A model generated the notes under the pieces. That model worked only from the letters and a program-made list of their open reading frames with translations. It searched no databases and was not told the origin of the DNA. A stretch of DNA of 63,626 bases, filler included, from Candidatus Nanoarchaeia archaeon (GTDB lineage Archaea; Nanobdellota; Nanobdellia; Woesearchaeales; DATDTY01): the NCBI GenBank assembly GCA_035290625.1. It is 5 parts of 5 records of this genome, joined end to end, with 100 filler letters (N's around TTAATTAATTAA, not from the genome) between each part and the next. Parts side by side here need not be neighbours in the genome. Positions count along the whole stretch, not along the records: positions 35,583 to 48,158 come from DATDTY010000023.1; 4 more parts are not named here. One strand, written 5' to 3'. Shown one piece after another: positions 1 to 63,626 of this stretch. Made by a program: the position numbers and the translations under genes. The number at the start of each line of letters is the position of its first letter. Position 1 is the stretch's first letter.

Positions 1-645
1 CCGGAACTTAAAAAATACTTCTTCACACTAGAAAAGCCGCTTGGCTTCACCCCTGGCCAGTTTGTAACAATTCGCTTCAAAGACAATCCTCTGACAAGGT
101 CATTCTCAATAGCGTCAATCCCGGGAGCAGAAGAGCTTGAACTGGCCATCAAGACCGAAGGCGAGTTCACCCAGCGCCTGGAAAAGGCAGGCATTGGAGA
201 GGAATTCATCCTCAAAGGGCCCCTAGGCAGCTTCACAGCAAAGCCTGAGATGAAAAAGATCTGCTTCCTCGCAGGAGGGATCGGCTATACACCATTCAAA
301 TCAATAATCTTCTCAGAGGCAAAGCAGAAAAGCCAAAGGCAGCTTTGCCTGATCTACAGCGCAAGAACCCATAAAGAAATCTGCGACAAAGCAGCATTCG
401 AGCATCTTGCAAAATCATATAATCGCTTCAAGTTCGTGAAATGCGTAACCCGGGAGCCGGAGTTCCATGAGCCTGCGACCTACAACAAGAGAATCGACAA
501 GGAAATCATCAAAACAGAGCTGCCTGAGTACAAGGACTGGTTCTTCTTCATCTGCGGAAAAAAGGAGATGATCGGGCAGATGACAGCTCTCCTTGGCTCC
601 ATCGGAGTTGATGCAGAGCATATCAAGATTGAGAAGTGGAATTGA
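1..645 (+). CDS. FAD/NAD(P)-binding oxidoreductase, ferredoxin-NADP reductase family (5' partial)
   Basis: Frame open from base 1; motifs FTPGQF, RSFSIAS, GEFT, KGPLGSF, AGGIGYTP, FICG and C-terminal EKW. Confidence 0.85.
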   Translation, partial: PELKKYFFTLEKPLGFTPGQFVTIRFKDNPLTRSFSIASIPGAEELELAIKTEGEFTQRLEKAGIGEEFILKGPLGSFTAKPEMKKICFLAGGIGYTPFKSIIFSEAKQKSQRQLCLIYSARTHKEICDKAAFEHLAKSYNRFKFVKCVTREPEFHEPATYNKRIDKEIIKTELPEYKDWFFFICGKKEMIGQMTALLGSIGVDAEHIKIEKWN

Positions 646-696
646 GGCTGCCGCCTCTCAGGTACGTTTAAATAATCCGCTCCGTTCTAGAACCTG

Positions 697-1149
697 ATGG
701 AGCATATCGACTATTTCGAGGGAACGCTTCAGCTGAGGGATGTCACTAAGGCTCACCTTGATTTTGTCCTGGCGCAGACTACAAAAGACAAGAGAGCTAG
801 GATTGCCTCGCTCAAGAAAGTGAAGGGCGGTTATGACCTGCAATTCTCATCAAACAAATACCTCCGCCAGATGGGAAGGCTCCTTGTAGCAAAATACCAG
901 GGCGAACTTAAGGAATCAGTGCGCCTCTTCTCCAGAAACCGGCTGACGCAAAAGGACATCTACCGCCTTACAGTGATGTTCAGGCCGCTCGCATTCAAGA
1001 AAGGAGACGCCATCATATACAAAGGAGAGCACTGCACCATTGTTGCTGTTGGGAGCCACATTCTGGCAAAGCCAATGTCAGGAAGGAAAATCCGGATCAG
1101 GTTCTCAGAGCAGCAGGCTATAAGGCGCGATTCCTGTACTCATCAATAA
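697..1149 (+). CDS. NMD3-related protein (short archaeal form)
   Basis: YFEGTLQLR, GGYDLQFSS and YRLTVMFR resemble the NMD3 C-terminal part. Confidence 0.65.
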   Translation: MEHIDYFEGTLQLRDVTKAHLDFVLAQTTKDKRARIASLKKVKGGYDLQFSSNKYLRQMGRLLVAKYQGELKESVRLFSRNRLTQKDIYRLTVMFRPLAFKKGDAIIYKGEHCTIVAVGSHILAKPMSGRKIRIRFSEQQAIRRDSCTHQ

Positions 1150-2218
1150 TCCTGGCAAAGTTGGGCATAGCATTGACCTCCCGATCAATGCTCGCCTTGT
1201 CGGCTGATGCAAAATGCACATCTTCCGTAAGGCTGAACTTTGCGGCATCCAGGACAGTCATGCCTTCGAGCTTCTTCGGCTTTCTGGCAATAATAAGGAC
1301 ATTCATCTGCCTGAGCCGCTCGATCAGCTCGCTGCTTTGGCTGGCCATATCCTCCACCAGGAGAATGTCCTTTTCCTGTATCTTGAGGAATTCCTTGGCT
1401 TCAAACTCCCTTCGTGTAAGGTTGCTGACCTTCTTCACAAGAACCATTCTGTTCAGCCCTGAGATGAACTCCATCAGCCTTCCAATGTGCTTCCTGCTGT
1501 CCTCGATCTGCCGTTCTTTTTTCCTGATGATCGTTTCAAGCGAGCGTATCCTGGCATCCTTGTATGCGAGAAGGCTGTCCGGAACTGGTTTTCTGATGCG
1601 CCACGTCCTCCTCCTCTTCAGCCGCTGCTCAATCTCTCTCTGATGCTCCTTAAGCAGGCTGTTCTCCCTCTTGAGGGATTCCAAGGCTTTTCGCATATGG
1701 TTGGTCCGTTCAATCCTGATCTCTCTTCCTGCAATGGCCTCAGGCTTTTCAGACAGGCCGGAGAGGCATGCCTCCACATTCTTGTCATCCAGGAGAATCT
1801 GCTCTGCTATGGTCTCAAAGGATTCGATCCTCTCCTGCTTTTCAAGAACAGACCGGATCTTCCGCAGCAGCGGAGAAATATGCTTATAGGCAAACAGGCT
1901 TGAAGCTAGGGCATCGAGCTGGTGCTGCGAGGCAGTCTTAAATCCCCTGCAGAGCTCTCTCTTCTCCAGCACCTTGAGATCTTCCCTTGGCGCGATGATC
2001 TTTGCTCCTGTGCTTGCAGCAAACTTCTCTATGAACTTCGGAATCTGCCGCTTGTCTGTCGCAGCGATGATAGGCTTCCCAAAGGGGATGATGTGCGCTA
2101 TAAGCTTTGGCAGGCTGAGCTCCTTTGATGAGGAAACCTCTATGACCCTTCCCTGCATATCGAGAACAGAGACCCCTACGGTTGTTCCGGGATCAATGCC
2201 AATAAGCAGAGGCTTCAT
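1118..2218 (-). CDS. DUF460 family protein (RNase H-fold N-terminus plus coiled coil)
   Basis: IGIDPGTTVG, IAATDK, HQLDALAS; start taken at ATG 2218 (MKPLLIG). Confidence 0.8.
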   Translation of the reverse strand: MKPLLIGIDPGTTVGVSVLDMQGRVIEVSSSKELSLPKLIAHIIPFGKPIIAATDKRQIPKFIEKFAASTGAKIIAPREDLKVLEKRELCRGFKTASQHQLDALASSLFAYKHISPLLRKIRSVLEKQERIESFETIAEQILLDDKNVEACLSGLSEKPEAIAGREIRIERTNHMRKALESLKRENSLLKEHQREIEQRLKRRRTWRIRKPVPDSLLAYKDARIRSLETIIRKKERQIEDSRKHIGRLMEFISGLNRMVLVKKVSNLTRREFEAKEFLKIQEKDILLVEDMASQSSELIERLRQMNVLIIARKPKKLEGMTVLDAAKFSLTEDVHFASADKASIDREVNAMPNFARIIDEYRNRAL

Positions 2219-2366
2219 CGAGGCTGTCCATCCTTTGGTGATTATTAAGCTTTGCGATTGCGGCGAGGTTGGTTCGAAATTGAAGGTTGCCATCATTCCT
2301 GCCTGCGTTTTCACAAAACCAGACCATCAAAAGGGTTAAATACTACTTGGCGGTCAGGGAGCGGCC

Positions 2367-4025
2367 GTGGACCTTAGTCACTCCAGAGAATATATGCTGC
2401 ATGACCTGAAGGCAGGCTTTGTAACAGCAATCGTTGCCCTGCCGTTGGCTATAGGCTTTGCCTTTGCATCAGGGGTTCCTCCCATCAACGGCATCTATAC
2501 TGCAATTATCGCAGGCATCCTTGGCTCAGCCTTTGGCGGCTCCAGGTTCTCAATCACAGGACCAACAGGAGCGATGGCTGTTGTGATACTCGCAGCAGTC
2601 AATGCCCATGGCTTTGATGGGCTTCTGCTGGCAGGCATTGTTGCTGGCCTTATTCAGCTTATTTTTGGGCTTGCCAGGATAGGCAGCATCATAAAATTCA
2701 TGCCTTTCCCGATTGTTTCAGGATTCACTGCAGGCATCGGGATCATCATTTTTACAGGCCAGATAGCGAATGCGCTGGGGCTTGAAATCCAGGCAAAGGA
2801 GCATGTCTGGCAGATTTTTGGCGGCCTTTGGAATCAGGCAGGTTCTGCGAATGGCGCTGCAATGGTGCTGGCTGGTTTAACGCTGGCGATCCTTGTTTTC
2901 CTTCCCAGGATCCTCGCCAGGCACCATATGCTTCTTCCTCCTTCAATCATTGCTCTTGTGCTCACTACAGGCGCAGTGATGGTGTTCTCGCTTGATGTTC
3001 CTGTGGTTGGAGAGATCCCCAGCGGCCTCCCTTCATTCCATCTGCCAAATTTCAATCTTCAGCTTCTCCGCGATGTTCTTCCCATCGGCTTCACGATAGC
3101 CTTGTTGGGGTCAATAGAATCATTGCTCTGCGCAGTGGTCTGTGATGGCATGACGGGAACAAAGCACAATGCAGACAAGGAGCTTCGGGGCCAGGGAATA
3201 GTCAATGTCGTCCTTCCTTTTTTTGGCGGCATTCCTGCGACAGCAGCAGTTGCCAGGAGCGCAGTAAATATACGGGAAGGCGCCAGGACAAAGTTTGCAG
3301 GCATAATCCATGCAGTTATTATCCTGCTCATCGTGCTTTTGTTTGCACCGCTAGCCAAGCATATACCCAAGGCATTTCTTGCAGGCATCCTGATGTTTGT
3401 TTCAGCGAAAATGATCAATTTCCATGAGATGAAGACGATCTATCACATCAGCGGGGCAGAATTCCTTGTCCTATTGGCTACGCTTGGATTTACGGTGTTT
3501 ACCGACCTTGTCTTTGCGGTCCAGATGGGAATCCTTTTTGCCGTATTTCTTGTATTCCTCAAGCTCACCAGCATTGCCGATATCAAGTATATCGAAGAGC
3601 ACAACGACAGGATCTACGAGTTCAACAGCATCCTTGAGAAAAACAATGTGCTCAAAAGCGCAGTTGCTGTCTATACGGTGCACGGGCCCTTCTTCTTTGG
3701 AGCTATGAACGTCTTTGAGCGCAAGGTGGATGAGCACATGGCAATGAAGAAGCCGGTTGTCGTGCTGCGCATGAAGCACGTTCCATTCATTGACAGCACT
3801 GCTGTTGTGAGGCTCAACGATTTTATTGCTGCCAGGCACAAGCAAAAAAAGAAGGTCCTTATCAGCGGGCTCCAGCCTGGAGTCAAAGAGGCGCTCATGA
3901 GCAATCCCGCCTTTCGCAAACTCATGCCTGATGACCACATCTTCGAGAGAACCTCTGACGCCTTGGCCTCAGTTGAGCATCGCATTACCGGCTGGATCCT
4001 GGAAGATGGCAAATTTGATGTTTAG
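2367..4025 (+). CDS. sulP: SulP/SLC26 anion permease with STAS domain
   Basis: DLKAG..ALPLAIGFA, GPTGAM, many TM helices, STAS motifs GPFFFG and FIDSTA. Confidence 0.92.
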   Translation: MDLSHSREYMLHDLKAGFVTAIVALPLAIGFAFASGVPPINGIYTAIIAGILGSAFGGSRFSITGPTGAMAVVILAAVNAHGFDGLLLAGIVAGLIQLIFGLARIGSIIKFMPFPIVSGFTAGIGIIIFTGQIANALGLEIQAKEHVWQIFGGLWNQAGSANGAAMVLAGLTLAILVFLPRILARHHMLLPPSIIALVLTTGAVMVFSLDVPVVGEIPSGLPSFHLPNFNLQLLRDVLPIGFTIALLGSIESLLCAVVCDGMTGTKHNADKELRGQGIVNVVLPFFGGIPATAAVARSAVNIREGARTKFAGIIHAVIILLIVLLFAPLAKHIPKAFLAGILMFVSAKMINFHEMKTIYHISGAEFLVLLATLGFTVFTDLVFAVQMGILFAVFLVFLKLTSIADIKYIEEHNDRIYEFNSILEKNNVLKSAVAVYTVHGPFFFGAMNVFERKVDEHMAMKKPVVVLRMKHVPFIDSTAVVRLNDFIAARHKQKKKVLISGLQPGVKEALMSNPAFRKLMPDDHIFERTSDALASVEHRITGWILEDGKFDV

Positions 4026-4101
4026 GGTGCAAGGTTCAGCCCATGCGATTCGTAAGATTTAAATATCTTGCTTCAAAAGCTCAATATCAGGAGGTGAACG
4101 T

Positions 4102-5373
4102 ATGAAAGTATACGTTGTTTGGTTTGCGCTTATAATGCTTGCAGCATCTATCTTAGTCGTAGGAGCAGAGGATGGCATTCAGGATGTACAAGGGGCTGGC
4201 GATGCTGATGCATTGCAGGACGGCCTTCAAGAGGGGGCATCTGATCTAGAAGATGAAGACGATCTGGAAGAAGAGCTCCAGGAGTATGAAATTGAGGAGA
4301 ACGTTACGCCAACTCAGGTTGCCGATGACATTGAAGATGACGTATCCACAGACGCAGAGCTGGCATCTGAGGCAGGGCTGACTTCAGAAGAGCTTTCCGA
4401 CGCCCAGGAGGCTGGGGCCAGGATTGGCCTGAAGCAGTATATCCTGAACATCCAGCTGGCAAAGAAGATCATGCGCCATGATGTGATTGCCACTGCCATC
4501 ATTGATTTTCTGAAGGAAAATGGCAAAGACACATCTCCTCTCGAAACCCTCAAGAGCCAGATTCTCAGCCTTCGCGCCATAGACGAGCAGAGGCTTACAG
4601 GAAGAGAGTTTGCTGAGCGTGTAACACAGCTCAGGCGCTTGTCAAATTCATTTAAGGAAGAAGTGAGGAGGCTTACTCCAGAAGACCTTACCCAAGACCT
4701 TAAAGATGCAGTTCATGCTGCCCTGGAATCGAAGAAAGAGGAGCTGAAGGATGCTGCCGAGGAAAAGATTCGCCAGTTCCATAATATGAAAGCCCAGCAG
4801 AAAGAATTCAGAAAGCTTGCAAAGCATCTGCGCACTGTCCAGGAAGAAGGCGTAAAAATGGAAGCTGTGAAGGAGCGTTATGATGCTTTGAAATCCCTCC
4901 AGGAAAAATACCTTGGCCAGAACGCAACAAAGGAAAACGCTGCAAAATTCCGTGAGGAATGGAAAACCTATCTTGAGTCGCTCAAGGCAGAGCGTGAGGA
5001 GGCGCGGCTGACTGCCCAACGCGCAAATTCCTATATGCGGGTAAAAGAGGTAAGGGAGGTGCTGGCAGATGCTGAAGCTGAAGGAGAGAGCACAGCAGAG
5101 CTTCAGGAAAAGCATGCAGTGCTGCTCCGCGAACTGAAGCAGGCGCAAAACTCCAAAGACCTTAACGAACTGAAGAGGATAGCCAAAGCCTCGCATGATC
5201 TTGCCGAGGATAAGCGCCTTGATCGGCGCATGCAGGATGTGCGGGCAAAGAAGGCAGCCATGCCCAGGCAAGTTGCCAAGGCAAGAGTTGCCAATAGAGA
5301 GTCTATGAAATCAGGCAGTGCTGAAAACCGCATGGACAAATCAACGGAATCTGAATCAACGAGGATGAGGTGA
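4102..5373 (+). CDS. Secreted acidic/coiled-coil hypothetical protein
   Basis: RBS GGAGGTG, N-terminal signal peptide, D/E-rich region then heptad-rich helices. Confidence 0.7.
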   Translation: MKVYVVWFALIMLAASILVVGAEDGIQDVQGAGDADALQDGLQEGASDLEDEDDLEEELQEYEIEENVTPTQVADDIEDDVSTDAELASEAGLTSEELSDAQEAGARIGLKQYILNIQLAKKIMRHDVIATAIIDFLKENGKDTSPLETLKSQILSLRAIDEQRLTGREFAERVTQLRRLSNSFKEEVRRLTPEDLTQDLKDAVHAALESKKEELKDAAEEKIRQFHNMKAQQKEFRKLAKHLRTVQEEGVKMEAVKERYDALKSLQEKYLGQNATKENAAKFREEWKTYLESLKAEREEARLTAQRANSYMRVKEVREVLADAEAEGESTAELQEKHAVLLRELKQAQNSKDLNELKRIAKASHDLAEDKRLDRRMQDVRAKKAAMPRQVAKARVANRESMKSGSAENRMDKSTESESTRMR

Positions 5374-5561
5374 GCACGATGAAAATTGCAATCGCACTAT
5401 TGCTAGTATCCCTGATTATGCTATCAGGCTGCGCGGAGCCCCAGGCAGCGGCATCAAAGCCTATTCAGCAGCCTTCGCAGGAAGCTCCTCAGGCAGAGGA
5501 TGCCTCAGAAGCAATTGATGTCGTGTCTTCTGACGAAGTGGATATTGGAGAGCTCTATTAG
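5370..5561 (+). CDS. Small lipoprotein
   Basis: Hydrophobic stretch and lipobox LSGC; coupled to upstream gene. Confidence 0.6.
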   Translation: MSTMKIAIALLLVSLIMLSGCAEPQAAASKPIQQPSQEAPQAEDASEAIDVVSSDEVDIGELY

Positions 5562-5569
5562 CGAAGGCA

Positions 5570-6541
5570 TTAGCAGAAGCATTTCGCGGCAATCAATGGG
5601 AATAAGATAGTGGCATCTCCAACAACCTTCACAGAATCCTCCTTCTTTGCAATCTTGCCCCAGGACACTGCCTCATCAGGCTGTGCTCCTGAATCAGAGC
5701 CGTCATATTCCTGGCTGGTGTTGATGTACACAGCATAGTCTGCTCCATTCCTCATCATGTTGGTGTTGCAGATATGATGCTTGACCATGCCTGCTCCGAG
5801 AATGATGATGCCCGTCTTCTTTGCTTCCATGGTGAGGTCATTTAATCTTTTTATGTCATTGGCAATATCTATAAGGAAATCCGGGTCCTTGCATTTAAAA
5901 AAATAGATCATATCCCCCATTGATCCGTCTGTTAACGCCGGACAGAAAACAGGGATGCTGTTTTTTTGGCACCAGTAATAGATCGATCTCTCATTGTTTA
6001 TTTCCTTGCCTAATCTTGCGATAATCTCTGAAGGGGTGAATATCTTTTTTGGATCATCTTGCTCTTTGTGCAGTTTCTCTAAGAATGGGATGAAAAAGTT
6101 CTCAAAGTCTCCGTATCTGTTGTTTGGGACAAGGATATTGCCAGTCCGGTTGATGCCTTTTTCCCTCAGCTCCTTGCCTTCATGTTCAAAATCGCCCAGG
6201 ATAAAGTCTCCCAGGCATTTGATGATATCTTCCTCTATGCCTCCGGCAGTCGTAACAATGATATCCACAAGCCTGTGCTTTGCAAGGTAGCAGAACACAT
6301 CCCTCAACCCTGAAGAGACCATGTTTGATGTGTAGCCTAAATAGATCGTGCACTTCTCTTTCCTCATCTTGTTTATGATCTGGATTGCCTTTGACAGATG
6401 CGTAGCCTGGAAGCCTGTTGTTGCGAACGAGTCTATGATCTTGTCATAGTCCACCCCTTTATCAAAGTCATAGCCTCTGATGGCTGTGCCTGTTATTTCC
6501 TTGCTTTTTCTCAAGACGTTCTTATGGGCTTTGGATTCCAT
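5570..6541 (-). CDS. dys: Deoxyhypusine synthase (archaeal/eukaryotic type)
   Basis: GYTSNMVSSGLR, TTAGGIEED, YDGSDSGAQPDEAVSWGK with the catalytic Lys, DATI. Confidence 0.95.
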   Translation of the reverse strand: MESKAHKNVLRKSKEITGTAIRGYDFDKGVDYDKIIDSFATTGFQATHLSKAIQIINKMRKEKCTIYLGYTSNMVSSGLRDVFCYLAKHRLVDIIVTTAGGIEEDIIKCLGDFILGDFEHEGKELREKGINRTGNILVPNNRYGDFENFFIPFLEKLHKEQDDPKKIFTPSEIIARLGKEINNERSIYYWCQKNSIPVFCPALTDGSMGDMIYFFKCKDPDFLIDIANDIKRLNDLTMEAKKTGIIILGAGMVKHHICNTNMMRNGADYAVYINTSQEYDGSDSGAQPDEAVSWGKIAKKEDSVKVVGDATILFPLIAAKCFC

Positions 6542-6809
6542 AGAGGGAAGAAACAGAGGCTATTTTATAAGGATTTAGGTCAAATCCGCTAAATATCTGC
6601 CCATATCCGAACTTGTAAATGTCTCATTATTTACCAGTTTCTTAATCAAATACTTAGCACTATGAGCATCAGGCAATCCAACGTGAGAACCAAGCTTCCA
6701 AACGTCTTCTCCATTATTAGCTTTCATCCGATCCCTTTCAGCATTTGCTTATTTAATCACTCCGAAAACCAAAAGGCTTATATATTACTATGCATTACAA
6801 TGTAATACA

Positions 6810-7076
6810 ATGGAGACCGTCTCAGTCAGATTTGAAAAGAGATTCCTGCAGGACATGGAGCAGGTGATGAAAAGCCATAGGTACGCGACAAAAACAGAGT
6901 TCATACGCGAAGCTGTGAGAGAAAAGATCAGGGATCTGGAGACGCAGCACGCTCTGCAGAGGCTGGAAAGGGCGTATGGCTCAGGTAAAAAAGACAAAAA
7001 GATCACTGATGAGGATATCCACCGAGCAGGAGAAGAAGCATTTAAAGAGATTGCCAAGAAATTAGGCGTTGAGTAG
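6810..7076 (+). CDS. CopG/RHH antitoxin-like protein
   Basis: TVSVRFE..YATKTEFIREAVREK; TATA-like CTTATATA ~25 bp upstream; palindrome ATTACA-A-TGTAAT at 6794-6806. Confidence 0.8.
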   Translation: METVSVRFEKRFLQDMEQVMKSHRYATKTEFIREAVREKIRDLETQHALQRLERAYGSGKKDKKITDEDIHRAGEEAFKEIAKKLGVE

Positions 7077-7481
7077 ATTTTCAGGGAGTTTTGCTTTTGT
7101 TATATCTCTCAGCCTGTCGAAATGCCTATCTCTGGACACAAGCTGAGTTCCATGGTTACGGGCAATCACTGCATGAAGGGCATCACGCATAGGTACATCC
7201 CTTTGCATGGCTAATCGTTTTGCCTCTTCAATCTCTCTTTTGGTTGCAGAAGTGCGTTTTATATTGTCGGGCTTTGCTATGGACAATAACTGATGAATCT
7301 CATGTTCCTGCAAGCCAAGCTTCTTGAACTCAGTCACAACACTATCAGAGTAGAGAACAAGATGATTCCCTAAAATGATTTTTTCCATGAGTTTTTTAGC
7401 TGCTTCTCCATTATGCCCTCTTTTAAGATGGATATCTATCCATATGGACGTATCAAGGTAGTAGATGTTTTGCATCGGCAC
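7062..7481 (-). CDS. PIN-domain (VapC-like) ribonuclease
   Basis: YYLDTSIWID, conserved E, DALHAVIA, LVSRDRHF. Confidence 0.88.
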   Translation of the reverse strand: MPMQNIYYLDTSIWIDIHLKRGHNGEAAKKLMEKIILGNHLVLYSDSVVTEFKKLGLQEHEIHQLLSIAKPDNIKRTSATKREIEEAKRLAMQRDVPMRDALHAVIARNHGTQLVSRDRHFDRLRDITKAKLPENLLNA

Positions 7482-7522
7482 CTGTTGTAAGCATAGTTTA
7501 ATGCCCCTTTATATCTAAAGGA

Positions 7523-8347
7523 TTATAAGTGTTTAGGTGGCCTGCTGTCTGATCTCTCTGTTTTATTGAGGTTCTGGAAGAAGGTGGGCTCGTCATTTCT
7601 GTCAAGATTGGAGAGCCTATTATCAATCTCTCTCTGCCCGTATCCATTGCTTTGCCCATGATCCTGTGTTGTTTGGATTGAGTCGCCTTCCTCATAGTTT
7701 TCTCTGTGAACTGGACTTTTGTCTTCAACCCCTTTCCTTTTATTCCTCCACCATTCAAAGATAATCGGAAGGAACGACAAAAAGATGACGATAATAACAA
7801 CGATATCGATGTTCTTGTCTATGCCGGGTATCCTGCCGAGATAATAGCCAATAAGCGACATCGAGGCTACCCAGAGGATTCCACCGAAGATATTGAACGA
7901 GACAAACCGCTTATAATCCATGCTTGCAGCTCCTGCAACAACCGGAGCAAAGGTGCGTATGATCGGAACGAATCGCGCAAGGATGATTGTCTTCCCTCCA
8001 TGCCTGATATAGAACTGCTCTGCCTTCTTGAGATGGGATTTCTTGAAGAATCGTGAATCCTCTTTCTTGTAGATTGCAGGGCCTGCAGTCTTTCCAATCC
8101 AGTAGCCGGTTGAGTCTCCAAGAATTGCGGCAATGCTCAGCACGACAATAAGCCAGAAAACGCTCAGATCTCCCTTTGCTGCAAAGAGGCCTGCTGTAAC
8201 CAACAAAGAATCTCCCGGCAGGAAGAAGCCGACCATCAAGCCAGTCTCTGCGAAGATGATGACAAAGAGGATAAACATTCCTCCATATGCTATTAAGGTT
8301 GGAACATCATAGATGATGTGTATCCATTCACGGATTGCAGTGAGCAT
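7523..8347 (-). CDS. DedA/VTT family membrane protein with hydrophilic C-terminal tail
   Basis: FAETGLMVGFFLPGDSLL, ARFVPIIRTFAP; start at ATG 8347 (longer ORF runs into a MITE). Confidence 0.9.
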   Translation of the reverse strand: MLTAIREWIHIIYDVPTLIAYGGMFILFVIIFAETGLMVGFFLPGDSLLVTAGLFAAKGDLSVFWLIVVLSIAAILGDSTGYWIGKTAGPAIYKKEDSRFFKKSHLKKAEQFYIRHGGKTIILARFVPIIRTFAPVVAGAASMDYKRFVSFNIFGGILWVASMSLIGYYLGRIPGIDKNIDIVVIIVIFLSFLPIIFEWWRNKRKGVEDKSPVHRENYEEGDSIQTTQDHGQSNGYGQREIDNRLSNLDRNDEPTFFQNLNKTERSDSRPPKHL

Positions 8348-8391
8348 TAAGGATGGACTTGAGAAGAGGTATAAAAAGGATATGGTTCCCT

Positions 8392-8535
8392 GGTCGCATT
8401 GAAAAGTTGCTCGCTTCGCTCGGCAGCGCCAGGTTCGCCATGCGCAAGTCAGGCAGAATAGCGACATTCTCCGAGGGAGGCGACCCTCTTGTCGCTGTGC
8501 CGCCGCTCCGTTATAATGGCTTACAAGAGGGCGCT
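8392..8535 (-). mobile_element. MITE family A copy 1 (truncated by contig end)
   Basis: TIR GGTCGCATTGAAAAGT; reverse-complement similar to 9507-9670. Confidence 0.8.
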
Positions 8536-8635
8536 NNNNNNNNNNNNNNNNNNNNNNNNNNNNNNNNNNNNNNNNNNNNTTAATTAATTAANNNNNNNNN
8601 NNNNNNNNNNNNNNNNNNNNNNNNNNNNNNNNNNN
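8536..8635. other. Artificial contig linker
   Basis: N-run with central TTAATTAATTAA (stops in all six frames). Confidence 0.97.
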
Positions 8636-8636
8636 C

Positions 8637-8822
8637 AGAGTCAACAGGCCACAAACCAACGGCAAAGTAGAACGCTTCTTCCTCAGCTACAAGACAGAAT
8701 ACGCAACAGGATCATTCGCTAATCTTGCTGACTATATCAGGCATCATAATGAGGCACGGCCTCATATGAGCCTGAAATTCAAGACTCCAAGAGAAGTATG
8801 GAATGAACTAAAGCGGAAGTAG
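8637..8822 (+). mobile_element. IS481-family transposase C-terminal fragment
   Basis: Translates RVNRPQTNGKVERFFLSYKTEY...HHNEARPHMSLKFKTPREVW; 14-bp direct repeat CGGAAGTAGTTTCG at 8814 and 8832. Confidence 0.8.
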
Positions 8823-8876
8823 TTTCGTGACCGGAAGTAGTTTCGGGATAATAGAGTGGGGAAACTGGATTAGAGT

Positions 8877-9169
8877 TTATTGATTTTTGGTACTTTGACA
8901 GCAGACTTTTTGCAATAGGGCGCAGTCCTTAAAGCTCCCAGGAACTACGGTCATCGCCCCGTACAGCCCCCCTTGCATTCATAGCGCGTTGTTTCTCGGT
9001 TCTCTGCCTGAGTATTCAAGGCAAGGCACGATTCTCCGATTGTGGTCTGTGTGCCTGTCGTAAAATTGCCAATCCTTCCTGTAAAAATGAGAATAAGAAC
9101 AACAAGGACTACCAGCACCAACGCTGCTATGACGATTGCATTGAGCGGAAGCCCCTGAGCTTTTTTTAT
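8877..9169 (-). pseudogene. Pilin paralog lacking ATG (ATA instead), with a 1-bp frameshift
   Basis: IKKAQGLPLNAIVIAALVLVVLVVLILIFTGRIG almost identical to upstream pilin; stops at 8951, but +1 nt in the G-run restores ...DCALLQKVCCQSTKNQ* (8877). Confidence 0.7.
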
Positions 9170-9193
9170 CGTTGTTTGTAATCTAATGATCCC

Positions 9194-9439
9194 TTATCCA
9201 GTTGGAGTTGGGATGCAACAAGCAGGAGTAGAGACAGCGCAGCTTGTTTGGCCTCCGAGAGGCGCTTCTTTTGGGTCGCAAGATGCCTTGCAACTCCCTC
9301 CTTGGGCTCCACAATTCTGAACTCCGCCTACAAAACTTCCGATCCTTCCTGTAAAGACAAGTATCAAAACAACCAAGACTATCAAGACTAATGCTGCTAT
9401 GACGATTGCGTTCAATGGCAAGCCTTGAGCTTTTTTCAT
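9194..9439 (-). CDS. Small type IV pilin-like protein (class III signal peptide, Cys-rich C-terminus)
   Basis: MKKA/QGLPLNAIVIAAL; RBS GAGGTG; TATA TTTATATA at 9485-9492. Confidence 0.85.
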   Translation of the reverse strand: MKKAQGLPLNAIVIAALVLIVLVVLILVFTGRIGSFVGGVQNCGAQGGSCKASCDPKEAPLGGQTSCAVSTPACCIPTPTG

Positions 9440-9506
9440 GAAAACACCTCTTATTGATTGGATATTCCCTATTAGGTTATGTTGTATATAAAGGTTTCTG
9501 TGGGCT

Positions 9507-9670
9507 GGTCGCATTGAAAAGTCATGCAGCGCCCTCTCGTGAGCCACCTTAAAATAAGACAGCAGAGCGACAAGGGGGTTGTCCCATTCGGGGAATGTCG
9601 CTATTCTGCTTGGCTTGCGCAGGGCGAACCCGACGCTGCCGAGCGAAGCGAGCAACTTTTCAATGCAACC
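9507..9670 (+). mobile_element. MITE family A copy 2 (complete, 164 bp)
   Basis: 16-bp TIR GGT(C/T)GCATTGAAAAGT; 8-bp target duplication TGTGGGCT at 9499-9506 and 9671-9678. Confidence 0.9.
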
Positions 9671-9950
9671 TGTGGGCTTGGCGAGCCCCCACCGCAACCT
9701 TGAAATATCCGCGGGTTATGACATCCCTCATTCCTGCAAGGTCTTTCCACGGAATCTCCGGATGCTTTTTCCTAATAGGACTAGGGATATTTTTAGCTGC
9801 TTCTCCAATTATCTCTATTTGCCTGACTATCGCACTTTGCCTTAACTTATCCTTAGATAGTTCCTGTTCTGTTAAATCTTCAGAAAACGACTCGATGTTG
9901 CTGATGCTATCCAGGATATCTTCTATAAATAAGTTTATGCTTCTTTTCAT
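9660..9950 (-). pseudogene. HepT/DUF86 HEPN toxin, degenerate
   Basis: AIVRQIEIIGEAAKNIP..HPEIPWK..GMRD; RX4HXY motif reads RDVITRGY; C-terminal helix missing. Confidence 0.75.
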
Positions 9951-10234
9951 ATAATCTTGACCTCTTCTTTTAAAATCTGATCCTTTAAGAGGGGGTGAAT
10001 CCCCTTATAACTAACCAGGTCTACTTTTTTATTCAATTTTTCCTCCAGTTCATGTTTTATGTGGACAAACTTCAAGAGGCTCATGCTTCTTGGTGGTTGT
10101 ATAAGAACGTCTACATCACTCCGCTGTTTATGTTCCCCTCTAACGTAACTTCCAAATATTCCTGCCCTCTTGACTTTGTAGCGCTTCAGAATGGGGGTTA
10201 TCTTCTGTTTTATTTTTAGTACGTCTTTTCTCAT
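9947..10234 (-). CDS. MntA-type minimal nucleotidyltransferase antitoxin
   Basis: IFGSYVRGE..SDVDVL, KKVDLV; 4-bp overlap with hepT. Confidence 0.9.
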   Translation of the reverse strand: MRKDVLKIKQKITPILKRYKVKRAGIFGSYVRGEHKQRSDVDVLIQPPRSMSLLKFVHIKHELEEKLNKKVDLVSYKGIHPLLKDQILKEEVKII

Positions 10235-10307
10235 GTTTTATTATAAGTATGGAGAAGTTTAAAAATGTATCTCCGAGCACGAATGACTGCCTCTTGGCTT
10301 TTCCATA

Positions 10308-10871
10308 TTAGCACACATCCAAATAGATCGTCACAACGCCTGCAGAGGTCCGGAAATAGGCCTGCTTGGACTCTTTGGATTGGAGGCATTCTCCTGCTCT
10401 GATGGGATCAATTGGCTGGTAATAATCCTCGTTAATGATCCTGAATTCGTAGTTGCTGATGCCGTAGTTTTGCAAGGAGTTTGTGAGGATATCTTCAATG
10501 AGTTCTGATGCTTTAGCGCAGGAGTCTTTGCCATTAACAGTTTTACCAGGAGGAGGAGGTTCAGAAACACATGGATCGGCGCTGTCTGAGTTCAGACAGC
10601 ATATCCTGTTGTTTGTGTCACTACTAGGATGCTTTGCGCAATCGTCCAGCAGACCTATGATTGTTGTGCCTTTGCAGCCTGTTGAGGTCCTGAGCAGCGC
10701 TGTCAGGGTGTTGGCTGCTGTCTGGGTCTGGGTAAAGGTCTTTTTGATCTCGCTCTGAGGCTTGAGGACAACAAACTGGATAACGAAGAGCGAGCCAAGA
10801 GTGAGGAGTATCACAATCACTGCAAGGCCCATGATTTCCATCTGTGATTTTCTTGTTTGCATTTGCTTCAT
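10308..10871 (-). CDS. Minor pilin-like protein (class III signal peptide)
   Basis: RKS/QMEIMGLAVIVILL; start at ATG 10871. Confidence 0.75.
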   Translation of the reverse strand: MKQMQTRKSQMEIMGLAVIVILLTLGSLFVIQFVVLKPQSEIKKTFTQTQTAANTLTALLRTSTGCKGTTIIGLLDDCAKHPSSDTNNRICCLNSDSADPCVSEPPPPGKTVNGKDSCAKASELIEDILTNSLQNYGISNYEFRIINEDYYQPIDPIRAGECLQSKESKQAYFRTSAGVVTIYLDVC

Positions 10872-10923
10872 ATTTGCTTCATGATTGATCCTTGGCAGGC
10901 GTATCCGAATTGCTGGATTTCCG

Positions 10924-11022
10924 AATGAGGCTGCGATGAAGACGGCTTCGGACGGCTTCGCCTGCTCGGCACCCCGAAGGGGGCAACCCCTGCCTCGCCC
11001 TCGCCATCGTCGCCGCCTCATT
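10924..11022. repeat. Palindromic intergenic element
   Basis: 14/16 terminal IR AATGAGGC(T/G)GCGA(T/C)GA; core CCCCGAAGGGGGCAACCCCT shared with the MITEs. Confidence 0.6.
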
Positions 11023-11027
11023 ATTTT

Positions 11028-11645
11028 TCATTTTCTCTGGAACACTGTTATTTCCATCATAGCAAATGCGCAGCTTCCTCTTAAGCCTCCGCAGATGCCT
11101 TCTCCCAATGGGTTGTAGAGGGATATGGGAACGTTTGTTCTTGATTGGGTGAATTGGGATTGTTCGGCTTCAGTTGAGGGGTTTGCATACAGGATAAAGG
11201 ATTCCTGTGTCCATACGCCGGTCGTAGGGCCTGTAAAAAAAGAAAGGGAGTTTCCTGAGCTGTCCTTTAAAAAGTCATCATGAGTTGGAGAGAGGACCTT
11301 TACTTCTATTTTGCTTAAGCCAAAGATGCCAGCATAATGCTCTTGTGAGCTTGGGTCAGAGATGGACTGATTTAAGAAAGCAAGCTTATAGATGTCTATG
11401 CAGTTATCTTCAACATCATTTCCTGAGCTGCATTGCAGTTCCGGCAGATTTGAGGCTTTCTGGACAACCTCTATCGCAGAGATGTCTGACTCGCGCTCAA
11501 AGGATTTCTGCGAAGTGGCTTGCTGGACTCCGATGTAGAAGAAGATTCCAAGGACAAGGAGCATAAAGAAGACGATGAGGATTGCGATTGTCTCTCCTAT
11601 CTTCAATTGGGCGTTCTTATTGATTGAGAGTATGCTAGAGTTCAT
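11028..11645 (-). CDS. Minor pilin-like protein
   Basis: KNA/QLKIGETIAILIVFFMLL, LPELQCS. Confidence 0.75.
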   Translation of the reverse strand: MNSSILSINKNAQLKIGETIAILIVFFMLLVLGIFFYIGVQQATSQKSFERESDISAIEVVQKASNLPELQCSSGNDVEDNCIDIYKLAFLNQSISDPSSQEHYAGIFGLSKIEVKVLSPTHDDFLKDSSGNSLSFFTGPTTGVWTQESFILYANPSTEAEQSQFTQSRTNVPISLYNPLGEGICGGLRGSCAFAMMEITVFQRK

Positions 11646-11839
11646 TGCTTGCCCTTATGATTGTTATTCATTACTTTTTCATTAGACTTTTGACTGGGAT
11701 TATATTGGCTTCCAATGATTATTTTTTATGGGTTGTATATTTTTAATGGCTATTATTAATCGCTTTTTCTCTTTATTGAATTGGTTTCTTCTCAATGATT
11801 GGAGTTTTCTTGTTTCCGGGCAATCAAAAGCTCCTTTGG

Positions 11840-12952
11840 TCAATACACTTCAGGGCAGGAGAGGCGCTGGAGGTTGGTGTTGGTGGATTTCAGGCCATCG
11901 GCTTCACTTTTTATTGTACCTAGATTTCCTGTTCCTTGCGGAGCAGTTACGCCAATGAGGTTTTTGTTGGCAGCAATAATAGTAGTTAACTTGTTTTCGG
12001 CATTGCCTAGCTCGGTTGCGCAATTTGTTCTGGTTGCGGTAGTCATTGCGGTTTTAAGAGAGCTGGTCCTTTCTTTGTAGATCTCTGCAACCTTGTCTAA
12101 TACCTTGTAAGCTTCTCTCATGTTGCAGTTGTAGGTGTCAATGTCGTCGGAGAAGATGGCTCCTAAGAGGGATGGGGTTCCTAAATAGTACGTGGTTGCG
12201 CTTGGATTCTCTATACCTGCGTCCTGAGCCCATCCAGTCGAACTTTTCTGGTAGAATTTTATTTCGCCTGCGCCTTCAATCTCTCCATCAATAAAAAGAG
12301 CAGTAAGATCCTCGTCTTCCATTGAAACGAGGGCAGGGGGGATTGAAGGAAGGGGGGAAGGAGGCACTGTAAAATAAACAATCCTCACTTTGTAGTTATT
12401 GAGGTTTTGAATATTATTCAGAGCAGTAGCATCTGTTACGAGTTCTTTCGCCAGCAATGGCTTTCTTTCGCCTCTTTCCTGGATATATTGCTCAGGAAGA
12501 AGGTTGTAGATTTTGTCTGCTTTGCTTTGCACAGTAGTGCTGGCGCCATCATCCACAATGATATACCTCACATTCGGGCTTGTGATATACTGAAAGTTTG
12601 CAATTCTGAACGGCATGCTCCAATCCAATGTCCATGCCATGAGCTGGTAGCCTTTGAAGAGGGAGGGAGAAAAAGCGACCTGGGGCTTGACTGGATTGAT
12701 TCCTCCAATGCTGTAGCCTGCGCAGTCATAAGAGATGCCTATATTCGGGATGCTGATTAAAGATGCTGAGCCTGCTGTGACCTTTGATGAGGTGAAGATC
12801 GAGCTTAAGTCAAACCTTACTGTCCTTGCAATCTTTGTCTCTGCTACATCCTTCTGCTTTGAGGCAAGGGTGAAAAAGAAGAGCAGGATGATTCCTCCTA
12901 CGATGATTATAAAGATCCAGTTCAGCTGTATGTCGATAACTGCTTTGGACAT
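11840..12952 (-). CDS. Pilin-like protein (class III signal peptide), 370 aa
   Basis: MSKA/VIDIQLNWIFIIIVGGIILLFF; start at ATG 12952. Confidence 0.75.
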   Translation of the reverse strand: MSKAVIDIQLNWIFIIIVGGIILLFFFTLASKQKDVAETKIARTVRFDLSSIFTSSKVTAGSASLISIPNIGISYDCAGYSIGGINPVKPQVAFSPSLFKGYQLMAWTLDWSMPFRIANFQYITSPNVRYIIVDDGASTTVQSKADKIYNLLPEQYIQERGERKPLLAKELVTDATALNNIQNLNNYKVRIVYFTVPPSPLPSIPPALVSMEDEDLTALFIDGEIEGAGEIKFYQKSSTGWAQDAGIENPSATTYYLGTPSLLGAIFSDDIDTYNCNMREAYKVLDKVAEIYKERTSSLKTAMTTATRTNCATELGNAENKLTTIIAANKNLIGVTAPQGTGNLGTIKSEADGLKSTNTNLQRLSCPEVY

Positions 12953-13082
12953 AAATAGACACCTTCCATCATATCCTATACTCACGGGCAAATATAATTG
13001 AGCAATTGTTGCCCGTTCGTAATAAGTAAAGGCAATAATTTATGCTCAATTATTTGTTGCCTTTACTATACCTTTGCTTAAG

Positions 13083-13667
13083 TTAAGTTGGCCATTCAGA
13101 TAACTCAACACTATCCCCCAGTCCTCTGAGCTTGATCTCAACCTTTCCGTTGAGGGTTGGGAGGCAGAGGTAATGCTGCTGGGCGGAGTCATATCCGTTA
13201 GTGGTATCATCAAGCACGATTTTAATGGGGCCTGCGTCAATGGGATCTGAGGCAATGTCGTTTTGATTGAGGAGATAGACGTTTTCTCCCTCGTTTGATG
13301 TTGCGCTTTTCCATGCATCGCAGATGCCGATATGGTAATCGAGGTTTCCTGAATCACATATTCCCTGCTTGGGGCCTGATGATGGGTCTGGATCGTTATC
13401 TGGATCAGATGCCCAGAACATATCCAAAAAGCAAACCTTTGTAATTCCAGAAGGCAGCTTTAATTCCCTTTTATCTATGGTTCCAAAGTCTGCCCCTATC
13501 TTCTTCACAGCTGCTTTCAGGTCAACTGCAAGCTGTGTTGAGGTTATGCGGTCTGCGTCATTCTGAAACTTGAAGACAATCTTGTAGCCATAGAGAAGAA
13601 TCATGGCAAAGATGATCGCAGCAATAACATAGCCGAGTACTGTGCCTGTAATCTCTGCTCTCCTCAT
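13083..13667 (-). CDS. Minor pilin-like protein
   Basis: MRRA/EITGTVLGYVIAAIIFAMILL; ATGA coupling with upstream gene. Confidence 0.75.
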   Translation of the reverse strand: MRRAEITGTVLGYVIAAIIFAMILLYGYKIVFKFQNDADRITSTQLAVDLKAAVKKIGADFGTIDKRELKLPSGITKVCFLDMFWASDPDNDPDPSSGPKQGICDSGNLDYHIGICDAWKSATSNEGENVYLLNQNDIASDPIDAGPIKIVLDDTTNGYDSAQQHYLCLPTLNGKVEIKLRGLGDSVELSEWPT

Positions 13668-16600
13668 CGCTTCTTCCTTTTTTGAGGCTTTGCTTTTGCT
13701 GGTTTTACCTTTGCTACTGCCTTTCGCCTTGGTTGTTGAGATGCCCTTTGGGTTGGCTTTTTTGACAGCTTTTTTGGAAGGACGGGTTTTTCTGGCATTG
13801 CTATCTTTCGCGGCTGAGGCTTTTCAGGCTGTTTCTCTGTTATCTTTGGTTTCTCTGGAACTGGCTTCTGTATCTTCTGCTCAGAGGGAAGAGTTGGCTT
13901 TGGAAGCTGGCCCTCTGCAAATTTCTTGAGTTCTGAAAAGATGTCTCCCTTAGCCTCAGATGTCGGCAGCTTTGTGAAGATGTCATGCTTTGTTAGATCA
14001 ACCCATTTCTCAGGCTCTTGCTTTGCTTCAGGCTTTAGGGTTGGCTTTGATGGCCTGAATGGCGCCCCAAAATCGCCAAAGAGGCTCTGGCGCATCTGCT
14101 GGCGGTGTTTCTGGATTTCCTTTGAGATAGGAGTTACTTTTTGAGGAACTGGCCTTAGGCCTGGCAGCGGAGGCAGGGCTCTCTTGGGGGAGAGATGGAG
14201 CCTTGTCCGCTCATAGTAGAAGTAGCCAAATGCTGCTCCGACTCCAACTAAGGTGAGAACTGAGAACATAGTAATCCAGAAGAGGGCTGATGCGGGCTTG
14301 GAATTTGGATCAAGAGGGTCTGTTCCTGCATCAACTTCATCCTTGTCATTCCAGCCATCTCCGTCAGTGTCTTCCTGGTTTGGATTAGTTCCGAGCCTGA
14401 ACTCTTCAAAATTCGTCAAGCCGTCCTGGTCTGGATCAAGGGCTGCATCTGCGGGATCAGAGGGGTTGAGGTTATTTTGAGTTTCCCAGCTGTTATCCAT
14501 TCCGTCTCCATCCTTGTCCTTATCACAGGCATCTCCGATTCCATCGTTGTCAAGGTCCTCCTGGCTGGGATTTGAGTTTGCCGGGCAGTTATCAAGATCA
14601 TTTTCTATGCCATCCCCATCATTATCAGAGCTTTGGCTGCAGAAGCTTGCCTGGCAGGAATTGCTCATGCAGTCGCTGTTGTACTGGCAGGGTGTATCAA
14701 CAGGGCATTTCTTCCCGAAGGTAACGCAGACTCCGCCGCAATCAGTTCCCATCTCATCTAAGTCGATCCTTCCATTGCTGCAGAGGCTTGGAGCCCCTGA
14801 ATCTGATCCTCCGCATCTCTGGTTGAGGCATTCTCCATTGGAGCAGTCTGAGTCGCGGCTGCATTTCTTTCCGGCAGAGCACTTCTTTTCGAGATCAACG
14901 CAGACTCCGCCGCAATCGATGTCTGTTTCCTGAGGCCCTTCTCTCCTGTCTGTGCAGGTTGTGTTTGCGCATGTTCCTCTGTTTCTGGATCCGGAAAGGT
15001 AGCAGAATCCTGAAGTGCAGTCTGCGTTGTCTGCGCATTCCTGGCCAAGGCCGCAGCCTGTTGAGCAGATTCCGCCGCAGTCAACACCAATTTCGCCAGC
15101 GTCTCTCACCTGGTTGGTGCACTGTTCAGGCAATAAGGATGTGTCAACAGTGATTCCATCGCTGTCCCTTGCTGTGCTCCAGAGATTTGCTCCGTTCTTT
15201 GCCTCAACCCTGAAGAAATACCTTTGGGAGTTGTTGAGGCTGAGGCCTGTCATCGTGAATTCAGGAGAAGAATCCTGGGCTGTTGATATCGGAGAGTCTC
15301 TTGTGACTGCTGAGCTTTTGTAGAGGGTGTAATTGTAGAGCACTATTTGCGATTCGTTGTCTCTTGCTTCAACCCTGACATGGAGCCTTCTGTTCGAGGC
15401 TGTGAACTGCGGCCTGTCAGGAAGATCAGGATTTGAATCATCAACCAGAGTGATAACTGGAGCAGTTGTGTCAATGATAAAGGAGATGGTTGCTTCAGCG
15501 CTGTACTGGCCGCGAAGGCATCTGAGGATATAGGAATGGCTGCCCTGGCTGAGTTCGGCTATAGTCACTGAATGCGACCTTCCTCCTGTGGAGGGCATGT
15601 TGACAAATGGGTTTGAAGAATTGCTTGAATAGGTGCACTGGCTGATTTTGTTTGTATTTGCAATAAGCCTTGCTGTTGCCAGTGCAGGGAATTCAACCTG
15701 AGTTGAGAGGATGGCTAATGGAACTGAGGTATTGACCCGGATGCTGATGTTTGCAGGCTGCTCTGTTATGAGACCTGCCTTATTTTTGCACTTTGCGGTT
15801 ATGTAATATGTCCTCTGGTCTTCTGTGATTATTGAAGAAAGAGGAGCTGTGCTTCTGGTTGAGTAGTTTTCTGCTGTGAATGAAGGAAAGGGAAGCATGG
15901 CATCAAAGCCGTCAATGTTGTTTCCGTATTTGCAGATTGAATCCTCGTTTGTGGTTGCAATCAGCTGGGCATCTGTAGGAAGGTCTGCGATGAAGTTGTC
16001 TGGATAGGAGGTTTGGAGGGTTAGAGTTGGAGGAGTCTGGTCTACGATAATGGTGAAAGACTGGTCTCTCATTTCTCCTCTTGTAAGGTCATTGCATTTG
16101 ACATACAGGCTTCTTGAGAAGACACCATTCTGGCTTGCAACATTCTCAAGGGAAAAGGAGGTGATGGTGTGCTGCAGGGCTGCTGATCTTGGTGTGTCAA
16201 ATTCCTGGTAAAGGTCAAAGTTTTCTGAGGAGAGATCCCACCACTTGCAGTAGGCTGGCCTGCTCAGGTTGATTGTGACTGGGAATGCGAATACAGAGGA
16301 ATAGCCGAATCTTGGAGATCTTATTGAGATGTCAATTGGGGGGATGACAACATTGAAGCTGAGCTGTTCCTCGACTGGGTTGTTCGCGGAGTCAATTGCA
16401 TGGACTGTGAAGGTATAGGAACCAGGCCGCAATGACGCAACAGGCCTATAGACAAAGAGGATATCTTGGACTGAGCGGACAAACTCCACTGCAAACGGCG
16501 CATTGGTGGAATTGACGAGGCGGACTGTTTGCTGGGGGGTAAGGGAGGCTGGGTTTATAGGTTCGCTGAATGCAATGCCTATCTCAGGTTGCTGTTCGTA

Positions 16601-16684
16601 GATAGTAATTGGGGCTGTCTGGGCTGAGGCGAGCATAGCTGCAGTTGCGAACAGTACAAAATATACAAGGATGGCTGGTTTCAT
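13664..16684 (-). CDS. Membrane-anchored surface protein: Ig/FN3-like domains, Cys-rich DCGG repeats, thrombospondin type 3 Ca-binding repeats, TM helix, Lys-rich tail
   Basis: Signal peptide; three (V/I/T)DCGG units; DxDxDG repeats; TM LFWITMFSVLTLVGVGAAFGYFYY; ATGA overlap with the giant gene. Confidence 0.85.
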   Translation of the reverse strand: MKPAILVYFVLFATAAMLASAQTAPITIYEQQPEIGIAFSEPINPASLTPQQTVRLVNSTNAPFAVEFVRSVQDILFVYRPVASLRPGSYTFTVHAIDSANNPVEEQLSFNVVIPPIDISIRSPRFGYSSVFAFPVTINLSRPAYCKWWDLSSENFDLYQEFDTPRSAALQHTITSFSLENVASQNGVFSRSLYVKCNDLTRGEMRDQSFTIIVDQTPPTLTLQTSYPDNFIADLPTDAQLIATTNEDSICKYGNNIDGFDAMLPFPSFTAENYSTRSTAPLSSIITEDQRTYYITAKCKNKAGLITEQPANISIRVNTSVPLAILSTQVEFPALATARLIANTNKISQCTYSSNSSNPFVNMPSTGGRSHSVTIAELSQGSHSYILRCLRGQYSAEATISFIIDTTAPVITLVDDSNPDLPDRPQFTASNRRLHVRVEARDNESQIVLYNYTLYKSSAVTRDSPISTAQDSSPEFTMTGLSLNNSQRYFFRVEAKNGANLWSTARDSDGITVDTSLLPEQCTNQVRDAGEIGVDCGGICSTGCGLGQECADNADCTSGFCYLSGSRNRGTCANTTCTDRREGPQETDIDCGGVCVDLEKKCSAGKKCSRDSDCSNGECLNQRCGGSDSGAPSLCSNGRIDLDEMGTDCGGVCVTFGKKCPVDTPCQYNSDCMSNSCQASFCSQSSDNDGDGIENDLDNCPANSNPSQEDLDNDGIGDACDKDKDGDGMDNSWETQNNLNPSDPADAALDPDQDGLTNFEEFRLGTNPNQEDTDGDGWNDKDEVDAGTDPLDPNSKPASALFWITMFSVLTLVGVGAAFGYFYYERTRLHLSPKRALPPLPGLRPVPQKVTPISKEIQKHRQQMRQSLFGDFGAPFRPSKPTLKPEAKQEPEKWVDLTKHDIFTKLPTSEAKGDIFSELKKFAEGQLPKPTLPSEQKIQKPVPEKPKITEKQPEKPQPRKIAMPEKPVLPKKLSKKPTQRASQQPRRKAVAKVKPAKAKPQKRKKR

Positions 16685-19600
16685 GAGGCTATGCACGCTC
16701 CTTGAGAGCAGCCATTTTGGCATTCAATGCCTCTCTGGGTTCTGCTTGTTCCTGAACAGGCCTGTTCAAGGAGGATTCTTGTATTGAAGCATGTGTCGTT
16801 GAAGCTGTTTGCGTTGATAGCAACTGAACCTCTGGAATTGTAGTCCAAGCCGTCAGAGTCTGTGCATGTTCCTATTGCTGCCTGAGCATCGGGGCATATA
16901 GTTATTTCGCCGATCGTGAAGCAAAGCTGAGGGGCTGCAGTGTCTATTGTGACTGCAGATGTTTCAGAAACTCCGCGGTTTCCTAACGAGTCTGTTGCGT
17001 TCACATAATAGGTATAGGCGCCGTCTTGTGGGAGGGTTACTGATGTTGTGAAGGCTCCTGCCGCTGTTCTGGTGAGCGAGTGCACTGTAATTGTTCCGTT
17101 TGCTGCCGTCATGACAAGGCTTGAGGCAGTGATTGTTGCTGAAGTGATGGGAGAGGTGACTGTTCCTGCGACGCTGATTGTTCTTGTGTTACTTATCCTT
17201 GTCGTAGGTGACTGAAGGGTGAATACCGGAGCCCTGCTGTCGGTGGTGAAGGATGTTGTTGCTTCATTGGAGTTTTCAAGGATGTCTTCTGCGTGGATTG
17301 TTGCTGTGTATTGGCCATTGGCTAATGCCGAGGACGGTGTGAATTCGAGAATGTTTTCTGCGGTCAGATGTGTTGTTCCGGGGATTTGGCCTGCTGCGTT
17401 TCTGAGTTGTATCGAGGAACTTGACTCCAAGATGGGAGTTGCTAAATGCGGTATGAGTGTTGCCCTGATGATGGAGACTGCGTTGCGAATCGTTCCTGTT
17501 GCAGGATCGACTGCAGTGATTGTTGGGCCTGCCTGGGTCTGGATGATATGGACCGGGTCTGAGAGTTCTGATGGGTTATTTGCGCGGTCATAGGCAATTG
17601 CTGTTAAGGTGTTGTTCTTGCTTGCTAAGAGTTCTATCGTATCTGAAAATGTTGTTCCTGCAGTTATGGTTATGGTCTTGACTAAGGTTGGTGTTCCTGA
17701 TGTGCCTGCCTCTTTCCTGTAAATCTCAACCTTTACAACGTCTGAATCAATGGTTCCTGAGATGGCTGCTGTTTCAGTTCTGACAATAGGCTGCGATGTT
17801 GAAAGGACTGGCTTTGCAGGAGGGGTGAAGTCTGTAGTGAAGGAAACTTGGATTGTGTTGGGATTAATGCCTTGGGCCCCCACTATGGCTCTGCAATTAA
17901 TTGAGACTGTGTAGGCTGCTCCTGCTGCTTCAAATTGAGGCCTTGTCTTTCCTACGGCTGCTTCCATTGCAACAGTATGCTCGTTTTGGGAGTTGGAAGT
18001 TAAGGAGGTGATTGTTGATGGAGTCGTTCCACTGTAGATTGCTTGGCAAGCTGCTGGCCGGGGTGTTGAGACTACAATGTTCGCTGCCGTCTGCCTGTTC
18101 AGGAATTGGGCTGTGGGGGAGATTATGGAAATGGGAAGCTGGTAAGATGCGGGCCTGGTTATGCGAAGGGTGTAGGGAGCTGATTCAAGGCCTGCTTTGC
18201 TTGTGCAGGTGATAATGTATTCTGTGGTTGCCAGGGGCTGGGAAATTGTAGTTCCTGTTGATTTCGAGTTTGCATACGTTGTATCTCCGATTTGCCTTGG
18301 AGTGCTTGATCCTGTGATATAGCTGCAGATGACTTCCTGATCTGCGTAAACTTGGAATCCTGTTGTGGCTACTCCTGTGAAGAGGATGTAGGATTTGGAG
18401 CTTTGAGTTGATTCAGCCAGATCTGCAAAATTGGCGTTGGTGAGTGTTACGTCTGTGATTGAGGGGATTCTGGTATCAACGAGAAGATTGATGCTGGTTT
18501 CTTTTTCCTGGTTGAATATATCAGTGCAGGCGACTGTAAGTGTGGTTGTGTCGTCTTGCGCTAATGTATTTTGGATTGTGTGCGAGAACCTTTCTCCGGT
18601 TTCCTGGGTAAGAGAGGCTGTGTGCTCTGCTCCGTCAAATGAGTTATAGCGCATGTTGCATGATGTTGCCACTTCATTTGTTGTGAATACAAGGCTTGGA
18701 GTGAGGCTTGAGGTTGCTCTTGTTGATGGAGAGGTGAGAGTTGCTGTTGGGCCAATGTTGTCTTTGACAATTGTGAAGTCCACTGTTCCTGGGCGGCCTG
18801 CTGGGGTGGTTCCTGTGATGGTGAAGGTTTTGGCAAAGCCTCTGGCATGTTGATTTCCTGTTGTGAATGGAAGCGCGGCTGTGATGGTGAAGTCTCTATG
18901 ATTGGGGCCAAGAGTTTCTTGAACTTCGGTTATTACACCGCTTTCTGCTGGGAGGTCAATGGAAGCTAGGTCTTTTGATGATGTTCCTGTGATGCGGATC
19001 TGCAAATTCGGAGTGTTTCTGGTTACAAATGCCCGAGTTATGTGATCAAATATCGTAAGTTGGTCTAGGCCTACTATTTCAATCTCACTTATTGTGAGCG
19101 ATGGGGCTTCTGTGTCGATGGTGAAGGTTGATGTTGCTGTGCTGGAGAAGCCTTTGGCGTCTGTTGCAGTTATTGTTACGGTATGCTGGCCTGAAGCAAG
19201 GCCTGTGGTTGGTGTGTAGGAGATTTGATTGTTTGAGGGTGTTAAGCGTATTGGTGATTGGCCGTCAAGGCTTATGGCTGGCTTATTTGCATCTGTTGTA
19301 GCTATTCCTGATGTGTCTGTGATGGTTGCTGAGATTGTTGGGGTTGTGTCGCTGATTACTGCACCTGCCTGCGGGCTTGTGATGGTTATTGTTGGATACG
19401 TTGTATCCAGAGCAACATTAGATTGAGCAGCCTGGCCTGTATTGCCTGCTGCATCACGAAGGTTGCTGAGAGCAAGAGAGTATTGGCCGTCAAGGTCTGC
19501 AGGAAGGGTGAAGGCTGCAGTGTATGGGAAATTTGTGGTGGTTGCTGTTCCGGGAGTGACAATATCGGCTGAAATTTGCACTGGTGCCGCGCTTCCTTGG

Positions 19601-22600
19601 GTGAGGGTGATTCTAGGAGCTGGAGCACTGAGTTGTTCATTGCCATCAAACATTCTCAATGGCTCGGTTGAGGTGAAAGGGATTGTGAGTGTGCCTTGGG
19701 ATTGGGTTATTGCACCAAGCGTGATTCCTGGAGCTGTGAAGTCTGCGGAGATGGTGAATGGTCTTGTCGCTTGGTGGCTGGTTGAGTCGGTTGCTGTGAT
19801 GGTGAATTGGTTGTTTCCTGTAACGAGAGCAACATCTGCAAAGGAGAATTCGTAATCGTTGTCTGAGTTTGCTGCGGCTGATTGTGACCTCTCAGATAAT
19901 GCAACAGTAACGGGTCCTGTCTCTCCTTCAATCCTGCCTGAGATTATGATGAATTCCTCATTGGAATTCGCATGATTGCTGGCATCTAATTGAGGATTAC
20001 TGATGACTATTCTTGGGGGAAGCGTGTCAACTATGAATTGCTGCGTTGCTGTTCCTTGAGTTCCGGTGTCTATTCTTGCTGCTCTGACTGTAAGGGTGCA
20101 TGAGCCTTGGGGAAGGTTAGTGAGAGGTATTGTGTAGATTGTTTGGCTCTCAGGAGGCAGGGGGTTGGCGGTTATGGCTGGTGATTGCGATCCACAAGTG
20201 AGTGTTGGGGTTACGTCCCTTACAGATGTACTGAAGGTTGCTGTGACTGTTGTTGAGGATGCTGCTGCGGTTGTTGTGATGTATTTTGTGCCTGCAACAT
20301 CATTCGGAACAGGAGCAAACGCAAAGGTGGCTGTTGGAGCAACTGAGTCAATGGTGAATCCTAAACTTGCTTGAGCTGCTGCGTTTCCTACTCTATCCCG
20401 CGCGTTTATGGTGAGAGTATGAACAGCATTAGACCATGGTGTTTGCGGAGAGATAGTTATTGAGGTTGGATTATTTTGGTTATTGGGTGTGAAGGGGATG
20501 TTTGTGGTTCCCTCTTTTACTTGTATTGAAGCCGGATCTATTCCAGAAGGATCATTCAAGGTTATTGTGAACTGCTGTATGTTGCTTCCGAAGGTTGGGT
20601 TATCTGCATATGCTTCTGGAATCGTTATGGTTGGAGGAGTTGCATCTCTTCTTATTGTAAGCGACCTTGGTGTTGGATTGCCCGCAGTGTCGGTTGCGGT
20701 AATTTGGAGTGTTTGCGCAACGCCTTCTGGAGCATTGGTGAAGAGTGCTATTGGGACGCTAAAGTCTGTTTTGAGATTGCGGATAGTGAATGTTTTGGTA
20801 TCAAGAAGAGCGTCTTCAACACCAACATAGGCTGTGGTGATGGTGATTTGGGCTCCGATAGTTCCTGGAAGCGTGATCCGCTGTTCGGCGTTAGTTGCGA
20901 GGGTAAATGTTTGCGGTGTTGCTAGGCCAGTTACAGTAACTTGGTAGGATAAGGTATCTGTGTTTTTGAGGGTTATTACTGAGCCGATTGGGATTTGGGT
21001 TGGGATTGCGGTTAAGCCATTTCCCGGAGCTAATTGCCCCCTTGCATCGATTTCAAGCGGATAAGCAAAGATATCGCCAATTTGTTGCTGCGTGGAACTT
21101 TGCTCTGCCCCAGAGAATATCGATCTTACTCTGATGGTTGCTCCCGACTCTGAAGTGCCTTTGACAGTGACAGAATTTTCTTTGGTTACCCAGTTCGGGA
21201 CTGCTGCGGTTCCGATGTTCACTGCGCCTTCGATATTTGTTATCTGGAGGGAAGGCTGAGTGTTATCAGTAGTGATTATGATGTCAGCATCTCTGGAGTT
21301 GCCTGCCTTGTCTGATGCAGTGATTTTGATTGTATGTGGGGTGTTTGCAGAAAGGCTAATCTGCTTGGAGTAAGGACATTCGATTACCAGAGGTGCAGTT
21401 GTCCTCATTCCACATTCAATGGTAGTCCTCGTCAGAGCCGCATACGATGTTTGCCCTGAGGTCAAGGAGATCGAATTGAAGAAATTGTCTCTAGCCCAGC
21501 CGCTGATTGTTGGCTGCCTGCTTCTTGTCAGCCAGGAAGTTTGCTGTGCTTCATCTGGCCGCGTGCCTGGCACAAGGTTAGTGATTCCTGGTGCTGGAAG
21601 CCTTGGCGGATTTGTATCAACAGCAAGGTGGAAAGGGTAGATTCCTTCCGGGAGATCAGCAGGAGCGATCCCTGAGATTTCCTTCTTTGCCTTGATTGTG
21701 ATGGTGTAGTCGTTTTCGCTTGGGGCATTCAAAGGTGAGGCTGATATTTCTTGCAGATGGATGAATTGGACACCAGATACTGGTTGCCCATTCTGACCCC
21801 TGATGAGTCTTGAATCATCTTGGGTAAGGTGGTTGTTTTCTGGGAGAGTGATGCCTGTTACAGAAGCACCTTGCTCAAAGCTTGCTTTGATATAAGCGTT
21901 TTTCTGGTTAAGATACCAGAGATTTGAGTTGCCATTCCTGGCAGGAGATTCTGCGTTTGCCAAAAGTGTAAGCTGATCCCAAGTATTTGCTGTTGCTTGG
22001 GTATGCTGCTTAAAGACAAATATTTCTGGCTGGTTTGGAACTCTGGTGTCAATGGTGAAAGTCCATGATGCTGTGTTGGAGTTTCCTGATTGGTCGTAGA
22101 CAGTTACCTGTACAGTAACATCAAATCTGTAGTAGGTTAAGCTGCCTTGGGTTTGTGGTTCTGCGCCAACCAAATCCTTTAACTCTGTGATTGGGGTGAA
22201 GACGAGTCTTTTTTCTCCACTCAGCAAGGTTTCTATGGTAAACTGGGTTGAAGAGAGGGGATTGCCATTTATCGCCAGGCTGGTTCTTGATGTATCAATG
22301 CCTCGGGCATCTGAGAAGGTGATTCCAATTGTTGGCTTCTGATTTCCGATGATTGAGCCTGGGGCAGGAGTTCTTGTGGCGTCAGTAAATTCAGGCGGGC
22401 GTGTGTCAACGATGAAACCAGAGGGTGTAAATTCATAGCTCCTGAAGTTTCCTGCAAGGTCGCTGCCTTCCAATTTTCCTTGGACTGGATCCTTGAGGTT
22501 AGTTGGCAAGTTAAAGGTAATCTGGAATCTTTTTATATCAGTATTTTCTTGCTCAATCGGCCGAGTAGTGACTTGGAGTGGTATGTAGTCGTTGTTTCTA

Positions 22601-25600
22601 TCTTTAAGGAAAAGCTGTAATGAACTTTGGACTGTGTCTATGCTTGTGTCAAAGATTATTGTTACTGGTGTTGCAAGGCTTGTGATGGTAGTTGGCGATA
22701 TGCTCTGCCATGTGAATGTTGGCGGTGCTGTGTCGATCCAGAATTGTGCTCCAGAAATGATTTGGGTTCCTGCGTTGCCTGCGGTGTCGGTGGCGGAGAT
22801 GGTGAAAGTTGCGGCCTCCTGGTTATAGGAAGGTGTTGCCGGAATTGTAAAAGTGCCTTGCCAGTTAATGCTGCTTGCGATTGGGTTTATCGAGGAGAGA
22901 GAAAGAATAGTGCCTCCTATGGTATAAGAAAATGCTGTTGGCCGCTGGATTGTTTTACTTGGGATGATATGCACAGTATACGATGGCCCTGACCTCAAAA
23001 GAGGCTTGCCTTGTAATTGAGGCTGATTTCCTTGGATTTGTATGCCGAAGGTTGGGGCAACAGTGTTCCTAATAAGAGTAAACTCTCCTCTTTGCTCTTC
23101 TGCGGGTGGTTGGGTTGCCCGGCAAGCAATACATACTTTTTGTTCTCCGTCGATGCTTAAAGTTACAATGGCGGGACCGTGCTCAAGGTTATTGGAGGAA
23201 GATATTTGGTTACCTGCGTTAAATTGTGCATAAACTGCCGGAGACACGGTGCAGGTATTCAGATTATATCTGCATGATGCTTGTTTGTTTGTGTCCACGT
23301 GGACTGTAGGAGTTGCTGAAGGAGCGGTCATATCTGCTCGGCCAGTGATTGTTAATGGTCCTGTCTGGTAGGTTACTGTCCTCTGCTGGCGATCGCTTGC
23401 TCTTGTATTTAACCCAACGCACCAAATCTCAAAGGCGTTTGGACCTTCAGCGAGGTTACTGATTGTTGTGGTATGCTGTCTTCCGTTTGGACTATCCAGT
23501 GTTATTTTTTCAGAATCTTCTTGGTTTCGGCGTTTGTAGTAGCAATAGCTTGGCAGATTTGAGGTCGTTACAGTAGCTGTTACTGAATTTGTGTTCACTA
23601 CGCCGGGCAGGGTAATTACGATTGTAGGAGCTTCACGTATCAGAACAATTGTTAGATCTGTTGTTTCTTGGTTGCCAGACGAATCAGTGCACGTAATGTG
23701 GACTGGGTATGTTCCATCCTCATCAGGAAGCGTGGTTCCTCGACTTGGATGGTAGGTGAATTGGCGCTGATTAGTTGCGGATTGATCCATGGGGTATTCA
23801 ACAGTGTCATCATCCCAACGGTATGTACAGGATTGTGTATCTTCATTGGTGCCGATAACAATGGGCGTATTTGGATCATCTGTGTAGATTATGTTGTCGT
23901 CGACCGGGTCACGATCTCCAGTCCAGGTAGCTATCGGTCCTCTTGTGTCTCTGACGATGACCAGAGTGGTTGGTCCTGTATTTCCGAAGGTGTCTGTTGC
24001 GGTGAGGGCAAAGGTATATGCCGTGCCGTGGTTGTGGTTTGAATTAGGTGTCGTGGATGATATAGGAATGCTGATGCTAAAGCTCTTTGGATTAGTTGCA
24101 AGAATTGTTGCAGAGATTTGGGAACCCTCAGATACGACTGTTAGTGAGCGCAGATCCTGGGCTGAAGTTCCCGCAACACGGATTGTAAAGGATGGATTGT
24201 TATTTGTTTTGTAAGTAAGGGGGGTATCTAAGATCCTAGTAATCCCTACATCATCTGTCCTTGTTACAGAAGTGATTGTAAGAGGCACTGCTTGTGCATT
24301 ATAGGCATAGACAATGGTTTGTTGTCTTGTCCTTCCTGCCTTGTCTTTTAGGACGACGCTGACGGTTTTATCTCCTGGCGTGTCTCCATCTCCTGTTAGC
24401 GCAATGGCTTCAGTTAGTGAGCGGAGACCATTAGTTACAGACGGTGTTGTTAACTGAGTCTCGTATTTCCTGATTTCTTGCTCAACATCCCCATTTATCT
24501 TCATCCTGAAAAGGTTAGCGTCGTTGTAGCTGAGAGCAAGATTATTGCCTGCCAGATGATTCGTCGGCTGCGGATTAGGAGTTGTGATTTCAAGTGTTGG
24601 ATTGGTAAGGTCGACTTTGAAGGGAAGGTCAACTTGTTTTGTAACAGGAGCGCCGTCCTTCTGGACTGTTGCTGTGACGCGAAGAGTGTATTCTTTTTCC
24701 GCAAGGGCGAGACCTGGGAAGACATCTGGAGTGAAGCAGATTGGGAACCCAAGATTTGGATTGTTGAGGATGTTGTTTGCAGCAACAGGGTTTCTGCATG
24801 GCTCAACATGGACGGTAAAGGTGGCTGGTTCACTCCAGTGGATAGGAGTTGCTGCAGGAGCAGCCAATGGTGTGTCTCTGACTGCAAACCTGATTTCATA
24901 GGTTCCTGGCTGTAAGAAGCGGAGCCTTGGAACTTGTTCAAAGAAGGATGAGGCTGTGGTGGTAGTTAGGGGAGTAGGATGCACGTTTTCCACAATCCCG
25001 TCTTCAACTCGATGGTTGCCTTCAAAGACATCGACTCTTTTGCCGGCTACAGAGGCAGCAGGGTAGCCATGGCCCCTGATTTCAAGGCTATCCCCAACAT
25101 TAAGCGTGACTGTTGATCCTACAAGAGGATTGTCGAGAAGGGCTGTGAGAGTGTTTGGACTTAGAACCCGGCCTGCAGAACCGTCTATTCTGGAGACTGG
25201 GTTGCTTAGAGTAGCTCGCCCGCTGCCAGAAGTGACTGGATATTCGGTTTCTACTCGGTCAGTTGTCTCTACAACTGCAAGAGAATTAATACTAAGACCT
25301 TGGATGTCTCCATCAAAGGAGAGGATGAAGGTTGGTGTTGCAGTTTGTGTGTAGACATGATTATTAGGGGCAGTACCCAGACCTGCATTTGTGTTTACCC
25401 TGTCCATTGAGAATCCTGGGTCAAAGAAGAGATTTGGCTGAACCAGTGCATCCACACGCGCAATTACTAGTGTTTGCTCAACCCGCTTCCCTGAGCGGTC
25501 AGTTGCAATAACGGTAATCGGGTATTGCTTAAGTTCGTTGGTATCAGCTGAATATGTCAAGGTGATTGTTCTTTTTGCTGGATCTGCTTGATACGCGACA

Positions 25601-28600
25601 TTGCTGTTGGATTCGCCGACTGTTTTTGTGCTTCCGTCAAAAGTAAAGATTATATCCTCTGCTTTGACTCCTGCAAGATTATCGGTGATTGAGATTACTA
25701 TGGTTGTTGTGCCGTCAGAAGTAAAGCCGCCTGTTGGACGAGCTAAGGTGATGATAGGAGAGGTAGTGTCATAGACGATCTTAAAGGGGGTTCCAGCAGA
25801 ATACAAAGAAAATCCTCCTTCGACATTGCCAGCAATTGCTCTTGCACCCACACGATATGTCCCTTCTGCAGCCAAGGTGAAAGGCTTTCCAAACCAGCCT
25901 TGGGGATATTGGCGAGTATAGATCCTTGCATTTGCTAGATTTTCTGATTCAAATGGTTCTGCAACAGTGATGTCACATAATCGCGTTCTTAGTGTTTGGT
26001 CATCAATACAGTTGCTAACAGTGCTAATCTGGTAAAATCCTCTTGTTGTTCTTTCGTGACCAGTAAACTGCAGGGATCCTTGTCTAACGGCAGCAAGATC
26101 CATTCCTATTGTATCAAGACGTATTGTCCTGTCATCTATTCGTCTGTTGACGGCGCGGTCAGTTCCTATCGGCTGCGGAGAGGGGCGGGATATATCTCTT
26201 TCTTCTTGTAAGAGAGTTTCTCCTGTACTGTCATAAATCTGGATCAACACGGGAACGTTTTCTGCCCTATTTGCAGTATGCCCTGCTATAAAGACGTTGT
26301 TGCTATTTGTGTAAGTCACTTCTTCGCTTGGTAAGTCGATAGACGGAGTATCTCCTCCTACAGTGCTTATTGTAAATGTTTCGCCGCTAGTAATAGTAGT
26401 TCCTGCTTGGCCGTTAAGGTCTCTTCCTTCAATGGTAAAGGTAGCTTGGGTATCACGGAGGTTTTGGTAGACTGGATCGTCTCTTGATACTGTAAAGGAT
26501 CCTTCCCAGAGATTGTGTTGTGAGGCGCTATCAGCAACCTGAGTTATATCCGATATTGAGACTGCTCGAGTTTGTTGGTTTTGATCAGAGAAGCTAAATG
26601 AAAGCTCTGGAGCCTCTTGTAATTGCTCTGTTGGTGTAATTGTGACTCCGAATGTGCCGCGGTCAACTGTTCCAACTGGAGAGTCTCCATCGTAGATTTG
26701 GATACTGAAGGTTGGTTCATGATTATCCTGCACCTCAATCTTCTTCGCTTGGACTGCCTTGTTGCCGAACTGGTCTTCAGAGATGACTTTGACCATGTAG
26801 AAGCCTGCGAGGAGGGTTTGGGGGAGAGGTGCTGTCCAAGGATTGCTATCGCCCTGATGAGTGAGTTGTAAGACTGGCAACGCACCTCGGCAACTAATTT
26901 CCAGGTTTGGATTGTTTTCTATTGTAACTTGGTCATCGTCAGGGATACATGGAAGTTGAGGAACATAGCCAGCTAGATAACGGCTGATAAGGAGGGAATC
27001 AAAATCGTTTATTGCTTCGTCTTGGTTCACGTCTGCTTGAGTTCTTTGATCTGCAGATAACTCGCGTCGTCCTCCAAGATACTGGGTTATAAACAACGAA
27101 TCTCCTACATCTATTCCGCCATTATTGTTCACGTCACCAACAACTGGATGGACCACTGCAGTTACGCCTGCTATCTCGTTTGACCATTCAGGATCTGTTG
27201 TTGTGACTGAGACTGTGGATGGTGCTGCGTATTCTAAGAAGGCAACTGTTGCGTCAGCTACCGTGATATCTACTGGCGAATTGGCGTTGTTTAGGACTTC
27301 GAATGCTGAGATTGTTGGAGGAGTGTGGTCGTTGTAGATGGTTATTGTCTGTTGAGCGCTGTTGCCTGCTGCATCTTCTACCAAGATGGTGATTGTATTG
27401 GTTCCATGGATAAGAGGGATTGTTTTGGTGAACCCGGTATTGGTAAATTCGTCTCGGCTCAAGATGCTGTTTTGAGTGCCTTGTTGCGACCTAACGATTA
27501 TTACTGAGCTTATGTCGCTTGAATCTTCAAAGGCTGCTGACAGGGTTATGCTATCCTGCTTGACGGTTCTGGCATTGGCTGCTGGCGCTGTGATTGTAAT
27601 AGTTGGGCCTTCATTGTCAAGGTTAAGGACGATTGATTTGGTTTGTTCGGTGTGTGGGTAAGTACCGTCAGATTGCAGGTTGTCTCGCGAAGCATAGTAG
27701 AGGGTGTAGGCTCCGTCGCCTGATTGCAGTTCAAGAATATTGATTGGGGTTACAATAAGGCTGCTTTCGCCTGGCGGAAGAATATTCCAGGATGCTAACT
27801 GGCATGTTTGACCTGAGTTGGCAATGCAATATGCAATTGCATCACAACCGTAGTTATGAGCGTCTCCGTCATTACAGGTCAGGAGGAGATTGAGATTGTG
27901 ATACGATTGTGCTGTCAAGTCTTCTGGAGTGTTTACTCCTGTATATTGTTGGACTGCGGTGGTTGGCGGAGAAGTATCTAAGGTGAAGGTAAGCCGGTCT
28001 GAGTCAACGAGGATATCAGTACCCTCATAACAATTAATGCTGATTTGGTTTGGCCCTTCTGTTGCCTCGATAAGGGGCAGAGGGTAGGAGTAATGGAGAT
28101 CCGTTCGAACAAATGGCCTTGATCGGATGCTGCCATATGAAAAGAAGCAATTGTACGGGTCTGAGGTATCAAAGCTGAGCTCAACCGGATCGCTTTGCTC
28201 GTTGAAGAGATGGTAGTTTGCAGGCTGCTCATTTTCAATAATCCTTACTCTGTCGATCTCAATGGTTTCTACTGCTGCGTTTTGATTGCCATACTCATCA
28301 GTGCAGGTTGCAGTTACTTCATAGGTTGCGTCTTGGATGCGGGGTATCGTGAAAGCGCGTTGTTGACCGGCGTTTAGATCAATAGAGTCCTGGGTTGTTT
28401 GTGGATTAGTATCAACGAGGTAACTGCATGTTGATGCTTCATCAACTCTTAAAGAAATGCTTAAGTCTGAGGTTACGGCAGAACTTGGATTATTTCCTGA
28501 GGTTAAAGCCAAGGTTATTTCAGGCCCTTGGATATCAACATAGACTGGCTTTGTTTTGATTAATTCTGTATTTAGGAATTCGTCAATTGTGAAGTAGTAG

Positions 28601-31497
28601 AGGTTTGCCTGGCCTTGGAAGTTTTCTCCGAGAGCTGCTTCGAGCTGCTGCTTTGTGACAGTTGCAGTTCCGGTTCTTGAGGTTAACGTGAGTGTATTTT
28701 TCGGGCAAAGCCTGCCAGTCCCAAAAGCATAATGTGTGGTGAAGCCTTGAGTGTTACTGTCCTCAATATTGAAGGCTACGATTGCTCCATCTGAATTGAT
28801 ATATGGCTGAGTGTCTTTAAATCTGAAGGAGGAATCTGCAATAGTTGTTGTTGGGATTACTGTGTCTTTTTTGCAGTCGCTGAACGCTGGATCGCTCAGG
28901 CCTGCGCACTCTGCGGTGTTGTCTGAGTTTCCGTCTTTGAAGCATCTGCTGTTGGCTGCATCCCATCTGCAGACTCCTAAGCTGCAGGCGTCTGAACTAG
29001 GAGTTGAGTCAAATCCGCTTAAGCAGCCTTCTTGTGTTGTGATTTGGTGCTGGCTGCTTCCGATGCAGGCTGATTCTGATGCAAGGCTTTCACAGGTGGT
29101 TGTATTCGCTTCTGGTGACCTCACGCAGGCATTGCATGCTGTCTCTGCTGCATTTGCAAAGCAGGATCCGAGATTGCTGCAGATTGTTTGCGTGCAGCCG
29201 GTGTTATAGAAGAGATTTTCTGCGTCTCCGTTTGCAACTGCTCCGCAGAGATTGCAATGCTCGGATGTTTCTTCTTCTGCATTATAACAGAATCCTTTGC
29301 CGAACTCTGCATACCTGAAGTTTGTTGACCACTCACAGGTTCCTGCCTGGCAATTGTTTCTTTCACAGGAGGATCGGGATTTGTAATCAAAGCAGGAGTT
29401 GACTTGGGTACAGGACTGGCAGGAATCTGTCGGTGTGCTGGTTGATTCAAGATAGCAGTATCGTCTTACTCCGTTTTCTGTAAAGCAGGTGTCGGCATTA
29501 TACCACAAACCAAGGATGTTTGGATAGGGAGTTTCTGTTGCTGCGCAAGCGTCGGTTTCGTGGCAGAGCGCTCCTGCTGTTCTGTCTTGGATACAAATGC
29601 CGTCGCTGAAACTGGGAAGTGTGGCGCAGTTTGTTGTAACGGGCTCGTTATTTTCGCAAGTGGCTTTAATGGTTGCTGGATCTTGGGGATTTGTGGGTGG
29701 TTGGCAGAATGAGGTTGGATTTGGAGCGCATTTTCCTCCACAGATGCTGTTTCCAGGGCTGATTTGTTGAGTGAGTTCTTTGGGTTCTGTGGCTGTTGTA
29801 TCCTCAACGTTGTAGGTAAATACAATCTTATACATGTAGTTATTACCCCATTGAGTTTCTTCATCAGTAAGGGTTTGCTGCTGAGCAGCTGGTGTTGAAG
29901 TTAAGACTCGTATGGGCTGATCTGGGTATGAAGTGCTGCTAGATACTTTCCTAAAGACTCTGGCTGATTGGTAGGTGCATTCTGAATTCCAGTTAAGGGC
30001 TATATGGCTCTGGCACGGAATCCTTTCTGCAGTAAATGTTATAGGGAATTCTGTATTGCATTGAGAGGGGATTTGGTCGAGGTTGAGAGTCAAGGTTGAG
30101 ACGGAAGAGCGTATTGTGTGATCTTGAGAGCCAGTTCTAAAGCCTTCAGCGGAGATTTCAAAAGTGTAGACAGTGCCGCGTGTTTCATAGAGCAATGGTC
30201 TTGTTTGATACGGTGCCTGGCTTAAGGTATATGTGTCGATTGTGGTTTGGCCTGATTTTACCGTCACTGTATAGCTTGTAAGAGGCTGGTTGTTGCCAGT
30301 TATTACAAGCAGGACGATACCCATGTTGCCGCAGGCAGATGCTGTGTTTTGCCCTGCACTAGATTCACAACAGAAGAGGTCTCCATATTGTGATTTCAAG
30401 CGCACAACACCGCCGCATTTACAGGCGTCTCCAGCAATGCTGCCTATCGTTGTTCTTCCATCTGTCGGGCATTGAGGCTCGCAGGCTTCGTTGTTGGGGT
30501 CATAAGTTGGATTAGTACTGAAACAGCAAGGGTCATCACTATCTGGTCTGGTATCATGATCATTGTCTATGGTATCTGAACATTGAGCAACACATCTACC
30601 ACCAACCGGAGCAGAAGTTCCTTGGCAAGTATTACATGCTGTGCTTGCGATGCATCCTCCTTCATTGTCATTTGCAGAGCCGCACCAGGCGCAGCCTGTG
30701 GTTGTTGTGCATGAGTTTTCTGGTAGATTTGTGCAGGATGTTGATGTCTCGTCCCCTCTTGTTGTAATGTCGGTCGTTGGAACAACGCAGTTATGCTCAT
30801 TGCTTGTGGAGGTTCGGCCTTCTGAGCATGTTGAGCAGGAGTCTGTGCAGGTTCCTGTGCCGCCAGAGCCGCACCAGAAACAGGCTGAGTTTCTGCAAGC
30901 GTCGCTTCTTGAGATGGATCCACAGTCGATTTGGTTATTTGGAGCGCATGCAGCAAATTCTTCTCCTTCCAGCGTTGCATGTTCAGTGTTGTAACAGGGA
31001 TTTGTTGGACGGCTTGAATCCCTATTGGTTTCGGGAAACCCTAACGCCCAGTATTTTGGAGCTGCATCAGTGCTGGCGCCTTCACAGACGTTCCTTGTTT
31101 TTCCGCTGCAGGCTCCTGCATCGTTGCAGCATCCGGAGATACATTTTCCGTTTTCGGGGTCAGTGAACTTCTGGCATCCGCCAGCAGAGGCGGAGTTCCA
31201 GAAGTTTTGAAAGCAGTCGGTTTGGCTCTCTGGGTAAAAGTCGTTTGTTGATGCGGTATCGTATGCTCCATTTGTGGGGCAGCAGAGATTTGCAGTTAGC
31301 TGTTGAAGAGGGTTATTATTGCAGTATTTTGTTGGAATTTCCTCTGCTATCAGTGGATTTGCACAGCATCCAAGCACTGAAGGGGCTTGATATAAGGCGG
31401 TTCTTTCTGCTTTTTCCTGGGTTGTGACTGCGGCAAGCGAGGATTGTATTACCAGCACTGAAAATAATAGAAGAGCGAGGAGTTTCAGCCTACCCAT
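16681..31497 (-). CDS. Giant (~4938 aa) secreted adhesin: Cys-rich N-terminus, dockerin, many Ig-like (D-T-x-P-P) repeats, Cys-rich C-terminus
   Basis: 14.8-kb uninterrupted ORF; RBS AGGAGGAG before ATG 31497; signal peptide; dockerin-like duplicated loop at 26968-27138. Confidence 0.88.
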   Translation of the reverse strand: MGRLKLLALLLFSVLVIQSSLAAVTTQEKAERTALYQAPSVLGCCANPLIAEEIPTKYCNNNPLQQLTANLCCPTNGAYDTASTNDFYPESQTDCFQNFWNSASAGGCQKFTDPENGKCISGCCNDAGACSGKTRNVCEGASTDAAPKYWALGFPETNRDSSRPTNPCYNTEHATLEGEEFAACAPNNQIDCGSISRSDACRNSACFWCGSGGTGTCTDSCSTCSEGRTSTSNEHNCVVPTTDITTRGDETSTSCTNLPENSCTTTTGCAWCGSANDNEGGCIASTACNTCQGTSAPVGGRCVAQCSDTIDNDHDTRPDSDDPCCFSTNPTYDPNNEACEPQCPTDGRTTIGSIAGDACKCGGVVRLKSQYGDLFCCESSAGQNTASACGNMGIVLLVITGNNQPLTSYTVTVKSGQTTIDTYTLSQAPYQTRPLLYETRGTVYTFEISAEGFRTGSQDHTIRSSVSTLTLNLDQIPSQCNTEFPITFTAERIPCQSHIALNWNSECTYQSARVFRKVSSSTSYPDQPIRVLTSTPAAQQQTLTDEETQWGNNYMYKIVFTYNVEDTTATEPKELTQQISPGNSICGGKCAPNPTSFCQPPTNPQDPATIKATCENNEPVTTNCATLPSFSDGICIQDRTAGALCHETDACAATETPYPNILGLWYNADTCFTENGVRRYCYLESTSTPTDSCQSCTQVNSCFDYKSRSSCERNNCQAGTCEWSTNFRYAEFGKGFCYNAEEETSEHCNLCGAVANGDAENLFYNTGCTQTICSNLGSCFANAAETACNACVRSPEANTTTCESLASESACIGSSQHQITTQEGCLSGFDSTPSSDACSLGVCRWDAANSRCFKDGNSDNTAECAGLSDPAFSDCKKDTVIPTTTIADSSFRFKDTQPYINSDGAIVAFNIEDSNTQGFTTHYAFGTGRLCPKNTLTLTSRTGTATVTKQQLEAALGENFQGQANLYYFTIDEFLNTELIKTKPVYVDIQGPEITLALTSGNNPSSAVTSDLSISLRVDEASTCSYLVDTNPQTTQDSIDLNAGQQRAFTIPRIQDATYEVTATCTDEYGNQNAAVETIEIDRVRIIENEQPANYHLFNEQSDPVELSFDTSDPYNCFFSYGSIRSRPFVRTDLHYSYPLPLIEATEGPNQISINCYEGTDILVDSDRLTFTLDTSPPTTAVQQYTGVNTPEDLTAQSYHNLNLLLTCNDGDAHNYGCDAIAYCIANSGQTCQLASWNILPPGESSLIVTPINILELQSGDGAYTLYYASRDNLQSDGTYPHTEQTKSIVLNLDNEGPTITITAPAANARTVKQDSITLSAAFEDSSDISSVIIVRSQQGTQNSILSRDEFTNTGFTKTIPLIHGTNTITILVEDAAGNSAQQTITIYNDHTPPTISAFEVLNNANSPVDITVADATVAFLEYAAPSTVSVTTTDPEWSNEIAGVTAVVHPVVGDVNNNGGIDVGDSLFITQYLGGRRELSADQRTQADVNQDEAINDFDSLLISRYLAGYVPQLPCIPDDDQVTIENNPNLEISCRGALPVLQLTHQGDSNPWTAPLPQTLLAGFYMVKVISEDQFGNKAVQAKKIEVQDNHEPTFSIQIYDGDSPVGTVDRGTFGVTITPTEQLQEAPELSFSFSDQNQQTRAVSISDITQVADSASQHNLWEGSFTVSRDDPVYQNLRDTQATFTIEGRDLNGQAGTTITSGETFTISTVGGDTPSIDLPSEEVTYTNSNNVFIAGHTANRAENVPVLIQIYDSTGETLLQEERDISRPSPQPIGTDRAVNRRIDDRTIRLDTIGMDLAAVRQGSLQFTGHERTTRGFYQISTVSNCIDDQTLRTRLCDITVAEPFESENLANARIYTRQYPQGWFGKPFTLAAEGTYRVGARAIAGNVEGGFSLYSAGTPFKIVYDTTSPIITLARPTGGFTSDGTTTIVISITDNLAGVKAEDIIFTFDGSTKTVGESNSNVAYQADPAKRTITLTYSADTNELKQYPITVIATDRSGKRVEQTLVIARVDALVQPNLFFDPGFSMDRVNTNAGLGTAPNNHVYTQTATPTFILSFDGDIQGLSINSLAVVETTDRVETEYPVTSGSGRATLSNPVSRIDGSAGRVLSPNTLTALLDNPLVGSTVTLNVGDSLEIRGHGYPAASVAGKRVDVFEGNHRVEDGIVENVHPTPLTTTTASSFFEQVPRLRFLQPGTYEIRFAVRDTPLAAPAATPIHWSEPATFTVHVEPCRNPVAANNILNNPNLGFPICFTPDVFPGLALAEKEYTLRVTATVQKDGAPVTKQVDLPFKVDLTNPTLEITTPNPQPTNHLAGNNLALSYNDANLFRMKINGDVEQEIRKYETQLTTPSVTNGLRSLTEAIALTGDGDTPGDKTVSVVLKDKAGRTRQQTIVYAYNAQAVPLTITSVTRTDDVGITRILDTPLTYKTNNNPSFTIRVAGTSAQDLRSLTVVSEGSQISATILATNPKSFSISIPISSTTPNSNHNHGTAYTFALTATDTFGNTGPTTLVIVRDTRGPIATWTGDRDPVDDNIIYTDDPNTPIVIGTNEDTQSCTYRWDDDTVEYPMDQSATNQRQFTYHPSRGTTLPDEDGTYPVHITCTDSSGNQETTDLTIVLIREAPTIVITLPGVVNTNSVTATVTTSNLPSYCYYKRRNQEDSEKITLDSPNGRQHTTTISNLAEGPNAFEIWCVGLNTRASDRQQRTVTYQTGPLTITGRADMTAPSATPTVHVDTNKQASCRYNLNTCTVSPAVYAQFNAGNQISSSNNLEHGPAIVTLSIDGEQKVCIACRATQPPAEEQRGEFTLIRNTVAPTFGIQIQGNQPQLQGKPLLRSGPSYTVHIIPSKTIQRPTAFSYTIGGTILSLSSINPIASSINWQGTFTIPATPSYNQEAATFTISATDTAGNAGTQIISGAQFWIDTAPPTFTWQSISPTTITSLATPVTIIFDTSIDTVQSSLQLFLKDRNNDYIPLQVTTRPIEQENTDIKRFQITFNLPTNLKDPVQGKLEGSDLAGNFRSYEFTPSGFIVDTRPPEFTDATRTPAPGSIIGNQKPTIGITFSDARGIDTSRTSLAINGNPLSSTQFTIETLLSGEKRLVFTPITELKDLVGAEPQTQGSLTYYRFDVTVQVTVYDQSGNSNTASWTFTIDTRVPNQPEIFVFKQHTQATANTWDQLTLLANAESPARNGNSNLWYLNQKNAYIKASFEQGASVTGITLPENNHLTQDDSRLIRGQNGQPVSGVQFIHLQEISASPLNAPSENDYTITIKAKKEISGIAPADLPEGIYPFHLAVDTNPPRLPAPGITNLVPGTRPDEAQQTSWLTRSRQPTISGWARDNFFNSISLTSGQTSYAALTRTTIECGMRTTAPLVIECPYSKQISLSANTPHTIKITASDKAGNSRDADIIITTDNTQPSLQITNIEGAVNIGTAAVPNWVTKENSVTVKGTSESGATIRVRSIFSGAEQSSTQQQIGDIFAYPLEIDARGQLAPGNGLTAIPTQIPIGSVITLKNTDTLSYQVTVTGLATPQTFTLATNAEQRITLPGTIGAQITITTAYVGVEDALLDTKTFTIRNLKTDFSVPIALFTNAPEGVAQTLQITATDTAGNPTPRSLTIRRDATPPTITIPEAYADNPTFGSNIQQFTITLNDPSGIDPASIQVKEGTTNIPFTPNNQNNPTSITISPQTPWSNAVHTLTINARDRVGNAAAQASLGFTIDSVAPTATFAFAPVPNDVAGTKYITTTAAASSTTVTATFSTSVRDVTPTLTCGSQSPAITANPLPPESQTIYTIPLTNLPQGSCTLTVRAARIDTGTQGTATQQFIVDTLPPRIVISNPQLDASNHANSNEEFIIISGRIEGETGPVTVALSERSQSAAANSDNDYEFSFADVALVTGNNQFTITATDSTSHQATRPFTISADFTAPGITLGAITQSQGTLTIPFTSTEPLRMFDGNEQLSAPAPRITLTQGSAAPVQISADIVTPGTATTTNFPYTAAFTLPADLDGQYSLALSNLRDAAGNTGQAAQSNVALDTTYPTITITSPQAGAVISDTTPTISATITDTSGIATTDANKPAISLDGQSPIRLTPSNNQISYTPTTGLASGQHTVTITATDAKGFSSTATSTFTIDTEAPSLTISEIEIVGLDQLTIFDHITRAFVTRNTPNLQIRITGTSSKDLASIDLPAESGVITEVQETLGPNHRDFTITAALPFTTGNQHARGFAKTFTITGTTPAGRPGTVDFTIVKDNIGPTATLTSPSTRATSSLTPSLVFTTNEVATSCNMRYNSFDGAEHTASLTQETGERFSHTIQNTLAQDDTTTLTVACTDIFNQEKETSINLLVDTRIPSITDVTLTNANFADLAESTQSSKSYILFTGVATTGFQVYADQEVICSYITGSSTPRQIGDTTYANSKSTGTTISQPLATTEYIITCTSKAGLESAPYTLRITRPASYQLPISIISPTAQFLNRQTAANIVVSTPRPAACQAIYSGTTPSTITSLTSNSQNEHTVAMEAAVGKTRPQFEAAGAAYTVSINCRAIVGAQGINPNTIQVSFTTDFTPPAKPVLSTSQPIVRTETAAISGTIDSDVVKVEIYRKEAGTSGTPTLVKTITITAGTTFSDTIELLASKNNTLTAIAYDRANNPSELSDPVHIIQTQAGPTITAVDPATGTIRNAVSIIRATLIPHLATPILESSSSIQLRNAAGQIPGTTHLTAENILEFTPSSALANGQYTATIHAEDILENSNEATTSFTTDSRAPVFTLQSPTTRISNTRTISVAGTVTSPITSATITASSLVMTAANGTITVHSLTRTAAGAFTTSVTLPQDGAYTYYVNATDSLGNRGVSETSAVTIDTAAPQLCFTIGEITICPDAQAAIGTCTDSDGLDYNSRGSVAINANSFNDTCFNTRILLEQACSGTSRTQRGIECQNGCSQGACIAS

Positions 31498-31630
31498 GCT
31501 CCTCCTCCTGCTTTCTTTTGATAAGATATTCAAAGGCATGGCTTCTGTTTGCAAAGAGCTTTCTTGCTATCTGCTGGTCAACCCATTCGAGAAGTTCCTT
31601 GTCTAAGGTGATGGTGATGCGTTCTTTCAT
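31490..31630 (-). CDS. Ribbon-helix-helix regulator (46 aa, below ORF-track cutoff)
   Basis: MKERITITLDKELLEWVDQQIARKLFANRSHAFEYLIKRKQEEEHG*; overlaps the giant gene start by 8 nt. Confidence 0.8.
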   Translation of the reverse strand: MKERITITLDKELLEWVDQQIARKLFANRSHAFEYLIKRKQEEEHG

Positions 31631-31939
31631 GTTGGAGGAGGATGTTGCATTTGATTCCCCCGACTAAAAGAAATAGGAAAATGTACGTAACCTCTTTTTG
31701 GCATTTATCCCTCTTATTCTGCTGTATGATTACGTATCTAGTAATATATAAATGTTGCGGTTTGAATATGAAAAGATTATTGAGTAAGATAGAATAAGAT
31801 TGAGTAAGTATCAGTAAGAAGATGATTATTTAGTATATTTAATTATTGCCTCATATCATTGAATATATTTATGATTATTTACTTATTAAATAAGATTATT
31901 ACATACTTAGTAAGAGTCAAAACCCAGAGTATTGCGGAT

Positions 31940-33580
31940 TTAGGGAGGGTGTACACAGTTACCATTGCCGTCGCAGGTGCCGGTGGCACCACTGTTATCA
32001 GAGCAAGATGCGCCTGATAAGGCATAGTTGGAACTGTACGTGTTGCCGGCTGAATCACAGGAATAGGAGGGAATACAATCGGTGATTGCTGGAGGGGAAG
32101 TTGTAACGCAAGTTTTTGGGCGGCACGTCATACAGGCACCGCAGGAGGCTCCATCGTTAAGGTAAAATGTGCCAGTTTGTGTGGGTGGTGGAGTGGGTTG
32201 TATGCAGCAGTTGTTTCCGGAGGGGCAGTTAATTGTGATCTGGATTTGGCCAGTAACCTGATGGCCATTGCTATCTTCCACAGTAACTGTCATTGTGTAA
32301 TACCCAGCATCGCCTTGGCTGCTACCATAAGTTAAGTTTGTAAATCCTGGGGGGCCTCCTGAAAGGATAACTGTAGTTGTTCCCCCATCTGGGTCACCAA
32401 ATGTGATGTATGTGGTAAGATCTATAGTGTTTCTTTCAATTACGTCTCGAAGTGTAGTTGGATCGATGTTCAAGTATGGCGGCCTGTTCTGGACTGCGAA
32501 ATAGAAAGAATAAGGCTGTCCTGTGATTGTTGATTGAGGATCTGTAATGTGGAGTATGGCTGCGTCTGTGTTAAGATCACAGTTATGACAGAGGTCTGTA
32601 ATTTTTTCTATATGCATGTCGTCTTCTATGCTGTTTGAGTCTGAACCTAGTTTTAAGCATAGCTGATCCAGTGTAGTTGCAATCTGCCCATTGCTGAGAG
32701 AATTGAGTGGGCAGTTATGGGAATCTGTGGTGGTGACATCAAAACTTACGTCGGTGTTGTCTTTGGCTGAGAGGTAGTATGCAGCTTCGTAGATTTTTTT
32801 GAACCTGATCGGAAGGGATTGCGTTATCTGAACGTCTTTTGTGACTGGAGGCTCGCCTTGAGGAGAGAATTTGACTGGGTATTCTGAAAGTATCAAAACA
32901 TCATCTTCTCCAAAAAGGACTCCGACTTTTAAGTCTCCTGCTGGCTCTACTGTAATGCCTGATTCTGAGATTGCATTGAAGTCCACGCATTCAGGGAGTT
33001 TGGCAGCAATATACGACTCAAGCGCTTTCTGGATGGTTGCTGCATTAGAATCAGTTGCATACAGTTCGCCTGTACAGGTATGGCTGAGGTCAGTAGTGCT
33101 TGTTTTCGGATTAAGGCCTGCTTCAGAGCAGAGTTTGGGAAACCTCTTGAGGCCAAGAGGCCATTCTTTTCCTTCTTCCGGAATTGAAACATCAAAATTG
33201 ACGTTATACTCGGTGCCATCAATAGTGTAGGGGAGATAGTCATTTCCTATGGCGCGGGCACCATTACTCGTATAAATCGACGGATCAATAAATCGAAACA
33301 CGCCATCCTGATTCTCGAATATCACTCCTCCCTGCCTTCCAGCCAAGATCAAAGCATCTTCAGCTGTCTTCTTCAGGCAGGAAGTGATGTAGGAGCGGAT
33401 TGGGGTTGCTTCAACAATGTCTGAAAAGCTTTGCTCTGCCTGGCTTCCTACTTGAGATGTCCTGAGCGAAGTGAGGTAGAGGAGAAATCCTGTGATCATG
33501 AAGATGACTATGCCGAGGATGATGAAGAGGGTTATCTGGGATTTTCTGCTTGGTTTAGTTAAAGTGTGCTTGTTTCTCAT
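31940..33580 (-). CDS. Pilin-like protein with C-terminal Ig/cadherin-like and Cys-rich domains
   Basis: RKS/QITLFIILGIVIF; QNRPPY..DPDG..VTVEDSNG. Confidence 0.8.
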   Translation of the reverse strand: MRNKHTLTKPSRKSQITLFIILGIVIFMITGFLLYLTSLRTSQVGSQAEQSFSDIVEATPIRSYITSCLKKTAEDALILAGRQGGVIFENQDGVFRFIDPSIYTSNGARAIGNDYLPYTIDGTEYNVNFDVSIPEEGKEWPLGLKRFPKLCSEAGLNPKTSTTDLSHTCTGELYATDSNAATIQKALESYIAAKLPECVDFNAISESGITVEPAGDLKVGVLFGEDDVLILSEYPVKFSPQGEPPVTKDVQITQSLPIRFKKIYEAAYYLSAKDNTDVSFDVTTTDSHNCPLNSLSNGQIATTLDQLCLKLGSDSNSIEDDMHIEKITDLCHNCDLNTDAAILHITDPQSTITGQPYSFYFAVQNRPPYLNIDPTTLRDVIERNTIDLTTYITFGDPDGGTTTVILSGGPPGFTNLTYGSSQGDAGYYTMTVTVEDSNGHQVTGQIQITINCPSGNNCCIQPTPPPTQTGTFYLNDGASCGACMTCRPKTCVTTSPPAITDCIPSYSCDSAGNTYSSNYALSGASCSDNSGATGTCDGNGNCVHPP

Positions 33581-33969
33581 TTGAATTTGAGTATTAACGC
33601 TTTTAGTTGTTTTATGACTTCGCTGGCTTCTTGGTGGGAGAGCTGCATTCCATAATAATTAATGTTGTTTCTTACTTTTCGCAGTTCGTCAAATAGATCC
33701 CCTTCTTTTGACATCTTCAGGATTTCTTTCAGAAATGCAGTATAGCACTCATGATTGTATATCTTGTAGCCTTCTTGTAAAGCTGTAATCTCCAGCAAGG
33801 TTCTCAACGCATCATAAAGGAGGACGATTTTAGCATAGTAAAGGTCTTCTGGAAGAACGCCTGCTGATCTTATTTTAACGTCAATGATCTCCTTAAATGA
33901 AGCGGATTTGGACTTGTCTTTGCTTACCTCCTTCGCTATCCTTTTTTTAAGGCACTGATTCCAGTCCAT
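33577..33969 (-). CDS. HEPN-like protein, partner of HTH-nucleotidyltransferase
   Basis: GYKIYNHEC, LRKVRNNINYYG. Confidence 0.7.
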   Translation of the reverse strand: MDWNQCLKKRIAKEVSKDKSKSASFKEIIDVKIRSAGVLPEDLYYAKIVLLYDALRTLLEITALQEGYKIYNHECYTAFLKEILKMSKEGDLFDELRKVRNNINYYGMQLSHQEASEVIKQLKALILKFK

Positions 33970-33971
33970 GG

Positions 33972-34484
33972 TTACCACTCACCGCTTATTTTGTATCCGT
34001 TGAGGATGTTGCTCAACAGCCCCTTATTCTTTACATCTTCTCTTTCTTTAAAGAGGAGGGCGTGGATTTTTCTTTTTAGTTTTTTTTCGTATTTTTCCAG
34101 ATCCAGGCGCTTCTTTGTTGCTGTGAAGACTGCTATATCAATATCCGAATTTGGAGCAACTTCTGCCTTCGAGAAAGAGCCGAACAGCACGATCGTCGGA
34201 ATCAGAAGTTCTTCTTTGAGATAGCCTATGAGCTCTGATTTCTGCAGCTTTTGGTGCCAGTAGAGCCTTGAAAGGTGGATAACCACGGGATTTGCCCTAT
34301 TCGCATAAAAGAATAAGTACCTCCTGTCTTCTTCGCTCAGGAGCAGGCCTTCCTTCTCCAGGCTTTTCAGGGTTTTGGAGGAATGGGGCGGGCTTATGCT
34401 CTGCATTCTCGCAAATTCCCTCACATTGATCTTCCGGTAGTTATCCTCAAAGAATGGGGCCAGTGTGTTAAATATTGCTAACAT
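33972..34484 (-). CDS. Winged-HTH + nucleotidyltransferase (MNT) antitoxin-like protein
   Basis: VREFAR..ISPP HTH; LFGSFSKAE..SDIDI. Confidence 0.85.
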   Translation of the reverse strand: MLAIFNTLAPFFEDNYRKINVREFARMQSISPPHSSKTLKSLEKEGLLLSEEDRRYLFFYANRANPVVIHLSRLYWHQKLQKSELIGYLKEELLIPTIVLFGSFSKAEVAPNSDIDIAVFTATKKRLDLEKYEKKLKRKIHALLFKEREDVKNKGLLSNILNGYKISGEW

Positions 34485-34547
34485 ATGTTACTTTAGATTA
34501 ACAGCGTATATAAAAAGATTGCTGTTAATATATTTTAACAGCTGTTA
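34479..34547. promoter_or_regulatory. Palindromic operators TAACA-NN-TGTTA flanking a TATA box
   Basis: TAACATATGTTA 34479-34490 (over the start codon) and TAACAGCTGTTA 34536-34547; third copy TAACATGTGTTA 35286-35297. Confidence 0.6.
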
Positions 34548-34602
34548 CTTTTTATTAACACTTTAGACGTGAGAATCAGGAAGATTTGGAATTTTTTAGA
34601 GA

Positions 34603-34756
34603 TCATTTTAGCAGCGTAAAAAGTGTTTTAATGATATTTTGTATCCTATCCCTGTTTGCGACAAGGTAGTCTGTTTGTATCGTGAATCCTTCATAAGAGA
34701 CCCTATTCCGGTATTCCCTCATCTTTTGCCTGTCTGGCTTAACTTTTGCGATCAGG
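34603..34756 (-). pseudogene. Internally deleted HEPN-like gene
   Basis: N-terminal LIAKVKPDRQK joined out of frame to EYRNRVSYEGF...IIKTLFTLLK*. Confidence 0.6.
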
Positions 34757-35291
34757 TATATCCCTCTAAAAAACCACTTAATACAAATCCGTTAATAATA
34801 TTATTCTTTAATTCTTCGGGGTATGCGCTAAAACGCTCCTTGAAATGGAGCTGTATCCTTCTTTTCAGCTTCTTTTCAAAATCATTAAGGTTTAGCTCTT
34901 TTTCCTTGCATTCAACAAAGAGGTCTATATCGCTGCTTTCTGTGTCTTCGCCCCTTTGATAGCTCCCAAATAAGACTATAGATTTGGGCATAAGCTTTTC
35001 TTCAAGGAGTTCGATAAGATTTGATTCCAAGAGGGATGACAGGTTATAGAGCATTTTTTGGGTTTTGAAGGGTTTGCTGCCTGTATTTGCCCTGTAGATG
35101 GGAAATGCCCTTTTGCCTTTCTTTTCCGTGGATTTGAGGATTAGCCCCGGTTTTACAAGCAGGTCGAGGTTGTTTTTGATTGAAGTGTGGGCTATGTTTG
35201 TTTTTCTGCTGATATCCATGAGGTAGTGGGGCTTTGAGGGGTGCAGGAAGAACAGCTCCGCCGTCTTTTCTATACTACTTTTTTGTAACAT
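34752..35291 (-). CDS. Winged-HTH + nucleotidyltransferase (MNT) protein
   Basis: HYLMDISRKTNIAHTSI; LFGSYQRGED..SDIDLF. Confidence 0.85.
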   Translation of the reverse strand: MLQKSSIEKTAELFFLHPSKPHYLMDISRKTNIAHTSIKNNLDLLVKPGLILKSTEKKGKRAFPIYRANTGSKPFKTQKMLYNLSSLLESNLIELLEEKLMPKSIVLFGSYQRGEDTESSDIDLFVECKEKELNLNDFEKKLKRRIQLHFKERFSAYPEELKNNIINGFVLSGFLEGYT

Positions 35292-35337
35292 GTGTTATAT
35301 TTATGTTAGATGTACTATATAAATGTTGCGCTTAAGG

Positions 35338-35482
35338 GGTCGCATTGAAAAGTCATGCAATGCCCTTTGTGAGCCTTCTATTCAAAGTACAGAACAGCGA
35401 CAAAGGGGTTGCTCCATACGGGAAATGTCGCTTCCCATGAGAGTATGCACAAGGCGAAGTCGGCATTGCCGAACGAAGTGAG
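35338..35482 (+). mobile_element. MITE family A copy 3 (truncated by contig end)
   Basis: GGTCGCATTGAAAAGTCATGCA..., colinear with 9507-9650. Confidence 0.8.
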
Positions 35483-35582
35483 NNNNNNNNNNNNNNNNNN
35501 NNNNNNNNNNNNNNNNNNNNNNNNNNTTAATTAATTAANNNNNNNNNNNNNNNNNNNNNNNNNNNNNNNNNNNNNNNNNNNN
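35483..35582. other. Artificial contig linker
   Basis: N-run with TTAATTAATTAA. Confidence 0.97.
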
Positions 35583-35799
35583 TATAGCTAAAGCTACTCA
35601 GATCTGTCTGTATCATTTGATCTTCCTCCGAAGGATAGCACAGCTTCAACGCTTTTTGGCTATCCTTCGGTTTTCTTTAAGAAAAAGGAGATTTTATGTT
35701 TTCCCACTTAAGTTGACTTAACCCATATAAAGAAACATTTATAAATAAGCCAAGGTTCCTGAAAACATCCCGTAATACTATCTTTGATAGGAGGGTGCA

Positions 35800-36489
35800 A
35801 TGCAAAAACAGGAGATAAAACGCATTCTGGAAAAGGTACGTAAGGAAGCTCCGAAGAAGAAGTTCACCCAGTCAATAGATTATATCGTCAGTTTTAAGGA
35901 TCTTGACCTGAAAAAAACAGAGAACCAGGTAGAATTCTTTGTAGTCCTTAATCATGGAACAGGGAAGGAGAGCAGGATCTGCAGCCTGGTAGGCCCGGAG
36001 CTTATTGAGAATGCAAAAGTAAGTTCAGACACGGCAATTCTTGTTGACGACTTTGACAAGGTTGCCAAAGACAAAAAGTTGATTAAGGGGCTGGCAGACA
36101 AACATGCGTTCTTCATAGCACAGGCAGCCATTATGCCAAAAGTTGCCAGCGCCTTTGGCCGTGTGCTTGGCCCCAGGGGCAAAATGCCAAACCCGAAAGC
36201 TGGCTGCGTTGTTCCGCAGAACATAAATCTCAAGCCAGTTGTCGAGAAGCTAAAAAAGACAGTCAAAGTGAGCATCAAAAAGGGCCCGTTCTTTATGGCC
36301 AGGGTTGGGGCAGAATCCTCAAATGATGAGGAGATCGTAGACAATGTATTCACGCTTTACAATGCAATTCTGCACCACCTTCCAAAAGAGAAGCACAACA
36401 TCAAATCCCAGTATCTCAAGACCACAATGGGCAAACCGGTTCATTTCGAAAGCCAAGACGCTGTGAAGCAGAATGAAAAAGATTCCTGA
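35800..36489 (+). CDS. rpl1: 50S ribosomal protein uL1
   Basis: KKKFTQSID, GRVLGPRGKMPNP, LKTTMGKP. Confidence 0.95.
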   Translation: MQKQEIKRILEKVRKEAPKKKFTQSIDYIVSFKDLDLKKTENQVEFFVVLNHGTGKESRICSLVGPELIENAKVSSDTAILVDDFDKVAKDKKLIKGLADKHAFFIAQAAIMPKVASAFGRVLGPRGKMPNPKAGCVVPQNINLKPVVEKLKKTVKVSIKKGPFFMARVGAESSNDEEIVDNVFTLYNAILHHLPKEKHNIKSQYLKTTMGKPVHFESQDAVKQNEKDS

Positions 36490-37324
36490 AGCAAAAAAGA
36501 AGGTAGTTGATGAGTTTGCTGAGGCATTAGCATCATCAAAGGTCATCGCCGTCGTGAATATGGAGAATCTGCCTGCTGCCCAGCTGCAGACCATGGCTAA
36601 GATTCTTCGGAAAGACGTGCAGATCAAGATGACCAAGAAGCGGCTCCTTAACCTAGCTCTTGAAAAGGCCGTTAAGACAAGGCAGGATCTCGGAAAAATC
36701 AAAGATTACTTTATCGGTATGCCGGCATTGATCTTCACATCGCAGGATCCGTTTAAGCTCTACAGGAAGACCCAGCAATCAAAAGCAAAGGCCCCTGCAA
36801 AACCTGGCCAGATCGCTCCGATGGATATCGAGATCAAGGCAGGCCCGACACCATTTGTTCCAGGACCCATAATCAGCGAGCTCGCCCAGCTTGGGCTTAA
36901 AACCAAGGTTGAAGAGGGAAAGATAACAATTGTGCAGGACAAGATCCTGGTAAAGCAAGGAGAGAAAATCAACGAAAAACAGGCATCCCTGCTCCAGCGC
37001 CTTGACATCAAGCCGATGGAGATAGGCCTGAACATTGTTGCTGCCTTTGAGGACGGCATGATCTACACCAAGGAGGTCATGGCCCTGGACGACAAGAAAC
37101 TGATGGAAGATATAGCTGCTGCCTTCACAGAAACCTGCAACCTTATGGCAGAGATCTGCTATATAACAAGAGAAAATATCGAGATGTTCCTCGGAAAGGC
37201 AGCGGCAGAGGCAAGGGCCGTTGCATCTGAAGCAGGTATAATCACCAGCGAAACCATACCTGAACTTTTGGCAAAGGCAGAGGCAGAAGCAAAGGCAGTG
37301 AAAGACGAAGCTAAGCTAGCATAA
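36473..37324 (+). CDS. rpl10: 50S ribosomal protein uL10 (P0)
   Basis: APAKPGQIAP, GPTPFVPGP, LDIKPMEIGL. Confidence 0.95.
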   Translation: MKKIPEAKKKVVDEFAEALASSKVIAVVNMENLPAAQLQTMAKILRKDVQIKMTKKRLLNLALEKAVKTRQDLGKIKDYFIGMPALIFTSQDPFKLYRKTQQSKAKAPAKPGQIAPMDIEIKAGPTPFVPGPIISELAQLGLKTKVEEGKITIVQDKILVKQGEKINEKQASLLQRLDIKPMEIGLNIVAAFEDGMIYTKEVMALDDKKLMEDIAAAFTETCNLMAEICYITRENIEMFLGKAAAEARAVASEAGIITSETIPELLAKAEAEAKAVKDEAKLA

Positions 37325-37388
37325 CAAAAAAGATTAAAAGGGGTTGGAAACCCCGGTAAAAAAGCGCACAATAACGGAGGTAAAAGAA

Positions 37389-37691
37389 ATGGAATATGTC
37401 TATGCAAGCATGCTGCTTCATAAAGCAGGAAAAAAGATTGAGCCAGAGGCAGTCAAGAAAGTGCTTGAGGCCGCAGGCATCACGCCTGATGAGGCCAGGA
37501 TCAAGGCACTTGTGGCAGCACTCGAAAACGTCAATATAGACGAAGCTGTAAAAAAGGCAGCAGTTGCGCCAGCAGCGCCTGCTCCAGCGGCAGCAGCCAA
37601 AGAGTCTCCAAAGAGCGAAAAAAAGAGCGCTGAAGAGGAGAAAAAATCAGAGGAAGCTGCTTCAGCAGGTCTTGGCGCGCTGTTCGGTTAA
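37389..37691 (+). CDS. rpl12: 50S ribosomal protein P1/P2 (L12)
   Basis: [11 protein letters not shown], Ala-rich hinge, GLGALFG. Confidence 0.95.
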
Positions 37692-38540
37692 ATGCACGAA
37701 CTAGAGGCAAAAAAACAGATTGCAGCGCTCGGGAGAGAGGCTGCTGCATTGCGGCAGCAGCTCAACCAGAGCGCATCCCAAAAGAGGCAGATTCTTAGTG
37801 AATTGGATGCTCTTGAAGAGGAAATAGGCAGCAGTATTCTCGGAGCATCTGAAGCGAAGGCCAGGCGGGACGGGCGTACAAAGGAAGTCAAGGCTCAGAA
37901 AGATGCCAGAACTTTAGTTCAGGCAACCATGAAAGAAGTGATTGCAAGTCTTCGTTCAAGAGGAATGGGTAATCTCAAAAGGCTGCCAAGCCCGGAATCG
38001 ATTGAGGCGCAGATTCAAAGGCTTGAAGAAGCCATCGAGACCGAAGCATTCCCATTTGAGAAAGAGCAAAGACTGACCAAGAGGATCAAGATGCTCAAGG
38101 CTCAGAAGCTGGAGGCAAAACAGGCATTTGAGGAGCTGCAAAAAGAGAGGGAGAAGAGGGCTGAGATGGCAAGATTGAGGGGAGAAAGCGAGAAAGCCCA
38201 TGCAAATGTCCAGACTATGGCAGAGAAAAGCCAGATTGAGCATAACACCCTGATTGATTTTTTGCAGAAGGTTGATCAACTTAAGGAAAAAAAGAGGAGC
38301 AAACAGGCGATTCTTGACCAGAAGAGCAGAGAAATCAGATATCTCAGCTCGCAGCTGAAGGAAAAGCTTACGGAACTTGCCAAGCTGAGCGCAACAGTCC
38401 TAGGCTATGCGGATAAGAGGAAGCAGGCAGTAGAACAGCAGAAAGAGGAAAAGTTAAGGGGCATAAGGCAGAGAGCAGAGGAGAAACTGAGAACAAAAAA
38501 GAAGCTTACGACAGAAGATATCCTTGCTTTGCAGGCCTAA
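37692..38540 (+). CDS. Archaeal coiled-coil protein (COG1340-like)
   Basis: [20 protein letters not shown]-terminal [12 protein letters not shown]. Confidence 0.65.
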
Positions 38541-38704
38541 GATTTTTTCATCTCAACATAGCTGCAGGTGCCGCACACATAGCGGTTTGCATGCTTGCCA
38601 AGGAAGACTCCGGCTCCGCATTTTGGGCAAAAGCGGTTTTTTCTGGTAATCTTTCCTGCTGAAATCTCGTACAGTTTGTACTTCTGTGAAACCTTTTTTG
38701 CCAT
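38537..38704 (-). CDS. rps27ae: 30S ribosomal protein eS31 (S27ae)
   Basis: Manual translation [46 protein letters not shown]. Confidence 0.93.
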
Positions 38705-38976
38705 TAGCTTGCCTTCTCTTTGCTTGCCTTTTTGGGCTTCTCAAATCGCTTCAGGCTCTCGGCGCTTGAATAGACATACGCAGCAACTTTTGCAACCTGG
38801 GAACCGCAGCCAGATGTAATCCTCTTAAGAACAACATGCCCAGCCTTGAATTGCTCTGTGAGTTGCTTCAAAACCTCGTCTTTAGAGGGAGTTTTTCCTG
38901 TAAAGGGAAGCTCTGCAGAAACTTCAACGCGTGACAGGAGAGGCTTCTCGACTTTGGCAATGGTTGTAAGGCTCAT
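38704..38976 (-). CDS. rps24e: 30S ribosomal protein eS24
   Basis: [22 protein letters not shown]; conserved gene order. Confidence 0.85.
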
Positions 38977-39158
38977 TTTACCTTGATAGCATAATCCCCT
39001 TCATAGGTTATGCTCATCCGCTTTGCAATCTCTGAATGCTTCGGATCGATGATAGAGATTTTCCCCTGGAAGAGCGAGGTAAAGGCAGATCCATGGCATT
39101 GGGGACAGACAGCATCATCAACAAATAGCTTGCACTCTTTGCACACTTTCTTGCTCAT
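38973..39158 (-). CDS. spt4: Transcription elongation factor Spt4 (RpoE'')
   Basis: CKEC..CPQC zinc ribbon, IIDP..SEIAK..G.YAIKV. Confidence 0.93.
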   Translation of the reverse strand: MSKKVCKECKLFVDDAVCPQCHGSAFTSLFQGKISIIDPKHSEIAKRMSITYEGDYAIKVK

Positions 39159-39763
39159 TTTTTCCTTTTCTCAGGCTTTTTTTCTTTCTTGATTTCCTTC
39201 TTGATTTCCTTGGTATCCTTGATTTCCTTTTTGGAGTCTTCTTCCACCCACTCCAGCTTTCCAAGCCCAGGCTGCCTCATGGTCAATCCAAGCTTGGGGT
39301 TGTTGATGTCCTTGTAGGAAACTGCAATAATCCGTGCTCTGCAGGTATCCCCTACCCGAAGTATCCGCTTGGTTTCCTTTCCGGTAAGGACCTTCTCTTT
39401 GGAAAAACTGACGAAATCGTCCATTGTCTGGGAGATGTGAATCATACCTTCGATAGGCCCGAGATTCAGGAAAGCCCCAAAGTCTGCGATATCCCGAATC
39501 TTTCCAACAACAACCTCCTGCATCTCTGGTTTGAATGCCAGCAGCTCAAAGACCGTATCATAATAAGACGCGCCATCCCCAGGTATGATAATTCCTTCGC
39601 CAAGGGTTTTGATTCCCAAGACATCGATCACAATCCCGATGTCCCTGGAGATGAATGCGCTGTATTCCCTCCGGATAACCTTGATAATAGCATCCTGGGA
39701 CTCCATCCCGAATAAGTTCGGAGGAACACGGACATGGTCATGAACAGTGCTTTTATAGAACAT
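39155..39763 (-). CDS. rpoE1: RNA polymerase subunit Rpo7 (E')
   Basis: DHVRVPP, GDGASYY, FGAFLNLGPIEGMIHISQ, LTMRQPGLGKLEW. Confidence 0.95.
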   Translation of the reverse strand: MFYKSTVHDHVRVPPNLFGMESQDAIIKVIRREYSAFISRDIGIVIDVLGIKTLGEGIIIPGDGASYYDTVFELLAFKPEMQEVVVGKIRDIADFGAFLNLGPIEGMIHISQTMDDFVSFSKEKVLTGKETKRILRVGDTCRARIIAVSYKDINNPKLGLTMRQPGLGKLEWVEEDSKKEIKDTKEIKKEIKKEKKPEKRKK

Positions 39764-39805
39764 GCGCTTTGGAACAGTGGTTGATTTAAAAACCTTTTTG
39801 TTTTT

Positions 39806-40180
39806 TCACTGCAGCACAAGATGCTTCTTTGATCTCATTCTGATTATCCGAATCCCTTTCTTGCCAAGCTTTGAAATCAGCCCCTTATCCTGCGTCGCTA
39901 CAATAGAATCTGAGTTCACTGCTTCAAGGATAGCTGCATCAACATATGCCTGATTTGTGTCGATAACCTCAACCTTCTTTGCCTCCAGCAGTTGCAGGGC
40001 CAATGCTGCAGCCCTGGCGTCTGCCCCTTTCTTTGCCGCAATCTTCCTCAGCTCCTCACGCGTTGATGAGAGCACTGTTAAAGTGTAGGGAAAAAGCGCT
40101 ATTCGCCCGATTTCTGAAAAGATATCTACATGGAACTGTCCTGGTATGAGCAGGAAGTTTGTGTCGAGAATGATTCTCAT
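39806..40180 (-). CDS. Fcf1/Utp24-like PIN protein
   Basis: IILDTNFLL, VDAAI, VATQDKGL; usual position upstream of rpoE1. Confidence 0.85.
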   Translation of the reverse strand: MRIILDTNFLLIPGQFHVDIFSEIGRIALFPYTLTVLSSTREELRKIAAKKGADARAAALALQLLEAKKVEVIDTNQAYVDAAILEAVNSDSIVATQDKGLISKLGKKGIRIIRMRSKKHLVLQ

Positions 40181-40450
40181 GCTATGCATGAATAGCCGGC
40201 CCTTTTTATTTGTTTAGGATACTTAATAAAGACTATATTAATACTTAATATATAATAAAAATACTTGATTAATAATAATATTTCTTGTTTTTTAAACGAT
40301 TTAATTGATAGCAATAGTAATTTTTATCTTAAAATAGGATATTATTCATTAATAAAGAATATAAAGATACTTATCTTACAGTAAAAATACTTAATTAAGA
40401 TGTATAAAAATAGAAACATATTTAAAGACAATCGGATATGATACTGCCAA

Positions 40451-40999
40451 ATGAGAACAAGGCGAATTGAAGACTCCCAGCCTATAGATCCGCTGCTGAA
40501 AAAGCTTCACGGAGTTCTTGAGGATAACAAGGTATCATTAGCCCAGATCATAGGAACTCTGCGCCGGGAGCACAGCCTTTCAGCTGCACAGATTCTGGAT
40601 GTTCTTGCAGAGAAAAAGGCTGTTGCAGAGGTTTCTGAGGCGTATGTTCCTGTAGCTGTATTCTCCGGCAGATTAAGCTGCTTGGAAGCCATAGTCAAAT
40701 ATCTCAAGGAAAACAAAACGAGCACATTCCATGATATTGGCAAGCTGCTGAAACGCAACGAGCGCAGCCTCTGGAAGACCTACCAGAATGCAAAGAGGAA
40801 GATGCCGGAGCATTTGGCAGTTGAAGAGTCAGAGTTCTCCTTCCCGCTCCAGATTCTCCACGACACTTCAAGGGGTGTAGTCGAGGCAGTGGTTACATGG
40901 CTTCACGATTCTAAGGGCCTCACATACCACCAGATTGCTGTTTTGATGAAACGAGACGACAGGTCAGTATGGACTGCTTACAACCGGAGGAGAAGATGA
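40451..40999 (+). CDS. Tandem HTH-repeat protein (putative regulator)
   Basis: Two repeats LEAIVKYLKE..FHDIGKLLKRNERSLWKTY and VEAVVTWLHD..YHQIAVLMKRDDRSVWTAY. Confidence 0.75.
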   Translation: MRTRRIEDSQPIDPLLKKLHGVLEDNKVSLAQIIGTLRREHSLSAAQILDVLAEKKAVAEVSEAYVPVAVFSGRLSCLEAIVKYLKENKTSTFHDIGKLLKRNERSLWKTYQNAKRKMPEHLAVEESEFSFPLQILHDTSRGVVEAVVTWLHDSKGLTYHQIAVLMKRDDRSVWTAYNRRRR

Positions 41000-43900
41000 A
41001 GCAGCAGAATCTGACGGTTGCTTCGATTTCCATACTCTTTGCTCTCATCATGGTTTCGCTCTTCTTTTTCAAAGAAGAGATAACAGGGATGGCATTTGTT
41101 GGGGAGTCAGCCTATACCGATAAGGTAAGCACCGTGCTGGAGGATGGCGGCTCCTTCAATTGGATCCCGTCAGTTTCAGGCAATATTACGTCTGTGAGGA
41201 TTTCAGGATCCCTCATTGGAAATGGAAGCGCGAGGCTCTACTTGAATGCCGCCGGAATGAAGTATCTCCTCTACGACACCACAAATAAGTCTCTTCCTAG
41301 CCAGATTACCGGATTCATTGTGGCTGACAGCTCCGAAGGAGAGGAAAACCCAATTGGCGATGAGCCCTCAGAGAATGAAACTGATGAAGAGAATAACAAT
41401 GAGGGCATATCAGAAGAAATAAGTGAATCTGGTGAAAATAATACGGTTGCGGCAAGTGAAGAAGGCGCCATTGAGAACGCAGCAATCGAGACGATTGAAG
41501 TCATCAATGCCACAAACGAAACATCCATCCTGAATGAGACTGCAGATGAGATAGATGCCGGTGCAGATGATACAACGATAAAAAAGATTGCAGCAAACCT
41601 TGCCTACAAATCCGGCACAGAGTTTGACCCAGATGATGATGGCGTTGTTCTGTCAGACCAGGTTGTTGATCTCACAGTTGAAGCTACAGAGTTCTCCTGG
41701 CCTGTGGATGAAGAAGTGCTCTGCGCGAGATGGGAGATAACGAATCTCGAGACAGGAACAAGCGACTTCATCTGCCAGGGCTCAGAAGCCTGCTGCAGCC
41801 TTGTTGGACTGGCTCCAATAAGCTCATCCTGGAAAGAGCCCCTGTATCTTTACAAATCGCTCTACAGCTCGGGTTCTTCCAATATGGTCAGTGCGCAGGT
41901 CGTTAGTGTGGAGCTGAATGAAACAGCCATACAGCTGGAGATTACCCAGTCAGAATTGGCATCTCTTCCGGTATCATTTGCTGATCTTACAAGCCAATTC
42001 AATGAGGTTTGCGAGGAGACCTGCTCTCTTCCTGGACTGCAGGGAGAGTTTTCAATCGAATTAGAAGCAGAAAATGCTCAAGTGTCAATTGCAAATATCA
42101 CATATACAGTCAGGGAGCAGAATCAGGATCCGATATGCTCCGAGATTCCCAATCTCACCTTTTCCAGAAACTCCGAGTATACGCTGAATCTGGCAGAATA
42201 CTGCTCTGATCCTGAGAGAGAATCGTTGGGCTACACTTCATCAGAAATAGAGAATATCAGTGTAACAATAACAAACGAAACGATGATTTTTGTTCCTGAG
42301 CTCGATTTCATTGGAAAGCGGTTTGGCTTCCTGAAGGTATCTGATGCAAGAAATCAGATCATCTCAAATGTCTTTGAGATAAGTGTAGTTGCCCAGAATG
42401 AGGGCATTGAGACAAAGAAGCCAAGCGTCGTTGTTGGCAAGCCTGTAAAATGGATAAAGATCATTAACCTCACCGAGCCAAGTAATGTAACGATACCCAT
42501 CCATGCTGAGGCAACAAACATCACAGTAAAGAAGATTGAACAAGGCAGAGAAACAGCGCTCAACAGCAACATAAAGATTAGGGAAAACTCCAGAGTGAAG
42601 TCGCTTGCTGAATACGAGCTGGAGAAGAGCAGGCGCACGATAGAAGTGCGGGCTGAGGGTATGCCTCTAATAACAGGGGCAGTGATTGGGGTCGATCAGA
42701 TTGCCCCGGCCAAAGAGGCCACTTCAGAGGTGGTGTATACCTTAACTCCAAACTGCTTCTTTAATCGCTTATCATTAGACCAGATAGGTGATTTTAATTT
42801 AAGCGCAAGCGCAAAATATTCAACATCATCGGGATCAGGGCATAGCGACGCAGCTTCTTTGAGAAATTCCTTGAATTCGGTTACTGGAATAAAAGTTACT
42901 TCCGTAGATAATAGTCTTTCTATAAGCCCAAATTCTCCAATATCGATTTTAGCCTTGGACATGACAACATGGCGGTATTTGGTGAGCTCCCTCAATGCGA
43001 ACCTTGGAGAAGAAAGCTTGAGCCTTGGGTTAAAGAGCAGTGAACGGGTCAAAGAAAACTTCCTAAATGCGGAAAATAGGCAGTTACAGTCAACAACAAA
43101 CTCCACTTACACCAGTCCTTGTTTCTTTAACTCTTCACTTCTCCCTTCCTTGGCCTTTCTGCCGAGCCGAATGCAGTCTTCCTCAGTCAATGTAGAATCC
43201 TTTAACCAGTCATCCATCTTCTTCAGCACCAAAGCCCTCTTAACCTTCTCTGACAAGAACCCCCTCGTTGCCTCTGACCAGTTGACTTCAGGCAACTTGT
43301 CCATCTGCTTCTTCAATGCATCAGGTATAGATAATGTTATGTTTGGCATAGTAGCTCCTCATGATTCTGTGTGTCCTGTGAAAGATGTGGAGATATATAA
43401 AGGTTTTGAAGAGCTGCAGAACCTCATAACAGGAGCTGCAGCTGGTGCAGGCATAATAAAAGAAAATCAGGGATCATATAATCTTGACCGTACATCGGCT
43501 GTTGTTAATGATTCAATTTTGCCAATCTTCTTAAATCTCTTTTCATATGACCAGAATGGGCAATTGAGTTTTAATGCCAGCGCAAGATACGGAGCATCTT
43601 TCTTATGCTCCCCTAGCAATGCCTCAGCCTTGGGCAATGATGAGATAAATTCCTCTGAGAGAACTGACTTTATTTTAATCTCAAGCAATGCCATCAGGAG
43701 GTCAAATTCCAGCCCAGAGAGTTTCGATTTGGATAATGCCTCGGCTTTATGCCGCCTGATTTCAGCGAACATCAGATCCGGTGAAACCAAGTCGAGTTTA
43801 GGAGAGAAGATGATATGCTCAAGCCTGCCAGCTATCAGGGAAGAAAGAACAATGTTGGCATCAACAACTAATAGCACTCACTTCAACTCCTCAAACTTCT

Positions 43901-46900
43901 TTTTGTACTTCTTGTATAGCCCTTCATTCACCTTTTTGCCCAATTCAAGTGCTCCGTTCTCTGAAAGCTTTGATTTGGCTACGATTGATTTAAACACTGC
44001 AAATTCGGCAGCTTTCTCGGATATTGCTTTCCTGGCTATTTCAGACCAGTTTATCTCCGGCAATGAATCCATTTCCTGCTTAAGATCCTCAGGTATTGCT
44101 AATGTTAATGTTGGCATGGGCATTCCTCCACTTGTGGTTAATACAAGTAATTATGTGTATTATGTAAAAGTATATAAATCTTTTGGCGATCCGGGAGAGC
44201 AAATGCTGTACCAGGACAAGCAGAGCGATGAGAACAAGGCATATGAAGCTTCCTCGCAAGGAACAGGCCTTATCACAGGAGCATCAATAATCACAGGCTT
44301 TGCAGCAGCAGAAACAGCGCAAGAAAACACCACAGAGCTGATCATCGAGGAAAATATAACACAGGCAGAGATTGAGTATTACACTGAAGGCCCAGCAGCA
44401 GAAGAGGTAAACATCTCAGACACCAAAAAGCTGATCACGATTTCCTCAGCCATCCACTATGAGGACATTCTTGCGTTTACTGAACTGCCGAGAGAGGTTT
44501 CCAGCAATGCGTTTTCATTATTTTGGCTCAACAATGGATCAAGAATAAAGGTTGAAACAACAAACTATGATACGAATAATAACAGCCTCATTGATTACAT
44601 TGAGTGGGTCATCCCTTCCTTGTCAAATCAGACCTATGAGTTAAGCCTTGAAATTCTTACACTTCACTCTGTTGCAACTCTCGGAGAGAACTGGACAGTG
44701 TATTTCAACACTACAGGCAGTGGGAATTTAACCATTTCTTTAGTAACCAATGAGACTTATAACACAACCTGGGGGGAATGGCCTGTTGATAATGAAACCA
44801 CTCCTGACCACCTTCGATTTATTGATTTAGTCGGAAGGAACAATAACGAAAGCTATCAATCAGTTGATCACAGCAAAGAACTCGATACTACAACAAATAA
44901 AATAATAAAAATAAAGAAAGAAGGATGGAACTACACTGAAGGAGTTCTTATCAATGAATGGCTGATTGAAGATTATCATGCCATACAATTCAACTTTAGC
45001 GGAATTATTGCGTATGCTTTGAATGCGCCTCCAACCCACACAGCTCCAGTCCTCAACTCAACAGACACTTCTACAAACAACACCAACCAGAATCTGACCT
45101 GTTACAACCAAACAACTGCAGGCGATGGGACTGTAAATGTCACCAATATATTTGCATGGTACAAGAATGGAGCACCGAATGTAAGCTTAAACATCCTAAA
45201 CGGAACTGCCTTAGATAGGTATTTGGTTGCGTGGTGGCCATTTGACAATGACTACTACGATTACGCGCTTGCAAACAACGGAACAAGGAATGGGGATGTA
45301 TTTATCAACAAGTCAGGCGGTTCTGTTCGGGGTGGTGGTGCAGCGCAATTTGATGGGACTGGGGACTCTGTTGCTATGACGAATGATGCGTCGGTTAAGA
45401 TTACAGCGAATCTGAGTGTGGAGGCGTGGGTTCGGCCGTTTGCTGTTACGTCTCAGAGTACTGTGGTAGGGAAGCTTTCGTCTAGTGCTGGGGGCCTATC
45501 GTATCGGTTTATTGTTGAGTCAAGTCAAGCATCGTTTGAGGTAAGCGCGGATGGGAATGGTTTTGGTGGTGGTGGGGTTCCTGGAGGAACTATTAATGCT
45601 GGTTCTTGGTATCATTTAGTAGGAACGTATGCTCCAAGTTCAGCGGTTACGCTGTATGTGAATGGAGCACAGGCTGCATCGGATACGAGTTCTATTACTG
45701 CTTCAATTTATGATTCGGACTCGGCAGTGTATGTTGGGAGCAGAAGTGATGGCAGTAATCTGTTTAATGGGATTATCGATGACGTGCGCATCTATAGGCG
45801 TACTCTCACTGCGACTGAGGCATATCAGCACTACATTGCAGGCCTTGGCAACCATACGGAAGCTAAGGCAACAATGCTTAGTAATTTCACAACTAATGGA
45901 GACACGTGGACATGTGAAGTGACTCCTATCGATTACCTAAGTTTGGGCAGCCCATTGAATTCAAGCAATATAACCATACTAGCGAGCGTTCCTCCAACCC
46001 ACACAGCTCCAGTCCTCAACTCAACAGACACTTCTACAAATAACACCAACCAGAACCTAACCTGTTACAATCAGAGCACTGCGGGAAGCAGCTTTAACAT
46101 CACAAACACCTTCACCTGGTATAAGAACGGAGTTTTGAACGCTTCTTCTGGCATCATGAACGGAACTGGATTTGACATAGGCTTGGTTGCATGGTGGCCT
46201 CTGGATAATAATCCCTCTGATTATGTGAACGCAAGTGACGGTAATCTGACAGGAGGAGCAACAGTTCCAAGAGTCAACAGGACCTCCTACGCAATGGGAG
46301 GCGGCAGCTACAGCTTTGATGCGATTGATGATTATATCTACATCAACTACAGCAAGGCCTGGAACTTCACAGGAGACTTTGCCATTGAAGCCTGGGCGAA
46401 ATCCTACAATGCAGACATCAGCAATGCATGGGGCTTTATCTCTGGCTGGAACTCATCAGGCGCTCATACATGGGCTCTCAATTGGTACTATGGCAGTGGG
46501 GCATATTTCTATTACTATAGTGATGCCCTGACTATCGGCAATTTTACAAATGTAGGAGGCTGGAATTATGTAGCAGTCTCCCGCATCAATGGAACATTAA
46601 AAGGTTACATGAATGCAAACGAAACAGTCACAAAGACATTTAATACACCTATTGGCGCAGCAAACCAGTTAATCATGGGAAGCTTCTATGCAGACGTAAA
46701 CCCCTCCTACTTGCTGCGAGGAGAGCTTGACGAGATTAAGATTTACAGAGGCAGAGGCTTGACAGATGCTGAAATCTACCAGCATTATGTTGCAGGACTT
46801 GGCAACCATACAGAATCTTTGGCAACAATGGTGCACAATTTCACAACAGCAGGGGACACATGGACTTGCGAGGTTACTCCAGTTGACTATGTGAGCTTAG

Positions 46901-48158
46901 GAAGCCCGTTGAATTCAAGCAATATAACAATAATTATTCCCTTAAGCCAATCTGCGCCAATACTCAACTCAACAGACACTTCTACAAACAACACCAACCA
47001 GAATTTAACCTGCTTTAACCAGTCCACAAAATCTGGTTATGGATACAACGTTACAAACGTCTTCACTTGGTATAAGAACGGAGTGCTGAATGCAAGCCAG
47101 AGAATAATGAACGGAACTGCCTTAGACAACAACCTTGTTGTCTGGCTGCCGTTTGATAATGATTATTATGATTATGCAGGCCCAAATGATGGAAACGTGA
47201 CTGGAACTCCACTTATCAATAGAAGCTCAGGTGGATTTAAGATTGGAGGCGGAGCAGCCCAGTTCAATGGAAGCGGTAATCTTGCTGCTGCTGATTTCCT
47301 GACATTAAACACAACAAGCACAGAAACATTCAATTCTTCAAATAGGACCATTATTGCGTGGTTCAGAAAAGCTAACGCTTACGCTCTCCTTAGTGACGCG
47401 ATTGCTGGGAGAGGCGATTCGGGAAGCGGTTGGGATTTCCATCTGCAGGTGATTAGGTCGAATCTTGCAGATAACCGTGCAGACAAGATTGGATATACAC
47501 AGTATAACTGCTCAGCAAGCGCAACACTCTTAAACTCTACTACGCGCATCCAGGACACGAATTGGCATCATGTTGCTGCGATTAGGTATAGCAATGATAC
47601 ACTAGCCCTATATCTGGATGGGGTATTTGAAAATTCTACAGTCAGTTTAGTGAAATATTGCAGCAACTCATCAAGCGATTTTAGAGTTGGATATCATAAC
47701 ACAGTTACAATGAACGGCTCCATAGACGAGTTCAAAGTCTACAACCGCTCTCTTACAGAAGCCGAGATTTACCAGGATTATATTACAGGCGTAGGCAATC
47801 ATACAGATTCCTTGGCAACAATGCTGTCTAATTTCACAAAAACAGCCGATACATGGACTTGTGAAGTCACTCCTGTTGATTATGTTAACTTAGGAACTCC
47901 GCTGAATTCAAGCATTATAACAATCGGAGGCGGGGCCATTTACCCAAAATGGTCTGTCCAGAACGTTTCAGGAAACAACATTGCTTCTATTGACAACGCA
48001 GGCAACATGTTTATTGTAGGGACAAAGACAGAGAATATCAATGCAGGCTTCTCCACCTATAATAACACCTTTGTCATCATAAACTCCTCAGGAACCGCCT
48101 CAACAATCATCAACCAATCCGGCTTATATCTTGCAGACACCGTAGCAGAAAATATCGC
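40996..48158 (+). CDS. Giant surface glycoprotein with three LamG (laminin G3) modules; 3' partial; hosts nested antisense TA operons
   Basis: RBS GGAGGA and ATGA coupling; N-terminal TM; LamG motifs LVAWWPFD, SVEAWV, WYHLVG, FNGIIDDVRIY; many NxS/T sequons; frame open to the contig end. Confidence 0.85.
42696..43106 (-). CDS. PIN toxin (PIN_2-like VapC), nested cassette 1
   Basis: VVDCNCLFS, E, DPDDVEYFALALKLKSPIWSNDKRL. Confidence 0.88.
   Translation of the reverse strand: MEFVVDCNCLFSAFRKFSLTRSLLFNPRLKLSSPRFALRELTKYRHVVMSKAKIDIGEFGLIERLLSTEVTFIPVTEFKEFLKEAASLCPDPDDVEYFALALKLKSPIWSNDKRLKKQFGVKVYTTSEVASLAGAI
43107..43349 (-). CDS. RHH-type antitoxin, nested cassette 1
   Basis: MPNITLSIPDALKKQM..PEVNWSE; RBS GAGGAG; stop TAA directly followed by toxin GTG. 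Confidence 0.85.
   Translation of the reverse strand: MPNITLSIPDALKKQMDKLPEVNWSEATRGFLSEKVKRALVLKKMDDWLKDSTLTEEDCIRLGRKAKEGRSEELKKQGLV
43394..43408 (-). promoter_or_regulatory. BRE/TATA promoter of cassette 1
   Basis: Minus strand CAAAACC-TTTATATA about 45 bp upstream of ATG 43349. Confidence 0.7.
43467..43877 (-). CDS. PIN toxin (PIN_2-like VapC), nested cassette 2
   Basis: VVDANIVLS, E, KDAPYLALALKLNCPFWSYEK. Confidence 0.88.
   Translation of the reverse strand: MLLVVDANIVLSSLIAGRLEHIIFSPKLDLVSPDLMFAEIRRHKAEALSKSKLSGLEFDLLMALLEIKIKSVLSEEFISSLPKAEALLGEHKKDAPYLALALKLNCPFWSYEKRFKKIGKIESLTTADVRSRLYDP
43878..44123 (-). CDS. RHH-type antitoxin, nested cassette 2
   Basis: MPTLTLAIPEDLKQEM..PEINWSEIAR; RBS GGAGGA (true start probably 44117); stop TGA directly followed by toxin GTG. 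Confidence 0.85.
   Translation of the reverse strand: MPMPTLTLAIPEDLKQEMDSLPEINWSEIARKAISEKAAEFAVFKSIVAKSKLSENGALELGKKVNEGLYKKYKKKFEELK
44171..44186 (-). promoter_or_regulatory. BRE/TATA promoter of cassette 2
   Basis: Minus strand CCAAAAGA-TTTATATA about 50 bp upstream of the antitoxin start. Confidence 0.7.
45028..47920 (+). repeat. Three ~950-bp LamG units with near-identical DNA borders
   Basis: CTCAACTCAACAGACACTTCTACAAA(C/T)AACACCAACCAGAA at 45052, 46015, 46963; DTWTCEVTP.DY..LG.PLNSS closes each unit. Confidence 0.85.
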
Positions 48159-48258
48159 NNNNNNNNNNNNNNNNNNNNNNNNNNNNNNNNNNNNNNNNNN
48201 NNTTAATTAATTAANNNNNNNNNNNNNNNNNNNNNNNNNNNNNNNNNNNNNNNNNNNN
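48159..48258. other. Artificial contig linker
   Basis: N-run with TTAATTAATTAA. Confidence 0.97.
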
Positions 48259-48971
48259 GTCAGCTCAAAGAAATCCTTGACAGAGTCAATGCTGGCATGC
48301 TGTTTTCCTTGCTTCTGGCGCTCTGCCTGGTGCAGGACAAGCCCGAATCCAGCTGAGCTGTCGGAGAAAGCAGGGCAAAATATAGGGACCTTATGCTCAT
48401 AGGCAACCTGGACTAAAGAATCCTTCTTTTTGGCGTGCTGCTTTAGATATCTTCCCATCTCAGCGATAATCTCACGGGAAGAATAGGGCTTCGGCTCAAG
48501 GCCATCAGCAATCTTCTTTATTGTTGAATCGCAGGCCTGCAATTGCTCTTCATCAATGTAAGTGTCATAGATGCGGTCGATGTAGAGGCTTCGCAGTATC
48601 GTATCGTCAGTGTGGCTTGTTCCCCTGTAATGCCGGAACCCGAGCGCCTCAAAAAAATCCATATCCACGATGCTCGCGCCTGTCGCCACAATCGCATCAA
48701 CCATGTTGTATCTGACCATGTCCGCGTAAATCTTCATGCACCCTGCGGCACTCGTGCTTCCTGCGAGGGTGAGGATGATTGTGCATTCGGGGTCGTTCAG
48801 CATCATATTCAGAATCTCAGCCGCCCTTGCTGTCTCCCGTGAGGTGAAAGACATTTTTCCCATCGCATTGATGATGGGCGTTGCATCGAACGAAGTGATA
48901 TCGATATGCTCAACGGGAGTTCTGAGAATGTCTCTTTTTTGAACACTCCTTTCAGCAGTTTTTTGCCCCAT
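48259..48971 (-). CDS. Deoxyhypusine synthase-like protein, bacterial-type clade (3' partial)
   Basis: LTLAGSTSAAG, IVATGA, DMDFFEALG, IDRIYDTY, FCPAFSDSSAG. Confidence 0.85.
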
Positions 48972-49010
48972 AGCTTTGGAGGAATTTTTCCTGAATTTAA
49001 AGTTTTGCTT

Positions 49011-49180
49011 TTTGGGTTGCCGCCAATACTCAAAAATGTTTCGCATTTTTGGTCGCTCCTTCGGAGCAGCTCGGCTCTGGCTGTTTTCAGCAAAGAGCGG
49101 CACCTCGCCCGTAAGGGACAACCCCCTCCGCTGCGCTTCCTTGGCTTGATCGATCCTCGCAAAAATGGCGGCAACCCAAA
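49011..49180. mobile_element. MITE-like element family B
   Basis: Perfect 15-bp IR TTTGGGTTGCCGCCA; possible 4-bp TSD GCTT; core CCCGTAAGGGACAACCCCCT. Confidence 0.7.
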
Positions 49181-49224
49181 GCTTCCAGGAAACCTTTATA
49201 TATCATCATCCCTTCCATCGTTTC

Positions 49225-50223
49225 ATGAAAAGCTCTCGCATCGACAGCCAGAATATGTACGAAGTTCTGAAGGATTTTCCCAAGCAGATCGAACAGGCCT
49301 ATGCCCTGGGCAAAGACATTATTCCGAAGCCGTTTGACCGGATTATCGTTGCAGGAATGGGAGGCTCAGCTCTTCCTGGCGGCATTCTTCAGGCCCTGCA
49401 TCCAGCGCTTCCAATCACCCTAAGCAGAGGATACACTCTCCCTCCTTATGCTAACAAGAACACCCTGGTGTTTGTTATCTCGCATTCAGGAAACACTGAA
49501 GAGACCCTTGCCAGCCTCAGCGACGGGCTGAGCAAAGGCTGCCAGAATATCATCATAACCTCAGGAGGGGCGCTGCAGAAAATCGCCAAAGAGAAAAAAC
49601 TTCCGCTTGTCCTTGTTCCCTCAGGCGGCCAGCCAAGGATGTCCTATGGCTATCTCTTCTTCCCCATCTTGAGAATCTTGGAGAACGCAAAAAAGATCCC
49701 TGATCAGGAGCAGGCTGTTGAGGAATCCATTGCAGTTCTTTCTGATCCAGCACTTGAGGATAACGGCAAGCGGATTGCCGAGAAGCTGAAAGATAAGATC
49801 CCTCTGATCTATTCCTCTGATTCCATGGCAATTGCTTCCTATAAATGGAAGATCAACTTTAATGAGAATACTAAGATTCTCGCGTTCTCAAATGTGCTTC
49901 CTGAGATGAATCACAATGAGATCAATGGGTTCAGCCACGCTGTTGGAGAGTACGTTGCGGTCATGCTCACCGATGATGAGGATCATGAGCGTGACAAGAA
50001 TCATGAGCGTATCGGGAAGCGCATGGCAATCACCAAAGGGCTTATTGGGAAGGCAGGGTTCAGCGCAGAGATCGTATCAAGCCGTGGAAAAAGCCTTATG
50101 GCAAGGCTATTCTCACTCATCATTATGGGAGACTGGGCTTCGTACTTACTAAGCCTTGCCTATGGACGAGACCCCTCGCCTGTTCCTGTGATTGAGGATC
50201 TCAAGAAGCAGCTGAGACAGTAA
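49225..50223 (+). CDS. Bifunctional phosphoglucose/phosphomannose isomerase
   Basis: AGMGGSALPG, ISHSGNTEET, QPR, NENTK, PEMNHNEI. Confidence 0.93.
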   Translation: MKSSRIDSQNMYEVLKDFPKQIEQAYALGKDIIPKPFDRIIVAGMGGSALPGGILQALHPALPITLSRGYTLPPYANKNTLVFVISHSGNTEETLASLSDGLSKGCQNIIITSGGALQKIAKEKKLPLVLVPSGGQPRMSYGYLFFPILRILENAKKIPDQEQAVEESIAVLSDPALEDNGKRIAEKLKDKIPLIYSSDSMAIASYKWKINFNENTKILAFSNVLPEMNHNEINGFSHAVGEYVAVMLTDDEDHERDKNHERIGKRMAITKGLIGKAGFSAEIVSSRGKSLMARLFSLIIMGDWASYLLSLAYGRDPSPVPVIEDLKKQLRQ

Positions 50224-50244
50224 GCCCACGGAGTACTAAGTACT

Positions 50245-52647
50245 ATGATCATACAATCCGTACGTCTTCATAACATTCGGAGCTATGTGGATGAGCGGAT
50301 CAGCTTCCCTGCAGGCTCCTGCCTTCTCTCAGGGGACATTGGATCCGGAAAGAGCACAATCCTCCTTGCCCTCGAATTCAGCCTGTTTGGAGCAAAGCGC
50401 GGCTCAGGGGAGCTGCTCCTCCGGCATGGAGCAAGGGAAGGAAGCGTCGATGCATCGCTGTTGATTGATGCTAAGAATGTCCATATCAAGCGAAGCCTCA
50501 GGCGGATGCAGGATGGGGTGAAGCAGGATTCAGGCTATATCATTGTTGATGGAATGAAAAAAGAGGGCACTCCTGTGGAGCTGAAGGCTGAGGTGCTTTC
50601 CCTCCTTGGGTATCCAAAAGACATGATAAGCAAGAGCAAGGATACTATATACCGCTTCACTGTCTATACTCCTCAGGAGGAGATGAATGCTATCCTTGCT
50701 GATGAAAGCGAGGCCAGGCTGGAGACCTTGCGCAGAGTATTTGGAATAGACAGGTACAAGGCCATAGCACTCAATGCAGGGATTGTGCTGCGGCATGTCA
50801 AGGACCAGCGTAAGTTCCTCATGAAGGATGCTGGTCTTGGAGAGCTGATACAGCGGAAGTCAGAGCTGCTGGGAGAAATTGAACAGTTCTCCCAGAAAGC
50901 CGCAGAGTTAGATTCTCAGGTGAAGACCGTTAAGGCCATGCTGATGGGATGCAGGCAGGAAGAAACGAAGATAAGCCACGAACTCCAGCAGTTTCTTTTC
51001 CTGCAGAAAACGCACGAGTTACGGCAAGCTGAGCTTAGCCACAAGACGCAGCTGCGTGATGAGGCTCTGCTGGAACTCAATCGCCTTGGCTCAGAAACAG
51101 AGGCCATTCAAAAGCAAATCGCCGCCTTGCCTTCAGAAGATGTCCAGGCAGCACGGCAGCAGAAAGAGGCTGAGGTTCTGCAGTTTCGTGAAAAGAAGGC
51201 CAGGCTTGAAGAACAGGGGAGTCAGCTGCAGGCGAGGCTGGCCAGCCTGGAGCCTGGCAGCATTGCGCCTCCAGACCTCTCCATCCTCCAGGAAATGCAG
51301 AGGTCGCTTGGAGCTAAAACCTCAATGCGAAGAGGCTACGAGAGTGAGTTGAGAGAGGCCCAAAAAGGCCTTAGGGAGATCCAGAACTCTATCGCTGAGG
51401 CCTCCATCCAAGAGAAAAATGCAAGAGAGACCCTGGACATAAAGTTAATGAGCACCTGCCCCCTCTGCAGGCAAGCCATATCCCACCAGCACAAGGAGAA
51501 TGTAGCAGACAAGGCTAGGAGTGAGATTGCAGAGGCCCAGAAACAGCTTGAGGAGCTCCGTAAAAAGGAAAACCTTATCATGGCAAGGGCCAGCTCTGCA
51601 GAGATGCTTGTTCGGGAGGCGCTCAGTGCAGGCCGTGAGCACGAGCAGGTGAGCGAGCGCCTGAAGTCAGCTCAGGCTTTGCTGGACCAGATCTCCCTCC
51701 GTCAGGCAGAATCTGCCAAAGTCGCAAGCCAGCTTACCAGCATCGTTGAGCAGCTGGAGAAACTGCCAAGTCTTGAGCCTTTAGAGCATGAGCTTGCTGA
51801 TCTTCGGCAAAAGGAGCGGGCATATGCATTGAGATCCCAATACCATCTCCTCGTTGCTGAAAAAGCCAAGCGGATGCAGCAAGTAACCCTTCGTTCCGCT
51901 GAAGTCCAGGACTCTGTCCAAAAACTCAGCAGCGAACTGCTTGACCTGAAGGAAAAGCTGAACCTCCTTGGAGGCATTCAGCAGAAGTCAGAGGACGTGA
52001 AGAAAAAGATTGAGGAGCTGCGCCAGACAGAAAAGAGGCTCGAGCTTGAGCAGCAAGGCTACCAGCACCAGAAGGCATCAAGCGAAAGGCTGTTGGGGCT
52101 GGTGGAGAAGGACATTGCAGCCAGGATGGCGGCTCAGGCCAAGGCAGAGAAGCTTGGAAGAGCCCAGGAATGGGCAGAGAAAACATTCCTTCCCCTGATG
52201 CAGTCGATGGAGAAGCATGTCCTCCTTTCTATCTATGCTGAGTTCAACCGCTTTTTCCAGGACTGGTTTGCCACCTTGATCGAGGACGACCGCCTGAGCG
52301 TGCGCCTGGATGACAGTTTCTCCCCCGTCATTGAACAGAATGGCTTTGAAACAACCTTTGACCATCTCAGCGGAGGCGAGAAGACGAGCTGCAGCCTGGC
52401 CTATCGGCTGAGCCTCAACAAGGTAATCAACGACATGATTGGCGGAATCAAGACAAAAGACATCATCATCCTTGACGAGCCGACCGACGGCTTCAGCGCA
52501 GAGCAGCTCGACAGGGTCAGGGATGTCCTGGACCAGATCGGAGTGAAGCAGGTCATCCTGGTAAGCCATGAGTCAAAGATTGAGAGCTTTGTCGAACACA
52601 TTGTCCGGATCGAGAAGGAAGAGCATGTCAGCAGGGTCAGTGCATGA
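50245..52647 (+). CDS. rad50: Rad50/SbcC-type SMC ATPase
   Basis: Walker A GDIGSGKS, zinc hook CPLC, signature LSGGE, Walker B ILDEPT. Confidence 0.88.
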   Translation: MIIQSVRLHNIRSYVDERISFPAGSCLLSGDIGSGKSTILLALEFSLFGAKRGSGELLLRHGAREGSVDASLLIDAKNVHIKRSLRRMQDGVKQDSGYIIVDGMKKEGTPVELKAEVLSLLGYPKDMISKSKDTIYRFTVYTPQEEMNAILADESEARLETLRRVFGIDRYKAIALNAGIVLRHVKDQRKFLMKDAGLGELIQRKSELLGEIEQFSQKAAELDSQVKTVKAMLMGCRQEETKISHELQQFLFLQKTHELRQAELSHKTQLRDEALLELNRLGSETEAIQKQIAALPSEDVQAARQQKEAEVLQFREKKARLEEQGSQLQARLASLEPGSIAPPDLSILQEMQRSLGAKTSMRRGYESELREAQKGLREIQNSIAEASIQEKNARETLDIKLMSTCPLCRQAISHQHKENVADKARSEIAEAQKQLEELRKKENLIMARASSAEMLVREALSAGREHEQVSERLKSAQALLDQISLRQAESAKVASQLTSIVEQLEKLPSLEPLEHELADLRQKERAYALRSQYHLLVAEKAKRMQQVTLRSAEVQDSVQKLSSELLDLKEKLNLLGGIQQKSEDVKKKIEELRQTEKRLELEQQGYQHQKASSERLLGLVEKDIAARMAAQAKAEKLGRAQEWAEKTFLPLMQSMEKHVLLSIYAEFNRFFQDWFATLIEDDRLSVRLDDSFSPVIEQNGFETTFDHLSGGEKTSCSLAYRLSLNKVINDMIGGIKTKDIIILDEPTDGFSAEQLDRVRDVLDQIGVKQVILVSHESKIESFVEHIVRIEKEEHVSRVSA

Positions 52648-52728
52648 CGCTGTATCTCCATCCTTTTCCCACTCCCCACACGACACCCTCCCGTGAGATA
52701 TTTAAAGCAGTAACGCACGTTTCTTGGT

Positions 52729-53499
52729 ATGCTTGAGTCCAGCTTCATCATCCTTGAGGGAATAAGCTATCGCAAGGAACAGAGGCTCTGGGAGCAGGGC
52801 ATCCGGAGCTGGAACGATTTTATTGCTGCAGATGCAATTCCAGGCATCTCCTCCAGGTCAAAATCCTTCTATAACCGCAAGCTTGCAGAGGCAAAGCAGC
52901 AGCTGGCAGCAGAAAATGCAGGATACTTCTGTGATATCCTGCCATCAAGCCAGGCATGGAGGCTCTATGAACGCTTCAAAGATGACGCTGTCTTTCTCGA
53001 TATCGAGACAACCGGACTCTCAAGGCAGGATATGCTTACGGTGGTTGGTCTTTATGACGGATGGAGCACAAAGACCATGATTAGCCAGATCAACCTCAAT
53101 ATCCCCCGCCTGAAGCAAACGCTTTCTAGGTATAAATTGCTTGTCACCTTTAATGGATCAAGCTTTGATCTCCCTTTTTTGAGGAAGAGATACCCTGGCC
53201 TGATCCCGCATATCCCTCATCTCGACATCAGGACTGCCAGCAGGATTGCAGGCCTTGATGGGGGCTTAAAGGCAATAGAGAAGATCTTTGGCCTTGCGAG
53301 GAGGAAGGTCATTGAGGACTTTCATGGAGGCGATGCAGTCCTCCTCTGGAGGATGTACAAGGCAACCGGAGATGATTACTACCTCAATCTCCTGGTAGAA
53401 TATAATGAAGAGGATGTGGTTAACCTCAAGTATATTGCTGATGCAGTTGTCAGTTCGCTGAAATGTCAAGTTTATAAACCGCTTGCCATAAACCCTTAG
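52729..53499 (+). CDS. YprB-like RNase H-fold exonuclease
   Basis: FLDIETTG, TFNGSSFDLP, GGLKAIE, YNEEDV. Confidence 0.88.
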   Translation: MLESSFIILEGISYRKEQRLWEQGIRSWNDFIAADAIPGISSRSKSFYNRKLAEAKQQLAAENAGYFCDILPSSQAWRLYERFKDDAVFLDIETTGLSRQDMLTVVGLYDGWSTKTMISQINLNIPRLKQTLSRYKLLVTFNGSSFDLPFLRKRYPGLIPHIPHLDIRTASRIAGLDGGLKAIEKIFGLARRKVIEDFHGGDAVLLWRMYKATGDDYYLNLLVEYNEEDVVNLKYIADAVVSSLKCQVYKPLAINP

Positions 53500-53500
53500 T

Positions 53501-54301
53501 ATGAGAATGGCAAAGCTTCAGGAATGCCTGAAATCAGAAACCTACAGCATCCCCCTTCCTCTCTCAAAGAAAGCCACTGTCGTTGTTTTGCAAACTTCCG
53601 AAAGGAAAACCATCAGCCTTGTCTTTGGGAAGGGCCCATCCCTTATCCTGGATATAACTCCTGGGTATCATACCCGGGGCAGGACGCTTAGCAGCCTCGA
53701 ATCCTGCACGAATGGCATTCATGATGGCTATGCTGGTTCAGCCGATATGCTTCCGAAATTATCCGTTTCTAAGATTGGAGGTTCAAAGGATGAAGGACCA
53801 GCCATGATCCTTCAGCAAATTGCTTATTTGCAGCAGCTGTATGGCTCGCTATCGCCAGAAATCCAGGACAGCATCAAATACCATCTCCATGATGCCTCCG
53901 AACAAACAACTGCGCATATGCGCAAGTTCTATGATCTTTCTCAAACATGCCAGCCGGGCTTGGGATTATCACTTCCTATCTTGCCTTCATACAGAAAATC
54001 TCTTCGGAACAGTCTGGATACTATTCTTAGCATGGCTTTGGGATGGGAGCTCCTGAAAGAACTGAGCAAAAAGCAGGCGGAATATCTTATGGATGGCGCA
54101 ATGTATCTCTATCGGACTGCCAAAACTCCTTTTGCGAAGAATAATTCCCAAAAGGTTAACTCGCTGGTCCCTTTCTATTCTGGCATCGAGGACATTGCAC
54201 ATGATCTCCTGCAGAAGATTGATGCCCCTGTGTGTGTTGCAGTCCAGCACTTGCCCAAATATGGCGGCATTAAGAAAGAGGCCTTCAGAAGGATCCTCTA
54301 A
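53501..54301 (+). CDS. Hypothetical protein
   Basis: 266-aa ORF with upstream TTTATAAA; no recognised motif. Confidence 0.55.
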   Translation: MRMAKLQECLKSETYSIPLPLSKKATVVVLQTSERKTISLVFGKGPSLILDITPGYHTRGRTLSSLESCTNGIHDGYAGSADMLPKLSVSKIGGSKDEGPAMILQQIAYLQQLYGSLSPEIQDSIKYHLHDASEQTTAHMRKFYDLSQTCQPGLGLSLPILPSYRKSLRNSLDTILSMALGWELLKELSKKQAEYLMDGAMYLYRTAKTPFAKNNSQKVNSLVPFYSGIEDIAHDLLQKIDAPVCVAVQHLPKYGGIKKEAFRRIL

Positions 54302-54306
54302 GGCAG

Positions 54307-54468
54307 GGCTCCGGTGAAAATCAGTGCTGCCGCCTCTCTGCGAGGCTCTTAAGGATTGCCATAGACTGAGTTGAGGGGGTTGGCCCCTTCGGGGCTTCAA
54401 CGATACATACAGAAGGACAGCGCAAGCCGAGCCGGCGGCAGCTGCGAAGCAAGATTTTCACCGTAGCT
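54307..54468. mobile_element. MITE-like element family C
   Basis: IR GCT(C/A)CGGTGAAAATC; direct repeat TAAGGCAG at 54299 and 54470. Confidence 0.75.
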
Positions 54469-55068
54469 TTAAGGCAGGTACTGAAGGTTCATGATGACAA
54501 GCCCGACAATCAGGCTAGCAGCATATGCTGGCTTGCTCCAAGCAAGAACCTTTTTCCCATCTAAGCCTAAAATCGGGATCATATTAAATATGCCAAGCCA
54601 TGAATTGATAATGTAGCCGTAAAAAGAGATCCCAGGAAAGGCATTTGCCCTGAACATCGCAAAAAATACAAGGCTCAGGCCAAAATTAATGACCGGGCCT
54701 GCAAGGCTTATGATTCCATTTCTTCTCGTTCCGACAGGGCCGGAAATGAAGACAGCGCCAGGCGCAGCAAAGATGACTTTGAAAACAATTGCAAGGATAA
54801 TCGCAAGGTAGATCATCGGCTTGAACGCATGGAACTCTGCGCTGCAGCCATAGTATTGCGCAACAGCCTTATGGCCAAGCTCATGGAGCAAAAACCCAAT
54901 GCCGACAGTCAGGCCTGCAACCCCAAACGCCGCAAAAAATCCAGTCGAAAGCTCAGGTGCAATAAGAAAGCTGAAGGCCAGCGTGATGCCAAACCAGGCA
55001 AAGGCTATATCTTTGAGTTCTGTTTTCGAAGTTGTGAAGAATCCTTGCTTGGTTATGGGGTGGAGCAT
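54469..55068 (-). CDS. M50 family (site-2) zinc metalloprotease
   Basis: HELGH, LAGP, FNMIP..LDG. Confidence 0.88.
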   Translation of the reverse strand: MLHPITKQGFFTTSKTELKDIAFAWFGITLAFSFLIAPELSTGFFAAFGVAGLTVGIGFLLHELGHKAVAQYYGCSAEFHAFKPMIYLAIILAIVFKVIFAAPGAVFISGPVGTRRNGIISLAGPVINFGLSLVFFAMFRANAFPGISFYGYIINSWLGIFNMIPILGLDGKKVLAWSKPAYAASLIVGLVIMNLQYLP

Positions 55069-55168
55069 TATCCCTTGACTTCTTCCTTTGTTTATAACCC
55101 TTTCTAGGCACTTCATTTTCTCGCATCACTTTGATAACTATCACTCTGAATTTACTTCTCAGAACCCT

Positions 55169-55732
55169 CTACCTCACAAAAATAAAATACTTCTCAGACC
55201 CCGAAAGCTCCCGCAGGATCCTCCTGATGATTGCCTTTTTAGGGTCCGGCATCAGCTTTACTCTTGCCTTCAGGTCGTCAAAGTTCGCAAATGGCTTTGC
55301 CTCCCTTGCATCGATGATCTCCCACATATGCTTCTTCCCAAGCCCGGGAATGAGCTCAAGCTGGTGCATTCTCGTGCTTAAAGGCTGCGCCTTATTGAAG
55401 AAATCTACGAACTTCTCCTGGTCCTTATCAACAATGTCCTTTATGACGAACTCAAGCTCCTGCCTGGCTGTAGGCGTGAGCTTATGCATCGGGAGCTTCC
55501 CCACAATATGGTGGATCTGTTCCCGTTTCCCCTCTCCGATATAGATCTCATTGCCTGGCGAGAGCTGGACCTCTCTTTTCGCAACAAGCTCAAGAAGCGC
55601 ATAGTACTCTTTCCCAATGGCTTGGACAATAGGCATTTTCCTGGCTCCAGGCCTGTCCTCGAATGGATATCCATTCGGAAGGAAGTCAAGCACGATGGCC
55701 TTCTCTTCCCTGCGCGGTTTCTCTTCTTCCAT
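55169..55732 (-). CDS. DUF655 putative nucleic-acid-binding protein
   Basis: VLDFLPNG, HQLELIPGLGKK, RRILREL; usual rpl21e-rpo4 operon position. Confidence 0.9.
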   Translation of the reverse strand: MEEEKPRREEKAIVLDFLPNGYPFEDRPGARKMPIVQAIGKEYYALLELVAKREVQLSPGNEIYIGEGKREQIHHIVGKLPMHKLTPTARQELEFVIKDIVDKDQEKFVDFFNKAQPLSTRMHQLELIPGLGKKHMWEIIDAREAKPFANFDDLKARVKLMPDPKKAIIRRILRELSGSEKYFIFVR

Positions 55733-55744
55733 AGCTCCTGTTCG

Positions 55745-56077
55745 TTAGTTTGAAATGACATCGACAATCTTCTTCACGTTTTCATTGCTTACTGATATAA
55801 TGTATCCCTGCAGGATGAGCCGAACCTCTTCAGGCGTCTTCGGAGCAAGCTCCGCAATCTTGATGATGTGGTTCTCCTTGAGCCTGGGAATGTCTAGCTT
55901 CATGAGCTTTTGTACCGTATCTGTCATCTTCTTTGTATCATGGATATGGATCTGCTCAAGGTACTCAACGGTTTTTGCAGCCCTGTATCCAAGATCCTCC
56001 TTCTTGACCTTCTCGAGACCCTCCTTCACCTCTGCCATGGTGATTGGAGCCTCAGACACCACTTCCGGATTTGCCAT
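55745..56077 (-). CDS. rpoF: RNA polymerase subunit Rpo4 (F)
   Basis: PITMAEVK, KIAELAPKTPEEVRLI; gene context. Confidence 0.88.
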   Translation of the reverse strand: MANPEVVSEAPITMAEVKEGLEKVKKEDLGYRAAKTVEYLEQIHIHDTKKMTDTVQKLMKLDIPRLKENHIIKIAELAPKTPEEVRLILQGYIISVSNENVKKIVDVISN

Positions 56078-56367
56078 TATGCCCTCCTCAAATGAACAGG
56101 ATGAGTTCTGATGATCTTGCTTTTGTTCTGGTCCATAATGCTCACTTCATAGTTTTTTCCTGCCTTTCGTATGATTGTCCCAATCTTGCCATAGAAGCGC
56201 AGCCTGAACATGCCTTTCTGGAACGAAGGCTCCGCCTTCAATGCAACATGCTCTCCCGGCTTGAACTCCTGCAAAAAGTTGTGGATTCTGAACTTTCCTC
56301 TGTCTCTTAGATTCTTCTTGAGCTTATTTCGAGACTTCCTTCTTGCGCCGCCTATTCTCATTACCAT
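56077..56367 (-). CDS. rpl21e: 50S ribosomal protein eL21
   Basis: RKSRNKL, PSFQKGM..RFYGKIG, HPVHL. Confidence 0.93.
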   Translation of the reverse strand: MVMRIGGARRKSRNKLKKNLRDRGKFRIHNFLQEFKPGEHVALKAEPSFQKGMFRLRFYGKIGTIIRKAGKNYEVSIMDQNKSKIIRTHPVHLRRA

Positions 56368-56594
56368 AGTACCACCCACGAACATTGCGGATAAAGTGCT
56401 GTTGTTTTAAAAAGCTTTTGCTTTTGCTGGCCGAGTATTCCCAAAAAAATGGCGCAGCTAAGGTATTGGCAGCTGCAAAAAACAGCTTGCTCTTTGATGG
56501 GCAAGCACGCAACAGCTATGTAGCTTCTTTTGCGTAGGGACAGAAAAGTTGTGATTCGAAACCTTTATATATTCCATTAATCTTCATCAGGCGC

Positions 56595-56993
56595 ATGGGT
56601 TTCTTTTCACAAATCAAGGAAAAGCTGGGGATGGAAGAAGCCTCTGCAGAGCCTGCTGAGGATTATGTAGAGCTGGACACCGGGTCAGATGAATCCAGGC
56701 CGAAAGCTGTAGTAAGGACATTTTCCTTGGACGATTTTGAGGGAATTAAGCCTATTCTGGACAGCCTGCGTGAAGGCCATACCATTGCGCTTATCAATAT
56801 CAAGCCCTTAAAGGACAAGGATCTTATCGAGCTTAAGCGTGCCATTAACAAGCTTAAGAAGACAACAGATGCCATACAGGGCGAAATTGCAGGATTTGGA
56901 GAAGACTATATTGTTGCAACCCCTACGTTTGCAAAAATCTACAGGAACAAGCCTGTTGCTGAAAGGCCCAAGATTGAAGAAGGGATGGGGTAA
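56595..56993 (+). CDS. sepF: Cell division protein SepF (archaeal)
   Basis: ILDSLREG.TIALINI..LKRAINKLK..GEIAG..IVATP. Confidence 0.88.
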   Translation: MGFFSQIKEKLGMEEASAEPAEDYVELDTGSDESRPKAVVRTFSLDDFEGIKPILDSLREGHTIALINIKPLKDKDLIELKRAINKLKKTTDAIQGEIAGFGEDYIVATPTFAKIYRNKPVAERPKIEEGMG

Positions 56994-57042
56994 ATCTGTT
57001 CTGTTATCCTTAGGGGATTTTGGAAATTCTTTTTTAGCTTTC

Positions 57043-59757
57043 TCAGAATTCTGGGTTTCCTATTACTTCATTTCCTATTTTTGCTCCTACTAAGGTTGTG
57101 GTGCCTCCGATATATGTGATTGGTACTGTGTAGAGCGGCTCAGAAATGCTTTTTACTACACCTATACCTCTTGCAACCCATTCGGTGTATTCGTGCGTTA
57201 CTCCGTCTTGATGACCTTGCTCCACTACTGTTTCATTAGAAGTGAATCTCAAGCAATTTCTGAATGTGCGAATAGGTAATATCACGTCTTCCAATCCTTC
57301 TATCCTCTTTACATCCGTAATGATATATACCTTTCCGTCCACAGGGTCTGTTCTCTCTTCTACGTCGCTCCAGCTGTCACCTATGTCAAAACTTACAGGA
57401 GAGATAAACCGATCTGGATGGAAATTAACTCTACTGGGGTCTGAAGTTTGGGTATAGCCTAAGTCAAATATCCCATTATTACCAAAGAATGTGTAATGTG
57501 ATCTCATAGGAATATTATCCTCTATCCATGCACCATCCTGAACACGATACCTTATCTGCCTCCAATCTTGCCGAAGTGCATTAAATCCCTGCCATGTTTC
57601 GAAGCCTATCACTTTAACACTCCGAATATCGTCTCCAATAGCTATGTCTACATCTGGATGAATGTGAGTTCTGTTGTATGTTCTGATATCCCCCGGGGTT
57701 GTATCGTAGTAATCCCGAACTATCAAATCCCCTACCGGTATATCTGGTGGTTGCGGTGGAGGTATCTGAGTTCGTGTATTTGTAGGGGTATTCGTGTTTG
57801 TTGGCGACCATGTCGGAGTCCTTGTCGGCGTATAGGTCGGTGTCGGAGAGCGTGTCGGCGATCTTGTATACGTAGGTGTGTTTGTTGGCGACCATGTTGG
57901 TGTCCTTGTTGGAGTCATGGTATTTGTCGGAGTCCTTGTCAGAGTAGAAGTATTTGTCGGAGTAGGCATTGGCGATATTGTCGGCGTCCATGTCGGGGTG
58001 TGCGTTGGAGTCGGAGGCTGCTCTACAATCACGTCAAGGCTAGCTAAGGAATTGTAATGGTCTGTCCAAAGCGTAATTCTTCCGTTTCCTGGTCCTGTTC
58101 CCTGAATCATTACCTGCGTTCCCCTTTCCCTTTGCGATTCTACCCTCAAAGGACCTGAAATCCTTATCCCAAAAGATTCCTGCATCACACCAATCCACGA
58201 AAAGAGATCCCTTTGCTCACCATTCTCTACTATAATCCTGTATTCTCCACGCTCATTTACCTGTAATTCGGCCGGGCCTGTTACTGTTCCTCTTTCAATC
58301 AAGTCATTCACTACATCATATCGTATCTGATCATACTTTCCTGAAAAACCAACAGCCAGTGCAGAGCCTGCTGTAAACACGAAGTTTGAAAACCCATTCA
58401 ACACATCTGCTACTTCCTGCGCTGCCTGAATCGCTTGCGCATATGCGGACCTGTATACGCCTTGTCTTGTCTGCTGAACATCGCTTTTGAGCAGGTCTCT
58501 GGCAATACGTATCGCCTCTTGAGCAGCATTACCCCCCGCAAGTCCTTCAAGCCTGTCAAGATTCTGCCTTGTTCCAATCCTCTGGGCGATTTCGATGAGT
58601 TTATCGTACCTTCCGCCAGTTGTGCTCAGGTTTTCTATTGCTCCTGCAACTGCAAGCAGGGAATTCATGAGCAATGCTTCCCCTGATGTTGCTGAGAAAT
58701 CAATAAAGGTCATCCCTGCATTTTCTCTGTATAACTCAGGCAGCTGCGTAGTGCTTGGCTGGCCTGCTTGTCCTCCTGCCAAAGCATTTGCCCAACCTCG
58801 GAAATAGTCCCTCATGCTTTGCGTGTTGCCCAATTCCAGAGGGAGGGGGTTCCATTCAGCTGGCTGCAGGTAGGGTCCGATGACAGCAGTCCTGAAGCTG
58901 CCTGTCGGAAGTTCATTAAAAGCATCGCTGGCATCAACATCAATAAATAACCCTAATGGGTTTCTTGCCTCTATCGTTATCCCATATCCTGGATTTTTTC
59001 TTTCAATCCGATCCTCCAGAACTTCAAACCCCCTTGGAACGCTGCCCTCCGGACCGATACTTTGGGGACCCACACCTCTTGCTGTGCTTCGAAGCTCCGT
59101 GCCTGTAAACAATTCGTTATAGACTGCGACTGCTGCTTCAGCGATTTGATTTTTCAACGCATTGATATCTAAATACCCTTTCTGATTAACATCCTGCCTG
59201 ATTACTTGCGCCAGTTGCCGTGTTTGGTCGTGAGCCTCAATATAATTTTGGGCTGCCTCCATTATCGAAATATCGGTTAATGGCAGCGGGAACTGCTGGT
59301 AGATCAAAGAGATTGCTGTTGAGAGGCTGTCTATTGTTACGGTCTCTTGCTCATTGAGGATAGGCTCGAGAGAGAAATAGACCAGCCTTTCTTGATTATC
59401 CACCGCAAAGATCGGAACCAGCCCTTCGTGAATGCCAGCAATACGCCTATTGGTGAGATTTAGCGAGGAGCTTCCTGTTGGGTCTGCAATAGTGATGCTT
59501 TCTAAGGAGGTTTCTGGAATATCCCCAACCCTGAGCCCTGTACTGGCTTCTGGGATAGGAGGTAGTAGTATCCTGTAGTGATCTCCTAAATAATTCCTGT
59601 TAAACTCATCAGTAAATCTGTTGTTTTCTATTCTTGGCTCTTCTTGCGCCTGAGAATAATCTGGTTTTGTTATGCTGATTCCTGCATACAATGCTATGGG
59701 CAGCACTGCTTTTGCTATGTTTCCTCGTGCATTGTTGATGTAGTTGAGAAGGCTCAT
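57043..59757 (-). CDS. Large secreted protein with Pro/Thr-rich linker and C-terminal beta-rich domain
   Basis: N-terminal hydrophobic segment; TPTxTPT repeats about 57770-58015; C-terminal EWVARGIGVVK. Confidence 0.75.
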   Translation of the reverse strand: MSLLNYINNARGNIAKAVLPIALYAGISITKPDYSQAQEEPRIENNRFTDEFNRNYLGDHYRILLPPIPEASTGLRVGDIPETSLESITIADPTGSSSLNLTNRRIAGIHEGLVPIFAVDNQERLVYFSLEPILNEQETVTIDSLSTAISLIYQQFPLPLTDISIMEAAQNYIEAHDQTRQLAQVIRQDVNQKGYLDINALKNQIAEAAVAVYNELFTGTELRSTARGVGPQSIGPEGSVPRGFEVLEDRIERKNPGYGITIEARNPLGLFIDVDASDAFNELPTGSFRTAVIGPYLQPAEWNPLPLELGNTQSMRDYFRGWANALAGGQAGQPSTTQLPELYRENAGMTFIDFSATSGEALLMNSLLAVAGAIENLSTTGGRYDKLIEIAQRIGTRQNLDRLEGLAGGNAAQEAIRIARDLLKSDVQQTRQGVYRSAYAQAIQAAQEVADVLNGFSNFVFTAGSALAVGFSGKYDQIRYDVVNDLIERGTVTGPAELQVNERGEYRIIVENGEQRDLFSWIGVMQESFGIRISGPLRVESQRERGTQVMIQGTGPGNGRITLWTDHYNSLASLDVIVEQPPTPTHTPTWTPTISPMPTPTNTSTLTRTPTNTMTPTRTPTWSPTNTPTYTRSPTRSPTPTYTPTRTPTWSPTNTNTPTNTRTQIPPPQPPDIPVGDLIVRDYYDTTPGDIRTYNRTHIHPDVDIAIGDDIRSVKVIGFETWQGFNALRQDWRQIRYRVQDGAWIEDNIPMRSHYTFFGNNGIFDLGYTQTSDPSRVNFHPDRFISPVSFDIGDSWSDVEERTDPVDGKVYIITDVKRIEGLEDVILPIRTFRNCLRFTSNETVVEQGHQDGVTHEYTEWVARGIGVVKSISEPLYTVPITYIGGTTTLVGAKIGNEVIGNPEF

Positions 59758-59758
59758 G

Positions 59759-61018
59759 TCAGTGGAGTTTCCAGTCAATCACTTGTGTCCTCTCTTGGAA
59801 GGCGCTGCTTCCTATTACCAAGCTTTCAAGTTCGCGGTGGACTTTTGAGGTTCCTGTGGATTCGGCAAACAATGAGATTGTAAACCGCCCTAAACCAGGA
59901 TACGTCCCTAACCTGGCAGGAATTCCGCTAGGACTATACGTATCAAGCACTTGGGCAATCACCTCATTTTGATTTGCAGAGAGTAAAAGCGAGTATCTGC
60001 CTTGCTCCAGAAATACCCTGTCTGTGCTTATGCTGTTACCTCTTATAACCTCGTACCGAGAGCCGTTATCGTATGTTGCAACAGCAACGTCAATTGTCTC
60101 TGTCCCTGATTGGATTCTTATGCCGCCTCTCTTTACTATCCCCTGTTCGCTGCTGAACTCTCCGGATACTGCATAGGCTGCAGTAATCCTTGCATCTGAG
60201 AAGAGATCTTGGGATTCCTGGTTTTTTATTTGCACTCCTATATCCTTTGCATCAAATACAAGATGGCCTGCTGAAAGGTACACAAGGTCTGGCGCTGTTT
60301 GTGTTCGCTCTTGTGTTATTTCTCTCGGAGTGGATGCGGGCATACTGGTTGGTGTGGCAAAGGGTGTTATTTGAGGAGTTGGTGTAAGAGGAAGCAATTC
60401 AGAAGGGCTTGGCGTTGCGGTTGGTGCTCCGGTAGGTGTTGGGACTGGTGTTGGAATAGGTCCAGGATTTGGGTGAATATACATACCACCCCTAATGGGT
60501 ACAATGGGGATGCTCGTGAAATTAGGATCTGATATATCACGGACAGTAACCTCAGTCTCGGCATATAACGGGGCTGAAACGCCGTGATCCCTGGCTTGGA
60601 ACTCTACAACGGCAAGCTCGAGCACTCCTGAAGGCTCATTGTCAACCGCAAAGTCAATGATCAGGATTTTCCCAGGTACACTGACATTATAAGCCGCAGG
60701 ATTTCCAAACGTAGATGTTCCTCCACGGACTCCGAGCGCGATCAAAAAGTTTGGATCATATGTTATCTCCACATCATAGGCGCCAATCCGGGAAAGGCTA
60801 TTCACGACAAGATGGCCGTCAAACCTTGCACCTTCATAGATGACTTCAGGCTCTGCAATAATCGCTATCCGATTCTCTCCGATCAGCCAATCTTCTGTAG
60901 AACTCTTCGCTGATTCTGCCAGAGCATACACCCCAATTCCAACCGCTCCAACTTTAGCAGCATAAGAAATCTTATCCTTTACCCTGGCCCAGATGCCCGT
61001 AACCTTCTCTTCAAGCAT
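59759..61018 (-). CDS. Cohesin-like domain surface protein with PT linker
   Basis: IGAYDVEITYDPNFL..G..GKILI..SGVLELAVVEF; ends VIDWKLH; start at ATG 61018. Confidence 0.7.
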   Translation of the reverse strand: MLEEKVTGIWARVKDKISYAAKVGAVGIGVYALAESAKSSTEDWLIGENRIAIIAEPEVIYEGARFDGHLVVNSLSRIGAYDVEITYDPNFLIALGVRGGTSTFGNPAAYNVSVPGKILIIDFAVDNEPSGVLELAVVEFQARDHGVSAPLYAETEVTVRDISDPNFTSIPIVPIRGGMYIHPNPGPIPTPVPTPTGAPTATPSPSELLPLTPTPQITPFATPTSMPASTPREITQERTQTAPDLVYLSAGHLVFDAKDIGVQIKNQESQDLFSDARITAAYAVSGEFSSEQGIVKRGGIRIQSGTETIDVAVATYDNGSRYEVIRGNSISTDRVFLEQGRYSLLLSANQNEVIAQVLDTYSPSGIPARLGTYPGLGRFTISLFAESTGTSKVHRELESLVIGSSAFQERTQVIDWKLH

Positions 61019-61091
61019 TTCCGAGAAGAACCTTCTCTTATTTAAAAACCCCACCGAAAAGCATTTAATCCACCCTTTTCTCAGCTCCCTG

Positions 61092-61259
61092 ATGGAAAAG
61101 CCAGCAGTTATCCAGGGGGAGAAATGCCCTGCCTGCGGAGAGAAGAAGCTTAGCCTCATAGAATCAGAGATGGACATCCCGTATTTCGGCAAATGCTACA
61201 TTTTTTCCATGGACTGCAGCGCATGCAACTACCATAAGGCAGATGTTGAGGCTGCAGAG
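61092..61259 (+). CDS. ZPR1 zinc-finger protein (3' partial)
   Basis: CPACG..DIPYFG..CSACNY..DV. Confidence 0.85.
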
Positions 61260-61359
61260 NNNNNNNNNNNNNNNNNNNNNNNNNNNNNNNNNNNNNNNNN
61301 NNNTTAATTAATTAANNNNNNNNNNNNNNNNNNNNNNNNNNNNNNNNNNNNNNNNNNNN
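61260..61359. other. Artificial contig linker
   Basis: N-run with TTAATTAATTAA. Confidence 0.97.
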
Positions 61360-61418
61360 TTGGCTTCGCTATAATTGGCGAGGCTGAAGCCTTGTACTAC
61401 GCTATTGCAAACAAAACG

Positions 61419-61561
61419 ATGGATGAGTATATCCTTGTCGAATGCTCTCCAACTGTTGAAGAATACCAAAGGTTGCATGAAGCAGTTGGATGGGAGAATG
61501 TGGACATTGAAGCAACGGAGATTGGTTTATGTAACTCTCTCTTTTCAGTATGTGTAATTTA
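61419..61561 (+). pseudogene. GNAT acetyltransferase N-terminal fragment cut by IS
   Basis: PTVEEYQRLHEAVGW..GLCNSLFSVCV ends at the IS left end. Confidence 0.65.
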
Positions 61562-61647
61562 CCTAACTTTACCTCGAATTATGCACACTACAAAACAAGA
61601 TTACAAGAAGGATTGTTAAATAAGGCAATTTGAGTAAAAAAAGCATG

Positions 61648-61676
61648 TTGACAAAGTGGGATGTAGTGTTTATAAT
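61648..61676 (+). promoter_or_regulatory. Consensus sigma70 promoter
   Basis: TTGACA-17 bp-TATAAT, 7 nt upstream of ATG 61684. Confidence 0.8.
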
Positions 61677-61683
61677 ATACACT

Positions 61684-63180
61684 ATGAGCTTTGTGCGAAA
61701 GATAAAACGGGGGGATTCGATTTACCTTGCCGAGGTAGAAAATGTTAGGATGGGTGGCAAGGTTATTCAGAAGCATATCCGATATGTGGGGAAGGAGGTT
61801 GATGATAAACCGATATTAACAGGATCGGTGGCGACCTCGACGATAGACCGGGTGACGATCTACGGCCCTCTATTGATGTTAGATGAGATAGCAAGACAGA
61901 TTGATTTATCTGCGGCTTTAGGGGAATATGGTGATTATTTGTTGAGTTTGGCTTATGCTCATTGCGTTTCTCCAGATAGTTTAACTGGGATGGTAGATTG
62001 GTATCAGAAGACAGAGATTGGGAGTCTTCTTTCTCTTTCGGATGTGACGTATAAGAAGTTGATCGAGGCGATTGACTCTGTAGATGGTCTCAGGGGATCA
62101 GAGGTTCAGGGGCGGATATTTGGTCGATTGAAAGAGGTTTTGGATTTATCGCCAAGGGGTTATTTTTACGATATAACGAATATCTATTTTTACGGGGTAT
62201 GTTGTCCACTGGCTAAGCGTGGGCATAATGCGGATGGGAGGAAAGACCGGCAGATTCAAGTTGGATTGGCGGTAACGCAGGGAGAGGGCATTCCGATATT
62301 TCATAAGGTTTTTGAGGGGAACATTTTTGATGGGAGGACATTGCCGGATATTCTTCTTCAACTTCGGAGGCAGGATATTAAGGATGTCTATATCGTATGG
62401 GATCGAGGGGTTTCTTCTCGATTGAACATCAAAGAAGCCAAAGAGATGGGGTTTGAAGTGTTGTGTGGGCTTCCATTGAAAACTGGTTTAAAGAAGGTGG
62501 CAGATCAAGTTTTGGGAGAGGAGATCATCTCGATGAAGCACAGGGTAAGGCTCCAGAAAGCTACCTTTTATGTAAAGAAGAAGAGATACCAGATAGATGG
62601 GGTTGATGGATATCTTGCCATTTGTCTTAATGAGAAAGAGAAACAGGGGATTCGTGAGAGGAGATATGATGAAATTGATCATGCTCTCCACCAGATTGAG
62701 GAGAAAAAGGGGATCAAAGAGGGGCTGAAGAAGTATATAAGCGGGGATAAGGTAAATTACAAGGAGGTGGCATTGGCAGAGCGCTATGACGGAATATCGG
62801 TGATCTTTTCGACGAAAGATCTCGGTGAAGAAGAAATAATCAAGGGGTATTTTGAGAAAGATAGAATAGAGAAATCCTTCCGGTGTATGAAAGGTCTTTT
62901 AGAGGTGGATAAGGTAAGGTTTTGGTTAGCCAACCGAGTCAAGGGGCACATTTTTGTTTGTTATCTTGCTTACTTGCTTTTATCTGTTCTTGAATATAAA
63001 CTCAGAAAATTAGGCATAAAGGCATCCGAGGCAATAGAAAGCATGGAGACGATGTATCGAGTATATATCACAGACCAAAAATCAAAAAACAAATTCGTAA
63101 AAACAGTCACTATAAGTAAAAAGCAAGAAGACATTCTAAAGCAGATTAATCCACGCATCTTGACAAAGTGTAGTGTATAA
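61684..63180 (+). CDS. IS1634 DDE transposase
   Basis: FYDIT..YF, GHNADG..QI.VGL, FEGN..D, WDRG, IEKSFR, GHIFVCYLA. Confidence 0.92.
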   Translation: MSFVRKIKRGDSIYLAEVENVRMGGKVIQKHIRYVGKEVDDKPILTGSVATSTIDRVTIYGPLLMLDEIARQIDLSAALGEYGDYLLSLAYAHCVSPDSLTGMVDWYQKTEIGSLLSLSDVTYKKLIEAIDSVDGLRGSEVQGRIFGRLKEVLDLSPRGYFYDITNIYFYGVCCPLAKRGHNADGRKDRQIQVGLAVTQGEGIPIFHKVFEGNIFDGRTLPDILLQLRRQDIKDVYIVWDRGVSSRLNIKEAKEMGFEVLCGLPLKTGLKKVADQVLGEEIISMKHRVRLQKATFYVKKKRYQIDGVDGYLAICLNEKEKQGIRERRYDEIDHALHQIEEKKGIKEGLKKYISGDKVNYKEVALAERYDGISVIFSTKDLGEEEIIKGYFEKDRIEKSFRCMKGLLEVDKVRFWLANRVKGHIFVCYLAYLLLSVLEYKLRKLGIKASEAIESMETMYRVYITDQKSKNKFVKTVTISKKQEDILKQINPRILTKCSV

Positions 63181-63419
63181 AATCAAGGGTAAAGTCAGGT
63201 AATTTACTTTTTCTCTGCGACCTCTGTGTCCTCTGTGGCTTATCAGGTTTTTGTTCTTGATAAGGAATTATAAAAACTTGACAGGATTAACAGGATTAAT
63301 AGTGAGCATGCCGAACTATGAATATTTTTTATCCTTCGACAAGCTCAGGATGCAATCCTGTTTTATCCTGTATATCCTGTCTAAAATCAGGTCTTTGTTC
63401 TATATTGAGAATTTTTGCT

Positions 63420-63626
63420 TTAAATATTTTGTTTCTGGATTATCTCCCTCTGCCTTGTCAGGACATAAGATGCAATCAAGTCCTTATCATGCATCCTCAT
63501 ATCCATGAACTCCATACCGCATTTATTCTTAATATCCGCCCTAAAACCTTTGAGCAGGTTTTTCACAACTGTCTTTGCCATGATATTCTGATTGACAGCA
63601 GGAAGGCTGAGCATTGCCTTCTCAAA
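63420..63626 (-). CDS. PilZ-like domain C-terminus (5' partial)
   Basis: CGMEFMDM..DKDLIASYVLTRQREI resembles the PilZ/YcgR end. Confidence 0.5.
   Translation of the reverse strand, partial: FEKAMLSLPAVNQNIMAKTVVKNLLKGFRADIKNKCGMEFMDMRMHDKDLIASYVLTRQREIIQKQNI

Follow-up and report, generated by a model that had tools for sequence, protein, structure and literature searches.

VapBC-type toxin–antitoxin cassettes nested antisense in an open giant surface-protein gene of a nanoarchaeal genome

Putative selfish cargo inside genes

Type II toxin–antitoxin (TA) operons of the VapBC type usually join antitoxin and toxin through a −4/−1/+1 overlap, and long antisense "shadow" ORFs opposite conserved genes form a known class. 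Here we describe a locus that touches on both, found in a 63,626-nucleotide stretch of DNA from a Candidatus Nanoarchaeia archaeon (GCA_035290625.1; hereafter the window), which consists of contigs strung together with N spacers. The VapBC-type (PIN_2) cassettes of this locus resemble known systems in being mobile, multicopy, antitoxin-first two-gene operons with their own promoter and the PIN acidic residues; they differ in an in-frame junction at which stop abuts start, in a stop-free complementary strand and in residence inside coding sequences. With shadow ORFs they share the register, which is intrinsically stop-poor, but they depart from that class in an approximately 14-fold excess of open strands, in the tie between openness and the in-frame operon junction, and in a frame that continues into host domains on both sides.

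Inteins and mini-inteins provide a further comparison. Several relatives of the cassettes (L202, L061, L065, P0003-P0005) lie in Hint/Intein_splicing elements (C1 or S1 ... HN/T, the slash marking the junction) that interrupt a giant LamG protein, with a cargo of about 220-300 aa at the endonuclease position. They differ from inteins in their cargo, which has no in-frame endonuclease but consists of a TA operon driven by its own promoter from the other strand, so that the intein frame runs through it as junk; the window insert differs further in having no intein at all. In the literature we found nothing relevant on TA operons within inteins or nested antisense in ORFs.

A close comparison is also offered by the ShiLan domain (Arsenault, Gosselin & Gogarten 2025, PMC11855218), in which an HNH endonuclease sits "hidden" and out of frame within DNA methylase genes of actinophages. 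It is reported to be likewise a selfish gene in a host gene whose frame stays stop-free, with no detectable splicing domain and with homologs that have empty sites. The window insert shares these traits: homologs lack it, the host frame runs through it without a stop, and it has no splicing domain. The cargo is where the two part: the phage ShiLan insertion is reported to carry a single endonuclease gene that shares the strand of its host gene but uses another frame, whereas the window insert has no such same-strand homing endonuclease and instead holds two complete TA operons, promoters included, opposite the coding strand of an archaeal giant gene, accompanied by family-wide evidence of open-frame selection.

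Anatomy of the insert and the chance of an open frame

The host gene (40969..48158, plus strand; Laminin_G_3 2.5e-49) is truncated by, and continues past, the edge of its contig; an independent 15-kb contig (L054; 4 mismatches in 7190 nt) supplies the full-length ORF of 2438 aa. Its architecture runs from an N-terminal TM anchor through ITGMA, an N-domain and an ITG linker to three Laminin_G_3 modules, and its 7.3-kb frame has no other lesion. The host family is matched in 131 of 301 genomes of the order, and among the matches listed only one (G000:C23) is split. The insert (42681..44267; in the plus-strand host frame the outer ITG motifs enclose about 534 aa) lies at an ITG motif in a K/E-rich linker; its translation is Ser/Leu/Asn-rich and stop-free, and belongs to no Pfam family. 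We also considered ITG as a general post-anchor signal and set this aside: the motif follows an N-terminal hydrophobic anchor in about six proteins, and a crude count (0.25 vs 0.19 per 1000 aa) gave no clear enrichment.

Two antitoxin–toxin operons occupy the minus strand of this insert, as the original prediction had held, and ORF calls and PF10130 matches agree on them. Cassette 1 comprises a VapB-like antitoxin (43107..43349, 80 aa) and a PIN_2 toxin (42696..43106, 136 aa, GTG start; PF10130 1.2e-21), and cassette 2 an antitoxin (43878..44123, 81 aa) and a toxin (43467..43877, 136 aa, GTG start; PF10130 5.7e-23). Both toxins have the PIN catalytic residues D6, E39 and D94. The antitoxins gave no significant Pfam match, and their matches to the NCBIfam VapB model NF050799 (1.1e-8 and 4.5e-7; 35.5 and 30.3 bits) fall below the curated cutoff of 60. 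The pairs are homologous yet diverged, at 35% identity between the PINs and 45% between the antitoxins. Each operon has its own minus-strand signals: a TATA box (TTTATATA in both) at 43394-43401, 45 nt 5′ of the antitoxin ATG, and at 44171-44178, 48 nt 5′ of it, and, as read from the sequence, a ribosome-binding site, GAGGAG at about 43352-43358 in cassette 1 and GGAGG 8 nt before the antitoxin ATG in cassette 2, the distance to the ATG being 7-8 nt in both. The promoter region is kept among relatives, where it appears in the antisense translation (...YVYYV..FKxFG). In each operon the antitoxin stop abuts the toxin GTG in frame, and coordinate arithmetic confirmed that the host and all four TA genes share their third codon positions (congruent to 0 mod 3).

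Plus-strand ITG-coding repeats delimit the cassettes. Repeats of 15 nt start at 42666, 43422 and 44268, and a repeat search reproduced the predicted spacings of 756 and 846 nt. The left border copy (42666..42680, LITGA) belongs to repeat family D6, and another copy lies between the cassettes (43422..43436); the right border (44268..44300, LITGASIITGFAAAE) holds two further copies, with the fourth ITG at 44286, and the last is native and runs on into the C-part. The borders read ...PLITG/AVIGVDQ on the left and ...GLITGASIITG/FAAAE on the right (slash at the border), with neither Cys/Ser at the N-terminal junction nor His-Asn plus Cys/Ser/Thr at the C-terminal one. A Pfam search of the 533-aa insert returned no family, intein or other, and the same search detects PF14890 in L202, L061 and L065.

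Empty sites exist in the same genome. Paralogs C46 and C18 are contiguous across the insertion site; C46, which is 72% identical to the host over the first 335 aa of the C-part, has one ITG and reads ...NAITGNVVAEILAQENTTEL there, and C18 has two ITGs 27 aa apart. The 27-aa spacer of C18 was considered as an antitoxin scar and rejected, as the resemblance was by eye only and an antitoxin HMM run against the six-frame genome had no match there at E ≤ 50. Misassembly is excluded: the arrangement is present in three JGI assemblies (L054-L056), and single Logan contigs span 42425-44384 (X4/X6, whose identical figures probably reflect one data set) and 42425-44370 (X8). Contigs of X5 cover 42026-43753 and 43795-44238, and every junction is bridged by contigs from at least three other runs. 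The arrangement is fixed across samples of several studies and years; contigs of four runs contained no joints indicating an empty site or a single cassette, in a type of data that drops rare variants. A search for sequencing runs containing the stretch listed no RNA run among them.

We then asked how readily such a frame could arise by chance. In this register, an antisense stop appears only where a pyrimidine-ending codon is followed by Tyr or by TAA/TAG, or a T-ending codon by His/Gln, and because only these three contexts produce one, avoiding stops is cheap. Avoidance could proceed through the last base of the preceding codon, through fewer Tyr, His and Gln codons and through a shared frame for the antitoxin stop and the toxin start. 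Synonymous resampling of the four TA genes gave a probability of an open host frame of 0.006-0.022, and the cassettes' own third-base frequencies gave 0.031 × 0.032. The three non-TA segments, promoters included, yielded 8e-4 by dinucleotide shuffle; in these promoter and spacer segments no frame but that of the host is open, the other two having 1-5 stops per intergenic segment. The combined chance is about 1e-6 to 2e-5, with the three frame joints, all in frame (1/27 by chance), not yet counted. In the genome background, 1.2% of 216-codon windows in this register are open and the 99th percentile of open runs is 289 codons; the observed 534 codons over genes and spacers lie outside it. The claim of a host frame open beyond chance is thus borne out.

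Open antisense strands across the cassette family

The family comparison covered 98 complete pairs and 81 clusters at 90% PIN identity. Fully open cassettes, defined by an in-frame junction and zero antisense stops over the whole cassette, make up 39 of the 81 clusters; clusters devoid of any stop-generating context number 40 of 81, compared with 2.9 of 81 expected from third-base frequencies, an approximately 14-fold excess. The other two antisense frames average 11.7 and 16.4 stops, and risk codons number 9.2 in open cassettes vs 13.2 in closed ones. Within-gene synonymous permutation, which gave probabilities of openness of 0.02-0.83, high for most open cassettes, was rejected as a null for the relatives: it retains the adapted codon make-up and is therefore too lenient, and the third-base-frequency expectation and the genome background took its place. 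A second sample, drawn from species genomes, had 25 of 82 pairs open. The antitoxin–toxin pairing is kept in 18 of 19 relatives' loci; among 61 searched genomes of the order, just one of 19 loci has the in-frame stop/start junction.

Residues D6, E39 and D94 are conserved in 79-80 of 81 relatives, and, split by state, D6, N8, E39 and D94 are present in 38-39 of the 39 open clusters and in 41-42 of the 42 closed ones. Genomes with open cassettes carry record labels that include Woesearchaeota, Nanoarchaeota, Aenigmatarchaeota, Methanophagales/ANME-1 and Methanoperedens, among others. On the tree, open cassettes are intermixed with closed ones (36 changes), so that we infer the direction of change, by many losses or by many gains, from the asymmetry of the two steps. 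Twenty-one of the 39 open clusters are free-standing, and the trait therefore lasts even where there is no host ORF; in these the open frame ends 25-150 nt beyond the start of the antitoxin. Such persistence also fits an unrecognised antisense gene.

The open frame and abutting in-frame junction are therefore traits of a widespread cassette lineage rather than features special to this host, as the original prediction had supposed. That account had named free-standing homologs with both traits as a finding against it; their existence generalises the idea and does not overturn it. Its proposal that frame-preserving cassettes colonise a loop of the host stands as to the insertion in the ITG linker, but the open frame and junction are not adaptations to this host.

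What it overlooked is the likely cause of the trait, the residence of relatives in inteins. Open cassettes recur antisense in canonical inteins of giant LamG proteins, at the position of the homing endonuclease: in L202 (Intein_splicing 1.7e-25 over the full profile, Hint 2.4e-9, followed by Laminin_G_3) and, with the TA antisense within the intein match, in L061 (5e-16) and L065 (1.9e-14). In the protein database, the host-frame translation of cassette 2 matches four longer proteins, each of which contains PF14890 and reads S1...HN/T. Elements of the L087, L199 and L181 type look intein-like, judging by motif and by comparison with uninterrupted repeats; these three have no Pfam intein match, and L087 reached only E of about 1 against PDB RecA mini-inteins. 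Direct nesting with host repeats on either side and no intein is seen again in L073/L074/L143, where the host N-domain is 38% identical (E 6e-32), and in L145, in an S8-peptidase giant protein; open cassettes occur as tandem arrays as well. Apparent nesting in L004 and L015 (304-aa and 498-aa antisense ORFs) was discarded, these being neighbouring genes that touch the cassette ends. The idea that a conserved intein-borne segment (...LTGL.VRN.GLE.KSEVPSS...) embeds a tRNA-like gene found no support, with no ARAGORN genes in eight loci and no Rfam matches in L061 5500-8000.

Competing readings and their meaning

One explanation for these observations, to which we assign a probability of roughly 0.6, is that selfish VapBC-type cassettes that are "ORF-transparent" reside inside the giant gene, with the host translated through the insert. 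The insert would then represent two independent cassettes of different lineages, each with an archaeal BRE/TATA promoter, ribosome-binding site, antitoxin and PIN_2 toxin; such lineages would keep the complementary strand stop-free in the register of coinciding third codon positions, and could thus sit backwards in coding sequence without truncating the host. Where their home can be recognised, it is most often an intein of a giant archaeal surface protein, at the endonuclease position. Inside an intein, the frame would have to stay open for protein splicing, with the junk residues spliced out, and this need for translation through the intein is the likely reason for the stop-free trait. In the window, the cassettes occupy the ITG linker between the N-domain and the lectin-like modules, each flanked by host-type ITG repeats; since the spacer between them holds a host-type ITG motif, the insertions probably happened in this gene family. 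As the linker has no intein, the host is most likely translated through about 534 Ser/Leu/Asn-rich junk residues, and the TA genes would use their own opposite-strand promoters; the "true dual coding" of the original prediction corresponds to this predicted host-frame translation. By the same token, the mature protein would have to tolerate 534 foreign residues, which counts against the reading.

Alternatively, the host gene may have died recently, already stop-free cassettes having landed in a dispensable paralog and the insert going untranslated. The stop-free trait is indeed lineage-wide and found in free-standing copies, there is no intein to take out the junk, and paralog C46 might stand in for the lost host gene. 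This scenario must attribute the open frame to inheritance and luck at the joints, however; it needs all three joints in frame, and promoter and spacer segments open only in the host frame (P 8e-4), when free-standing relatives close theirs shortly beyond the antitoxin start. The otherwise intact 7.3-kb frame, the host-type ITG between the cassettes and the fixation of the arrangement across samples also argue against it, and we consider it unlikely. Less probable again is a genuine third product of the stop-free strand, a protein or domain of about 240-260 aa that spans the same interval as the TA operon and of which the giant-ORF and intein cases would be fusions. Free-standing cassettes do keep an antisense ORF spanning just the operon, with an ATG within the first 12 codons in 9 of 16, and the frame is conserved across deep divergence; yet in the other 7 of 16 the first ATG lies at codon 40 or later or is missing, the product is low-complexity Ser/Leu/Asn sequence of no Pfam family, and the segment occupies a dispensable position in inteins. 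Its conservation, moreover, carries no independent signal, because sense codons dictate the antisense residues in this register.

One may also postulate that the host halves are made separately, the N-part tailing off into the insert and the lectin part starting at ATG 44204. This ATG is in frame and lies about 25 nt past the near-palindromic TATA box at 44171-44178, a distance suited to a leaderless transcript, but the purine-rich element beside that box faces the minus-strand genes, the lectin product would have no signal or anchor in a family that is N-terminally anchored, and 1.5 kb of upstream open frame would go unexplained; we regard this as very improbable. As for a chance shadow ORF or an assembly chimera, the register is prone to long shadow ORFs (hence the 289-codon percentile), but the combined chance even before the joints, the empty-site paralogs and the agreement of independent assemblies and bridging contigs refute both here.

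Returning to ORF-transparent cassettes, a broader version can be put forward tentatively, at somewhat less than even odds: archaeal "addiction inteins" and intein-free equivalents, in which VapBC-type operons, together with one or more DUF433/DUF5615 pairs, take the place of the homing endonuclease as antisense selfish cargo. Their strand would be kept stop-free over deep divergence, with about 650 nt to several kb (in arrays) translated on both strands; TA activity would enforce retention of the intein or of the repeat-rich part of the surface gene, and movement would occur via duplicated host motifs (ITG here, 50-120-aa modules elsewhere). The earlier suggestions that the cassettes guard the gene against deletion or couple its expression to the TA state through antisense transcription are speculation.

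If the ORF-transparent reading holds, TA systems would have a third lifestyle beside plasmids and genomic islands, backwards in the coding sequence of other genes and shaped to spare the host frame, and the persistence of endonuclease-less inteins would gain a new explanation, addiction in place of homing. The 39 of 81 open clusters would amount to an extensive natural collection of long, dual-coding antisense segments on which selection can be measured. It would also be a warning for annotation, given that gene callers retain one strand and that four such giant ORFs are databased as hypothetical intein proteins. Finally, the tolerance of giant archaeal surface proteins for hundreds of foreign residues would become directly testable.

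Two nested operons inside a surface-protein gene

The region of interest occupies contig C23 (window 35583-48158) of a 1.37-Mb genome bin in 84 contigs, several of which, joined by paired 44-N spacers, make up the window; features running across the spacers at 8536-8635, 35483-35582, 48159-48258 and 61260-61359 are concatenation artefacts. The host ORF, encoding a giant surface protein, starts at 40969 on the plus strand and is open until the contig end. An independent 15.4-kb metagenome contig (L054) carries it complete, at 2438 aa, and differs from the window at 4 of 7190 shared bases. The protein has a hydrophobic N-terminal anchor, then ITGMA, an N-domain and three Laminin_G_3 modules (2.5e-49). 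A 127-aa minus-strand ORF (39806-40189) lies 0.8 kb before the host gene, ahead of an AT-rich gap (GC 0.25, 40100-40400); its start, MHSMRIILDTNFLL..., may be another PIN-type N-terminus.

The four minus-strand ORFs that the original prediction placed within the host ORF were recovered at exactly the predicted positions. Both toxins (PIN1 and PIN2, 136 aa each) match PIN_2 (PF10130; 1.2e-21 and 5.7e-23), and the antitoxins that precede them (AT1 and AT2, 80 and 81 aa) match an NCBIfam VapB antitoxin model at 1e-8 and 4.5e-7, both below its curated cutoff; Pfam gave no significant match to either antitoxin. Both modules agree with sequence criteria for VapBC-type toxin-antitoxin (TA) systems and are predicted to be such. 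The two pairs are homologous yet diverged, as had been proposed, with 35% identity between toxins and 45% between antitoxins. The proposed architecture likewise held: in each operon the toxin GTG follows the antitoxin stop directly and in frame, coordinate arithmetic places the third codon positions of all four genes and the host frame in common, and each operon has its own canonical archaeal TATA box, 45 nt upstream of the ATG of AT1 and 48 nt upstream of that of AT2, and its own ribosome-binding site (GAGGAG and GGAGG). ITG-coding 15-mers occur at 42666, 43422 and 44268, with spacings of 756 and 846 nt. By intein criteria, no intein was found in the window insert (42681-44267).

Two host paralogs in the same genome, on contigs C46 and C18, are both contiguous across the insertion site. 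The empty site on C46 reads ...KPENAITGNVVAEILAQENTTELIIEEN..., with one ITG only, and C18 has two ITG motifs with 27 aa between them; the host reads ...PLITG, cassette 1, LITG, cassette 2, LITGASIITGFAAAETAQENTTELIIEEN. A 317-aa probe across the C46 empty site matched in 131 of 301 genomes of the order, a tally that includes the window's own genome and the unpublished G273; among the matches listed, many cover both sides of the site unbroken, and only the window's own C23 is split, into two pieces 1.5 kb apart. As judged from these alignments, the arrangement is an insertion into the host gene.

The motif [I/P]-T-G-x-[A/V/I]-[V/I/L] stands directly after the N-terminal hydrophobic anchor in about six proteins of this genome (window 41080-41095; others on C10, C18, C43 and C52), and again at internal linkers of giant proteins, the insertion site included. 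This motif may signal processing or a linker; no clear enrichment emerged from a crude count.

The arrangement recurs in three JGI assemblies (L054-L056, 99-100% identical), and among Logan contigs from other studies' sequencing runs, single contigs span 42425-44384 (X4, identical to X6) and 42425-44370 (X8), and those of X5 cover 42026-43753 and 43795-44238; the contigs of X4/X6, X8 and X5 showed no joints at the insert. Among the runs listed as carrying this stretch, none is an RNA run. The assembly is sound at this locus. As for chance, in the synonymous shuffle that the original prediction had proposed, with the TA proteins held fixed, the host frame was open in 0.6% of trials under genome codon usage and in 2.2% under within-gene permutation, and the probability of no stop-generating context, from each cassette's third-base frequencies, was 0.031 and 0.032. 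Outside the TA genes, the three remaining segments, in which the promoters lie, lack stops in the host frame alone (joint P 8e-4 by dinucleotide shuffling), the other two plus frames having 1-5 stops per intergenic segment. As genome background, an open frame in this register was seen in 1.2% of 216-codon windows opposite long ORFs, the 99th percentile of open runs being 289 codons. Chance is excluded as the source of the open host frame here. One X8 contig matches the window from 44062 on and is preceded by 229 unrelated letters; a variant or recombinant diverging within antitoxin 2 may be present in that sample.

Open antisense frames among relatives

Relatives were drawn from three sources, namely genomes of the same order, metagenome contigs and species genomes; these samples overlap and kin are non-independent, so the counts are descriptive, not formal tests. 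Among 61 genomes of the order, 19 loci had an antitoxin-toxin pair; the PIN antisense register was open in none of the 19, none was nested, and only one had an abutting in-frame junction. The third TA copy of the window's own genome (C27:25989-26625) is free-standing, with a stop, 1 nt and an ATG at its junction, and its antisense frame is closed; it immediately follows another large ORF, rich in cysteine, at the end of a contig. The 80 metagenome contigs found with PIN2 gave the opposite picture, and 25 of 82 pairs (80 loci) were open in the species genomes.

When all sources were pooled and clustered at 90% PIN identity, 54 of the 81 clusters had an in-frame junction (gaps of 0, 3, 6, 9 or 12 nt); 39 of these had zero antisense stops over the whole cassette and 15 had 1-4, and the remaining 27 clusters were out of frame and closed. 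Third-base frequencies predict 2.9 of 81 clusters without a stop-generating context, against 40 observed, and the other two antisense frames had means of 11.7 and 16.4 stops. Tyr-type and His/Gln codons numbered 4.1 and 5.1 in open cassettes versus 5.6 and 7.6 in closed ones. Conserved PIN residues, for example D6 (38/39 open, 41/42 closed clusters) and E39 (39/39 and 41/42), are equally kept in both sets, which shows that the TA genes are no decaying shadows.

By its own account, the original prediction would be refuted if free-standing homologs of this TA family routinely had an open antisense frame and an abutting junction. They do: 21 of the 39 open clusters, about half, stand alone amid unrelated genes, and their antisense ORF has the same extent as the operon. 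The trait therefore belongs to the cassette lineage and not to this host gene. In a maximum-likelihood tree, open and closed clusters are intermixed, the state changing 36 times; since one mutation closes the frame and opening it needs many, we infer that the open state is old and selected, with many losses.

Inteins, giant genes and arrays as hosts

The long antisense ORFs opposite open cassettes are real host genes; organism names below are taken from the titles of metagenome-bin records, which may be in error. In L202 (titled uncultured Methanosarcinales), an ORF of at least 2190 aa matches Intein_splicing (1.7e-25, over the whole profile) and Hint (2.4e-9), then Laminin_G_3, and reads ...GR/CVAKDSLITL..., the antisense TA genes, ...THNFIANDIIAHN/T. 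The TA genes also lie within a Pfam intein match in L061 (5e-16) and L065 (1.9e-14), and L077 has a weaker one (2e-6, below cutoff). Searched against 5.8 billion proteins, the host-frame translation of cassette 2 had 4 matches at 495-2000 aa length, all 4 with PF14890 and one also with Laminin_G_3, which read S1...HN/T. An intein-like element running from C-Y-D-[D/N]-E-T-[E/Q]-I-L-T-[D/E]... to ...W-S-G-N/S occurs in L087 (2586 aa), L199 and L181, and in the first two it breaks up a repeat that occurs intact at other places in that protein; Pfam did not recognise this element, and PDB matches to RecA mini-inteins reached only E ~1.

Direct nesting without an intein was found in L073, L074 and L143, whose giant protein has an N-domain 38% identical to that of the window host (E 6e-32) and contains two cassettes from separate lineages, a ~50-aa host repeat flanking each, and in L145, an S8-peptidase giant protein with cassettes between ~120-aa repeated modules. 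In L152 (a Methanophagales record), L094, L106, L133, P0006 and P0007, two to four cassettes form an array within a single open frame. On L152 (707-7544; titled Methanophagales ANME-1), two long open frames of 962 and 1016 aa each have at least two antisense cassettes, separated by a ~90-aa repeated module (...NNFSLLSGWDS...GQFKDLYLAFELKER...VSPEHTVY) for which Pfam gave no family. A segment ...LTGL.VRN.GLE.KSE[VA]PSS... lies alongside cassettes in P0004, P0005, L061 (ORF residues ~415-450) and L073 (~1085-1115); as a candidate tRNA-like gene it gave nothing by ARAGORN or Rfam. A full-text literature search for TA operons within inteins, or for nested TA genes in antisense orientation, found nothing relevant.

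A probable route to a stop-free strand

Because of the genetic code, an antisense stop in the shared-third-position register is limited to three contexts: a Tyr codon or a TAA/TAG stop when the codon before it ends in a pyrimidine, and a His/Gln codon when the one before it ends in T. With so few contexts, the complementary strand can be kept open at little cost if both genes share one frame, and this need for one frame would explain the stop-abuts-start junction. In an intein, splicing requires translation through the cassette, a direct selective reason for an open strand, and it removes the junk residues. The window has no intein; its cassettes are placed at an ITG motif recurrent in the host protein family, within a linker rich in K and E, and would add ~534 residues to the host (Ser 17%, Leu 10%, Asn 9%, 3.2 N-glycosylation sequons per 100 aa). 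In the window, L073 and L145, three separate cases, every cassette has host-motif repeats on its flanks, a pattern that would fit cassettes inserting or spreading by recombination at host sequence that is repeated.

L061 also holds a second, unrelated TA-like pair, DUF433 (3.6e-21) and DUF5615/Mut7-C (5.4e-13), at 6744-7416 on the plus strand, antisense in a 797-aa intein ORF (5559-7952, minus strand) and adjoining the PIN_2 cassette; L072 and P0006 also show an antisense translation similar to this one. The second pair in this intein frame suggests that the stop-free-strand trait may not be limited to one TA family. In the window, the open spacers and matching frame joints argue that only frame-preserving insertions survived, which would mean that the downstream lectin modules still matter.
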